From a virus (Duplodnaviria > Caudoviricetes), in the IMG/VR virus record IMGVR_UViG_3300020045_007216, positions 1-46,497 of that record: a stretch of 46,497 bases of DNA; one strand, 5' to 3'. The notes under the pieces are model-generated. The model saw nothing but the letters and a program-made list of their open reading frames with translations, searched no databases and had not been told where the DNA came from. Position numbers and translations under genes: made by a program. Below are positions 1-46,497 of the stretch, piece by piece (the first letter of the stretch is position 1; each line of letters begins with the position of its first letter).

Positions 1-115
1 GGATCGCCAGCATCGACAGCACGGTCACTGCGGCTGCTGCTGCGGTCAACAGTGCGAAAGACGCCGGGATCGCGGACATTACCGCCGACGTTGGGGCGGT
101 CGATACCGCAGCAGC
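1..115 (+). repeat. 115-bp terminal direct repeat, left copy (assembly overlap of a circular/permuted genome)
   Basis: 1-115 is identical to 46383-46497; the tail-spike ORF continues in frame across the junction. Confidence 0.95.
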
Positions 116-1841
116 AGCCGCCGAAGCCAACATGTTGCAGACGGCTGCCGAACTCGGCGCGGACCTGAACAATAAGCACTATGCTACCTTTGCTGAAATG
201 GTCGCGGACCCGCAAACCCGCAGCGCCGTGGTGGCGGTCGTCGACGCCGATCCAGAATACGCCCTTAATGGCTGGTACTACTGGAATTCGGTGGGGGGTG
301 CCTGGATCCGGTTCTCTGATCAGCCCGTTATGAAATCGATAATGGACGCCCGTTTTTTCCGTGAGTCGAATCGGATAGTTGGCAGCGGTGACCTACTCCT
401 GGACTCTCAAAGCGGCGGGCTCTTGAGTTCGCTACAGGAAAGAAATGCCGGCGCAGCAGTGTTTATTGCCGGGGACCAAGAAAAAATGGTTCTCGACACC
501 CTCTACAACAAATTTCGGCTGAGCTTTGAGATTAGCAAAACCGCAGACACGCTGGAGGGGGCGGAGGGGCACAACGACCGCCGGAAGTTTCCAGAACTGC
601 AAACGCTGCCCGATAGCACCCAAGCCCTTATCTTTCTGAAAAAAGACGGAACGGCGGCGCTTACTGTCGACACCGTAAACAACAAGCTGACCACGGGCTT
701 TTCATTTGAGTCGAACGTCGAGCAGCGGCCGCCCACCGTCTTCGTCGATGTGCCTCCACGAATAGAGCGAAACACGGCAGACCCTTTCTACCGCCTTTCG
801 GGCCGGGTCTACCAGGCTACCCCAACGATCGCTAGGACCAGTTCAACTCGGTTCTGGACGGCGTGGCGCGCTGACAACACGAACGCTGCCGAGGTTCCGG
901 GTAACTTCACAGTGATGGCGTACTCTGACGACGATTGCGAGACCGTCACCGAGTATGGGTATCTTACTTACTCGCCGGCCGGGCCTGACAAGCACATGGT
1001 CGACCCTATGTTGTGGCTCGACCCAGCGGGGAACCTGTGGCTGTTTTTCGGCTGTATGGGCAACAACAAAGGCTTTGATGGGGTGCAGGGCACTTGGGCG
1101 ATCATCTGCCAGAACCCGAACGCCGAATTCCCGGTGTGGGGCCAAGCTTTCCGGCTGTCGTACTACGGCGACCCGCGCCATCCGGTCGAAGTGAATGGGA
1201 AGTGGTATATCGCCCTCGACGGTTGGCGGCATAGCGCAAGCAGCCCGCTTCGGTACATGGACGCGGCAGGACCGCACATTCATCGGCTGGACTGGCAAAA
1301 TCAAAAGCTTGAGCATATCTCGCAGTTGCCGCCGAATAACGGTACGAGCTACTCGGGCTTCTTTGAAACTGAGTTTATGCAGCGATCCGACGGCAGCGTG
1401 CTCGCGCTGTGCCGCTCATTGTCGGCGTCGGTCGAAACCAAGTTCAGTATCAGCACTGACCTAATGAAAACCTGGTCGGCGTGGGCAGATTACACCGTCA
1501 TTTCGCCAAGCTCGTCGTCGCGCATGTGGCTCGGTCGTTCCCCCTCGGGGCGCACTGTTTTTTGCTGGAACAATGACACTGTGCGCCGGACCCTGACCTT
1601 GGGCCTCTCTAATGACGACGGCACGACCTACCCGTATAAAGTCGTGCTAGAACCCAATGACACCGGCCAGGTTACCTACCCCATCGTTGCGTTTGGCGGC
1701 GGCGGCGCGATCTACATCATCTACGACAACGAACGAACTTCGGGTAAGCGGCAGATTCGCATTGCAAAAGTGCTTGAGTCGGAAGTGGTCGCGGGTACGA
1801 GCGTGCCTGTCGTGAATATCGTTAGCAACCCATTTGCTTAA
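1..1841 (+). CDS. Tail spike/fibre, C-terminal part, with BNR/sialidase-like (GH33-type) beta-propeller; true start at 46151, ~690 aa across the junction
   Basis: Frame continuous with ATG 46151; Asp-box-like motifs YSDDDCETV, ISTDLMKTW, LSNDDGTTY; C-terminal TYP; last gene of the tail module. Confidence 0.8.
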   Translation, partial: IASIDSTVTAAAAAVNSAKDAGIADITADVGAVDTAAAAAEANMLQTAAELGADLNNKHYATFAEMVADPQTRSAVVAVVDADPEYALNGWYYWNSVGGAWIRFSDQPVMKSIMDARFFRESNRIVGSGDLLLDSQSGGLLSSLQERNAGAAVFIAGDQEKMVLDTLYNKFRLSFEISKTADTLEGAEGHNDRRKFPELQTLPDSTQALIFLKKDGTAALTVDTVNNKLTTGFSFESNVEQRPPTVFVDVPPRIERNTADPFYRLSGRVYQATPTIARTSSTRFWTAWRADNTNAAEVPGNFTVMAYSDDDCETVTEYGYLTYSPAGPDKHMVDPMLWLDPAGNLWLFFGCMGNNKGFDGVQGTWAIICQNPNAEFPVWGQAFRLSYYGDPRHPVEVNGKWYIALDGWRHSASSPLRYMDAAGPHIHRLDWQNQKLEHISQLPPNNGTSYSGFFETEFMQRSDGSVLALCRSLSASVETKFSISTDLMKTWSAWADYTVISPSSSSRMWLGRSPSGRTVFCWNNDTVRRTLTLGLSNDDGTTYPYKVVLEPNDTGQVTYPIVAFGGGGAIYIIYDNERTSGKRQIRIAKVLESEVVAGTSVPVVNIVSNPFA

Positions 1842-1853
1842 TAAGGACTAACT

Positions 1854-2930
1854 ATGCGCGTCTCTGCGTTGGATTATAAAGTCGGGGCCTTCGCACCGCT
1901 GGCCTATAAGGTGCGAAAGGCGATTGAAGGTTTCGCCGGTACGAAACCGAACACCTACACGTCGGGCCCTTCCGCAACAACCGCTGCTGACAAGTTTTAC
2001 GGCGCGGTGAACTTGCCGAACGGAAAAGCCCTGTTCATCCCTTACAGCAAAGGGAATATCGGCTTCTATGATCCGGTCACTGGGCTGTATTCCGAAGGGC
2101 CTGCCGTCAACGCAGGAACTGCGCGCTATCGTGGCGGCTGTCTTCACCCTGAAACTGGCCTAGTGGTAATGGCACCGCTGCTGTCAACTTATATCGGGCT
2201 GTACGACACTTTGCAGGGTGTTTTTAGCCTCGGGCCGAACCTGGGGGCTTCGCCGAACTACAACGGTGCGGTAGTTTCAAGCGTGACCGGGAAGGTGATT
2301 TTGATTCCGGGGAACGGCGCAAACATCGGCATTTTTGACCCGATCACTCGCGAGTTCACTTTAGGCCCAGAACACGGCGGCACGACGACGGTGTACTTCA
2401 GCAGCGCCGAAGAGCTACCCGATGGCCGGATCCTGCTGATTCCTTACAGCGCGGGCTCGTTCAAGATTTATGACCCTGTCGCAAACACTGTTAGCAACGG
2501 GCCCTCGGGGATCGCCTCGGCTTCGTTTCAAGGTTCGGTGAAGCTGGCGAACGGCGATGTGGTGTGCGTGCCGTACTCGGCGGCCACCGTGACTATCTAC
2601 CGCTGGCGCTCGAACACGCTCTACACCGTAACCGCGCCGTCTGCGGGCGCCAAGTTTCGGGGAGGCGCCCTTTCACCAGATGGCCGGGTCATGTTCAGCC
2701 CATACACCTACGATCGAGTTGGCTGGTACGACCCGGCGACCGACGCCTACGGTGAAAGCGCGGCCTTGGGGCTCAGCGCAAGCACACGTTTCGGGGGGGC
2801 ACTACAGGTCTCAACGGGTGAAATCGTAATGGCCCCGTATAACAATGAAAACGTCGGCCGCTTCGCTGCGGTATCTGCGGGCGTGCTGCCGGTAGCAGCA
2901 ATGCAGAGCATCCAGTGGAACAAAAGCTAA
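1854..2930 (+). CDS. Repeat beta-propeller protein, probably tail-associated
   Basis: About 7 repeats of G-x3-LPxGxV-x2-PY-x4-IGxYDPxT; SD TAAGGA; directly after the tail spike. Confidence 0.65.
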   Translation: MRVSALDYKVGAFAPLAYKVRKAIEGFAGTKPNTYTSGPSATTAADKFYGAVNLPNGKALFIPYSKGNIGFYDPVTGLYSEGPAVNAGTARYRGGCLHPETGLVVMAPLLSTYIGLYDTLQGVFSLGPNLGASPNYNGAVVSSVTGKVILIPGNGANIGIFDPITREFTLGPEHGGTTTVYFSSAEELPDGRILLIPYSAGSFKIYDPVANTVSNGPSGIASASFQGSVKLANGDVVCVPYSAATVTIYRWRSNTLYTVTAPSAGAKFRGGALSPDGRVMFSPYTYDRVGWYDPATDAYGESAALGLSASTRFGGALQVSTGEIVMAPYNNENVGRFAAVSAGVLPVAAMQSIQWNKS

Positions 2931-2944
2931 GCCTGTAATACGCG

Positions 2945-2953
2945 TGGTACAAT
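2945..2953 (+). promoter_or_regulatory. Putative late promoter, extended -10 (TGGTACAAT), for the lysis cassette
   Basis: TGnTACAAT in the intergenic gap before the holin; GGTAnnnT motif recurs before other late genes. Confidence 0.5.
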
Positions 2954-2987
2954 AGCCCTCGACTTCTACCCGAGCCGGGGGCTTTTT
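2954..2987 (+). terminator. Putative intrinsic terminator overlapping the holin RBS
   Basis: AGCCCTCG...CGAGCCGGGGGCT followed by a T tract. Confidence 0.5.
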
Positions 2988-2988
2988 A

Positions 2989-3384
2989 ATGGATCCAGTT
3001 AAATGCGTAGTTATCGCCGGCCTGTGGATCTGCGCAGTTGTCGAGCAGTTACACCCGCAAGCTGCAATGGGCGCCTCTTTCGGATGCTTTGCATTCCTGG
3101 GCTACCAGGACCCAAGTACCGGGTCGTGGTTTGAAAAATTCGTTCGGAAAATGACCCTGCTGATTTTCTCCTGGGGGGCCGGTTACGCCTTCGCTTCCGG
3201 GGTTTCAACTTCGGACTGGTCAGGCTGGACGATGCTTGCGGCTATAGGCGCCTCGGCACTCGCCGCCGGGTTCTCGGGTGCCTTGAACCTGATGGTTCGT
3301 AATAATGGCCCACTGCCGCAGTGGTTGAGCGATATCGTGGACCGGATCCCCGTACTGAGGAAACGAAACGATGACCAGCCATAA
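2989..3384 (+). CDS. Putative holin (about 3 TM segments)
   Basis: Hydrophobic segments, basic C-terminus, first gene of the lysis cassette. Confidence 0.65.
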   Translation: MDPVKCVVIAGLWICAVVEQLHPQAAMGASFGCFAFLGYQDPSTGSWFEKFVRKMTLLIFSWGAGYAFASGVSTSDWSGWTMLAAIGASALAAGFSGALNLMVRNNGPLPQWLSDIVDRIPVLRKRNDDQP

Positions 3385-3733
3385 ACGTGCGCCGTGGGTC
3401 GGTCTGGCCCTTACCTTGATCTACGTTTTTTCAGTTCCCGGCCATTGGCTGGTAGCCACTCGAATCGTAATTTTGTCCGTAACTATCGCGATGATTATGG
3501 GTTACATGAGCGAGAGCCGGTCCCGACCGCTCACGACTGCACTGGCCATTATCATCGCCGGGGCGTCAATGGCGATGATAATGCAGGCATTTACCAATTT
3601 CGTCGTTTTGTCTGCGGCTGCCGAACCCTGGTTTGTCCTCCTGATCTTCGCTTATACGGCCCTGCTGGTCCGCAGCCGGGGCAATGTGGCTAAAATATTC
3701 GCAACCCCGCGCCCCAGGAGCGCCCGCCAATGA
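3371..3733 (+). CDS. Second holin/antiholin-like membrane protein (DUF754-like)
   Basis: About 4 TM segments; C-terminal LLVRSRGNVAKIF motif; directly before the endolysin. Confidence 0.65.
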   Translation: MTSHKRAPWVGLALTLIYVFSVPGHWLVATRIVILSVTIAMIMGYMSESRSRPLTTALAIIIAGASMAMIMQAFTNFVVLSAAAEPWFVLLIFAYTALLVRSRGNVAKIFATPRPRSARQ

Positions 3734-4359
3734 CCCCTGAAACCTTGATGCTTGCCACTGGCGTAAGCGCCTCAATGGCCCGCCTGTGGGCACCCGTACT
3801 GACCGAAGCCATGTCCCGTTTCGGCATTGACACCTCCCGGCGCCAGGCCCAGTTTTTGGCCCAGACAGCGCACGAGTCTGGCGGCTTTTCCCGCCTTGAA
3901 GAAAACCTGAACTACGACGCTCCAGGGCTGGCGCGAACCTGGCCGAGTCGTTTCTCTTCTGATGGCGCCCCCAACTACACGCCGAACGAACTGGCCCGCA
4001 AAATCGCTCGCCAACCTGAACGGATCGCTAACGCTGCTTACGGCGGCCGCATGGGCAACAACGCAACGACTGACGGCTGGACTTATCGGGGCCGTGGCCT
4101 TATCCAGTTGACCGGCAAGGCGAACTATCAGGCTGCGGCGACTGCGCTCAACGCGCCATTAGTCGAACAGCCGGACCGGGTTGCTGATCGCGACATGGCC
4201 GCACTGACTGCTGCCTGGTTCTGGTCGAAAAACGGATTGAACAAGCCGGCTGGTCTTGGCGACACCAAGGCAGTGACGCGCAAGATCAATGGCGGGCTGA
4301 CCGGGCTTGCCGACCGCTTACAGCGGTATGAGCGGGCTGCAAAGGCACTCGGCGTATGA
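3730..4359 (+). CDS. Endolysin, glycoside hydrolase family 19
   Basis: AQFLAQTAHESGGF, ENLNY, YRGRGLIQLTGKANY and INGG motifs. Confidence 0.93.
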   Translation: MTPETLMLATGVSASMARLWAPVLTEAMSRFGIDTSRRQAQFLAQTAHESGGFSRLEENLNYDAPGLARTWPSRFSSDGAPNYTPNELARKIARQPERIANAAYGGRMGNNATTDGWTYRGRGLIQLTGKANYQAAATALNAPLVEQPDRVADRDMAALTAAWFWSKNGLNKPAGLGDTKAVTRKINGGLTGLADRLQRYERAAKALGV

Positions 4360-4850
4360 TTCCGCCAGGGTTGTGGGGTTGGGTTGCAGCACCGGTATTT
4401 TCTGCCCTGGTTGGCGTATTGGCTTGGAGCGCCGGACACGAATCGGCGGATAGGTCCTGGTCGGTTCGCTGGGCAAAACGGGACACAGCTGATGCCCAAG
4501 CGCGCGAATCGGCTGAAGCTGCGGCCCGCAAAGCCGAAAAAGCGGAACGGGAAAAACTCGACGGCGTGAACCGTGAAGGGGAAAAACGAATTGAAGAAGT
4601 TCGCGGCCATGCTGCTGGGGTCTCTGCTGATAACGACCGGTTGCGCAAGCAAGTCGATAAACTACTCGCCGCCGATCGTGCCCGCTCAAGCTGCACCGCT
4701 GCCACCGGCGGCTCGGCCCCCGACAGTGCCGGCAATCTGCTCGCCGTCGTGCTCGAAAAATCTGTCGAGCGAAATCGAGAACTGGCAGCTTTTGCTGATC
4801 TTGCCCTGACCGCCGCCCAAACGTGCTGGGCGGCAGGCACTCAGCGTTAG
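4356..4850 (+). CDS. rz: Inner-membrane spanin (Rz-like, DUF2514-type)
   Basis: N-terminal TM segment, coiled-coil body, follows the endolysin. Confidence 0.8.
   Translation: MIPPGLWGWVAAPVFSALVGVLAWSAGHESADRSWSVRWAKRDTADAQARESAEAAARKAEKAEREKLDGVNREGEKRIEEVRGHAAGVSADNDRLRKQVDKLLAADRARSSCTAATGGSAPDSAGNLLAVVLEKSVERNRELAAFADLALTAAQTCWAAGTQR
4573..4809 (+). CDS. rz1: Outer-membrane spanin lipoprotein (Rz1-like) nested in the +1 frame of Rz; start may be TTG 4591
   Basis: Signal KKFAAMLLGSLLITTG-C lipobox; Pro-rich mature part; fully embedded in Rz. Confidence 0.8.
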   Translation: MKGKNELKKFAAMLLGSLLITTGCASKSINYSPPIVPAQAAPLPPAARPPTVPAICSPSCSKNLSSEIENWQLLLILP

Positions 4851-4993
4851 ACCCCACGCGGGCCTATGTAGCGCACACAGCCTTCAGAACGCACGAGGCG
4901 CTGGCGCATGTTGTCCAGGTGCTTACCGGACTGATAGTTCTGGCCCCAGACGATCAGCATCAGGAACACCAGCATAACGTCAGTGGCTCGCAT
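4847..4993 (-). CDS. Small membrane protein (48 aa)
   Basis: ATG 4993 overlaps the end of the upstream gene; one hydrophobic segment. Confidence 0.5.
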   Translation of the reverse strand: MRATDVMLVFLMLIVWGQNYQSGKHLDNMRQRLVRSEGCVRYIGPRGV

Positions 4994-5273
4994 GGCGTTT
5001 GAGCTCCGTCCGAACGATGTCGATAGTGCGCGGTGCATTGAAAACCAACCGGGCGCAGCGGCCCTGCATGGCGATCAACGCAACCGAAAGGTCCATGGAC
5101 GGAGCAGGCGCGTTTTGTCCGAGGTGCAGCGTAAAGGCTGGGCCACCGTCGAAATGGATCATGGCGCGCCCGTTGACGGCGCTGATCAGGTTCAGGGTCA
5201 GCGAACGACCGGTGCTGTTATCAAACAGGTCGACGGACTGGCCGGGTTTGCGGGTCAAAATCAGATTACTCAT
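4980..5273 (-). CDS. csrA: CsrA/RsmA-like RNA-binding regulator with internal duplication
   Basis: N-terminal LILTRKPGQSV and C-terminal RLVFNAPRTIDIVRTEL match CsrA MLILTRRVGET...RIGVNAPKEVSVHREEI; SD GGAG. Confidence 0.75.
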   Translation of the reverse strand: MSNLILTRKPGQSVDLFDNSTGRSLTLNLISAVNGRAMIHFDGGPAFTLHLGQNAPAPSMDLSVALIAMQGRCARLVFNAPRTIDIVRTELKRHASH

Positions 5274-5454
5274 TGCAGTAGAACTCCGGGTCGGTTTTAT
5301 CCTGGCGCTGATCGTTCAGAGCCTCGGCGGTTTGGGCGCAGATCATTGGGCCGGCAGCGGTGAAGTAAGCTGCGAAGGCGACCGGCTTATTGCTGCCGGG
5401 GCTCACAGCCAGTAGGACGGCGGTCACCACGGCCGAGGCCGCTGCGCCAATCAC
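5266..5454 (-). CDS. Small hypothetical protein with hydrophobic N-terminus
   Basis: Overlaps both neighbours in the operon. Confidence 0.55.
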   Translation of the reverse strand: MIGAAASAVVTAVLLAVSPGSNKPVAFAAYFTAAGPMICAQTAEALNDQRQDKTDPEFYCNE

Positions 5455-5648
5455 TCTTGACGCTCCCAGTGGCCAGGTCGAGCGTGCATGCAGGGAAAAA
5501 CACCGTCTATAACGATCTGGATTTCTTCGCCCTCATCATCAGTTATGGTTTTAAGCACTTCTGATCCAATAAATGGCGCTGCCTCGTAAACCCGACCGGG
5601 CGTGAGGTAGCTGCAATCCGCAGGTTTTCCGACAAGTTTGACTTTCAT
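5451..5648 (-). CDS. Small hypothetical protein (65 aa, MKVKLVGK...)
   Basis: ATG 5648 has a GGAG SD; the annotated upstream ATG 5690 lies inside the ribozyme. Confidence 0.7.
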   Translation of the reverse strand: MKVKLVGKPADCSYLTPGRVYEAAPFIGSEVLKTITDDEGEEIQIVIDGVFPCMHARPGHWERQE

Positions 5649-5666
5649 GACTACTGCTCCAGGGTT

Positions 5667-5750
5667 TTGAGCTGCCTCATCAGTGCGCATTCGCTCAAGT
5701 TGCGCAGACTCTACGGGCCGCCAGTTTCAAGGCCCGTAGCACGTTTCGGC
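5667..5750 (-). ncRNA. Type II hammerhead ribozyme with loop I/3'-tail pseudoknot; predicted cleavage between 5707 and 5706
   Basis: Minus strand: GCC GAAAC gtg CTACGGGCC-loop-GGCCCGTAG a GTC | TGCGCA acTTGAGCgaa TGCGCA CTGATGA GGC a GCTCAA; complete catalytic core and all three stems. Confidence 0.9.
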
Positions 5751-5759
5751 GTTGAGCTG

Positions 5760-5788
5760 ATATTATTCAGCCTTGAACACTGAGTCAA
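5760..5788 (-). promoter_or_regulatory. Sigma70-type phage promoter (family copy) driving the ribozyme/CsrA operon
   Basis: TTGACT-CAGTGTTCAAGGCTGAA-TAATAT, 17-bp spacer. Confidence 0.8.
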
Positions 5789-5796
5789 CAGATATT

Positions 5797-8139
5797 TTAA
5801 TCTTTGTGATAGCGCACACCTTCCCAGCCAGCGGCGCGGATCGGCCAGCCTCGCGCCCATGCGGGAACGTCGGTCAGGATGCGTTCAAATTCGCTCAGGG
5901 AACCGAAACCGTCAGGGACTTCGGCGGCAACTTCGTCATGCACGCGCAGCACGACCGGATAGCCGGCGGCCTCCAGGTTCACCACGGCATGGGCCATGAT
6001 GTCGCGGGCTGTGGCCTGCACCACGTTTTCGAAAAGGCGACCGCCGTAGGTCTCCATGCGAACCCAGCCCCTGGGGCCCATTTTGGCGTTGGTGTTCCAG
6101 GTCATATACGTGAGGCTGTAGCACTCAACCCAGCCGTCGCGCTTGGCGCCGTACCAGAGACGCGGCTGGTGGTAGGCCATGCGCCGGCCACTCAGCAGCG
6201 TGCAGTACAGCACGTCGTCGATAACCTGGTACGTGATGCCGCGGTAGAAGAAACACTGACCTGGGCTGAGAACAGCCTGCACCGCGCAGCCCTCAAGGCC
6301 GAAAAACTCACGACTGGTCGGGCGCCACGGCACGCCGCGGTACTGGCCACCCCACATTTCCTCAAACGCCGGGCTTGCAGCGCGCCAGGCCATCCAGGTC
6401 TGATCCGCTTGGGCCTTGTCACCCTCATAGCCGAAAGCAAACAACGCACCGCTGAAGCCGCCAAAACCGAGTCCGAGCTCGCACGGCTTTCCGATCTTCT
6501 GCCGATCGGGGTGTTTCTTGCCGCCGTTTGCCATATACCAGTCGTAGCTGCGCCCGGTCACGCCGGCGGCTCCGTGCAGATAGATGTCCTCCTTGTTTCG
6601 AAACGCTTCAATGCGCCACTCTTCGCCGGTCAGGACGGCCGAAACTACCGCCTCAATTGACGAGTAGTCAGAGCAGATCAACCGATGGCCCTCGCGCGCG
6701 ACCAGTAGTGACCGCACAATGCCGCTGATCGATAGCAGCGCGTCACCAAAGAACATTTCAAGGGCGTGCATTGATCGGGTTTGCAGAACTTCAAGAACCG
6801 GCTCGACACCCTCAAAGCACCAGCCCTTGTCACCTTCGACCGGGCTGACCTCGGTGCTGAAAGCCGCCGAGGCGTTACACCACGGGCACTGGTCGAAGTG
6901 CTTGGCGTAGGGCTTGCGACACAGCATATCGTCGCACCAGCGCAGATCCGGGCCAGCTTTTGGCAGGTTACCTGGCTGAACGTCGGCGTGGGTGTCGCGT
7001 CCAGTTCGCGCGCCGTGGTAAACGAACAGATCGCAAAGTCGCTCATCCTTGCTGGCGTGGTTAGCCATGGAGAAAACTTTCTTGACGCTAGCCGAGGCTG
7101 TCAAACCCCGAATTTCTAGCACGCGCCCGACTGGGTGCGGGTACTGGTCGCGCTGCTCATAAAGGAATTCGAGCTCTTCGGCAGCCAGGGACTTGACCGG
7201 CCGGCCATCGCTGCCGCATACCCCGTTATTCGCCAGCCACTCTACTAGTTTCTTGGCCTGACTGGTGCGCAGGCCGATGAGGTTGAACATTTCTTCATCA
7301 TAGGCAGCGAGAACCTGGTTAACGATGGCAATGCAGTCGTTAACCGCCGCCATGTCGACGCCGATACCTCGGCGATTGATGCGCTGATCGGCCAGCCAAT
7401 ACGCCAGTTCGCCAGGTGGCAGGTCAGGGCAACGAACGCTGACTAACGCCTCAACGTGGCAGTCGGTTTCACAATAGGCGTCAAGCTTCACGGCATCGAC
7501 AGGTTCCTCGGCGGGTAGCACGCGCCAGCGGGGGTCCTTTTTCGTCGGGTCCTTGGGCCAACTGAACAGCTTGAGCAGGCGTTTGCCCTCAGGGTCCTTT
7601 TGAGTTTCCAGCTTGAGCGCCGCGCCCACTTCGGCCAAGGCACCCGGCAGGCCGAACGCTCGGGATTTCGCGGAGCTGCACCGCCACTGGTTCGGCTGAA
7701 CGGCGGGCCAGCCGTATTTAGGCGTGCACACCTGCTCCCAGATCGTCATTTCAAACCCGGCGTTGTGTGCCTCGATCAATTTGCCGCTGGCGATGTGGTC
7801 GAATAAATCCTGTGGGTTGGGCTGACCTGGTTTCCAGCCGCGCACGCCGTGGCCGTCCTTGAGGTCGTATTTAAACGTCAGCACTTCAGTAGACGGGTGC
7901 TCCGCGTAAGCCCGCACACCGATAACTCCCAGGCCCTTGCTGCCCTTTGCAGCGCCTGGGGGGCCGGTCCAATAGCCGAAGGGCTTTTTATCCGTCGGGC
8001 CGCACCAGCGAAAGCCGGCGGCGCTGTACGTTTCGAAGTCGCATTCGGCCAGTACGGTGCTGAAGGCGGGGCCTACAGGTACTTGGGTGCCGTAAAGCAC
8101 GGCCGGTGGTGGAGGCGGCGGGGCTTGAAAATCAACCAT
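5797..8139 (-). CDS. Family A DNA polymerase with N-terminal exonuclease-like domain
   Basis: DFETYS, AHNAGFE, motif A CSDYSSIE, motif B GKPCELGLGFGG, ENVVQATARD, motif C VHDE. Confidence 0.93.
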   Translation of the reverse strand: MVDFQAPPPPPPAVLYGTQVPVGPAFSTVLAECDFETYSAAGFRWCGPTDKKPFGYWTGPPGAAKGSKGLGVIGVRAYAEHPSTEVLTFKYDLKDGHGVRGWKPGQPNPQDLFDHIASGKLIEAHNAGFEMTIWEQVCTPKYGWPAVQPNQWRCSSAKSRAFGLPGALAEVGAALKLETQKDPEGKRLLKLFSWPKDPTKKDPRWRVLPAEEPVDAVKLDAYCETDCHVEALVSVRCPDLPPGELAYWLADQRINRRGIGVDMAAVNDCIAIVNQVLAAYDEEMFNLIGLRTSQAKKLVEWLANNGVCGSDGRPVKSLAAEELEFLYEQRDQYPHPVGRVLEIRGLTASASVKKVFSMANHASKDERLCDLFVYHGARTGRDTHADVQPGNLPKAGPDLRWCDDMLCRKPYAKHFDQCPWCNASAAFSTEVSPVEGDKGWCFEGVEPVLEVLQTRSMHALEMFFGDALLSISGIVRSLLVAREGHRLICSDYSSIEAVVSAVLTGEEWRIEAFRNKEDIYLHGAAGVTGRSYDWYMANGGKKHPDRQKIGKPCELGLGFGGFSGALFAFGYEGDKAQADQTWMAWRAASPAFEEMWGGQYRGVPWRPTSREFFGLEGCAVQAVLSPGQCFFYRGITYQVIDDVLYCTLLSGRRMAYHQPRLWYGAKRDGWVECYSLTYMTWNTNAKMGPRGWVRMETYGGRLFENVVQATARDIMAHAVVNLEAAGYPVVLRVHDEVAAEVPDGFGSLSEFERILTDVPAWARGWPIRAAGWEGVRYHKD

Positions 8140-8141
8140 GG

Positions 8142-8345
8142 TCAGGCCCCCAGAGAACTGAGCGTTTCATCGGCCCATTCAAGCAGCACTGATGCCGAGT
8201 GGTCACGACTCGAATACGCCGAGTCGTTTTCCGCGTAAATAGTCATGCAAAACTCGTTACTCCCTTCGGAATAATAAAGCGCATAGCCCGGCAACTGCGC
8301 CGCCCGGATCCGGTCATGGAATAGCCCTAAGAGTGCCCAGTCCAT
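8142..8345 (-). CDS. Hypothetical protein
   Basis: SD GGGAG; lies in the replication operon. Confidence 0.6.
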   Translation of the reverse strand: MDWALLGLFHDRIRAAQLPGYALYYSEGSNEFCMTIYAENDSAYSSRDHSASVLLEWADETLSSLGA

Positions 8346-8361
8346 TATTCAAACTCCCGAT

Positions 8362-8388
8362 AGAAAAACGGCCCCGTGAGGAGCCGTT
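8362..8388 (-). terminator. Intrinsic terminator after the SSB gene
   Basis: Minus strand AACGGCTC-CTCAC-GGGCCGTT followed by TTT. Confidence 0.7.
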
Positions 8389-8406
8389 GAAAATGTCGCC
8401 AGAAAA

Positions 8407-9327
8407 TCAGCCGCGGGCGCGCAACTGCGCTTCGGTCAACACTTCGTTCTGAGCGTTGTAGAAGCTACCCGGAACGCCCGGGTGCGCCCACCAACCAGCA
8501 GGCGGGAAGGCAGCGGTCGGTGGGGCGGGGGGCGCCGGCGGCTCCATATACGCAGTGTGCGGTGCAGGCGGCGGGACCGGTGCTGCTGGAGCGGCTGGCG
8601 GTGCAGGGGGGCTAGGCGGGGCTGCCGGCGCAGCAGGCGCGACGGGGTGACGGGCACGCAGCTCGGCCTCGCTCAGCACCTCCTGACCCATGAAGAAGTA
8701 ACCGGGCGCGGTAGGATGCGCGGCCCAGCCGACCGGTGGGAAGGGGCCGCCCGGCGCTGGGGGTACGCCTGGGGCGGCTGGCACACGAGCACCGCCGAAT
8801 GCAGCTTTAACCTGGTCCTTGGCCATGCCGGCGGCACCGATGCTCAGGCGCGGAGCTTTGCCGTCGATAATCTGCACACCGTCAAGCCCGTAGTTCACGC
8901 CCTTTTGCTTGTTGTCGTAGGCATAGGCGTGTACGAGCAGACGAACGACCGAACCGTTGTACAGCTGTGGGCCGTAGGTCATCGGATTGAGCTCGGCGCC
9001 GTTGATATCGTACACAGGCGGAGCGCCCTGGATCGTGCCGGCGCTGAAGCAGACGCGGCCCGGCAGCTCAGGGAATTTCTCGGCGTCGATAGGGCTGATC
9101 GGATCGTTGCCTGGCTGGGAGACCGAAACGCCCTTTTTGTTGCTGTCGCGCAGGGCTTTCTGACGCAGCTCACGCAGTTCGGCAACTTCCGGCGCGTTCG
9201 GGTCAACGGCGATACGGAGGTTCCAGGACTGGTTGCCGGACGTCTCATTGACGTCAGGTTTGGTCACCGCTTCCCAGATGATTACGCCATCGCAACTGAT
9301 AACGTGTGAATCGTCATGCCATGCCAT
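8407..9327 (-). CDS. ssDNA-binding protein (DUF2815/gp2.5-like) with Pro-rich tail and two WW-like repeats
   Basis: LYNGSVVR...AYAYDNKQKGVNYGLDGVQII motif; lies between the nuclease and the polymerase. Confidence 0.8.
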   Translation of the reverse strand: MAWHDDSHVISCDGVIIWEAVTKPDVNETSGNQSWNLRIAVDPNAPEVAELRELRQKALRDSNKKGVSVSQPGNDPISPIDAEKFPELPGRVCFSAGTIQGAPPVYDINGAELNPMTYGPQLYNGSVVRLLVHAYAYDNKQKGVNYGLDGVQIIDGKAPRLSIGAAGMAKDQVKAAFGGARVPAAPGVPPAPGGPFPPVGWAAHPTAPGYFFMGQEVLSEAELRARHPVAPAAPAAPPSPPAPPAAPAAPVPPPAPHTAYMEPPAPPAPPTAAFPPAGWWAHPGVPGSFYNAQNEVLTEAQLRARG

Positions 9328-10482
9328 TTATTTAGCTCCAAATGCTCGGCTTGCGAGCGTTTCTGTTTTCAATTTCAGGGCCTTTGAACCCTGCTTGGGC
9401 GTACTGTATTCGGCTATGAACTCAGTGTCAAAGCCTTTTTTCTTGAAGGCCGCCATGGCCTGCGTGGGGGTGATCGGCTCGGGTTTTTTGGCCAGTTTCA
9501 CGCCAACAGCCTCGCCCATGGCCAGGACCTCTTCGACTGGGACCGCCCACTCCCGACCCTTGCCCGGATTGTTTTCAATGGCGAAATGCGGGCTGAATTC
9601 GCCTTTCCCGAGCTGGTACTCGACCTGCTCACTGAGCGCCGTTTCTGCGGCTTTGAGCTGTTCCAGTGCCGAGCGGACAAAGATCAACTCCCGCCCTGCT
9701 GCCTCAATTGGCATCTGCGCTGGCCAGGCGCGGGACACCCAGTCGATATTGGCCCCGGTGTTGCGCAAAAACGTAGGGCAAGCGCGCCGCCCCGGGCAGT
9801 CTCGGCAATGTGGGCCCAGCGACGGCCGGGCGCTGAGCGCATGGGTTACCGCCTCATCGGCTGAGCGCCGCATGCGGTCCCATAGCGGACGCAGGTTTTT
9901 ACCCGTGGTTTCCCATGTCGAGGCCGCCGGCCGGTTGTGATAAACACGAGGCTGTTCGATGTGAAAAAACACCTTGGCGTTGTCGATTTGGGTCTCGCTC
10001 AACTCCAGTCGTTCAAATTCCCCGAACGTGTACGCCGCCTGTTGTAGGTTCTCGAACGGCGTGACGGACCGGTGGCCGAACTTGTAGTCAACGTTGTGGT
10101 ACTCGCCGCATTCTTCTAGCAGGACGATCGAGGCGTCGGGCGTACCGAACATCAGGCGATGAATCCCGTTCATCGTCAGCCGCTCTTCAAGCCGGACGCG
10201 ACTCATGGCTTTATGAGGGTTGGCGATGGCAAAAACCCGATTTACGAAGTCCCGGCCCGCGTCGATCATTTCCTGCGTGACCATTACGCCTTCTGGGCTC
10301 AGCTCACCGACCGTCGGGACGTGGGTTTTAATCATCGAGTACCAGACCCAATGGGCCGCCGTACCTTCCGGCCCTGCCGGATCTTCGCTCAGGGCTGGGT
10401 ATGCCTCGCTCAAAGCCACCGACAGGGGGCACGGAGCCCACCTGAAAGCGCTTGAAGGGGCTAGGCGGCTATGCGCGCTCAC
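9328..10482 (-). CDS. Cas4-like PD-(D/E)XK exonuclease (DUF2800)
   Basis: HSRLAPSSAFRWAPCP, EGTAAH, GTPD, DYKFG, CxxC...CP. Confidence 0.88.
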   Translation of the reverse strand: MSAHSRLAPSSAFRWAPCPLSVALSEAYPALSEDPAGPEGTAAHWVWYSMIKTHVPTVGELSPEGVMVTQEMIDAGRDFVNRVFAIANPHKAMSRVRLEERLTMNGIHRLMFGTPDASIVLLEECGEYHNVDYKFGHRSVTPFENLQQAAYTFGEFERLELSETQIDNAKVFFHIEQPRVYHNRPAASTWETTGKNLRPLWDRMRRSADEAVTHALSARPSLGPHCRDCPGRRACPTFLRNTGANIDWVSRAWPAQMPIEAAGRELIFVRSALEQLKAAETALSEQVEYQLGKGEFSPHFAIENNPGKGREWAVPVEEVLAMGEAVGVKLAKKPEPITPTQAMAAFKKKGFDTEFIAEYSTPKQGSKALKLKTETLASRAFGAK

Positions 10483-11258
10483 TCGCCACCGGGCAGGGCG
10501 ACGGTATTGACGGCGTCGAGCAGCTCTTGCGCCAGTTCGGGTTTCGTTTTCACCAGGTTCATGAACTCGGGCAGGCCTTTGAGGCCGACCATTTCCAGCG
10601 CCATGTCCTGTTGTTCTTGCGGCAAACGGTTGTTCTTTTTCAGCTCGGTGATCAGCTTGAACACCGTGGCGGCCGTCGGGCCTGCTGGCGCCTCGGGCGC
10701 AGCGTCAACAACTGGAGGCGGGGGTGGCGGCGCATCTGCACCCGGCGCTTGGACAGGTGGCGGCGGTGGGGGCGGAACATCGCCAGCGCCAGCCGGTGCA
10801 GTCGTCGAAGCATTCGCAACCACAGGTGGCGGTGGAGGGGTTTCGGATGAAGCAGCGTTTCCCAGAGCCGCACGCAGCTCAGCTTCGATACCCGGCACGA
10901 TGTCTTTATTCACACCGCGCAGGGCCTTCCAGCTTCCGTCCTGGTTCTTGCCTTTGGTGCTTGCATGGATACGGGCGTCCCACGGTAACCCGTTAACGTC
11001 CAGATCGCCGGAGTCGATATTCTGCGCGTCCGGGGCAGGGGCAACCGGTGGTGGAGGCGGGGTCGAACCCGGCGAGGCACCAGGCGCATCGGGCCGTGCG
11101 TTTCCCTCAACGGCCGGCAGTTTCTGCGGGGCTACGGTTTCAGCAACGGCGCCCAGAGTAACTTCAACACCCGCCATGGTATTGAGGAACGCCGCAAGGG
11201 CTTTGAGAGTTTTCGGCGGCTCGTTTTCCGGATCGATCAATTCGATTTTGAGGGTCAT
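10479..11258 (-). CDS. Hypothetical protein with polyproline linkers
   Basis: Compact core DVNGLPWDARIHASTKGKNQDGSWK flanked by four poly-P tracts; first gene of the leftward operon. Confidence 0.8.
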   Translation of the reverse strand: MTLKIELIDPENEPPKTLKALAAFLNTMAGVEVTLGAVAETVAPQKLPAVEGNARPDAPGASPGSTPPPPPVAPAPDAQNIDSGDLDVNGLPWDARIHASTKGKNQDGSWKALRGVNKDIVPGIEAELRAALGNAASSETPPPPPVVANASTTAPAGAGDVPPPPPPPVQAPGADAPPPPPPVVDAAPEAPAGPTAATVFKLITELKKNNRLPQEQQDMALEMVGLKGLPEFMNLVKTKPELAQELLDAVNTVALPGGE

Positions 11259-11300
11259 TTTTACTACCTGAACGGTGGGTGATGGTTGACGACAGGGCGA

Positions 11301-11329
11301 AGATTATTCAGACTTGCACACAATGTCAA
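11301..11329 (-). promoter_or_regulatory. Promoter family copy for the leftward replication operon; overlaps a possible rightward promoter (TTGACG 11286 / CAGACT 11309)
   Basis: TTGACA-TTGTGTGCAAGTCTGAA-TAATCT. Confidence 0.8.
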
Positions 11330-11343
11330 CCGGGAATTTTTCA

Positions 11344-13296
11344 ATGAGCGCGTTTGATTTCAAGGCGAGCCTAATCGCCAGCGCAGTGCGTAAAACAGTG
11401 TCGCTGCGGCCTTATCAGTTGAAAGCCGAACAGGCGCTATATCTTGAATGGGACGTGGGGCACAAAAACGTCCTTGTGGTGATCCCAACGGGCGGGGGCA
11501 AAACTCGGCTCATCGCTTCGGTGATTTCCCGGCATGTGGGCGGGGCCTGTATTTTCGCACATCGCAAGGAACTGGTGGCGCAACTGGCCGGTACGCTGAA
11601 CGAATTCGGGATCCCGTTTCGACTGATCTGCGACCCTAAAGACCGTAAAGCAATCATCGCCGGGATTCTGCGTAAACAGGGCGTTTGCTATCACGACACG
11701 AACGCCGCGGTATCCGTGGCCAGCGCCGGCACCCTGTGGCGGATCCCGAAAGGCAAGAACGCGGCGCAGTATCGGGCGTATTTCGCATCGGTCACGCTGT
11801 GGGTATGCGATGAGGCGCATCACCAGCAGGCGGAAGGTGACGGCTCGGGCAAGGGCAACCAGTGGGCCAAGTGTGTGCAGGCGTTCCCGCACCCGAACCT
11901 AAAAGGCCTGGGCGTCACCGCAACACCGGCGCGATCGGACGGCGGCGGCCTGAGCCGGGAAACGGACGGCATGTTCGATGCCATGGTGATGGGCCCAACC
12001 CTGGCCGACCTGTTTGAAGACGGCTATCTGTGCCCCTACGATAAAATCTGCGTGCCCTGCCGTGTCGACTACGACCACATCGACGTGGGTGCAAGCGGCG
12101 AATTCGTTCAGGCAAAACTCGTTGCGGCGGAGGACGCAGACGAGGGACTGGTGGGTGATATCGTCGATAACTATCACCGTTTCGCGCCCGGCCTGAAAGG
12201 TATCTGTTTTGTTTCCAGTGTCGCCAAGGCTGAAGAAACCGCCCGGCGTTTCCGCGAATCAGGGGTGCCGGCGCTGGCGCTCAGTGGCGACACCGAAGAC
12301 GATATTCGGGATGCAGCTAAAGAGGACCTGGAGTCGGGCAAGCTGATGATGCTGGTGAACTGCAACCTCTACGGCGAAGGCAACGACCTGCCGGCGGTAG
12401 AAGTGGTGATTCTGGGCACAGGTACGGCCAGTCTGCCCCGGTTCATGCAATGGGTCGGCCGCCTCTATCGCCTGTTCCTGCACAAATGGCAGTGGGTCGG
12501 GTACGACGAAATCACGGCGGCCGAACGCCGCCAGCGCATCGCCGAAAGTCCTAAGCCGAAAGGCGTGTTGATCGACCATGGTTCCAACATCGTTCGCTTC
12601 AACGGGCCGCCCGAGGCACCACACCGTACCTGGCAACTGGGTCGGTCATCGAAGAAATCCAAAGCCGGCGAAACGGTGCCCTACCGCGTGTGCGCGAACC
12701 CCGGCCTGCGCCTGGCCAACCCCGACGGCCCGACCTGGGAGGCGTTCAGGGCAATCGGCTGGACGAACAACGCCATGCTAAGCGCCGGCCATTTACTGGA
12801 ATCGCCGCTGCCGTGTGCGCAGCCCTACGAACGGGTTTTCAAGGCGTGCCCCCACTGTGGATTTTTCCCCGAGCCGATCAGCCGTACGGATCCTGAACAC
12901 GTCGACGGCGACCTGACGCTGTTGACCGAAGAAATGCTGCAAGAGTTGTACGCCAGCGTGCGCGAGAAAGTGCCGACGCTTGAGGAATATCAAACCTGGT
13001 TAGCGTCAAGAAAAGTGCCGCAAATCGGATATGCCGCGCAGTCGAACCGGCACCGGGCGCACTTGGCCGAAATCGCACACCTCAAATGGGTAATGGCCAT
13101 GTGGGGCGGCTGGCGTAAACAGAAAGGCGATGACGACTCACAAATGCAGCGCCGCTTCTACCACCTGTTTGGACTTGACGTGATAAGCGCCCAGGGTCTC
13201 GACGCTGGCGCGGCGGTCGAACTGCGCGAACGGATCGTCAGTAAATTAAGCCTTGACGGCGTGTCCATGCCCGAATACATTGCGGCTGTAAATTAA
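11344..13296 (+). CDS. Superfamily 2 (DEAH) helicase with C-terminal Zn ribbon
   Basis: LRPYQ, PTGGGKT, DEAHH, TATPAR, QWVGR, CPHCG; ATG 11344 preferred over TTG 11314. Confidence 0.92.
   Translation: MSAFDFKASLIASAVRKTVSLRPYQLKAEQALYLEWDVGHKNVLVVIPTGGGKTRLIASVISRHVGGACIFAHRKELVAQLAGTLNEFGIPFRLICDPKDRKAIIAGILRKQGVCYHDTNAAVSVASAGTLWRIPKGKNAAQYRAYFASVTLWVCDEAHHQQAEGDGSGKGNQWAKCVQAFPHPNLKGLGVTATPARSDGGGLSRETDGMFDAMVMGPTLADLFEDGYLCPYDKICVPCRVDYDHIDVGASGEFVQAKLVAAEDADEGLVGDIVDNYHRFAPGLKGICFVSSVAKAEETARRFRESGVPALALSGDTEDDIRDAAKEDLESGKLMMLVNCNLYGEGNDLPAVEVVILGTGTASLPRFMQWVGRLYRLFLHKWQWVGYDEITAAERRQRIAESPKPKGVLIDHGSNIVRFNGPPEAPHRTWQLGRSSKKSKAGETVPYRVCANPGLRLANPDGPTWEAFRAIGWTNNAMLSAGHLLESPLPCAQPYERVFKACPHCGFFPEPISRTDPEHVDGDLTLLTEEMLQELYASVREKVPTLEEYQTWLASRKVPQIGYAAQSNRHRAHLAEIAHLKWVMAMWGGWRKQKGDDDSQMQRRFYHLFGLDVISAQGLDAGAAVELRERIVSKLSLDGVSMPEYIAAVN
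13253..13281 (+). promoter_or_regulatory. Promoter family copy upstream of MazG
   Basis: TTGACG-GCGTGTCCATGCCCGAA-TACATT. Confidence 0.7.
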
Positions 13297-13315
13297 ACGA
13301 ACCGGAGTAAATGAA

Positions 13316-13831
13316 ATGACCGATTACCGGAAGACCTATCCGACCAGTCCTGCCGCCGCCCGAGTTGAGGACGCCGAAAAAGTTATCCGCAGCTTTATTC
13401 AACAGGATCGAGCTGAAGGTAAAGAACATCCCTTGCTGGATAGCGTTTACGTCCCTCGGGCCTTTGAAGGAGCGCGGGAACTTCAAGACCTTTGCCACGG
13501 CCTTGCCGCCCGCTCCGGTTGGTGGACTTCGCGCCTGACTGGAAAGCCCCTCGATCTGACGCAGGTGAACATCGGTGAAAAACTGATGCTGATCGTCAGC
13601 GAAGTCGCCGAAGCGATGGAAGGCGATCGCAAAGACCTGATGGACGACAAGCTGCCGCACCGCAAGATGCTCGAAGTCGAACTGGCGGACGCCCTGATCC
13701 GTATTTTCGACCTGGCCGGTTTTCTGCAACTGGACCTGGCCGGCGCGACGATTGAAAAACTGGCGTTCAACCAGGAGCGCGCAGATCACAAGATCGAAAA
13801 CCGCAACGCACCAGGCGGGAAGGCGTACTGA
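13316..13831 (+). CDS. MazG-like NTP pyrophosphohydrolase
   Basis: LIVSEVAEAME...EVELADALIRIFD (ExxE...ExxD) motif. Confidence 0.85.
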   Translation: MTDYRKTYPTSPAAARVEDAEKVIRSFIQQDRAEGKEHPLLDSVYVPRAFEGARELQDLCHGLAARSGWWTSRLTGKPLDLTQVNIGEKLMLIVSEVAEAMEGDRKDLMDDKLPHRKMLEVELADALIRIFDLAGFLQLDLAGATIEKLAFNQERADHKIENRNAPGGKAY

Positions 13832-14001
13832 TGACACCGGCCTGCCGAAAATGCGGGAACCGTGAAGTGGTGCGCCTCAGCACCCTTCAACGGGTTCATT
13901 GCACCGATTGCAATACCGAAACGCCCTGGCTGCTCAAAACCGATCAGGCGCCGTTGATAAACTCGAACCGTGGAGACCGTAGAAATGTGCCTGATCAGTG
14001 A
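13831..14001 (+). CDS. Small Zn-ribbon protein (56 aa; not in the ORF track)
   Basis: MTPACRKC...HCTDC...; TGATG coupling to the MazG stop. Confidence 0.6.
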   Translation: MTPACRKCGNREVVRLSTLQRVHCTDCNTETPWLLKTDQAPLINSNRGDRRNVPDQ

Positions 14002-14512
14002 CTGGGCAAACCGCCGGCGGATTCCTGCCGACGCCCTGGCCGAGCTGTTCGGCCTGTTGGGCTATGAGCCTGACGTGCCGGAAACCTGCCAGGGTAAAGA
14101 GGAATCCTATGTGCAATCAATGATTCGCCTGGCCGCGGCGGCGCAGGCATATAACCTGGGTCGCAACAACCGCGGCGCCCTGCCGAACGAAGCCGGGGTG
14201 CCGATCCGTTTCGGCTGGCTGAACGATACTGCCGCGCTCGACAAGGTGTGCAAAACCGGTGACCTGATCGGCTACCAGTCGGGATGGTTTCGGGACTTCG
14301 AGACCTTCGAGCCGGTCAAGGTGGCAGTGTTCGCGATGGTTGAGTGCAAGAAGGCATCCTGGTCGGGCTTCAACCCCAAGGACAAGCGCGAGACAGCGCA
14401 AAACCGTGCGATCCAAATGGTACTGGCTGGCGGCGGGATTGCCTGTTTCAGCACCGGCCAGTTGCCGGCAGGCGTTCGGTTCCCAGCGTTGACTAATGAG
14501 GTGCCGATGTGA
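13985..14512 (+). CDS. VRR-NUC-like endonuclease/resolvase
   Basis: EESYVQ...RNNRGA...GDLIG...VECKK...Q...GGIA pattern. Confidence 0.75.
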   Translation: MCLISDWANRRRIPADALAELFGLLGYEPDVPETCQGKEESYVQSMIRLAAAAQAYNLGRNNRGALPNEAGVPIRFGWLNDTAALDKVCKTGDLIGYQSGWFRDFETFEPVKVAVFAMVECKKASWSGFNPKDKRETAQNRAIQMVLAGGGIACFSTGQLPAGVRFPALTNEVPM

Positions 14513-14703
14513 CCATTTACCTCACGCCCTACGACCCGGCCGACGAACGCAAGCGCTGCACGGGCCCCAGCGAAGATATCGGGGTGCCAGACTTCGAGTC
14601 GGCAATCGACCTGTTCGGGACGGACTGGATCGAGCGCCTGCCGCGGTGCATCACCTATGCCGATTTTGCTGTCAGCGATTTCGTGTTGAGTCGGCAGCCG
14701 TGA
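14509..14703 (+). CDS. Hypothetical protein
   Basis: GTGA overlaps on both sides; GAGG SD. Confidence 0.55.
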   Translation: MTIYLTPYDPADERKRCTGPSEDIGVPDFESAIDLFGTDWIERLPRCITYADFAVSDFVLSRQP

Positions 14704-15518
14704 CCGCGTTTTACAATGAAATCGACCCCTATGCGGCGCAATGGCTGCGCAACCTGATTGCCGCCGGGCACATCGCACCTGGGGTTGTCGACGAACGATC
14801 AATTCAGGATATCCGACCGGATGAACTCGCAGGTTTTACCCAATGCCACTTCTTCGCTGGGATCGGCGTCTGGAGTCTCGCACTCCGGCGCGCAGGTTGG
14901 CCAGACGACCGGCCTGTTTGGACCGGATCCTGTCCTTGCCAGCCTTTCTCCGCGGCAGGCGCGGGAGCTGGGTTTTCTGATCCACGCCACCTGTGGCCAG
15001 ACTTTGCCTGGCACATCGACCAGTGTCGCCCTGCAGTCTTCTTTGGAGAACAAGTTGCGAGTGATGACGCAGGCGCTTGGCTCGACCTTGTACACACTGA
15101 CCTGGAAGCCATGGGTTACGCCGTTGGGGCCATCGCGTTCCCGTCTGCGGGCGTCGGCGCGCCGCATATCCGAGATCGGATCTATTTTGTCGCCAGCGGG
15201 CTGGCCGACGCCTGCGGCCAGCGATCACAAAGGTGGCTACCAGGGGGGCAGGATCCGCAACGGCAAGCTTTCAACCGATCGCTTGGATGTCTGCGCGCAG
15301 ATAGCGACCGGGGGGCGGTTAACGGTTTCTGGAGGGGCGCAGACTGGTTGGTCTGCCGCGACGGGAAACAACGTCCAATTGGACCCGGGATTGAGCCGTT
15401 GGTTAATGGGGCTGCCGCCAGAGTGGTGCGCGCTCGCTCCTACGGAAACGCCATCAATGCTCAAGCGGCGCAAGAGTTCATAGCGGCGTACCTTGACGCA
15501 GTGTGCATAAGCGAATAG
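14700..15518 (+). CDS. C5 cytosine DNA methyltransferase, large (alpha) chain, permuted motif order
   Basis: YNEIDPYA (II), FFAGIG (I), GSCPCQPFS (IV), GEQV (VI), HIRDRIYFV (VIII), YGNAI (X); motif IX absent; start GTG 14700. Confidence 0.88.
   Translation: MTAFYNEIDPYAAQWLRNLIAAGHIAPGVVDERSIQDIRPDELAGFTQCHFFAGIGVWSLALRRAGWPDDRPVWTGSCPCQPFSAAGAGAGFSDPRHLWPDFAWHIDQCRPAVFFGEQVASDDAGAWLDLVHTDLEAMGYAVGAIAFPSAGVGAPHIRDRIYFVASGLADACGQRSQRWLPGGQDPQRQAFNRSLGCLRADSDRGAVNGFWRGADWLVCRDGKQRPIGPGIEPLVNGAAARVVRARSYGNAINAQAAQEFIAAYLDAVCISE
14821..15483 (+). CDS. Nested +1-frame small (beta) subunit of the C5 MTase
   Basis: 220-codon open frame inside the MTase gene with WPTP and LDPGLSRWLMGLPPEW (motif IX-like). 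Confidence 0.75.
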   Translation: MNSQVLPNATSSLGSASGVSHSGAQVGQTTGLFGPDPVLASLSPRQARELGFLIHATCGQTLPGTSTSVALQSSLENKLRVMTQALGSTLYTLTWKPWVTPLGPSRSRLRASARRISEIGSILSPAGWPTPAASDHKGGYQGGRIRNGKLSTDRLDVCAQIATGGRLTVSGGAQTGWSAATGNNVQLDPGLSRWLMGLPPEWCALAPTETPSMLKRRKSS

Positions 15519-15521
15519 TCT
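15493..15521 (+). promoter_or_regulatory. Promoter family copy
   Basis: TTGACG-CAGTGTGCATAAGCGAA-TAGTCT. Confidence 0.75.
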
Positions 15522-15552
15522 AGCGGCATATTTCTAATAGCGAGTTTCTATC

Positions 15553-16095
15553 ATGATCCCGGATTCGGCGATTAACGACGCGGCCGTTCGGGTAGCCCGG
15601 CAGGTCGGTTACCGCAACGTCACGCGCAAGCTACTGGCCGAAGACCTGGCAAAAGCCGGCTTTTCGTCCGGGCAGACTAAACTGGTCCACAACTACCTGG
15701 TCAACTCAGGGTCCATGCGTGACGTGATCGCTTTTTTGGTGCGCAATCGTGAACGCCTCGCGCTCGTACCCGGCGATCGGGTGCCCAGTGCCAACGCCAA
15801 TTACTGGAAGGAGTACGATCGGGCCGATCTGCTGGACCAGGCCTACCGCATCGCAACGACTGAAGGTCTGTTGAACCTGACGATCCGCAAGGTCGTGCGA
15901 GCAAGCGGCTTCAGCGCCGGGACGATCCACAACTATTTCGCTGATCTGGAAGGCCTGCGGGATGAAGTGGTGCGCGAGGCGATCAAGCACGAAAACCTGC
16001 GGGTGCTGGCCGTGGCGCTCGTTCGCCGTGACCGTGAAGTGACCGCGCAAATCCCCGATCACTTGCGACAAGCGGCGTCAAAATCGCTTGCATAG
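15553..16095 (+). CDS. TetR-like HTH regulator with apparent tandem HTH domains
   Basis: LLDQAYRIATTEGLLNLTIRKVVRASGFSAGTIHNYF, plus a similar N-terminal copy INDAAVRVARQVGYRNVTRK...LVHNYL. Confidence 0.75.
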   Translation: MIPDSAINDAAVRVARQVGYRNVTRKLLAEDLAKAGFSSGQTKLVHNYLVNSGSMRDVIAFLVRNRERLALVPGDRVPSANANYWKEYDRADLLDQAYRIATTEGLLNLTIRKVVRASGFSAGTIHNYFADLEGLRDEVVREAIKHENLRVLAVALVRRDREVTAQIPDHLRQAASKSLA

Positions 16096-16116
16096 TTGTT
16101 CAAGCCCGAATAACCT
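16088..16116 (+). promoter_or_regulatory. Promoter family copy
   Basis: TTGCAT-AGTTGTTCAAGCCCGAA-TAACCT. Confidence 0.7.
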
Positions 16117-16150
16117 AACCCCTGTCCTCTAACAGATACAGGGGTTTTTT
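16117..16150 (+). terminator. Intrinsic terminator whose right arm contains the RBS of the next gene
   Basis: AACCCCTGT...ACAGGGGTT-TTTT directly followed by ATG 16151. Confidence 0.7.
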
Positions 16151-16288
16151 ATGACCGCGATATTCCCTAAACCGCTGTGCGCACCACGCAAACGGTTCTC
16201 TACCGAACAGGTCGCCCGCGCGGCAGCTTACCGGGCTCAGCGCCTGGTCGAGCCTTGTCACCACTGCAACGGATGGCACCTGAAATGA
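16151..16288 (+). CDS. Small Cys/His Zn-finger-like protein (45 aa; not in the ORF track)
   Basis: MTAIFPKPLC...EPCHHCNGWHLK; ATGA overlap with the next gene. Confidence 0.6.
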   Translation: MTAIFPKPLCAPRKRFSTEQVARAAAYRAQRLVEPCHHCNGWHLK

Positions 16289-16769
16289 CCCTGGTTATCG
16301 CTGCAACCGGCCATCGGCCGGACAAACTCGGGGGCTATGGCTCGGACGTCCACCGCCGTTTGGTCGAACTGGCCGCGCGGTACTTGGACCTTGAACAACC
16401 CACATGCGTCATTTCAGGCTTGGCCCTGGGTTGGGACCTGGCGTTCGCTGATGCGGCGCTGCTCCTGGGCCTTCCGGTGCACGGCGCCGTACCATTTGAG
16501 GGCAACAATCCCGTTGGCCGAAGCGCTCGCAAGATCAATGGCAGCGGATCGTAAACGCCTGCGCATCAGTCACCATCGTTTCACCTGGCAGCTACCACGT
16601 TGAGAAAATGCAGATCCGCAACGAATGGATGGTTAACCGGGCGCACCGCATGTGCGCGTTGTGGGACGGCTCAAACGGAGGTACTGGTAACTGCATCGGA
16701 TACGCCATGCAGAACCCCAATGTGCAGATCGACAACCTGTGGCGGCAATGGCTGGAGCTGAATCGATGA
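16285..16769 (+). pseudogene. YspA/DUF1273 SLOG-family protein split by a 1-nt frameshift at about 16501
   Basis: TGHRPDKLGGY...ISGLALGWD...AVPFEG in one frame continues as QQSRWP...MQIRNEWMV...ALWDGSNGGTGNCIGYA in the -1 frame. Confidence 0.8.
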
Positions 16770-17122
16770 ACGCTCAAACACCCCTATTGCGTGACCGTGA
16801 AGGTCAGCCTTTCGCCGGTACAAAAGCCGAACTGGTCAAGCATAACAACAAGTTGTGCAAACGTGCATCACGCGCCAAGGCCTATCCAACTCTGGAACTG
16901 CCATTGCCCAAGGGTCTGGGCGAAGCGCTGTATCGAATCTGTCAGGCGGGCAGGTTTGAAGACCCGCGCGAGGCAGTCAGTCAGTTGATACTCGGCGCTG
17001 ATCGGATGATCGACCGTGACCGTCCCGGTTTTGATGAGCTTATTAAAGTGACCGTCACTATTGGTGACTTGGATAAGTGGCTGCCGATGATCGGTTTGCC
17101 GGTCGAGGATGAAACCGATTGA
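16766..17122 (+). CDS. Hypothetical protein
   Basis: ATG 16766 with GGAG SD, coupled to the YspA stop. Confidence 0.7.
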   Translation: MNAQTPLLRDREGQPFAGTKAELVKHNNKLCKRASRAKAYPTLELPLPKGLGEALYRICQAGRFEDPREAVSQLILGADRMIDRDRPGFDELIKVTVTIGDLDKWLPMIGLPVEDETD

Positions 17123-17147
17123 CACGATGTGCAAGGTCGAATAGCCT
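17119..17147 (+). promoter_or_regulatory. Promoter family copy
   Basis: TTGACA-CGATGTGCAAGGTCGAA-TAGCCT. Confidence 0.8.
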
Positions 17148-17175
17148 AACCTCCGTAACCCAAGGAGTTTGTTTA

Positions 17176-17352
17176 ATGGCCACTATCGCCGAGCAGGTTC
17201 GGTTGGAAAAAGACCCGTACCGGGCATCGATTAACCGTTTTGAAATTCGGACTTACGATCGCTGCGAACGCACTGTTACGTTTGTGTTCCGGGACGAAAG
17301 CCGCCTGGTTTTTTATATTACCTATGAGGTTCGACCCGATGATCAGCGATAA
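17176..17352 (+). CDS. Small hypothetical protein
   Basis: AAGGAG SD before ATG 17176. Confidence 0.7.
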   Translation: MATIAEQVRLEKDPYRASINRFEIRTYDRCERTVTFVFRDESRLVFYITYEVRPDDQR

Positions 17353-17620
17353 AACCCTGGACGAAACGCTGCTGGAAATGACGCGGTGCATGAATGCCTT
17401 GCAGGCGCTGCGCGAAGAGCGAAAGGGCGAAGCGCGCTATTGCCCAAAATTCGAATGCCCGCAGCATCGCCGGCGTCGTCTGCCCGGCAGCGGCTCCGTT
17501 TGCGAGCACTGTAATACGCACCTGGCTACCGACACTTCAGGGCCGAAACTTCACGCCGCCGTCAAGCGCGCAAGCCTCGACCTGACGCGTAAACTGGCAG
17601 ATTTGAGGGCTGGACGATGA
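17339..17620 (+). CDS. Hypothetical protein with Cys motif
   Basis: GAGG SD before ATG 17339; CPKFEC...CEHC. Confidence 0.65.
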   Translation: MISDKTLDETLLEMTRCMNALQALREERKGEARYCPKFECPQHRRRRLPGSGSVCEHCNTHLATDTSGPKLHAAVKRASLDLTRKLADLRAGR

Positions 17621-18150
17621 AAAAAGTAGAAATGGCGCACGTTGTGAAGGCGCACCTGGAAGTACGCGGCTGCCCGGTGCTGACCAGTAACCAGTGCCAC
17701 TCAATCGCTGTGAACATTAACGATCAGATCGCCGCCGCCCCGCAGCCGCCAGCGCTCGGCGGGGATCTGGAAGTCAAGCGCTGGGAGCCCCGCAATACCG
17801 CGCTCGGTTACGACATGCAGCCGCGAGAGGATGGTTCTTTCGTGCTGTTCGATGCCTACGCCGTCCATGGCGCCCGGCTACAGGCCGAGGTCGAGCGGCT
17901 CCGAGGCGTCGTCGGGCAGGCACACATGGCTCTGATCGGCTACCTACCGGGCCATCGCAATGACGTGACGGACTCAGCAATCGCCGCTTGCGGCGCAGCA
18001 CTGGCCGAGGGCGCGAAGTCCGATCCGCAAGGCTGCAACGAATGCACGCACCCCGAATGCGGTCGTTATGAAGGGCCTCAAAAAGTCGAATGCCGGGCGA
18101 TGGCCGATAACGCCTGTGCCCGGCCTACTGCCGAGGGCGCGAAGTCATGA
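17617..18150 (+). CDS. Mosaic accessory protein
   Basis: ATGA coupling; AEGAKS duplicated at the C-terminus. Confidence 0.65.
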   Translation: MKKVEMAHVVKAHLEVRGCPVLTSNQCHSIAVNINDQIAAAPQPPALGGDLEVKRWEPRNTALGYDMQPREDGSFVLFDAYAVHGARLQAEVERLRGVVGQAHMALIGYLPGHRNDVTDSAIAACGAALAEGAKSDPQGCNECTHPECGRYEGPQKVECRAMADNACARPTAEGAKS

Positions 18151-18236
18151 GCGCCTACATAACCACCGACGATAACGACGGCGACGAAGTGGAATGGACG
18201 TGGGGCCAAAAGCCCGAGGATAGTGAAGATGACTGA
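18147..18236 (+). CDS. Tiny acidic peptide (29 aa; not in the ORF track)
   Basis: MSAYITTDDNDGDEVEWTWGQKPEDSEDD; coupled to both neighbours. Confidence 0.4.
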   Translation: MSAYITTDDNDGDEVEWTWGQKPEDSEDD

Positions 18237-18792
18237 CACACAGAAAGACACAGTGAGCGTGTCGCGTGAACGCTTCGCAGCATGGGCGGAACGCCTTGAG
18301 CTTGCAGATAGCGGATTCCCCGGATCGGTTCCTTTCCTGCCCGAGCTGCGCGCCATCCTCGCCCAGCCAGCCGAGCAGCAGGATGAGCCGGTGGCGTGGC
18401 TCGATCTGGAAAAACTGAAACCGGGCGGCATGGCGTATGCAACCGCAATGAAAGTCAACCATCGGCAGGTGCCGCTCTACCGCCGCCCTGCCGCTCAGGC
18501 GGTGAAGACCGAAGATCAGGAACAAGCCTCGTTCGTTGAGTGGGCTAATTCCGAGTACGGTATTACTGACGGGTATGAGCTGAATCTTAAAAATGTGGAC
18601 TTGGTCCAAAACCGCAAGGGCTGGATGGCCCGCGCCAATCTCGAAACTGGGACAGCTCAGGCGGTGAAGTTGCCGAAGCGGATGCCTACCGGGAATATCA
18701 CCGTGCCGCACCATGACTTACCGCCGGGCGTGCGCGAGGGTTGGAACCCGTGCCTCGACGCAGTAGCCAAGCTCAACGGTATCGAGCCATGA
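18229..18792 (+). CDS. Mosaic accessory protein (EPVAW...VPLY...GWN type)
   Basis: GAGGA SD; motifs typical of variable early phage proteins; AQAVK duplicated. Confidence 0.65.
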   Translation: MTDTQKDTVSVSRERFAAWAERLELADSGFPGSVPFLPELRAILAQPAEQQDEPVAWLDLEKLKPGGMAYATAMKVNHRQVPLYRRPAAQAVKTEDQEQASFVEWANSEYGITDGYELNLKNVDLVQNRKGWMARANLETGTAQAVKLPKRMPTGNITVPHHDLPPGVREGWNPCLDAVAKLNGIEP

Positions 18793-19040
18793 CTGCATTC
18801 AAACAGGAAGATATCGACCTGGCGCTAAAGATGCGGGACCAGGGAATAAAGTGGACTGAAATCGAGAAGGCCACTCGAAAGGGGATCTTGCAGGCGATCA
18901 GCTATCGCCGATTGCGTGGCTACATGACGCACAAACAGGGCCACTTCCATTGCGAGGGATGCAAAACCCTTATCCATTGCCGGCGTTATTTCTGTAGCGC
19001 TTGCGGGCGGATAACGCCGCACGGCAAATCCGTACGATAG
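18789..19040 (+). CDS. Small HTH plus Zn-ribbon protein
   Basis: ALKMRDQGIKWTEIEK; CEGC...CSAC; ATGA coupling. Confidence 0.6.
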   Translation: MTAFKQEDIDLALKMRDQGIKWTEIEKATRKGILQAISYRRLRGYMTHKQGHFHCEGCKTLIHCRRYFCSACGRITPHGKSVR

Positions 19041-19060
19041 CCCCTTAGCCGGGGCTTTTT
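19039..19060 (+). terminator. Intrinsic terminator
   Basis: AGCCCC-TTAGCC-GGGGCT-TTT. Confidence 0.75.
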
Positions 19061-19141
19061 AATGCCTGATATAAATCACCTATTGGCCTTTTCTAGTCGT
19101 TATAGGTTAGTTTATGTCCCAATTGACCGGAGTGACGCCTA

Positions 19142-19516
19142 ATGCCTACCCCCCTTTCCGCCCAGCAGCTTGCTGATGTGCTGGCGATCAGCGTAAAGAC
19201 CGTGCACCAAATGACCCGCGACGGCCAGTTGCCACACTACCGAATCGGCGCTGGCACCATCCGCTACACCCTTGAAGACGTGCTGGCCCGCACTGCCGTC
19301 AACCAGCACCCCGATGACGAAGCCGTGGACCGTTTCGCCGCTGCGATGCACGCCAAGATGGCAGCGGCTCGGGCGAAGGGGAAAGAGGGCTGGGACGACC
19401 CGGAGCGGTGCACGGACGATCGGCTGTTGAACCTGCTGAACGCCGGGTATCTGGCCCGTGACTGGGTCGACGTTGCGAACTACGCCATGATGCTGTGGGC
19501 GCGGGGTGCGAAATGA
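19142..19516 (+). CDS. Excisionase-like HTH DNA-binding protein with C-terminal helical domain
   Basis: LSAQQLADVLAISVKTVHQMTRDGQLPHYRIG...IRY. Confidence 0.75.
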   Translation: MPTPLSAQQLADVLAISVKTVHQMTRDGQLPHYRIGAGTIRYTLEDVLARTAVNQHPDDEAVDRFAAAMHAKMAAARAKGKEGWDDPERCTDDRLLNLLNAGYLARDWVDVANYAMMLWARGAK

Positions 19517-19785
19517 GCCTGTTTCAGTGCTACGAATGCGGGTGTTGTGAAAATACCGCCCTTTGCGATTTCTGGTCAAACATGTGCGATGCCGAAGCCC
19601 GTACTTTTCGCGGGGTTGCTAGCAAATCGTGGATGCTCTGTTCTGCCTGCGACCCTAAGCTTAAAAAGTGGCACGGCGAATTTGATCGGGTTTTTCTACC
19701 GAAATCAGCTTTTCACACGAACGGCTCCGGCAACCTTCAGCACACCGACTCAGGCAGTACCGCCTTTCGGGACTTCGCTCTATGA
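19513..19785 (+). CDS. Cys-rich hypothetical protein
   Basis: MSLFQCYECGCCENTA...LCSAC; ATGA coupling. Confidence 0.65.
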   Translation: MSLFQCYECGCCENTALCDFWSNMCDAEARTFRGVASKSWMLCSACDPKLKKWHGEFDRVFLPKSAFHTNGSGNLQHTDSGSTAFRDFAL

Positions 19786-22466
19786 CCCAATCAACCATGC
19801 ACCAGTGGGCCCGGTATTACGCTGGTCTGGGCTGGCACGTTTTCCCGCTCGTGGCGGGCACCAAGTCACCTTTCAAGGGCTCCAAGGGCTCGACCGAAGC
19901 AACGACCGACCTGGCGCAGATTGATGCGTGGTGGACCGCGCACCCTGACGCGAATATCGGCACGCGGCCATCCGCCGGCGGGCTGTACGTGTTCGATGTC
20001 GACCCGCGTAACGGCGGCGATCAGGATTACGCAGCGCTGTGCGCCATGCACGGCGAAATCGACAGTTACCTGCGGGTCAATTCACCGGGCGGAGGTTTTC
20101 ACCTCTATTACGCAGCGCCGCAGCGCGCCGATGCGACTTACCTGAGCCAGCCTAGCGGTCTGGTCGGCGGTAGTGGGATCGACGGCAAGTACAACGGCTA
20201 TGCGGTGTTGCCCCCTTCCCGGCACCCGAACGGCGGCCTGTATGCCTGGGACGAAGGCGTGCTGCCGTCTCAGGAATCTGCAACCCCGATCCCGCAATGG
20301 CTGATCCAGGTTCGCGCACCCCGCCCGCAGCGCCAAGCAACCGATTATGCCGGTGACCTGAACGACGTTGAGCGGATCATGCAGGCGCTGGCCAACCGGG
20401 ACCCCGAGGATTATCACAGTTGGCAACAGGGTATCGCATCTATTCGGCACTGGGAGGATCACACTGAAGGCGCTGAGGGCGTTGGTTATGAACTGGCCCG
20501 ACAGTGGTCCGAAACGTCGCCCAAGCACGACGACGGGGCGTTCGAGGACAAGTGGAACAGTCACGACAGCTTCAAGCCAGGTGCGCGTGGGCTGGGTTCG
20601 CTGTTGCACGAGGCCGGTATGACTGCTGCCCAGCGCGTTCCGGTCGATGCCGCTGCGGCTTTCACGACATTTCCGCCGGCGGTCACCGCTGCGGCACCGC
20701 GCCCTATCGACTGGACGACGACCGCCGTGCCGTTGTTCAAAGGCTGCACGGACCCTGTCGACGTCCTGGCCGAACTGCAAAACAGCGATACCCGCGATTT
20801 CTCTGCGCGCTGGGCGGCCGGCGATGTGGGTACCCTGATCGATGACTTGTGCTGGAAGGCCGGCGGCAACTGCCAGGTGGTGCTGGACGCGCTGTGCATG
20901 CACCCGAGCATTGGGCCAAGTGGTGACACGCCGGAACTGCGCGCCTGGATCGCTCACAACTGCGCAACCCGAACGACCTGGGCAACCGTTGGCCGCCTCA
21001 CCGCCGAACAGGTGGCTGCCGGTTGCGAACGCATCGAGGTCGACGATGGCAAGCTGGTGGCCGCCGAGCGCGCCATCATCAAGGCACTGCCGGCGTTCCC
21101 GAACCTGTTCCAGCGTAATCAGCAGCTGGTCAGCGTCCTTCCGGATGGGCGAATCCTGAAACACACGCTCAACACGATCGCTTCCGAAGTCGAGACGCAT
21201 ATGCGGGTCGAGAAGGGCGGCAAGGGTCAGCCGGCGAAGTTACCGGGCGAGCTGATGCGGCGTGTGGTCGAACGCGAGTGGTTCCCGGGCGTTGGCGAAA
21301 TCAAAGCGGCCGTGCCCCTGCCGGTGGTGCGTGCGGATGGGTCTGTGGCGTCAGAAGAGGGGCTGGACGAACGCACCGGCCTCTATGTGCTCAAGGGTGC
21401 CGCCCGCGCGCCGCGGTTACTGGACACACAGGGTATGGCGGATGCACTGGCCAGGGTATGGGCGCCGTTTGCGGAATTCCCTTTCGCTGATCAGTCGGCC
21501 AAGGCGGTGTGCCTGGCTGCGATGTTCACTGCCGTTTGCCGGCCAGCCCTGGTTACCGCGCCTGCCTTCATCGTCAACGCTCAGACGTATGGCACGGGTA
21601 AAACCCTGCTATCTACCGCGCTGCTGTCTCTGACCGGTTCAGACGTCAGTATCTCGGCGATCAGCAGCGACGGTCAGGAGCAGGCAAAGCAATTGACGGC
21701 CATTCTGGATGAGGGGCCCCTGGCGGTGATGTTCGACAACGTGAAAGGGTTCCTCAAGGACTCCAGTGATTTCTGCATGGCGTTGACTTCACCTGTCTAC
21801 AAGGGCCGGCTTCTTGGCCAGTCGAAAATGCTCAAACTGCCGAACCGTGCGGTCTGGGTACTGAACGGCAACAACGTGGGTGTATCTGGGGACGCCGTTC
21901 GCCGCATCTTGCCGATAAACCTAAACAGCGATGAAAACCCCGAGTTGCGCAAGCACGCCTTCGACCCGGTCCAGGTGATTCGTGAAGGGGTTGAAGCGCT
22001 GCGTGCGGACCTGGTCGATCTGCTGTCGACCTATTCGGTTTACGGGCGCCAGGCGACCCGTGCCGGGATGGGGGGTTATGCATCGTTCGAGGACTGGAAT
22101 GGGCTGGTGCGCGGTGCAGTGGTATGGCTGGGCTGGGGTGACCCGATTCAGGAAATGCAGGCGCAGCAGGATGCGGACCCTGAGGTGCAGAAACTGGAGC
22201 TGTTCATGCTGGGGTGGGAGCAGAGGTTTCCCCAGGGCGGGGAATTCACGCTACACGAGCTACAGCACTTGCCTGTTGACGCTGTCGGCCACCCACTATG
22301 GCTTGAAGCGATGGAGCTGATCAACGTCGACCATCAGGGCCGGATCAACACCCAGCGGATGGGGTGGTTCATGCGGTCAATGAAAGGCAGGGCGCTGGGC
22401 GGCAAAAAAATAGTCGGAAAAATGGACGGTCATCGACGAACGCGCTGGAGTCTGGAGAAATTATAA
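19782..22466 (+). CDS. Bifunctional primase-polymerase with PriCT-like and C-terminal P-loop/helicase domains
   Basis: GWHVFPL...ANIG...VFDVDPRN...GGFHLYY...LPPSRHP; GTGKT; FDNV. Confidence 0.88.
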   Translation: MTQSTMHQWARYYAGLGWHVFPLVAGTKSPFKGSKGSTEATTDLAQIDAWWTAHPDANIGTRPSAGGLYVFDVDPRNGGDQDYAALCAMHGEIDSYLRVNSPGGGFHLYYAAPQRADATYLSQPSGLVGGSGIDGKYNGYAVLPPSRHPNGGLYAWDEGVLPSQESATPIPQWLIQVRAPRPQRQATDYAGDLNDVERIMQALANRDPEDYHSWQQGIASIRHWEDHTEGAEGVGYELARQWSETSPKHDDGAFEDKWNSHDSFKPGARGLGSLLHEAGMTAAQRVPVDAAAAFTTFPPAVTAAAPRPIDWTTTAVPLFKGCTDPVDVLAELQNSDTRDFSARWAAGDVGTLIDDLCWKAGGNCQVVLDALCMHPSIGPSGDTPELRAWIAHNCATRTTWATVGRLTAEQVAAGCERIEVDDGKLVAAERAIIKALPAFPNLFQRNQQLVSVLPDGRILKHTLNTIASEVETHMRVEKGGKGQPAKLPGELMRRVVEREWFPGVGEIKAAVPLPVVRADGSVASEEGLDERTGLYVLKGAARAPRLLDTQGMADALARVWAPFAEFPFADQSAKAVCLAAMFTAVCRPALVTAPAFIVNAQTYGTGKTLLSTALLSLTGSDVSISAISSDGQEQAKQLTAILDEGPLAVMFDNVKGFLKDSSDFCMALTSPVYKGRLLGQSKMLKLPNRAVWVLNGNNVGVSGDAVRRILPINLNSDENPELRKHAFDPVQVIREGVEALRADLVDLLSTYSVYGRQATRAGMGGYASFEDWNGLVRGAVVWLGWGDPIQEMQAQQDADPEVQKLELFMLGWEQRFPQGGEFTLHELQHLPVDAVGHPLWLEAMELINVDHQGRINTQRMGWFMRSMKGRALGGKKIVGKMDGHRRTRWSLEKL

Positions 22467-22907
22467 AATTAGCCCCGCCTTTGAGCGGGGTTTTTAATTT
22501 CTATAAATCGTAAAATTTATAATGAATCACTGCTGTCCGATATAAATTTATAATAGTTGTGCGACATGCGACATGGTTTGCGACATACAGTGCGACATGG
22601 TTTTGAGTATGTCGCATCGCTGAGAGCCTTTAAACCCGGAGCTTTCGGGAACCTATGCGACATAGGCGACATACTTTTAAGTTAAATGATTGTAATAATT
22701 ATAAGGCGTTGCGGGCATGACGCCGGTGGCGCTGGGCTGCGCGGCCACGGCTGGGGCTGCGGGAGACCGAAAACATGTCGCATATCGCGCATATGTCGCA
22801 TATCGCGCACTTTTTTCAACAGAATCAACAACTTGCGACATGCGACCATGGTTGCGACACCCCTAAAAACCATGCGACATAGATTTGAGTGTCGAAATTA
22901 TAAAATT
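22457..22907. repeat. Iteron-like GCGACA array with AT-rich flanks; putative replication origin or packaging site
   Basis: 12 exact GCGACA (9 on +, 3 on -); flanking 14-bp direct repeat GAAATTATAAAATT; non-coding, between primase and terS. Confidence 0.7.
22471..22496 (+). terminator. Intrinsic terminator after the primase gene
   Basis: CCCGC-CTTTGA-GCGGG followed by a T tract. Confidence 0.7.
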
Positions 22908-23008
22908 TTAGGGATTTATCGCCGGTCGGGGCGCACGGCCGTTCAGCGCCAAGCACCTTAAAGAATGGTATATTCGACCCTAACTACACCGACTAAAGGC
23001 ACAAGGCG

Positions 23009-23734
23009 ATGGCCGAGTATGCTGACCGCTTCAACGAGCTGAACGCTCGTGAACAGGAGTTGATCCTGCGTTACGAGGAGACGCTCGACCCCTATAACAG
23101 CGCACTGGCCGCAGGCTACGAACGCTCGGTGGCGAGGACCTGTGCCTACAGCTGGTTCAAGCAACCGCACCTCAAGCCGGCCTTCTACCAGACGGCGATG
23201 TTCCGCAAGGCCAAGCGCCTGGAACAGCACCACGTCACCGCTGAGGAGCTCAAGCACCGGGTCTGGCTGATCGCTACTGCCGATCCAGCGGAACTGGTCA
23301 CGCACGTCCGTAGGGGCTGCCGGCATTGCCACGGCGAGGGATTCGGCTACCAGTGGAAGGAGCACGAATTTGAGGCTGCACTGGCCAAGCATGACAACAA
23401 CCCCAAGGACTGCCCGATGCCCGACTGGGGCGGGGGTATGGGCTTTCGGTCCCTGGCCGACCCTAACCCCGATTGCCCGTACTGTGAGGGTCAGGGACAT
23501 GAAGAGGTTATGCCGACCGACTTCCGGGACCTGAGCGAAGCCGGCAGGGCGCTGTACAAGGGCATCAAGCCCACGAAGTTCGGCTATGAGATTCTGATGC
23601 ACGACCAGCACGCCGCCCGCCTGTTCTACGCCCAGCTGACCGGCGCTATCGTCGATCGCAAGGAACTGACTGGCCGGAACGGCGAACCCCTGGCCGCCTT
23701 GCCGACGACCATTACCCTGGTGGCGGCTGAATGA
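23009..23734 (+). CDS. terS: Terminase small subunit with Cys4 insertion
   Basis: Precedes terL; SALAAGY HTH-like start; CRHC...CPYC; C-terminal RKELTGRNGEPL. Confidence 0.8.
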   Translation: MAEYADRFNELNAREQELILRYEETLDPYNSALAAGYERSVARTCAYSWFKQPHLKPAFYQTAMFRKAKRLEQHHVTAEELKHRVWLIATADPAELVTHVRRGCRHCHGEGFGYQWKEHEFEAALAKHDNNPKDCPMPDWGGGMGFRSLADPNPDCPYCEGQGHEEVMPTDFRDLSEAGRALYKGIKPTKFGYEILMHDQHAARLFYAQLTGAIVDRKELTGRNGEPLAALPTTITLVAAE

Positions 23735-25011
23735 CGAACGCCGTGGTGAAACTTCCGCCTAAACTGGTGTCGATATTCGCCCCGGCCAGGGGGTCGGTGC
23801 AGTACCGCGGGGCGTGGGGCGGTCGGGGGTCAGGCAAGTCGATGAACTTCGCCAAGATGGCCGCGATCTGGGGCGTCGTTTACCCCCTGCGCGTACTGTG
23901 CGTGCGCGAGATTCAGGCGTCGATCAAGGAGTCATTTCACGCCGAGCTGAAGGCAGCCATTGAATCCGAGCACTGGCTGGCCAACGCCTACGATGTCGGC
24001 AAGGATTATTTGCGCAGCAGGGTCAACCAGACCGAATTCCTGTTCAAAGGGTTGTATTCGAACCTGACCAGTGTCAAGTCCACGGCTAAAGTCGGTCTGA
24101 CGATCGTTGAAGAGGCGGAGGACGTCAGCGAGGAGGCATGGCTGGCCCTGGAGGCCACGGTCCTGCGTGAGCCGGATTCGGAGCTCTGGGCGCTGTGGAA
24201 CCCGAAGCTCGAAGGCTCACCGGTCGACAAGCGTTTCAGGGGCTCGGACACCGAACCGGCCATGTACCCCGGCGCCCTCATCGCCGAAATGAATTACCGC
24301 GACAACCCGTGGTTCCCTGCCGGCCTGGAAACCCTGCGCCTGGCTCAAAAAACATCGCTCGATAAGGAGACTTACGCCTGGATCTGGGAAGGGCAATATC
24401 TCAAGAAATCCAAGGCGTCGATTCTCGGCCACCACTGGGATGAGGGGGTGCGGTTTCCAGACGATACGTGGCTGGGCCCATACCACGGCCTCGACTTCGG
24501 GTTTGCGCAGGATCCAACGGCAGCCGTCCGGTGCTGGATCAGCCCCGACGAAACCGAGCTGTACATCGACGCCGAGGCGGGCCAGGTCGGATTGGAGCTC
24601 GACGACACAGCTAAATTCGTCAAGGAGCGCATACCGGGCATCGAGAAACACCAGGTTGTCGCCGATAGCGCACGGCCTGAGTCGATAGCCCATCTGGCGC
24701 GCGCGAAGGGCCCGAACGGCCTCAACAAGGACCACTATTTGCCGTACATCGAAGGCGCCGTGAAGGGCCAGGGCTCGGTCGAAGACGGCCTGGACCACCT
24801 CAAGACCTACAAAATCATCGTGCACCCGGCCTGCCCCAAGACACAGGAAGAGCTCAAGAAGTACAGCTACAAGGTCGACAGGCTCACAGGCGAGGTGCTG
24901 CCGATTATCGTCGACAAGTGGAACCACTACATCGACGCCCTGCGCTATGCACTGGAGAAAGTCATGAAGGCCAAGGGCAACATGCTGGGTATTCTGCTGA
25001 AAAGGCGTTGA
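23731..25011 (+). CDS. terL: Terminase large subunit (PBSX-family)
   Basis: GGRGSGKS, IVEEAE, WNP, GLDFGFAQDP, ADSARPE, NHYIDALRYA. Confidence 0.95.
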   Translation: MTNAVVKLPPKLVSIFAPARGSVQYRGAWGGRGSGKSMNFAKMAAIWGVVYPLRVLCVREIQASIKESFHAELKAAIESEHWLANAYDVGKDYLRSRVNQTEFLFKGLYSNLTSVKSTAKVGLTIVEEAEDVSEEAWLALEATVLREPDSELWALWNPKLEGSPVDKRFRGSDTEPAMYPGALIAEMNYRDNPWFPAGLETLRLAQKTSLDKETYAWIWEGQYLKKSKASILGHHWDEGVRFPDDTWLGPYHGLDFGFAQDPTAAVRCWISPDETELYIDAEAGQVGLELDDTAKFVKERIPGIEKHQVVADSARPESIAHLARAKGPNGLNKDHYLPYIEGAVKGQGSVEDGLDHLKTYKIIVHPACPKTQEELKKYSYKVDRLTGEVLPIIVDKWNHYIDALRYALEKVMKAKGNMLGILLKRR

Positions 25012-25036
25012 CACGGGCGCTAAGGGCGGATAAGTT
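25008..25036 (+). promoter_or_regulatory. Promoter family copy driving the tRNA/ncRNA cluster
   Basis: TTGACA-CGGGCGCTAAGGGCGGA-TAAGTT. Confidence 0.7.
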
Positions 25037-25042
25037 AGCGCC

Positions 25043-25137
25043 TGTCGATGAGGCTGCTGCAAAGGATATGAGGCTCCGAGGCTTAGAGCTGTAAACGCCT
25101 TGCAGGGTGCCGAACAACTGCTATTCGGCGATCGACA
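25043..25137 (+). ncRNA. Putative multibranch structured RNA upstream of the tRNA
   Basis: TGTCGAT/ATCGACA closing stem; CTGCAAAGG/CCTTGCAG and GCCGAA/TTCGGC inner stems. Confidence 0.45.
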
Positions 25138-25142
25138 AACAC

Positions 25143-25219
25143 GCAGCCGTAGCTCAGATGGTCAGAGCGCCCGCCTGTCACGCGGGAGGCCGAGGGTTCG
25201 AAGCCCTTCGGTTGCGCCA
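25143..25219 (+). tRNA. tRNA-Asp(GTC) with encoded CCA
   Basis: Acceptor GCAGCCG/CGGTTGC; D arm GCTC/GAGC; anticodon arm CCCGC-CTGTCAC-GCGGG; GTTCGAAG T loop; 3' GCCA. Confidence 0.95.
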
Positions 25220-25223
25220 ACTT

Positions 25224-25838
25224 GAAACACCGCACACGCTGACTTCGGTCAGGTGGGTTTCTCTCAAGGCAATGCGGTATAGCCCTTGAGCTGTCCTAGG
25301 CAGTAGCAGCGCCGTTATCGTCTGGCGCGGTAGGCCCCTAGGAGGTAAACGATACGCTGGCCCGGCGTAATGGGCACATTTTATGGGTTCGCCTGGCTAG
25401 GGCTTTGACGTTTGCAAACCGGAAAACGGCGTCAAGGTGAGAGGTTCAAATCCTCCACGTTTACCCACCGAAAAAGACCGCGGAAATGACGGGCTCCATA
25501 ACCCAATCCATGAAAGCGGCAGGCGTAGCAGAATGCGCCGGTAACGTCGAACGAAGCTAGAAGGCTCGTTTTCTGCACCTGAGACCCGGCAGCCTTCTCA
25601 CCTGCCCAGCCCGCACACGCGGAACCTATAGCCCTAAGCGCTCGAATGCCGGCACGGACTACATCGCAAACGTCCAGCCACTACTTGTCGAGCGCTTAGG
25701 GGTGTAGGTGAAAACCTGACCCAGCAGGTGCCGAAACAGACCTGGGAAGCCATGACGGCCACCTGCACAAGCGCCAGGGGTGTTAATCGGAATAGGCATC
25801 CGAGCATCAAGGCCAGTCGGCCGAGGGCTTCGCCCCAT
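25224..25838 (+). ncRNA. Array of putative structured RNA elements co-transcribed with tRNA-Asp
   Basis: No credible ORF; consecutive self-contained stems, including a tRNA-like unit, a pseudoknot and a 14+7-bp helix. Confidence 0.55.
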
Positions 25839-25884
25839 AGCCCCAACCCTTAACCGGCGCGGGGCTTTTTATTGTCCGCTTGAC
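25839..25884 (+). repeat. 46-bp terminator + -35 module, copy 1
   Basis: AGCCCCAACCCTTAACCGGyGCGGGGCTTTTTATTGyCCGCTTGAC; 2 mismatches versus 26011-26056. Confidence 0.9.
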
Positions 25885-25908
25885 CACAGTGGCGAGCCCG
25901 CATATGCT
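25880..25908 (+). promoter_or_regulatory. Promoter family copy
   Basis: TTGACC-ACAGTGGCGAGCCCGCA-TATGCT. Confidence 0.65.
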
Positions 25909-25913
25909 TCAAT

Positions 25914-26042
25914 TGTCTAGTTTGAAATGTGTTAGTGCCACGCATGGTTCTGCATCGGCTGTAAAAAGCGAGAAGGTTCTACGCCCTGGTAAGTGAAGGC
26001 CGAATCGCCAAGCCCCAACCCTTAACCGGTGCGGGGCTTTTT
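25914..26042 (+). ncRNA. Putative stand-alone ~125-nt sRNA
   Basis: Own promoter and terminator; only 2- and 6-codon ATG ORFs inside. Confidence 0.5.
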
Positions 26043-26056
26043 ATTGCCCGCTTGAC
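26011..26056 (+). repeat. 46-bp terminator + -35 module, copy 2
   Basis: Near-identical to 25839-25884. Confidence 0.9.
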
Positions 26057-26080
26057 AGAATGCCTAAGCCCGAATAGCCT
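26052..26080 (+). promoter_or_regulatory. Promoter family copy
   Basis: TTGACA-GAATGCCTAAGCCCGAA-TAGCCT. Confidence 0.8.
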
Positions 26081-26112
26081 GTGCGGACGTTAACCAAACA
26101 GGTGATAAGGCG

Positions 26113-26403
26113 ATGGAAAAAGCACAGTGGGACCCGAAATTTTTGATCTGGGCAGAGGCAGAGCTTCCCGACGTAGTGAGGGCTCTCGACCTGGGCAACC
26201 CCGAGGCACAGAGGGCACTGTCAGTGGGCGGGCACGCCTGGATCGCCGCACGCGCTACTCCGCTGGCCCTCCCGGCCCGCACCGAAACCCTGCCCACTGG
26301 TGACGCCTTCGCGACCGAACGGGCTAACGGCCGCAACCAGGCGCTGAAAGAGTGCGCCGCCATGCTCAAGGCTCAGGGCTTTAAGGTGGTGGGCTATGAG
26401 TGA
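26113..26403 (+). CDS. Hypothetical protein
   Basis: SD present; first of an overlapping small-gene run. Confidence 0.65.
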   Translation: MEKAQWDPKFLIWAEAELPDVVRALDLGNPEAQRALSVGGHAWIAARATPLALPARTETLPTGDAFATERANGRNQALKECAAMLKAQGFKVVGYE

Positions 26404-26740
26404 CCATAACCAGGTGCCCGAGCAGTTTGAAGAAGCGGTCAAGCGCGCTGCCGTCGAGCACTACGGGTACGGGCGGAGTGACGCCTTGTTAAAGACGCTG
26501 CTGGATCGCAATCGCAACGGGCGTTTCGCGGTCGATTGGGTGAACGGCTTCCTGTTTGCCCGGCAGGCATCGCGCCAGGCGGTTGTCGTGGAGCTGCCGA
26601 ATCGTCCGTATGCCTCCGAAGAAGATCAAGAGCAGATGACGGATTACGAGATGGGCCTCGGCCATGGCGGCTGCGAATTGTGGGACAAAATTAAGGGGGC
26701 CATCGAGGCCCAGGGTCTGCGCTGCGAGGTAAAATCCTAA
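26396..26740 (+). CDS. Hypothetical protein
   Basis: ASRQAVVVELP...AIEAQGL motif resembles the preceding gene's C-terminus. Confidence 0.65.
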   Translation: MSDHNQVPEQFEEAVKRAAVEHYGYGRSDALLKTLLDRNRNGRFAVDWVNGFLFARQASRQAVVVELPNRPYASEEDQEQMTDYEMGLGHGGCELWDKIKGAIEAQGLRCEVKS

Positions 26741-26958
26741 TGCCCCTGTTCCTGCTTGAAACCAATGACGGCGCCGTTCGCCAGGTGCTGCGCGCCAAGT
26801 GCCTGAGCTGCGCCCGGTCGGTCGCTGCCAATGTTGCCGGGCTTGAAGGCCCGATGGTGTGGCGCAACCCCGATCTATCAACCGTGAAGCCGATTCAGCC
26901 CGATGCAGGCGTGTCGGGCGTGGTGTTGAGGCTTGACAACGTGTGCAAGGGCGAATAG
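26740..26958 (+). CDS. Hypothetical protein
   Basis: TAATG coupling; GAGGT SD. Confidence 0.6.
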   Translation: MPLFLLETNDGAVRQVLRAKCLSCARSVAANVAGLEGPMVWRNPDLSTVKPIQPDAGVSGVVLRLDNVCKGE

Positions 26959-26961
26959 CCT
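26933..26961 (+). promoter_or_regulatory. Promoter family copy
   Basis: TTGACA-ACGTGTGCAAGGGCGAA-TAGCCT. Confidence 0.8.
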
Positions 26962-26990
26962 GACAGGACTTTCAACCGATAGGAGCTAGG

Positions 26991-27557
26991 GTGATGGATT
27001 TAGAAGTGCTAGATCAAAGCAAATACGCCCAAGTGTGCCAGGCGATGGAGTCGCGGGCCCTTTTCGAGCTTAAAGGCGCGGGGGTAGAGGCTTACTTTTT
27101 GGCCCAATCAATAAATCGGGATTATCGGTCGGGCTGCATCAGCGTCGAGCTTGTTCAAGTTTTTGACCGGGACGACAAATGTGAAAAGCCACAAAACGAG
27201 CCAGCCCCCTGGAACGGCAAAGGTCGGCCGCCGGTTGGAACGATGTGCGAGTTCCTCCATCTCGGGGTTAAGGATTGGGTCGCGGTCACGGTCTACGCAT
27301 ATCCCGGCAACACCCACCTATTAGGGGTTACCGATAGCCCACTCTGGGAGTCGAACAACGGTGCGTGTCGGATAAACCTTGACGGCTGCAAGTTCCGCCC
27401 GGTCCGCACCGCTGAGCAGATCGCGGCCGAAAAACGAGGGAGGGACGCTGAAGACCTGGCGGAAACCATGAGCGGCCATCGCGATCGATCAAAAGATTGC
27501 TACCTGACTCTTGCTAAAGTCGTTTTAGACGCCGGCTACCGCAAGGTTGACCAATGA
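26991..27557 (+). CDS. Hypothetical protein (WNGxGxPPVGTxCE...FRPxRTxEQIAAE...DAGYRK type)
   Basis: AGGAG SD; motif common in phage accessory proteins. Confidence 0.75.
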   Translation: MMDLEVLDQSKYAQVCQAMESRALFELKGAGVEAYFLAQSINRDYRSGCISVELVQVFDRDDKCEKPQNEPAPWNGKGRPPVGTMCEFLHLGVKDWVAVTVYAYPGNTHLLGVTDSPLWESNNGACRINLDGCKFRPVRTAEQIAAEKRGRDAEDLAETMSGHRDRSKDCYLTLAKVVLDAGYRKVDQ

Positions 27558-27715
27558 ATACTCATCGCCTCAAGGACCGCAAAGGCCACTGGCACCCCGC
27601 CGCGCGGTCTAGCAGCCGCCCAGGCACATGGGTCCAGTACAACAAGAACGACGAACCGGCACGCTTGTGGCTGCCGGGCCAATTCGATGTCAAATCAGTG
27701 CAGGTGATCGCATGA
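27554..27715 (+). CDS. Small hypothetical protein (53 aa; not in the ORF track)
   Basis: ATGA overlaps at both ends. Confidence 0.55.
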   Translation: MNTHRLKDRKGHWHPAARSSSRPGTWVQYNKNDEPARLWLPGQFDVKSVQVIA

Positions 27716-28098
27716 GCAAAACAGGCGGCAGCAACGATTATTACGCGCTTGAAGTGCGCAACACCCTCGACGGTCGCGAGGCCTTCACCGTTCAGTGCCT
27801 TGAGATTATCGAAACGCTGGGCATGACATTTGCCGAGGGCGAGGCCTTCAAGGCGATCTGGCGCACATGCGCGGCGCGTACTCTGGGCAAGGAGAAACCG
27901 GGCAATACCGCGCTGTATGACGCCGAAAAGGTCCAGTTTTACGGCGGCCGGATAGTCGCGGCGTGCGTTTGGCGACCGGGCGAATCGGTTTTAGTCGAAA
28001 GTGCCTCATTGCCGGATGGCTTTCACGAGTACTCGCAGGGGCAAGCGCTACCGGCCCCGCACCTTCCAAGTGACTTGGCGTATGACGGTCACGACTGA
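27712..28098 (+). CDS. DUF3310-like protein
   Basis: GGSNDYY...CLEIIETLGMTFAEGEAFKAIWR...DAEKVQFY; start ATG 27712. Confidence 0.65.
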   Translation: MSKTGGSNDYYALEVRNTLDGREAFTVQCLEIIETLGMTFAEGEAFKAIWRTCAARTLGKEKPGNTALYDAEKVQFYGGRIVAACVWRPGESVLVESASLPDGFHEYSQGQALPAPHLPSDLAYDGHD

Positions 28099-29030
28099 CC
28101 GCCTTTCGATTTAGTGACCGTCACTGCATTTTTCTTTTCCCATTCGGCGCTCGCCGCGCGCAATCGGTCGATCAGGCCTTTGCTGCGCGGCTCGCCGTTT
28201 TCGTCTACAAGCACTTCGCTCGAACTGCACTTGCAGTTGATTGCCGTCGACCCCTCTGCAAACCAATCGCGCTCCTCTTCAACCGTGAAAATCTGACCCG
28301 ACCGGGCGGCGTGAGTCACCCGCGTAGTGGGTGACAGGGCCGACAGGTGCAGAACCTTCACCATGATGCCTAAGCGCTGTTGTGCGTCCTGCGTCTCGTC
28401 CATGCGCGCCGTCCGCAGAGCCTGGTTTATCTCGGTGCGGGCAAGGCGTTCGGCGCGGCGTTCCTCGATGCCGGTCTGCGCGGTTATGTTCTTGGCGATT
28501 TCCAGCGGCCCGATGCCCTGCGCCAGCCCGGCGGTGAGCTGCTGCGCCAGTCCCTGTTTGACGTTACCGGCCAGGCCCTTCATTTCTTCAAACTCGCGCG
28601 CCTGCAACAGACCCAGCCGGTTCTGATACGGCGTGCTTTGAAGCAAGGCGGTCAGCGTCGGCCTGTCGCGCCTGTACTCCGGCGACTGGGCACCCAGGTT
28701 GCGCCAGGCGGCCGCTGCGCCCTTTTCATACGCCGGCAGGACGAACTGCAAGCTGAACCAGTTGCGCGGGTTTACGGCGTCGAGGATCACGTCTACGAGC
28801 TTGGCGGTGTCGTCTAGGAGCTGGGTCAGCAGGTTCGGCAGCAGCCGAAAACTGTAACGCTTGGCGGCATTGACGGTAATTTCGTCAAATTCGATCAGGT
28901 CAAGGACGCGCAGGTATTCCGCCCGGCACAATCGGATCCGGCGCTTGAACTCGGCGTCGGCCTGCCGAACCTTGGCCGCCGTGCCCATCGGATCGCCTAG
29001 GTTTGTCGGGAGGATCGGACGGCCGGCCAT
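28089..29030 (-). CDS. Head morphogenesis protein (SPP1 gp7/Mu gpF-like)
   Basis: RAERLARTEI, TRVTHAARSG, INCKCS; follows the portal. Confidence 0.88.
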   Translation of the reverse strand: MAGRPILPTNLGDPMGTAAKVRQADAEFKRRIRLCRAEYLRVLDLIEFDEITVNAAKRYSFRLLPNLLTQLLDDTAKLVDVILDAVNPRNWFSLQFVLPAYEKGAAAAWRNLGAQSPEYRRDRPTLTALLQSTPYQNRLGLLQAREFEEMKGLAGNVKQGLAQQLTAGLAQGIGPLEIAKNITAQTGIEERRAERLARTEINQALRTARMDETQDAQQRLGIMVKVLHLSALSPTTRVTHAARSGQIFTVEEERDWFAEGSTAINCKCSSSEVLVDENGEPRSKGLIDRLRAASAEWEKKNAVTVTKSKGGQS

Positions 29031-30421
29031 CAGGCAACCGCCCCGACGCCGGTCGCAGCAGGCACAGCGGCTACCGGGACGATTGGTTCAGGCTCGACGT
29101 CGGGCATGTCGTTTTCGCGGGCTGCATCACTCTCGTCGTCATTCTCATAGCCGGCGGCTTCACGGATTTCGGTCGAGGCAAACACCGGCACGTCGCCGTT
29201 ACCTGCCGATTTCTGGTTGACGTCGGCCATCGTCAGCGCGGCGGCCAGTTTTTCACTGGTCGAGGCTTCCGTTAGGTCGTCCCACATGAAAGTGGTTTCG
29301 CCTGCGGGCCGGGCGACCACCTGCACGCGCATTAGGTGTTCGAGCAGCAGTTCACCGTCGTCAGTTAGCAGGCCGACGCGGCGCCCCTGGCTGTATTTTG
29401 CGAATTGCTTGAGGTCCTCGGTACTCGCCCGCTCGCCCGACTGGTTACCACTGATGATCTTCGACGACAAGCCCCCGGCGCTGGCCGAAATGGTGCGCAG
29501 GTTGATTTCGTAGTGTGGGGTGGGGTCGGGTACGACTGCTACCAGGGGCGTAACGGTGCCGCCCCAGGTCACCATTGAGGCGTCGATACCGGTGTTCAGG
29601 TCGCGGGTCTGTTCGTCGATCAGGCCCTGCAACTCACTGGCGTTCTTGAGCCCATTTGCGCGCAGCAGGTCGTCAGGCTTCGTTTCCTTGTCGAAGTTGA
29701 TCGAAATTTGTCGAGCGGCGTTTTTCAGGTAGGACTCACCACTGCCCCCTTCGATTTTTTCGAGGTTCACGAAAGCGTTATAGCCGGCCTTCAGGAAGCT
29801 AACGCCGTTGCGCCAGTCGCCGATGATTATAATCCGGTCAGGATGCACAGTGACGTTGCGCGTTGGCGGGGCGTTCTCGCCGGGCGCGGGGGGCCGCAGG
29901 GTGCCTTCGGTGAACGTCCAGGACTTCGGTTCGCCATAACGTGCATTGGTTTCGTCCGTCTCAATATCGCCAGGCTTGAGCTGCCCTTCCCAAGCGGGGA
30001 TAAATTTCTTCACGACTACCCGAGCGCCGGCAACCGGCTGATCAAATCTCTTGGCGTCGGCCAGTTGCAGGATGATGGCCGAGAACCGGCCGACCATGCG
30101 ATAACGATCAGCGGTCGAAAAGGCTTTCCACAACTTGGTGCGCTTGGCGAACAGCCTGAATTCCTTTTCCCACGGCGTCTCCTTGCGTTTCTCGTCGTAC
30201 TCGTCGCCTTCAATGACCCAGGGTTTCGTCTCGAAACACTTGTCGTTGATGAGGTTCACGACACCGTGTGCCACGCCCTGGCGCTCGTACAGGTTATAGA
30301 AATCGGTAAATTCGAGCGTTTGTTTCCAGCCGTATTCCTGCCAAGCGTGCTTGCGCTTATCGTCAGTGCCCATGCCGGGAATCATATTCAGCAGTCTGTT
30401 AAACAGCGGCGGTCGTTGCAT
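29030..30421 (-). CDS. Portal protein (DUF1073-like), 463 aa; true start ATG 30421
   Basis: AWQEYGW...FYNLYERQGVAHGVV, VHPDRII, NLEKIEGGSGESYLKNAARQ, GNQSGERASTED. Confidence 0.85.
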   Translation of the reverse strand: MQRPPLFNRLLNMIPGMGTDDKRKHAWQEYGWKQTLEFTDFYNLYERQGVAHGVVNLINDKCFETKPWVIEGDEYDEKRKETPWEKEFRLFAKRTKLWKAFSTADRYRMVGRFSAIILQLADAKRFDQPVAGARVVVKKFIPAWEGQLKPGDIETDETNARYGEPKSWTFTEGTLRPPAPGENAPPTRNVTVHPDRIIIIGDWRNGVSFLKAGYNAFVNLEKIEGGSGESYLKNAARQISINFDKETKPDDLLRANGLKNASELQGLIDEQTRDLNTGIDASMVTWGGTVTPLVAVVPDPTPHYEINLRTISASAGGLSSKIISGNQSGERASTEDLKQFAKYSQGRRVGLLTDDGELLLEHLMRVQVVARPAGETTFMWDDLTEASTSEKLAAALTMADVNQKSAGNGDVPVFASTEIREAAGYENDDESDAARENDMPDVEPEPIVPVAAVPAATGVGAVA

Positions 30422-30451
30422 GGTCGCGAGTCCAGTGTCGGGCAAATTATT

Positions 30452-30464
30452 GGGTATGATACCC
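30452..30464. promoter_or_regulatory. Palindromic divergent -10 element (GGGTATGATACCC) between the portal and protease genes
   Basis: Reads GGTATGAT on + and GGTATCAT on -, in the 78-bp divergent gap. Confidence 0.55.
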
Positions 30465-30499
30465 TTGCACGCATAACCACGCACCCGGAGTGCCCCAGC

Positions 30500-31870
30500 A
30501 TGTTCAAGCTTCACGCCCTCACCCGCTGGCTGCGCGCCGGCTCCAAGAAACCCGCACCGCTCACGTTGCATGTCAACGACTCGACCGGCAGCCGCGAACG
30601 AGTAAACCTTCAAGCCCTCGTGAGCAATTCGGCCATTCGCCTCGAAACGCACAACGGGCGCAAACACCTGGTGCTGCCGTCGTACACGCTGCCGAATGAC
30701 GTGGTGATGAACGGGCTGCTCTACCCGGCGGCGGAAATCGAGGCCAGCTATAAGGGTCTGGAAGGCAAGCTGGCGCCGCTGGGGCACCCTACGGTCAATG
30801 GCACGTACGTATCGGCCAACGCCGCAGAAGCGATCAACGCCCACCACATTGGGGCATGGAACCGTAACGTGGAACGCCGCGGTAACCGCGTGTATCTGGA
30901 AAAGTGGGTCGACGTTGAGTACGCGGCCAATACCGAAGGTGGCAAACGCCTGCTGGCGCGCGTGGGGTTTGACAGCGCCAAGGGCGAAATGGGCACGCCG
31001 CAAGGCAACGTCCATACGTCGACCGGTATTTTCCTCAATGCTGACCTGACCGCCAACGGCGTGACGCAGGATGGCACGCATTACCGGGGCACTGCGACCA
31101 ATATGGTCATGGATCACGACTGCATTCTGCTCGATCAGCCGGGGGCCGCAACACCGGACCAGGGCGTGGGTCTGATGGTGAATAACCTGAATGTTGCTGA
31201 TGCTGTGCCGCTGCACGCCAACGAAGTATTGAGTGCCACGAGTTTCGGCAAGCTCCAGCGCCTGTTGGGTGATGCGGCCCAGGCCAAGTGGGGCACCGAC
31301 CAGAAATACGTCTGGCTTGAAGATTTCGACGCCACAACGGCCGTCATCCGTGCGGGCGATAACACCCAGGCGGTGGCTTATTCGGTCAAAGACGGCCGGG
31401 TAGAATGGGCGGATACCGCCACGCCGGTAAAACAAAAGACCGAATGGGCCGAAATCCCTATCGTCAATAGATTTTTACAATCTCTCGGGTTTAACTTAAA
31501 CTCGGGGCCTGAAACCAAACCATCTATCGAGAGCGATCCCGAAATGACCAAAGAAGAGCTTGCAGCGGCGTTCGCTGCCAATAACGAAGCGATTGCCGGA
31601 CTGCTGAAGCCTATCGGCGACCGCCTGACCGCTCTCGAAACGAACCAGAAGGCGCTCGGCGACAGCCTCACCGCCAACACCCGCGCCGCTGAAGCCGACA
31701 AACGCGCCGTGGTCGCCAAGCACATGGGCCAGGTCGTCGCTGATGCGCTCACCGGCAACGCGCTGGACGAGGCGCATGCCAAACTGGTCGGTTCGGCTGG
31801 CCTGGTTGGTGGTCTGCAGGCTAACAACGATGCCGACGGCTACCAGAAAACCCCGCTGGCAGGAGCGTAA
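30500..31870 (+). CDS. Prohead protease/scaffold protein; true start ATG 30500
   Basis: GGAG SD; APLGHP, STG, DHDCILLDQPGA; helical C-terminal scaffold-like part. Confidence 0.8.
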   Translation: MFKLHALTRWLRAGSKKPAPLTLHVNDSTGSRERVNLQALVSNSAIRLETHNGRKHLVLPSYTLPNDVVMNGLLYPAAEIEASYKGLEGKLAPLGHPTVNGTYVSANAAEAINAHHIGAWNRNVERRGNRVYLEKWVDVEYAANTEGGKRLLARVGFDSAKGEMGTPQGNVHTSTGIFLNADLTANGVTQDGTHYRGTATNMVMDHDCILLDQPGAATPDQGVGLMVNNLNVADAVPLHANEVLSATSFGKLQRLLGDAAQAKWGTDQKYVWLEDFDATTAVIRAGDNTQAVAYSVKDGRVEWADTATPVKQKTEWAEIPIVNRFLQSLGFNLNSGPETKPSIESDPEMTKEELAAAFAANNEAIAGLLKPIGDRLTALETNQKALGDSLTANTRAAEADKRAVVAKHMGQVVADALTGNALDEAHAKLVGSAGLVGGLQANNDADGYQKTPLAGA

Positions 31871-31873
31871 ACC

Positions 31874-32314
31874 ATGGCCATTCAGAACGGTCCGAAACGC
31901 AAGATTTACCGCGGCGGTGTTGAAGAAAACACCCCGCAGGTGCTGGAGCTGCCCGCAGGTGCCGCCGGCATTAAACCTGGCAACATCGTGATTCGCAGCG
32001 GTAACACCCTGGTCGTCGGCACCGCTGCGACAGCGGCATATGCCTACATCGCCGATGCCCCGCCGCACAAGGACCCGCTTACCTACGTTTACGCGGCTGG
32101 CGAAACCGTTTTCGCCTACATCCCGCGTAGTCGAGACGTTTTCCTGGTCCGTGTTGCGGCCTCCCAGACCCTCGTTGCGGATTCTCCGATTGCAGCGGAT
32201 GCTGCTGGCCGCGTAGACCTCGGCGTTGTAGGCACTGACCCCATTATCGGCTATTCGGTGTTCGCTTCGGCGGGCGCTGCGGTCGATACCCTGATCGACA
32301 TGAGGATCAAATAA
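31874..32314 (+). CDS. Head decoration/cement protein
   Basis: Small Ala/Val-rich protein between scaffold and capsid. Confidence 0.65.
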   Translation: MAIQNGPKRKIYRGGVEENTPQVLELPAGAAGIKPGNIVIRSGNTLVVGTAATAAYAYIADAPPHKDPLTYVYAAGETVFAYIPRSRDVFLVRVAASQTLVADSPIAADAAGRVDLGVVGTDPIIGYSVFASAGAAVDTLIDMRIK

Positions 32315-32315
32315 C

Positions 32316-33353
32316 ATGTCCCTGATTCTCAACGCAGCGGTTTGCGCTGCAAGCCTGGCGGCTAATGCCCAGTACAACGCCCGCGAAGACTTGCGCGCCG
32401 TTGGCTATCACATGAACCGCGGCCTGGCCCAGATGGGCGGCCTGGCGGTCAACGCCCTGCCGGACCTCGCGCCTCGGGCCTGGCTCGACCTGGATACTCA
32501 AACCACCCAGTTGATCGGCCAGGAAACCGACGTACTGTTCCAGGACGTTTACGCCCTGAGCCGTTCGATCAACATCGGCAAACTGGTTGCGGCTTATCGC
32601 CGTATCGGCGCTATGGACCAGGGCACCACGACTATCAGCGGCCAGGGCACCAAGTTGATGGGTGACGTCGGCGCCGATTACGATGGCGTGCTGATCCCGA
32701 TTCACGAAAAGTCGTTCGGCAAGAAGTGGCGCGAGCTCGAAGGCCTGCGCACCATCGGCGCCGATGACATCGCAGACGCTCAAGCCGCTTCGGTTCGTGA
32801 AGTTCTGCGCCTGATGACCGTGAACATGATCGACGGCAGCCCGCTGCTGAATTATCAGGGCGCACAGTCGTACGGCATCAAGACCAACCCGAACACCCTG
32901 GCGGTCACACTGACCCAGGACCTGACCGACCCCGCTGCGACCTATCAGGCGTTGTTCAGCCAGGTCGTGCGCTTCGTGCAGGCGATCCGTGGCGGCAACA
33001 ATCGTGTCGCTGGTGAAGTGACCATGTACGTTTCGCCTGAAATCGAAACCAACATGCTCCGCACTACCGATTCGACTACTATCAGCCGCAGTTTCTACCG
33101 CGCTATCCTGGAAGATGTGCCCGGCCTGACAGCCATCAAGACCTCCCAGTTGCTGACCGGCAACCAGGTTATCGGTATCGTGCTGAACCGCGCGTATATT
33201 GAGCCCCTCACCGGTATGGCTGTGAACACCACGCCTATCCCGCGCAACGTACCGTTCGCGGATTACCACTGGCTGACCTGGTCGGCGTCGGGTTTGCTCA
33301 TCAAGGCAGACCAGGCGGGCCGTACAGGCGTTGCATACGGAGCATCCGCATAA
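32316..33353 (+). CDS. Major capsid protein
   Basis: Position, 345 aa, strongly biased codon usage. Confidence 0.8.
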   Translation: MSLILNAAVCAASLAANAQYNAREDLRAVGYHMNRGLAQMGGLAVNALPDLAPRAWLDLDTQTTQLIGQETDVLFQDVYALSRSINIGKLVAAYRRIGAMDQGTTTISGQGTKLMGDVGADYDGVLIPIHEKSFGKKWRELEGLRTIGADDIADAQAASVREVLRLMTVNMIDGSPLLNYQGAQSYGIKTNPNTLAVTLTQDLTDPAATYQALFSQVVRFVQAIRGGNNRVAGEVTMYVSPEIETNMLRTTDSTTISRSFYRAILEDVPGLTAIKTSQLLTGNQVIGIVLNRAYIEPLTGMAVNTTPIPRNVPFADYHWLTWSASGLLIKADQAGRTGVAYGASA

Positions 33354-33652
33354 TGGCCAAGACCGCGAAGTTTGAACTGATCGGCCAAGTCGTTGGCCAC
33401 CCTGAACATGGCGACCTGCAACGCGGCGACGTGTTGACCCTGGAAGTCGGCGACGACAACCTGCCGAAAGCCGAGCTGTTCCGCAGCCGCACGCGACCGT
33501 TGGGCCGTTCGGTTGAAGACGCAGGCGACGTAGGCAAGGCTGAAGCACAAGCTGCCAAGATCATCGAGGACGCCGAGGGCGAAGCCTTGCTGATCGTCGA
33601 AGCGGCCAAAGCTGAAGCTGCTGAAATCGTTGCGAAAGCCAACAAGAAATAG
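33353..33652 (+). CDS. Small head-associated protein
   Basis: Coupled to the capsid stop; AKAEAAEI helical repeats. Confidence 0.65.
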   Translation: MAKTAKFELIGQVVGHPEHGDLQRGDVLTLEVGDDNLPKAELFRSRTRPLGRSVEDAGDVGKAEAQAAKIIEDAEGEALLIVEAAKAEAAEIVAKANKK

Positions 33653-33670
33653 GCTGCCCACCGCGACACC

Positions 33671-33696
33671 AAAAAGCCCCTTCACCGGGGCTTTTC
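33671..33696. terminator. Bidirectional intrinsic terminator
   Basis: AAAAAGCCCC-TTCACC-GGGGCTTTTC between convergent genes. Confidence 0.85.
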
Positions 33697-33704
33697 TATG
33701 GGCG

Positions 33705-33872
33705 TTATTCAACCAGCAGCCAAACCCCTAAAGCGATAACTCCAGCAAGCAGCGCGGTCACCGAAACCGCCAGTACGGCTTTTTCGACATCGCCATGTGC
33801 GGCGGTGACCGCAAGTGCCAGGTACACCGATAGGATAATCGACAGGCCAAGGAACTTTTTAAAGATTCTCAT
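33705..33872 (-). CDS. Small two-TM membrane protein (55 aa; not in the ORF track)
   Basis: MRIFKKFLGLSIILSVYLALAV...VLAVSVTALLAGVIALGVWLLVE; ATGA coupling. Confidence 0.6.
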   Translation of the reverse strand: MRIFKKFLGLSIILSVYLALAVTAAHGDVEKAVLAVSVTALLAGVIALGVWLLVE

Positions 33873-34123
33873 TTATGCAGAACCCAGATCAGTGTCAGCG
33901 AAACGGCCAAGAACGCGACCGACATAGCGACGAACGCCGCTGTCACGAACCACAGTTGTGATTGCAGGCTGTCGCGCTCAACGCGCAAGCACTCGGCCGC
34001 AGCCGGCGCGTAGATGTCGGCACCATACATGCTGTGAAGGTCGGGGCAGCGGCCGAAAGGGGCAGAACGCTCAGGCGCTTTGCCGATGCGGCGGGGTTTT
34101 TGAAGCATCTCATTCGTAATCAT
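33869..34123 (-). CDS. Small protein with C-terminal TM segment
   Basis: GAGGA SD before ATG 34123. Confidence 0.6.
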   Translation of the reverse strand: MITNEMLQKPRRIGKAPERSAPFGRCPDLHSMYGADIYAPAAAECLRVERDSLQSQLWFVTAAFVAMSVAFLAVSLTLIWVLHK

Positions 34124-34140
34124 GGTAGGTCCTCGGCGGG

Positions 34141-34743
34141 TCAGAGGCGCATCGGCATAACGCACACATAGGCGTTAGTCAATGAGGGGTGGTCGCCAGC
34201 AAGGTTGGCTTCAAAGCGCATAACCTCATCGGGGCCGGTTAAGTGGAGCTTGACCCCTTTATATTTTTTGTTTGCCACCTTGGCTAAGGCGGCGCACGCT
34301 TCGGCCACGTAGGGCGCACAAAAACCGATAGCGGAAACCCCTCCCTCAGCAAACGATGGCCGTTTGGCCTCCGGGGCGACGCGACGCCAGTCGGGGAACT
34401 TACCCGCAACGCCCTCAACGGCGATTAATTGGCCGGCAATAGCAAAAGTCGCGACGCGCTCCGCAAGGAATGAAATTTCTACGTCCCCTGATGTTTTCGG
34501 GAGGCTAAGCAAGAGCTTTACTTGCGAGTGAGGGACAGTAATACACTCGTGTTTTCCGTCAGGTAGCGGGGCGCTTCCGTAGTTCAACTGAGCCACTGCG
34601 CAGCGATGACCATCTGTCCCGACCAGGGTCAATTGAACACCGTTCCACTCAATGAAAACGCCATTGAGGTAGTAGCGAAGGTCTCTAGTCGCAGCGGCAT
34701 GGGCCGCCATTTTCAATCCTGCCAAAAAACAGGTCTGCTTCAT
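34141..34743 (-). CDS. Truncated DNA polymerase III beta-clamp-like protein
   Basis: DLRYYLNGVFIE, LVGTDGHR, GKFPDWRRV and terminal MPMRL, as in DnaN domains 2-3. Confidence 0.85.
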   Translation of the reverse strand: MKQTCFLAGLKMAAHAAATRDLRYYLNGVFIEWNGVQLTLVGTDGHRCAVAQLNYGSAPLPDGKHECITVPHSQVKLLLSLPKTSGDVEISFLAERVATFAIAGQLIAVEGVAGKFPDWRRVAPEAKRPSFAEGGVSAIGFCAPYVAEACAALAKVANKKYKGVKLHLTGPDEVMRFEANLAGDHPSLTNAYVCVMPMRL

Positions 34744-34782
34744 CGTCTTGCCCTCCAGGGCGTTGTGCGTTTCGATGAGTTC

Positions 34783-34811
34783 AGTCTATTCGGGCTTGAA
34801 CACTTCGTCAA
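34783..34811 (-). promoter_or_regulatory. Promoter family copy for the beta-clamp operon
   Basis: TTGACG-AAGTGTTCAAGCCCGAA-TAGACT. Confidence 0.8.
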
Positions 34812-34860
34812 TACCCCGCATCAAGGTATTCTATCGTGAACCCCCAACCGGCCCGATACC

Positions 34861-35256
34861 GTGGAACTGACCCTAGCCGACGCCAAGTCCTTTCTCGCAT
34901 CGTTGGGCATCACGTCGATTCCTGACGTTTTCCTCCAGTTGCTGGTGAACCAGATCAACTCTGTCGACGAGTGCCTGGCGCTGCATGGCTACTCGGCGAA
35001 CAATATCGCGCTGATGAAATATTACGCCTTGGCGTTGCTCGGCATCATGCAGCCCGGTCGCCAGATCACCCAGCAGCGGGCGCCGTCCGGGGCATCACAG
35101 TCGTACGCCTTCGGAACGCTCGAAGAGGGCTATAAAAAATACTCGGTGCTGCTACGCGGCCTGGACCTTGAAGACTGCCTTGGCGCGATACTGCCGGCTG
35201 ATCCGTTCGCCTTGACGTGCGGCATGATTGTCGGGAGGGCGGTGCGCGATGAGTAG
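34861..35256 (+). CDS. Head-tail adaptor protein
   Basis: Position; RQITQQRAPSGASQSY motif. Confidence 0.65.
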   Translation: MELTLADAKSFLASLGITSIPDVFLQLLVNQINSVDECLALHGYSANNIALMKYYALALLGIMQPGRQITQQRAPSGASQSYAFGTLEEGYKKYSVLLRGLDLEDCLGAILPADPFALTCGMIVGRAVRDE

Positions 35257-35893
35257 TCTAAAAGGCGGCGGCATTTATTTGATAAGAAATACCCAAAACG
35301 GTAACTTTTACATCGGCTCGGCCGTCTGTTTTTCGAATAGGTGGGCGGTTCATCGGCGGGCCTTAAGGAAAGGAGACAGCGGCTGTCGGCGGCTTCAAAA
35401 CGCCTGGAACTTGTACGGCGAGCAGGCTTTTGTATTTGAAGTTTTAGAGCACGTATGCGCGGCTGAACACTTGATTGAAATCGAACAAGGCTATTTGGAC
35501 GCCCTTTCCCCGCCTTATAATATCTGCAAAGTTGCAGGCTCGGCCCTAGGGACTCGGCACTCTCAAGAAACTCGGATCAAGATGTCTGATCGCAAAAAAG
35601 GCCCCTTGAACCCGTTTTTTGGGCGCACAGGTTCCGACCATCCGCGTTTCAATAAAGGCCATTCAGCTGAGCACAAAGCTCAGATGTCGAAAAAACATTC
35701 CGGCGCGTCAAATCCGATGTATGGGGTTCGCCCGGCCCATGCAAAGTTGGAAACTTCCACTGTACGCGCTATAAAAGACATGCTAAGTCTAGGGATTAGC
35801 GGTCGTCAAATCGCTGACTTCTTTGGGATAAGCTCGGTCAACGTGAGCCAGATTAAAACAGGCCGCAGCTATGCGTCAGTGGGGCAACCATGA
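35249..35893 (+). mobile_element. Free-standing GIY-YIG homing endonuclease gene with NUMOD3-like repeats and C-terminal HTH
   Basis: GIYLIRN...FYIGSA...RW..H; HSQETRIKMS, NPFFGR, HSAEHKAQMS, NPMYG; AT-richer than its flanks. Confidence 0.88.
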
Positions 35894-36216
35894 GTTCCAT
35901 CGCCAACTGGAGCTACACCAACACCGCCAGGGTCCGGCCGTTTATCTCTTCCGACGACTTCGACGGCGAAACGCTCTACGGCGAGGAATACACGATCATG
36001 TGTACCTGGGCGGCCGAAGCCAAGGAAATGCGTGATGCCAATGGCGTCGAGTTCGTGAGCGCCTACATCGTCTGGTCCGAAGACCCACGCCCAAAGTATC
36101 GCGACATGATCCTGCTGAATACCGAACAGGAAACCGACTGGCAAGAGGTCAAGAGCCATATGCAATGGGACATGTCCATGTTTCAGGACACGCCCGACTA
36201 TCGGACGGTGACCTAG
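35890..36216 (+). CDS. Head-closure/neck protein
   Basis: Position and size. Confidence 0.6.
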   Translation: MSSIANWSYTNTARVRPFISSDDFDGETLYGEEYTIMCTWAAEAKEMRDANGVEFVSAYIVWSEDPRPKYRDMILLNTEQETDWQEVKSHMQWDMSMFQDTPDYRTVT

Positions 36217-36666
36217 ATGCCAGTGCGCGGCGCCGATCAGGTTCGCAAGAACATGAAAGCGGTCTTTGATCGCCTGCAAGGGCCGATGACTGAAAAAACC
36301 GTCACTGAAATCATGATCCTGGGCGGGACCTACGCTGACGCGGGCACACCTGTGGACGTTGGCACGCTCATTAACAGCAGATTCAGGGTCGTCGAGCAGA
36401 CGCCGAGCGGCTGGCGCGGCAAATACGGCTACACGGCGGCATACGCAGCCGCCGTGCACAGCTACACCGGCAAGTTGCGGGGTCAGCCGCGTGCGCACTT
36501 CGGCAAGACATCTGAAGGCCGCGAGTTCGGCGGCGGCACGCTCAAAGGCAACTACTGGGATGGCGCACTGGGCTCGGGCAAGGCCAACACCCAGTGGCTG
36601 ACAAAGGGCTTTGAAGAGGCGATGCCGGACATCAAGGAGCTGATCAAGGGGTACATGAAAATATGA
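36217..36666 (+). CDS. Neck protein (HK97 gp10-like)
   Basis: TPVDVGTLINS...GYTAAYAAAVH. Confidence 0.7.
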   Translation: MPVRGADQVRKNMKAVFDRLQGPMTEKTVTEIMILGGTYADAGTPVDVGTLINSRFRVVEQTPSGWRGKYGYTAAYAAAVHSYTGKLRGQPRAHFGKTSEGREFGGGTLKGNYWDGALGSGKANTQWLTKGFEEAMPDIKELIKGYMKI

Positions 36667-37052
36667 GATCCCCTATCGAGATTGTGCGCGAGTGGCTTGA
36701 AGCCGATCCTGCCTGGGTTGCAGCCCAGTTCAAACTGGCGCGCGGCATGTGGCGGGATTCGACTGCCGACGCCAGCCGAAAAATGGCGGTGCTGTCGATG
36801 AATGGCGGGCGCGGGCCTCAATCGGTCCAATCTTATACGATCGTTTCGCTGATCCTGTTGGGTCCGCAGAAATCAGGCGCGGCGGGCGCAGTAGTCATAG
36901 AGAACCTTGCGCTTTCGATTCAGACTCGCCTGTTCACCAATTACAAGGCTTGCGGCGCCGCGCAAATTCGGCTAATCGGCGGTATAATCGGGCCGGGTTA
37001 CACAACCGAAGACCGACCGTGGATAGAATTGTCCCTGGAAATCCTTACTTAA
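36663..37052 (+). CDS. Tail terminator-like protein
   Basis: Position before the major tail gene. Confidence 0.6.
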   Translation: MRSPIEIVREWLEADPAWVAAQFKLARGMWRDSTADASRKMAVLSMNGGRGPQSVQSYTIVSLILLGPQKSGAAGAVVIENLALSIQTRLFTNYKACGAAQIRLIGGIIGPGYTTEDRPWIELSLEILT

Positions 37053-37064
37053 GAGGGCGTGAAA

Positions 37065-37556
37065 ATGCCAGCATGTGAAACGGGCAGCATGGTCGGTCGC
37101 GACTATGCCATTGAAATGGTGATCGCTTGCGGGGACACACGCCCGGCATCGAGCGCCTACGAACCCATTGGCGCGTTTACCTCCAAGGAGGTGACGATCG
37201 AGTGGGACCAAGTCGACCCCACGTCTGACGCCACACCCGGCAACGTCAAGGCTACCTTGGCTTCCTGGCTGAATTTCTCGATCAGCGGCGACCTGGTGGC
37301 GCGCAAGAGCGACGAGGTGGGCAAGATCAACCAGATTAAACTGGTCAAGCACGTCGCCAACCCTGTCGAAACCGGCGGCCAGCCGTTCGCCTGGATCCGC
37401 ATGACCGGACCCGATCTGACTTACGAGTGTTTCATGCTCGTCAGCAACATTTCGCTGTCAGCCCCAACTACTGACGTAGTGACCCGTTCGTTCGAGGCGG
37501 CAGCCGCCGAATCGCCGTTCGGCCTCCTGATCTATGACACCCCGGTGGTCCCATAA
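37065..37556 (+). CDS. Major tail tube protein
   Basis: Position; KEVTIEWDQVDPTSD...FSISGD pattern. Confidence 0.75.
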   Translation: MPACETGSMVGRDYAIEMVIACGDTRPASSAYEPIGAFTSKEVTIEWDQVDPTSDATPGNVKATLASWLNFSISGDLVARKSDEVGKINQIKLVKHVANPVETGGQPFAWIRMTGPDLTYECFMLVSNISLSAPTTDVVTRSFEAAAAESPFGLLIYDTPVVP

Positions 37557-37557
37557 C

Positions 37558-37917
37558 ATGGCCAATATCCCAAATGTAAATCCGTTCGCGGTCGTCGGCT
37601 CATCCTCGGTTGCACCGATCGCCCTTGGCCTATCGAATACGCTGGAGTTCCGCCCCAGTTCAAAGCAGGTGCTGTTTATCCGTAACGGCTCGGGCGCGTC
37701 CGTTACAGCGACCCTTGACGGTGCCGACGCGCCGACTACCGTGCCAGTTCCGGGCGCTGCGGCCAGTCTGAACATCGCTTCGGGCGCTGCGATTGTGGTG
37801 GCTGCCGGGGCGACCATGATGGTGCCGCTGGGCAGTTATCGATCCTACCTGGTAGGCGCCGTGACCGTGACCCTGAGCCTTGCAACCGACGTTACCGGCT
37901 GGCTTATCGAGGTGTAG
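37558..37917 (+). CDS. Small beta-rich structural protein (tail decoration-like)
   Basis: ATG 37558 one base after the tube stop; Ala/Val/Thr-rich. Confidence 0.6.
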   Translation: MANIPNVNPFAVVGSSSVAPIALGLSNTLEFRPSSKQVLFIRNGSGASVTATLDGADAPTTVPVPGAAASLNIASGAAIVVAAGATMMVPLGSYRSYLVGAVTVTLSLATDVTGWLIEV

Positions 37918-37919
37918 GC

Positions 37920-38621
37920 ATGCAAGCGCTCACCGCCATCGGCGAAGTGGGCATAGAAGCTGGGGGGCGTTCGTACTTGTTGCGGCCGTCCCTTTTTTCT
38001 ATGACTCAAATCGGCTCACCCGCAGAAATTGTTTACGCATCGGCTATCTTGCTAGCTACAGAACCGGAAAACCCGCAGCACTTGCGGCGCTTTCGGCAGG
38101 AACGCTTCGAGCAGGCGCTGATTGTCTGGTACGCCTGCGCTGGCGATCAGGATATCGGCGAACTGGTCGGTGGCATGGCGCCAGTTACTCGGGCCGACGA
38201 CGGTTTTTTCTCATCGCCGTTTTCTTGGGGAGAACTGGTTACCCGTCGTGCGCCCGCGTTTCGTTACGTGCCGGGGCGCCTACCGATGGCCGATATCGTT
38301 GCGATTGCGCAGATGCTGATCCGGCACGGTGTCGTGGGCAACGCCGTACCTTCAGGCGACCCGGGCGGGGTCAAAGGTACGTTTCTTGCCGAGTTCAACG
38401 CCGTGGATTACGCAGCCGCAGCAATGGCGCATCTCGGCGTTTCGGAAACCGATGCCTGGCGGATGACCATGACCAGTTTTGTTGCTGCCATGCATTCGAA
38501 ATTCCCGCCGCCGGCGCCCGGCTCACAAGAAGCGTTACGCCCGCACACCGCCGAGGAATATGATGCGACAATGGATCGGCTGCGCAAGATCAACGAGCTA
38601 AGGGCAAAGGCAAATGGCTGA
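37920..38621 (+). CDS. Tail assembly chaperone
   Basis: Directly before the tape measure; HLGVSETDAWRMTMT motif. Confidence 0.7.
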   Translation: MQALTAIGEVGIEAGGRSYLLRPSLFSMTQIGSPAEIVYASAILLATEPENPQHLRRFRQERFEQALIVWYACAGDQDIGELVGGMAPVTRADDGFFSSPFSWGELVTRRAPAFRYVPGRLPMADIVAIAQMLIRHGVVGNAVPSGDPGGVKGTFLAEFNAVDYAAAAMAHLGVSETDAWRMTMTSFVAAMHSKFPPPAPGSQEALRPHTAEEYDATMDRLRKINELRAKANG

Positions 38622-41600
38622 AGACGTAGGCACGATTTTTTACACGGTTGACGCTAAGACCGACCCGCTGGTAACCGCATCGGGCAAAGCCGACAAGGCC
38701 GTGCAGGATATCGTCTCTGCTTTGAACTCTGCCGATAAAGCGGCGGATAGCGCCAGTAAGGGCCTGGACTCGGCAGGCAAGTCGCTGAACAACGCCGGCC
38801 AGAAGATGGGCGACGTGGCGTCGAAAGCCAAGGCCGCCGGCGACTCGGTCAAGCGCTTCGGCTCGGACCTGAACGACATTCAGGGCGACTCCAGCCGCGG
38901 TATTGCCGACGCTGCGGATTCCATCAAGAACGCTGCGGAGGCCTCAAACGACGCCAACGACCCGATCAAAGAACTGGTCGAGAACATGAACCAGGGCGCC
39001 GCGAGCGCCGGCGCCCTGACATTCAGCATGAGCGCCTTGGCAACAGCGATTGCCTCGATTGTTTTTTCCAACACCCTCAAGACCATCGCCGAAATGGTCC
39101 AGAAATACGAGGAAATGGCCGACCGGGTGCTGCTGGCTTCGCGCTCGCAAGAAGAATACGAAATGGTTCAGCGCCGGCTGCTGACGACGGCCAACGGCAC
39201 GTACCGTTCGTTGCAAGAGGCGCAAGAACTCTACATCACCACGGCGAACTCGCTGAGGTCGCTTGGCTACAGCACCAACCAGGCTCTTGATGTCACCGAC
39301 TCCATGTCCTATGCATTCGTGCGCAACGCCACGACGGCGGACAAGGCGCAGGGCGCCATTGACGCATTTTCCAAGTCGGTGAACACCGGCAAGGTCGCGG
39401 CGGATCAGTGGGAAACCCTTTCGGGCGCCATCCCTTCGGTGATCGACGATATCGCTAAATCGGCAGGCAAGACCGGCGCCGAAATCCGCAAGATGGGCGC
39501 CGAGGGCAAGATTACGGCAACCCAGTTGACTGAGGGGTTGCGCAAAGCACTTGAGTCGAACACCCAGGCCGCCGCCAAAATGTCGACGAACCTGATCGAC
39601 GCCGCTACCCGTTCAAAAACCGCGTTCACTGCGTTTTTCGTCGCCGTCGAAAAACAGACCGGGATCCTGGCAACGCTGACCAATGGCATCATCATGGCTG
39701 CGGACGACCTGTTGAAATTCTCGGCGGTGACGGAGAACGTCAGCGAAACGATCAATGCGGCCAGTTCGGCTGCGGCGATACTTGCGACTGTGATCGTTTC
39801 TAAACTGGTTGGGTCGTTGGCCAGCTACACCACCGCGCAGGGCACCGCACTGGTCGCAGCGATCCGCCGCATCGACGCCGACCGTCTGGCTGCGAATATG
39901 GCGCTCATGGTTGCGAGGGCCAACGTCGCAGCGGCAGAGAGCGCGGTATTGGCGGCAAGAGCCGCTGAGGCCGCAGCAGTCGGTTTTGCACATCATGCGC
40001 AGATGGCGGCCGCGCTTGCAGCGGCGGAGGGCCGGGCGCTTGCCGCCACTGTAGCACTCGATGCGGCCCTGGCGGCTGCGGCAGGCACCGCAACGCGAGC
40101 AAGTGTTGCGATGGCGGGCCTACAGCGAGTAATGGGTTTCCTCGGCGGCCCAGTTGGCGTAATCCTTATCGCGGCTGCGGCGCTGTACTACTTTGCCAAG
40201 GCCGCCCGCGACACAGTCGTCGATGTCGACCAGTTAAACAGTTCTCTGAAGACCCTCAGCTACAACCAGTTGAGCAAGTCGGCAAACGACCTAGGCGACG
40301 ACATTACCAAGTTGAACAAACAGTTATCTAACAGCTATCAAGAGCTGAACACGATGACGAAACGGTTCTACGAGGATGATGGTGATTTCGTCAAGCGCCA
40401 GACCGAACAAAAGGCGGCTATCGACGGCATCAACCAGGAACTGAAAAAACGTCGTGACGCCCTGGCTGCAGTCACGGCGCAACAGGACGAAATGACGAAG
40501 GGCTGGCGCACCCCCAAGAGCGCACCTGGCGCCCCAGTCGATGCTAAGCCGGTGTTGCCTGACGACCCGGACGCCGAAAAGGCCATCAAGGCCCTGGAAG
40601 ACGAGCGCGACCTGTTGAAAGTGGTCGGTGACAAGCGCGCCGAGCTGCGCGCGTTGCAGAAAGCCGGTGACGGGGCAAGTGACGCCCAGAAAAAGAAAAT
40701 TCAGGAACTGGCCAAGGAAATTTACGACCTTGAAGAGGCGGAGAAAAAGCGAAATGCCGCTTCGACGAAAGGCGCAAAACAGGCCGAAAAAGACACCGAG
40801 CGCCTGAAGAAACAGATTCAGGGGCTGAAAGCTGAAGTCGAACAGGTCGGCATGAACGCCCGTGATGCTTCGATCGCCAAGGCTGTCGAGCAACTAAACG
40901 GCCTTGGCACTCCGGCGCAGGTGGCCCAGGTCAAAGAATTGGCCGCTGCTGCCTTCGACGCCAACCAGGCCAAGAAGGCAGCCGAAGCGGTCAAACAACT
41001 GAAGGAACAGATAAACCAAGTCGGGGCCAGTGCCAAGGAACTTGCGCAGCGGCAGGCGGAAATCGGGTTGGGCGAGTTTGCAACACCAGATCAGATCGCG
41101 CGCATTCGCGAACTGGCGGGCGAGCTGCAAATGCTTGAAGAGCGTAAAAACCTGACGACGCAATTGCAGACCGACGTCCCGCAACTGGGCGCAGCGGCGA
41201 AATATGAGGAGGACCTGAAACGATACGCCCAGTACAAAGAACAGGAACTTATCACCGATCAGACATATGCGGACCTGAAAGCGCAGCGCGAACGCGAGTA
41301 CGAAGAGCAGAAACGCGCTTTGCAAGAAGAAACGTTCCGCCGGGCATCGGTGGCCAACGAGGCGTTAATGGCTGGCCTGGACGCACTTGGTCAGGCGGGC
41401 ACCCAGGCGATCAGCGGCTTGCTAACCGGCAGTTCCAGCTTGCAGGAGGCGTTTGCGAGTGTCGCTAACACCGTCCTCAACTCAGTGATCGGCTCGTTTG
41501 TCGAAATGGGCATCCAGTACGTCAAAAGCATCATTATCGGTCAGACGGCGCAAAGTGCGGCCGCCGCTGCGGCGGTGATTAGCGGCACCGCGATTGCAGC

Positions 41601-42066
41601 GGCTTACGCCCCCGCAGCGGCAATGGCCTCCCTTGCATCCTTCGGTGCGAACGCTGGCCCGGCGGCTACTGCAATAACCGGCACGGTAGGTTTGGCCAAG
41701 GGGCTATCATTAGCCGGCGGGCGGGCGGCGGGCGGGCCAGTTGCGGCAGGCAGCATGTACCGCGTGAACGAAGGCGGAAAGCCCGAAGTGTTCACGGCCG
41801 GTGGCCAGCAGTACATGATCCCGAACCAACGCGGCGAGGTGGTCAGCAACAAGAAAGCCAGCGCGGCAGCTGGTCAGGACGGCGGCATGCCCGCAGCGCC
41901 GATCGTTAATATCTACGAAGCGCCGGCAGGTACTCAAGCCAACGCGCGGTTCAGCGAAGCGGACAATCGATATATAATTGACGTCGTTTACGGCGACATG
42001 GTCAGCGGCGGCAAGACCGGCAAGGCCACGAATGCTATCACCGGCACCAAACGGGCGGGCTCATGA
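38614..42066 (+). CDS. Tape measure protein
   Basis: 1150 aa, Ala-rich and helical; C-terminal RAAGGPV...VNEGGKPE. Confidence 0.93.
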   Translation: MAEDVGTIFYTVDAKTDPLVTASGKADKAVQDIVSALNSADKAADSASKGLDSAGKSLNNAGQKMGDVASKAKAAGDSVKRFGSDLNDIQGDSSRGIADAADSIKNAAEASNDANDPIKELVENMNQGAASAGALTFSMSALATAIASIVFSNTLKTIAEMVQKYEEMADRVLLASRSQEEYEMVQRRLLTTANGTYRSLQEAQELYITTANSLRSLGYSTNQALDVTDSMSYAFVRNATTADKAQGAIDAFSKSVNTGKVAADQWETLSGAIPSVIDDIAKSAGKTGAEIRKMGAEGKITATQLTEGLRKALESNTQAAAKMSTNLIDAATRSKTAFTAFFVAVEKQTGILATLTNGIIMAADDLLKFSAVTENVSETINAASSAAAILATVIVSKLVGSLASYTTAQGTALVAAIRRIDADRLAANMALMVARANVAAAESAVLAARAAEAAAVGFAHHAQMAAALAAAEGRALAATVALDAALAAAAGTATRASVAMAGLQRVMGFLGGPVGVILIAAAALYYFAKAARDTVVDVDQLNSSLKTLSYNQLSKSANDLGDDITKLNKQLSNSYQELNTMTKRFYEDDGDFVKRQTEQKAAIDGINQELKKRRDALAAVTAQQDEMTKGWRTPKSAPGAPVDAKPVLPDDPDAEKAIKALEDERDLLKVVGDKRAELRALQKAGDGASDAQKKKIQELAKEIYDLEEAEKKRNAASTKGAKQAEKDTERLKKQIQGLKAEVEQVGMNARDASIAKAVEQLNGLGTPAQVAQVKELAAAAFDANQAKKAAEAVKQLKEQINQVGASAKELAQRQAEIGLGEFATPDQIARIRELAGELQMLEERKNLTTQLQTDVPQLGAAAKYEEDLKRYAQYKEQELITDQTYADLKAQREREYEEQKRALQEETFRRASVANEALMAGLDALGQAGTQAISGLLTGSSSLQEAFASVANTVLNSVIGSFVEMGIQYVKSIIIGQTAQSAAAAAAVISGTAIAAAYAPAAAMASLASFGANAGPAATAITGTVGLAKGLSLAGGRAAGGPVAAGSMYRVNEGGKPEVFTAGGQQYMIPNQRGEVVSNKKASAAAGQDGGMPAAPIVNIYEAPAGTQANARFSEADNRYIIDVVYGDMVSGGKTGKATNAITGTKRAGS

Positions 42067-42554
42067 GTGAATTACTTGAAATCGTTTGTGCATCGGCGCC
42101 TGCCGGCTCACTTGTCATCGACACGCTGGAACTGAATTCGCCGGCATGGCCGGCACCGGTCCGCCTGGTGAACAACTACGACGACTTGTCGCTGGGCATC
42201 GAAAGCGGCGAAGTGGTTACCTTTACTGCCGCCCCGATGTCGATAACGCTGCCGAAGCGCGACAACAGCCCGCGCCAGACGCTGAGGTTCGCTATCGATA
42301 ACGTTACCGGGGAATCGCAGCGCCTACTCGACCTCGCGCTAGAGGCGGGCGAGCGTGTCAACGTCGTGTTTCGTCGCTATCTGGACTCTGACCGCACGAT
42401 GCCCAGCGAACGGGCGTTCACCTCCAGCGTTCTGGGCGGCGGAATGGAAAGTCGGACGGTTCAGATCGAAGCCGGTTTCATGAACCTGCTGGACTGGCGA
42501 TTCCCGCGCAACAGCTACACCCTGGCGTTCGCGCCGCAACTGGCCTACCTATGA
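42063..42554 (+). CDS. Minor tail protein (DUF1833/gpL-like)
   Basis: TLEL...LRFAIDNVTG...FPRNSYT. Confidence 0.8.
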   Translation: MSELLEIVCASAPAGSLVIDTLELNSPAWPAPVRLVNNYDDLSLGIESGEVVTFTAAPMSITLPKRDNSPRQTLRFAIDNVTGESQRLLDLALEAGERVNVVFRRYLDSDRTMPSERAFTSSVLGGGMESRTVQIEAGFMNLLDWRFPRNSYTLAFAPQLAYL

Positions 42555-42970
42555 GTAACTGGGTCGACCAGTATCTGGCCTGTCAGTATGAAGACGGCGG
42601 CCGCGAGCCTCCGCGCATCGACTGCTATGGGCTGGTACGCCACGCACGCCATCATCACCTGGGCTTTGCCCTTCTGCCCTCCTGGGGCGCGATACGCAAT
42701 ACGCAGCCGCGGGAATTCACCGAAGCCTATCGGGACACGGCAAATGAAAGCATGGAGACCTGTGCAGCCGAACACGGAGCAGTGGCCGCGGTATTCAGGG
42801 GCCCGATCTGCATCCACGTTGGCCTTGTTCTGAAACGCTCGGGGTGCCTGTATACTCTCGATATCAACCCTAAGAGAGGCGCCCGGCTGCAACGGCTGGC
42901 GGACTTTGAGGGCCAATATCTAAAGGTGCTCTATTACCGTGATCGACAACATTCGGGTCTACGCCTCTAA
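42551..42970 (+). CDS. NlpC/P60-like tail assembly protein (gpK-like)
   Basis: GGR...DCYGLV...HVGLV. Confidence 0.85.
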   Translation: MSNWVDQYLACQYEDGGREPPRIDCYGLVRHARHHHLGFALLPSWGAIRNTQPREFTEAYRDTANESMETCAAEHGAVAAVFRGPICIHVGLVLKRSGCLYTLDINPKRGARLQRLADFEGQYLKVLYYRDRQHSGLRL

Positions 42971-45656
42971 ATTTGACGCCACCCCGCACGAGACCTTCAG
43001 CGGCGGCGATTGCACGATCGGCGAGTGGCTGCACGCCAACATCAAAGCCTACAATCCTGAATGGCAACCACTGTTTTCGATCAGCCTTAACGGCGAAAAT
43101 ATGCCGCCTGAACAGTGGCCGACCCGTAAGTTCGGAACCTCTGACCATCTTGACTTCTTCATTGAGCCGAAAGGTATCGAGCTGCTTTTTGCGGTGATTA
43201 TTGCCGTGGTGGCCGCCGTGGCGGCGATAGCTCTGGCGCCAAAAGCGCCGAAGCCTAGCAGCGCAGAATCGGCAACCGGCAACGACCTAAACGAAGCCAC
43301 GGTCAAGGGCAACAAAGTCAAGGTCAACACACCGATCGAAGACCAGGCGGGCTACCACAAGAGCTATCCCAGTTACCTTTCTCCGCCGCGCGAGTATTTC
43401 AACGGCCCGCGTGACCAACGTGTCGACCTGATCCTGTGTTGCGGGGCCGGTGAACTGGAATTTGAAGAGGATAAAATCCTCATCGGCGACACGCCTTTGA
43501 TTTCCCTGGGTGCCGACGCCGAATACACGATATACCCGCCCGGTGCTGACGTATCTGCCGATCCCCGTTCCTGGTGGTGGCATGACGTGGGGGAGGTAGG
43601 AGCTAGTTCCAGTGGTTCGGCCGGCCTTGAGCTCACAGAATCAACGACGCTGACCAACGGGTTTCAGGCGTCGAGCATCCAGTACAACGTCAAGACCGTT
43701 GCGATCCCGACAGGCTCCGGGCTTTTTCCCGAAGACTGGTCTGTCGGCCTGCTGGTGCGCATCGACAACCCTTATGTATACGAATTTATCGATGGCGGCT
43801 CGGGGGTGGCGGACATCATCCGGGGCGACAACCTTTCAATGCTGAAACCAGTCGTCGGGCAATTGATCGAAATCAGCGGCGTGAACGCGGGTTTTTATAA
43901 AGTTGCCTCTTACACCCCAGGAACCCCTGCAACCACGACGCCTCCCGCGCCCGCTACCCCGCCGCAAATCACCCTTGAGTTTGACGACGGTACGCCGGTC
44001 ACTGAGCTGAGCCTCGGCACAATAGCGACCACTATCGGGACCCGGTTTTTGCGCTATCGGATTACCGCCTTCACAACGTCCCAGATCAGCGTGGACCGCC
44101 TCACCGCTTCCGGTGCGACGGACACGACCTGGCCGGGCTTTAATTTCCTGCAAACCGCAAACTCCGTGATCGTCCTTGATCGAACAACTCGCGAGGGCGG
44201 GTATCGCGGACCCTTTGCTATGTGCCCGGAAGGCGAAAAAACGCAAACCCTGGAATTCACCGTTTTCTGTCCCAAGGGTTTGGTGGGGTTAGGCCGCGAG
44301 GGTCAGCAATACGCCGTATTCGGTTTTTATCAATTCGAGTACCGCGACCTTGACGTTTCCGGCGACTGGACGGTCCTCAATTTCCAGAACGAAGGCAGCA
44401 GTCTTGACGCTGTCGGTTTCACGAACCGCGTGCAACTGCCCTACCCGATGCGCCCGGAGGCACGGATCAAGAAGGTATACACCCAGCAGGTCGAGCGGGA
44501 AAACGAAGTGAATAACGACATGGTCTGGTACGCGGCCAAGGCGCTGCTACCCGGGGCATCGAGTTACCCCGGTGCCACGACCATGTGCCTGACGGTGCGA
44601 GGCGGGGACCGTCTCTCTGCGGCGTCCGAGCGCCAGGTTTCCATGCAAGGTACCCGCGTCCTGCCTGTCCGTCGGGACGGGACTTGGCAACCTCCTGAGC
44701 CGACCCGAAGCATTGCCGCCTATGCCCTGTACCTTTTGAAGGCGGTAGGCTATTCGGACGATGACCTAGACCTGGAAGAGTGGGACCGGCTGAACGATGT
44801 ATGGGAGGCCCGTGGCGACTATTACGATGCCGTCCACTCCACGCCATCAACGATTAAAAGCCTGCTCGACGATTGCCTAGCTGCCGGTTTTGCCGAGCTG
44901 ACGGTGGTTCGGGGGCGAATCCGCCCGGTTCGCGATGAACCTCAAACTCAGTTCATGTCTTTGTATACGCCCGGCGCAATGACGGGGCCACTACAAATTC
45001 AGTTCGAGGCGGTGCGGCCTGACGACTACGACGGCGTGGACGTTGAGTTCACCAGTTCGCGAACGTGGGCTGTCGAGTCAGTCTCTTGCCGTCTGCCGGG
45101 CGACGAGGGCGTGCGGACACAGAAAATCCAGGCGGTAGGGATTACGAACCGGGACAAGGCGTATCAACTCGGCATGCGACAGCGCCGGGCGCTGAAATAC
45201 CGACGCAAAACATTTAACTGGTCGACCGAGATGGCGGCCTTCAACAGCAACTACCTGGACTACGTGCAGGTGGCTGGCGACGTGCCGGGCTACGCGCAGT
45301 CAGCCTATATGTACGGCTATGATGCGGCCAATTCGATCGTAACTGCCGGCGAGGAGTTTGACTGGTCGGTGGGCACCGCGCCGTTTTACCTGACCGTGCG
45401 CCGGCACAACGGCAGCAGCTCGGGCCCATACACGGTGACGCGGATCAACGAATTCATGCTGCAACTGGATCGCCCGCTCGACTTCACCCCCGTTCTTGAC
45501 GGGAGCATGATCGAACCGTTACTGCTTTTCGGTCGAGGCTGGCCGGTTCAGTTGACCGAGATATCGCCCAATGGCTTGGAAACGTGCACCGTCGAGGCGC
45601 GTATCTATGACGACAGGGTGTACCTGAGCGACAACGACCCAGCGCCGGCGGAATAG
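42939..45656 (+). CDS. Central tail tip/host-specificity protein (TipJ-like)
   Basis: 905 aa; gpI-like N-terminus with hydrophobic segment; RSIAAY...GFAELT...PVRDEP. Confidence 0.85.
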   Translation: MIDNIRVYASKFDATPHETFSGGDCTIGEWLHANIKAYNPEWQPLFSISLNGENMPPEQWPTRKFGTSDHLDFFIEPKGIELLFAVIIAVVAAVAAIALAPKAPKPSSAESATGNDLNEATVKGNKVKVNTPIEDQAGYHKSYPSYLSPPREYFNGPRDQRVDLILCCGAGELEFEEDKILIGDTPLISLGADAEYTIYPPGADVSADPRSWWWHDVGEVGASSSGSAGLELTESTTLTNGFQASSIQYNVKTVAIPTGSGLFPEDWSVGLLVRIDNPYVYEFIDGGSGVADIIRGDNLSMLKPVVGQLIEISGVNAGFYKVASYTPGTPATTTPPAPATPPQITLEFDDGTPVTELSLGTIATTIGTRFLRYRITAFTTSQISVDRLTASGATDTTWPGFNFLQTANSVIVLDRTTREGGYRGPFAMCPEGEKTQTLEFTVFCPKGLVGLGREGQQYAVFGFYQFEYRDLDVSGDWTVLNFQNEGSSLDAVGFTNRVQLPYPMRPEARIKKVYTQQVERENEVNNDMVWYAAKALLPGASSYPGATTMCLTVRGGDRLSAASERQVSMQGTRVLPVRRDGTWQPPEPTRSIAAYALYLLKAVGYSDDDLDLEEWDRLNDVWEARGDYYDAVHSTPSTIKSLLDDCLAAGFAELTVVRGRIRPVRDEPQTQFMSLYTPGAMTGPLQIQFEAVRPDDYDGVDVEFTSSRTWAVESVSCRLPGDEGVRTQKIQAVGITNRDKAYQLGMRQRRALKYRRKTFNWSTEMAAFNSNYLDYVQVAGDVPGYAQSAYMYGYDAANSIVTAGEEFDWSVGTAPFYLTVRRHNGSSSGPYTVTRINEFMLQLDRPLDFTPVLDGSMIEPLLLFGRGWPVQLTEISPNGLETCTVEARIYDDRVYLSDNDPAPAE

Positions 45657-45686
45657 GGTAAACTACGGTGAATTTCAAGGGGTAGA

Positions 45687-46151
45687 ATGATGGCCGTACC
45701 TTATCCGGCCGGCCTGCCGCTAGGCCTGCGTCAGGGCCGCGCGTACGGCCTGGCACCGACATTCAAACGATCAGAGCTCGAAAGCGGCCGCGCCGTGCAG
45801 CGTCGAAGCTTTGCGGACGTGCCCAGTTACGCTCAGGTGTCGTGGATCTTCACCGGTTCCGAGTTGCTGCTGTTCCAATCCTGGTTCAGGTATACGATTG
45901 CGGACGGTTCGGCATGGTTCGATATGGTCCTGAAGCACCCGCTAGGCAAAGAGCCGTATACCTGCCGCTTTAGAACGATGCCCAGTGATGCGGCTGAAGC
46001 GGGTCCGGACCTTTGGACAGTTTCGGCGCAACTCGAGCTCAAAGAGCGCCTGACCGCGCCGCCGGAATTCATCGAGTTTCCCGAGTATTTACTTGATGCC
46101 GGTATTTTCGACATCGCTATGAACATTAAATGGCCAGAGGTGGCGCCCTAA
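45687..46151 (+). CDS. Distal tail protein (gpM/Dit-like)
   Basis: YPAGLP...RSELESGRAVQRR...FQSWFRYTIADGSAWF...WTVSAQLE. Confidence 0.75.
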   Translation: MMAVPYPAGLPLGLRQGRAYGLAPTFKRSELESGRAVQRRSFADVPSYAQVSWIFTGSELLLFQSWFRYTIADGSAWFDMVLKHPLGKEPYTCRFRTMPSDAAEAGPDLWTVSAQLELKERLTAPPEFIEFPEYLLDAGIFDIAMNIKWPEVAP

Positions 46152-46497
46152 TGAGCTTTGATACTAACAACCCGGTGCCTTCTGCATCCTTGCGAGACCT
46201 CTCGGACAACGCCGAAAATTTCGATGAGGCCATGAACAGCACGCAGGAGTCGTTTACTGATCGCTTCAATCGCCCGCGCGTGACATGGCAGGCGTTTCAT
46301 AACCTGACTGTGAACGCGACAAACCAGATCGGCGTAACCGTGGCCACGGCTGCGGCTCAGGTAAACGCGGCGAAAAACGCCGGGATCGCCAGCATCGACA
46401 GCACGGTCACTGCGGCTGCTGCTGCGGTCAACAGTGCGAAAGACGCCGGGATCGCGGACATTACCGCCGACGTTGGGGCGGTCGATACCGCAGCAGC
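46151..46497 (+). CDS. Tail spike/fibre, N-terminal attachment part (continues at position 1)
   Basis: MSFDTNNPVPSASLRDLSDNAENFDEAMN...FTDRF; open to the window end. Confidence 0.85.
   Translation, partial: MSFDTNNPVPSASLRDLSDNAENFDEAMNSTQESFTDRFNRPRVTWQAFHNLTVNATNQIGVTVATAAAQVNAAKNAGIASIDSTVTAAAAAVNSAKDAGIADITADVGAVDTAA
46383..46497 (+). repeat. 115-bp terminal direct repeat, right copy
   Basis: Identical to 1-115. Confidence 0.95.

Follow-up and report, generated by a model that had tools for sequence, protein, structure and literature searches.

The minus strand of the window—the whole stretch of DNA analysed, 46,497 nucleotides in length—carries a real hammerhead motif, located at the predicted start site of a promoter that directly follows the stop codon of a DNA polymerase gene. 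Our main reading, to which a probability of roughly 60% is given, is that of a hammerhead of an ordinary family type that was placed at the promoter by a deletion, is likely to cut, and serves as mRNA punctuation in the way of other phage hammerheads. An ordinary gene-junction ribozyme is thus considered likelier than a dedicated switch.

The motif, its promoter and its genome setting

A base-by-base check of the pairs placed all the ribozyme, promoter and Shine-Dalgarno (SD) elements on the minus strand at the coordinates given in Table 1, in agreement with an earlier note on this DNA, whose claim of a type II hammerhead with a loop I pseudoknot is borne out in the core, the stems and the 6-bp pseudoknot. 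Every pair of stems I, II and III and of the pseudoknot is Watson-Crick, and the core is unmutated (C3 U4 G5 A6 N7 G8 A9, G12 A13 A14 A15, U16 H17) by the criteria found in the available part of PMC3088659. Loops close stems I and III, and stem II is open, as type II requires, and the core-adjacent pairs 10.1-11.1, 1.1-2.1 and 15.1-16.1 are G-C, U-A and A-U, respectively, with no mispair. Concerning stem III, the 9-bp helix described earlier is present (5739-5731/5719-5711), but it is separated from the core by a 3x1 internal loop (5742-5740 against 5710), which follows the pair C15.2-G16.2.

The Rfam search suggested for Hammerhead_II returned RF02276 as the best match in 5400-6000, with a score of 26.8 bits (E 0.0031) that lies under the gathering score of 37 bits; at the gathering threshold, the whole window has no ribozyme match. 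The motif is, on its sequence, assigned to the type II class by the defining features and not as an above-cut-off Rfam match. The bare core pattern is weak by itself, being present in 13 of 100 shuffles; when a 6-bp stem I and a 3-bp stem II are demanded as well, the window yields one instance and 60 Markov-resampled genomes yield none. A second GAAAC (5728, in loop III) was tried as an alternative core and rejected, having a weak stem II and no stem III. Among GenBank phages, no DNA similar to the ribozyme region was found, just four chance matches at E 6, and the 22-mer at the 3' end of the ribozyme has no exact match in IMG/VR.

Table 1. Coordinates of the features in and around the hammerhead leader (window numbering)
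Feature	Coordinates	Strand	Remark
Family A DNA polymerase	5797..8139	-	last gene of replication block
Sigma70-type phage promoter TTGACT-17-TAATAT	5760..5788	-	directly after polymerase stop
Upstream GCTCAA, spanning predicted start ~5753	5752..5757	-	likely promoter heritage
4-nt microhomology AACG at putative deletion joint	5750..5753	-	aligns both sides of extra DNA in X2
Stem II, 5' arm	5748..5750	-	pairs with 5676-5674
Core G12 A13 A14 A15.1 C15.2 (GAAAC)	5743..5747	-	
Stem III: 3x1 internal loop, 9-bp helix, 11-nt loop	5710..5742	-	
GUC triplet; predicted cut 5707/5706	5707..5709	-	hammerhead consensus (PMC3088659, available part)
Stem I, 6 bp (5706-5701/5689-5684), with 11-nt loop I	5684..5706	-	
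Core C3-A9 (CUGAUGA)	5677..5683	-	
Stem II, 3' arm	5674..5676	-	
Pseudoknot 3' strand GCTCAA	5667..5672	-	6 bp with loop I 5698-5693
Shine-Dalgarno GGAG	5657..5660	-	
ORF1, 65 aa, phrog_6261, function unassigned	5451..5648	-	ATG 5648
ORF2, 62 aa, small protein	5266..5454	-	look-alikes across the clade, judged by eye
CsrA-like gene, 97 aa, third ORF	4980..5273	-	PF02599, 29.9 bits
ORF4, 48 aa	4847..4993	-	final gene ahead of convergent lysis genes

The promoter claimed in the earlier note is present as a site, but the consensus scan alone is not significant (2 found vs 1.4 expected). Support comes from 13 relatives that keep it in the same position behind the polymerase stop, as well as from look-alike promoters elsewhere in the window, built of TTGAC, a 17-nt spacer usually ending in GAA, and then TA (sites at 13253+, 15493+, 17119+, 25008+, 26052+, 26933+, 34811-, 11329-, 9431- and 5788-). 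Transcription is predicted to start at about 5753. One of the look-alikes, at 34811-34743 (-), is a paralogous promoter with a short leader that, like the ribozyme leader, opens with GAAAC and closes with CCCTGGAG; it precedes a 200-aa ORF, presumably part of a sliding-clamp beta subunit. The site at 25008 lies upstream of a tRNA gene with the anticodon GUC (Asp, 65 bits) at 25143-25216 (+). It may also be mentioned that the ribozyme-free leaders of seven relatives (L004, L006, L008, L013, L157, L158 and L160) open with the same GAAAC that makes up the 5' half of a type II core, followed there by an AAC-rich run resembling many hammerhead tails, as possible relics or by coincidence, and that an inverted repeat (5772-5755) straddles the -10 box, its hairpin in read-through RNA being able, with flanking pairs, to occupy the 5' arm of stem II.

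The virus record that makes up the window is complete at 46.5 kb and has direct terminal repeats. At the DNA level, even its nearest named relatives are remote (65-69%), with the Pseudomonas phages vsMR and MR14 at the top, and therefore a Pseudomonas-like host is suggested. Downstream of the polymerase, four small overlapping ORFs on the minus strand converge on the lysis genes. Since the terminator scan found no terminator-like site between the polymerase stop and the promoter, read-through RNA is plausible; a terminator-like site at 5063-5047 was disregarded, with 7 such sites found vs 6.4 expected. Orthologues of ORF1 occur in L006, L007 and L155 with no ribozyme ahead of them, and the related-locus search with ORF1 gave no confirmed locus among 97 candidate stretches.

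The earlier note saw in the hammerhead the leader of an operon for a CsrA-like regulator. The gene does belong to the operon, but it comes third among the ORFs, beginning 375 nt beyond the first ATG. Its PF02599 match exceeds the cut-off of 27 bits on residues 62-93 only, and the PDB sequence matches of the protein to CsrA/RsmE are weak (best E 0.062); the gene is longer than a typical CsrA and apparently internally duplicated. The CsrA-like proteins of the clade (window, L004, L005, L007-L010, L013, L141, L155 and L158) span 86-110 aa, with two PF02599 matches in one ORF in five of seven records, and the apparently duplicated protein may, judged by its sequence, represent the CsrA dimer in a single chain. 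The gene scores above the Pfam cut-off in 7 of 10 related whole records, among them six of seven IMG/VR genomes, where it is kept without the ribozyme, which speaks against the link drawn earlier between the two; since the gene and the operon persist without the ribozyme in relatives, neither needs it. A general association of CsrA with hammerheads was likewise rejected: a clade profile gave no strong match in 145 hammerhead-pattern loci, 44 of them short-flanked (control 3/5), the one weak match having E 0.0065. Protein searches with the CsrA-like gene, and likewise with its vsMR homologue, returned only the self-match. In phage vsMR itself, a 46-bit type II hammerhead starts at the stop of a CsrA-like gene of this kind (L141:1501-1581, that is, vsMR 22481-22561); CUGAAGA stands in its core, and stem II is preceded by one additional U.

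The hammerhead family and the origin of the position

A core-based pattern scan of IMG/VR yielded 124 loci, some 650 stretches being estimated from 12 of 64 parts; together with the window copy, the family set comprises 125 distinct motifs, a sample biased toward similar motifs because the pattern was built from the window core. In this set, an SD, a start codon and an ORF follow within 70 nt in 104 of 125 (control 17% of 2500), the distance from A9 to the start being 28 nt in the window copy and 29 nt as the family median. An ORF stop lies within 10 nt of stem II in 100/120 (control 86/1763, 4.9%), and a promoter-like site directly upstream was found in just 4/124 (control 0.9%), three of those four with a stop nearby. 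The second pair of stem II is Watson-Crick in 121 of the 125, with four pair types. A pseudoknot of at least five pairs is formed in 41/125, compared with about 5% of mismatched loop/tail pairs. When a second scan kept just the 3' tail constant, 21 loci emerged; loop I contains the complementary TGAGC in 14 of these, and the seven without it have no stem I. Since selection on the tail alone recovers its loop I complement, the pseudoknot is independently supported and the tail is a recurring variant. The window copy is thus normal for the family except for two traits, namely, the missing upstream stop and the weakest stem III junction. In two other loci, L121 (by eye) and L123 (by scan), the hammerhead also appears to lie just after a promoter-like site, and L123 has an (AAC)n run ahead of its SD.

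Searches with the polymerase provided 16 distinct close relatives, MR14 counted. A promoter right after the polymerase stop, followed by a short leader, is present in 13 of them, and a long ORF stands there in the remaining three. In L005 and L011 this ORF is 210-251 aa long and occupies the promoter slot, with a similar start in L161; we take these ORFs to resemble homing endonucleases, as does a 221-aa ORF located amid structural genes of the window at 35228-35893 (+). All three hammerhead types were scanned for in the retrieved flanks, with none found in 15 relatives (all except L157, which ends just after the leader). A whole-record search with RF02276 in 10 related records gave no match in eight and one real match, in vsMR; a further match in L142 (16.9 bits) was rejected as lying inside a coding sequence. 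Conservation of the core in related phages, named earlier as a check, gave a divided answer, since the core is present in two relatives and absent from 15.

The evidence on the origin of the position comes from two contigs of public runs, X1 and X2, in which the promoter and the ribozyme align separately, with 213 and 191 letters between them, respectively. Two further runs, X3 and X4, gave no alignment, and no RNA run was listed for the region, which has no bearing on its expression. It should be noted that the two contigs come from two studies, are 90-95% alike and have most of their differences in common, so that they represent nearly the same variant. A TAA precedes stem II by 2 nt in X1 and by 7 nt in X2, and the visible upstream letters (30) differ between them; a stop codon abutting stem II upstream is absent in the window. 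The presence of this TAA is the reason why the window is read as the derived allele. The proposal of a dedicated operon leader is not supported, in view of the close relatives carrying the ribozyme ~200 nt downstream, after the TAA, and of the 15 relatives without any ribozyme. Against X1/X2, no listed difference falls in 5667-5719, compared with 7-8% in the flanks (P about 0.01-0.02, one effective comparison), and three listed differences fall in loop III (5720-5722), with the provision that 6-7 of the 11-12 differences are unlisted, lie near the piece ends and could fall in 5725-5750.

In the ribozyme-free relatives, a variable first gene of 44-86 aa occupies the slot of the extra DNA of X1/X2, and its size fits; L007 and L155 have a common leader before the ORF1 orthologue, and the slot is occupied in just one of the two. 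The extra ~200 bases of X1/X2 are therefore likely to be a short gene, bearing in mind that 30 letters of this DNA are visible. Taken together, the promoter-adjacent position probably derives from the loss of ~200 bases, likely such a gene, the direction—deletion and not gain—being suggested by parsimony; we infer that the window holds an empty-slot allele of the normal stop/ribozyme/SD cassette. As a separate observation, a conserved GC hairpin, GCCCC-N6-GGGGC, is found downstream of the polymerase between operon genes in 8 of the 15 ribozyme-free relatives (L001, L006, L008, L013, L155, L158, L160 and L161), mostly after the first gene, i.e. in the slot taken by the hammerhead in X1/X2; it may be an interchangeable punctuation element.

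Proposed function and competing readings

According to the main reading, the deletion of a short variable first gene would have brought a ribozyme from the stop-codon side next to the promoter. The transcript would then fold and be cut after C5707; for a start at 5753, a 5' fragment of ~47 nt is predicted, in accord with the released RNA of ~46 nt proposed in the earlier note. Stem I and both pseudoknot strands would remain on the 3' product, whose paired 5'-OH end would lie a short distance ahead of the SD, and the downstream genes would gain a uniform 5' end, independent of upstream transcription. A 5'-OH end should be a poor substrate for the 5'-monophosphate route, and so should the hairpin-capped mRNA predicted here; such an end would resist the RppH/RNase E 5'-end route and the message would be stabilised. 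The RNase E 5'-end route needs a monophosphate produced by RppH, and both enzymes prefer single-stranded ends, whereas RNase J1 attacks 5'-OH ends, as in the glmS case (both from the available part of PMC3997798); the sign of any stability effect would therefore depend on the host. The processing of polycistrons with altered stability or translation is a suggested, unproven role of hammerheads (PMC6765202, in part), and type I hammerheads aid translation in fungal RNA viruses (PMC13725137, in part). With the ribozyme absent from 15 relatives, any benefit must be optional. The same gene is preceded by a natural allelic series—the ribozyme at the promoter in the window, the ribozyme after an extra stretch in X1 and X2, a GC hairpin after the first gene in L155, and nothing in L007—so that the idea of stabilisation or insulation is easy to test.

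Whether the motif cuts at all depends largely on stem III. In ViennaRNA folding, which leaves out the pseudoknot energy, a penalty of 3.6 kcal/mol attaches to closing C15.2-G16.2 onto stem III, the highest among the 125 homologues, the window copy being also the single one of the 125 with no further contiguous pair after C15.2-G16.2; the hammerhead fold without the pseudoknot lies 4.9 kcal/mol above the minimum, with 20/125 as bad or worse. Due to this weakest junction, activity is likely, not certain, and the window hammerhead is, to judge from its sequence, likely self-cutting, after 5707. An alternative would be a slow or inactive ribozyme of real hammerhead descent, in which the 3x1 loop and competing folds leave little cleavage and at most a structured leader. 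It draws on the closing cost and the lone lack of a contiguous pair just mentioned, as well as on the changes at 5720-5722 vs X1/X2, which undo four pairs by which stem III would be lengthened in these relatives. This alternative is possible, if on the unlikely side, given that the core is perfect, the 6-bp pseudoknot is intact and the 53 nt that comprise core, stem I and pseudoknot show no listed change against X1/X2. Moreover, the 2-nt asymmetry of the stem III loop is probably common to X1/X2, the alignments being ungapped, and so does not represent recent decay, and the 46-bit hammerhead of phage vsMR likewise has a mismatch directly after C15.2-G16.2. No rate data for a loop beside C15.2-G16.2 were found in the literature searched, which included few subscription papers; if active, the bulged stem III would reveal what degree of weakness in helix III is tolerated by a pseudoknotted hammerhead.

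The remaining alternatives turn on the sequence repeated at the two ends of the leader. The earlier note proposed that the second GCTCAA upstream, whole only where RNA reads through from the polymerase operon, could compete for loop I and make cleavage depend on the promoter; loop I would then be captured in such RNA, and only the locally started RNA would be cut. As an evolved promoter-dependent switch, this is decidedly unlikely: the same hexamer stands in the same place in the ribozyme-free L008 and is probably promoter sequence, and an upstream copy accompanies just one of the 41 motifs with a pseudoknot of at least five pairs, the window copy, and none of the 14 tail-matched homologues, the tail/loop pair itself recurring in the family. 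In X1/X2, the promoter is ~200 nt away. The 8-nt flank repeat, the longest among the 125 loci, has a null frequency of 0.4% per locus for at least 8 nt, but one 8-mer in 125 loci is about the null expectation (0.5). The competing pairing does reach P 0.49-0.94 for 5' ends at 5757-5770; RNAs with such ends are, however, not expected, and in read-through RNAs with starts from 5780 upstream to 6000, the GCTCAA pairs with loop I at P of at most 0.2 because it is tied up in the -10-box hairpin or displaced by another spacer segment. As for the energies, read-through RNAs with 5' ends at 5770-6000 and the 3' end at 5660 place the hammerhead 5.2-9.2 kcal/mol above the minimum, compared with 4.9 for the promoter transcript, i.e. 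a penalty of 0.3-4.3 kcal/mol with the short 3' end (pseudoknot energy left out); for a 3' end at 5600 it is smaller, between -0.2 and +2.8 kcal/mol. A side effect of the upstream GCTCAA on cleavage is possible; selection for a switch is unsupported. A related scenario combines gene loss with these folds: the loss would have made a +1 insulator with promoter-dependent cleavage, the local RNA being cut and capped and the read-through RNA misfolding via promoter-derived segments and remaining uncut. Taken as a whole it is unlikely; if true, a regulatory ribozyme switch would be seen at its birth, with natural alleles for comparison. It is improbable, too, that the pseudoknot strand acts as a translational switch, pairing with either loop I or the SD so that the fold, cut or uncut, sets the initiation of ORF1. 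An anti-SD hairpin is predicted at 5674-5654 (-) with -4.4 kcal/mol, and the probability of an unpaired SD rises from 0.28-0.36 to 0.71-0.74 with the pseudoknot strands held (blocked by hand in ViennaRNA), but the effect is small and such complementarity of at least 4 nt exists in just 2 of 37 homologues. Finally, the 8-nt direct repeat (5759-5752 and 5674-5667) could be viewed as the target-site duplication of a mobile RNA cassette inserted into the leader, the more so as the closest ribozyme-free leaders have both ends of the window leader. This origin is hardly credible, being largely refuted by X1/X2, in which this ribozyme and its tail stand ~200 nt away from the promoter; in addition, the downstream repeat copy is the pseudoknot strand of the family, and a flank repeat of more than 6 nt is seen in no other homologue.

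Comparison with known systems

The hammerhead at the promoter has its closest counterpart in the type II hammerheads (RF02276; Perreault et al. 2011), described in the available part of PMC3088659 as having a pseudoknot between loop I and the tail and forming clusters that flank prophage genes. Shared with them are the permutation, the full core, the short stem II and the pseudoknot, together with the phage intergenic site beside small variable genes, for which the processing of polycistronic mRNA was proposed. The window copy differs in the 3x1 loop next to the core, the long stem III, the Rfam score under the cut-off and the location at the promoter start instead of after a stop codon. The literature searched, with few subscription papers within its scope, contained no study in which a phage type II hammerhead located at a promoter start was put to the test. 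A similar layout is that of the HHphage of haloviruses HF1/HF2, a hammerhead lying upstream, by 13 nt, of the ORF that comes first in an early polycistronic transcript, the 5' end of which was mapped within 3 nt of the hammerhead cut (PMC3088659, same part); that one, however, has a core variant and precedes a helicase in an archaeal virus, whereas the window has the consensus core in a relative of Pseudomonas phages.

With regard to the leader position, the glmS ribozyme-riboswitch is alike in its self-cleavage in the 5' leader leaving a 5'-OH coding fragment, the cut being predicted in the window, but it belongs to another ribozyme class, is ligand-activated and yields a 5'-OH product degraded by RNase J1 (PMC3997798, in part); no ligand or conserved control element was found at the window ribozyme. 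RiboJ, located between promoter and RBS, removes upstream RNA and leaves a uniform, hairpin-capped 5' end, and in E. coli the gain was about twofold for mRNA and two- to tenfold for protein (PMC6206723, in part). It is an engineered device, consisting of an sTRSV-derived ribozyme and an added hairpin, so that the likeness is one of working and not of membership. Both the ribozyme and the layout are thus known from other systems, and the uncommon position is probably explained by the deletion.
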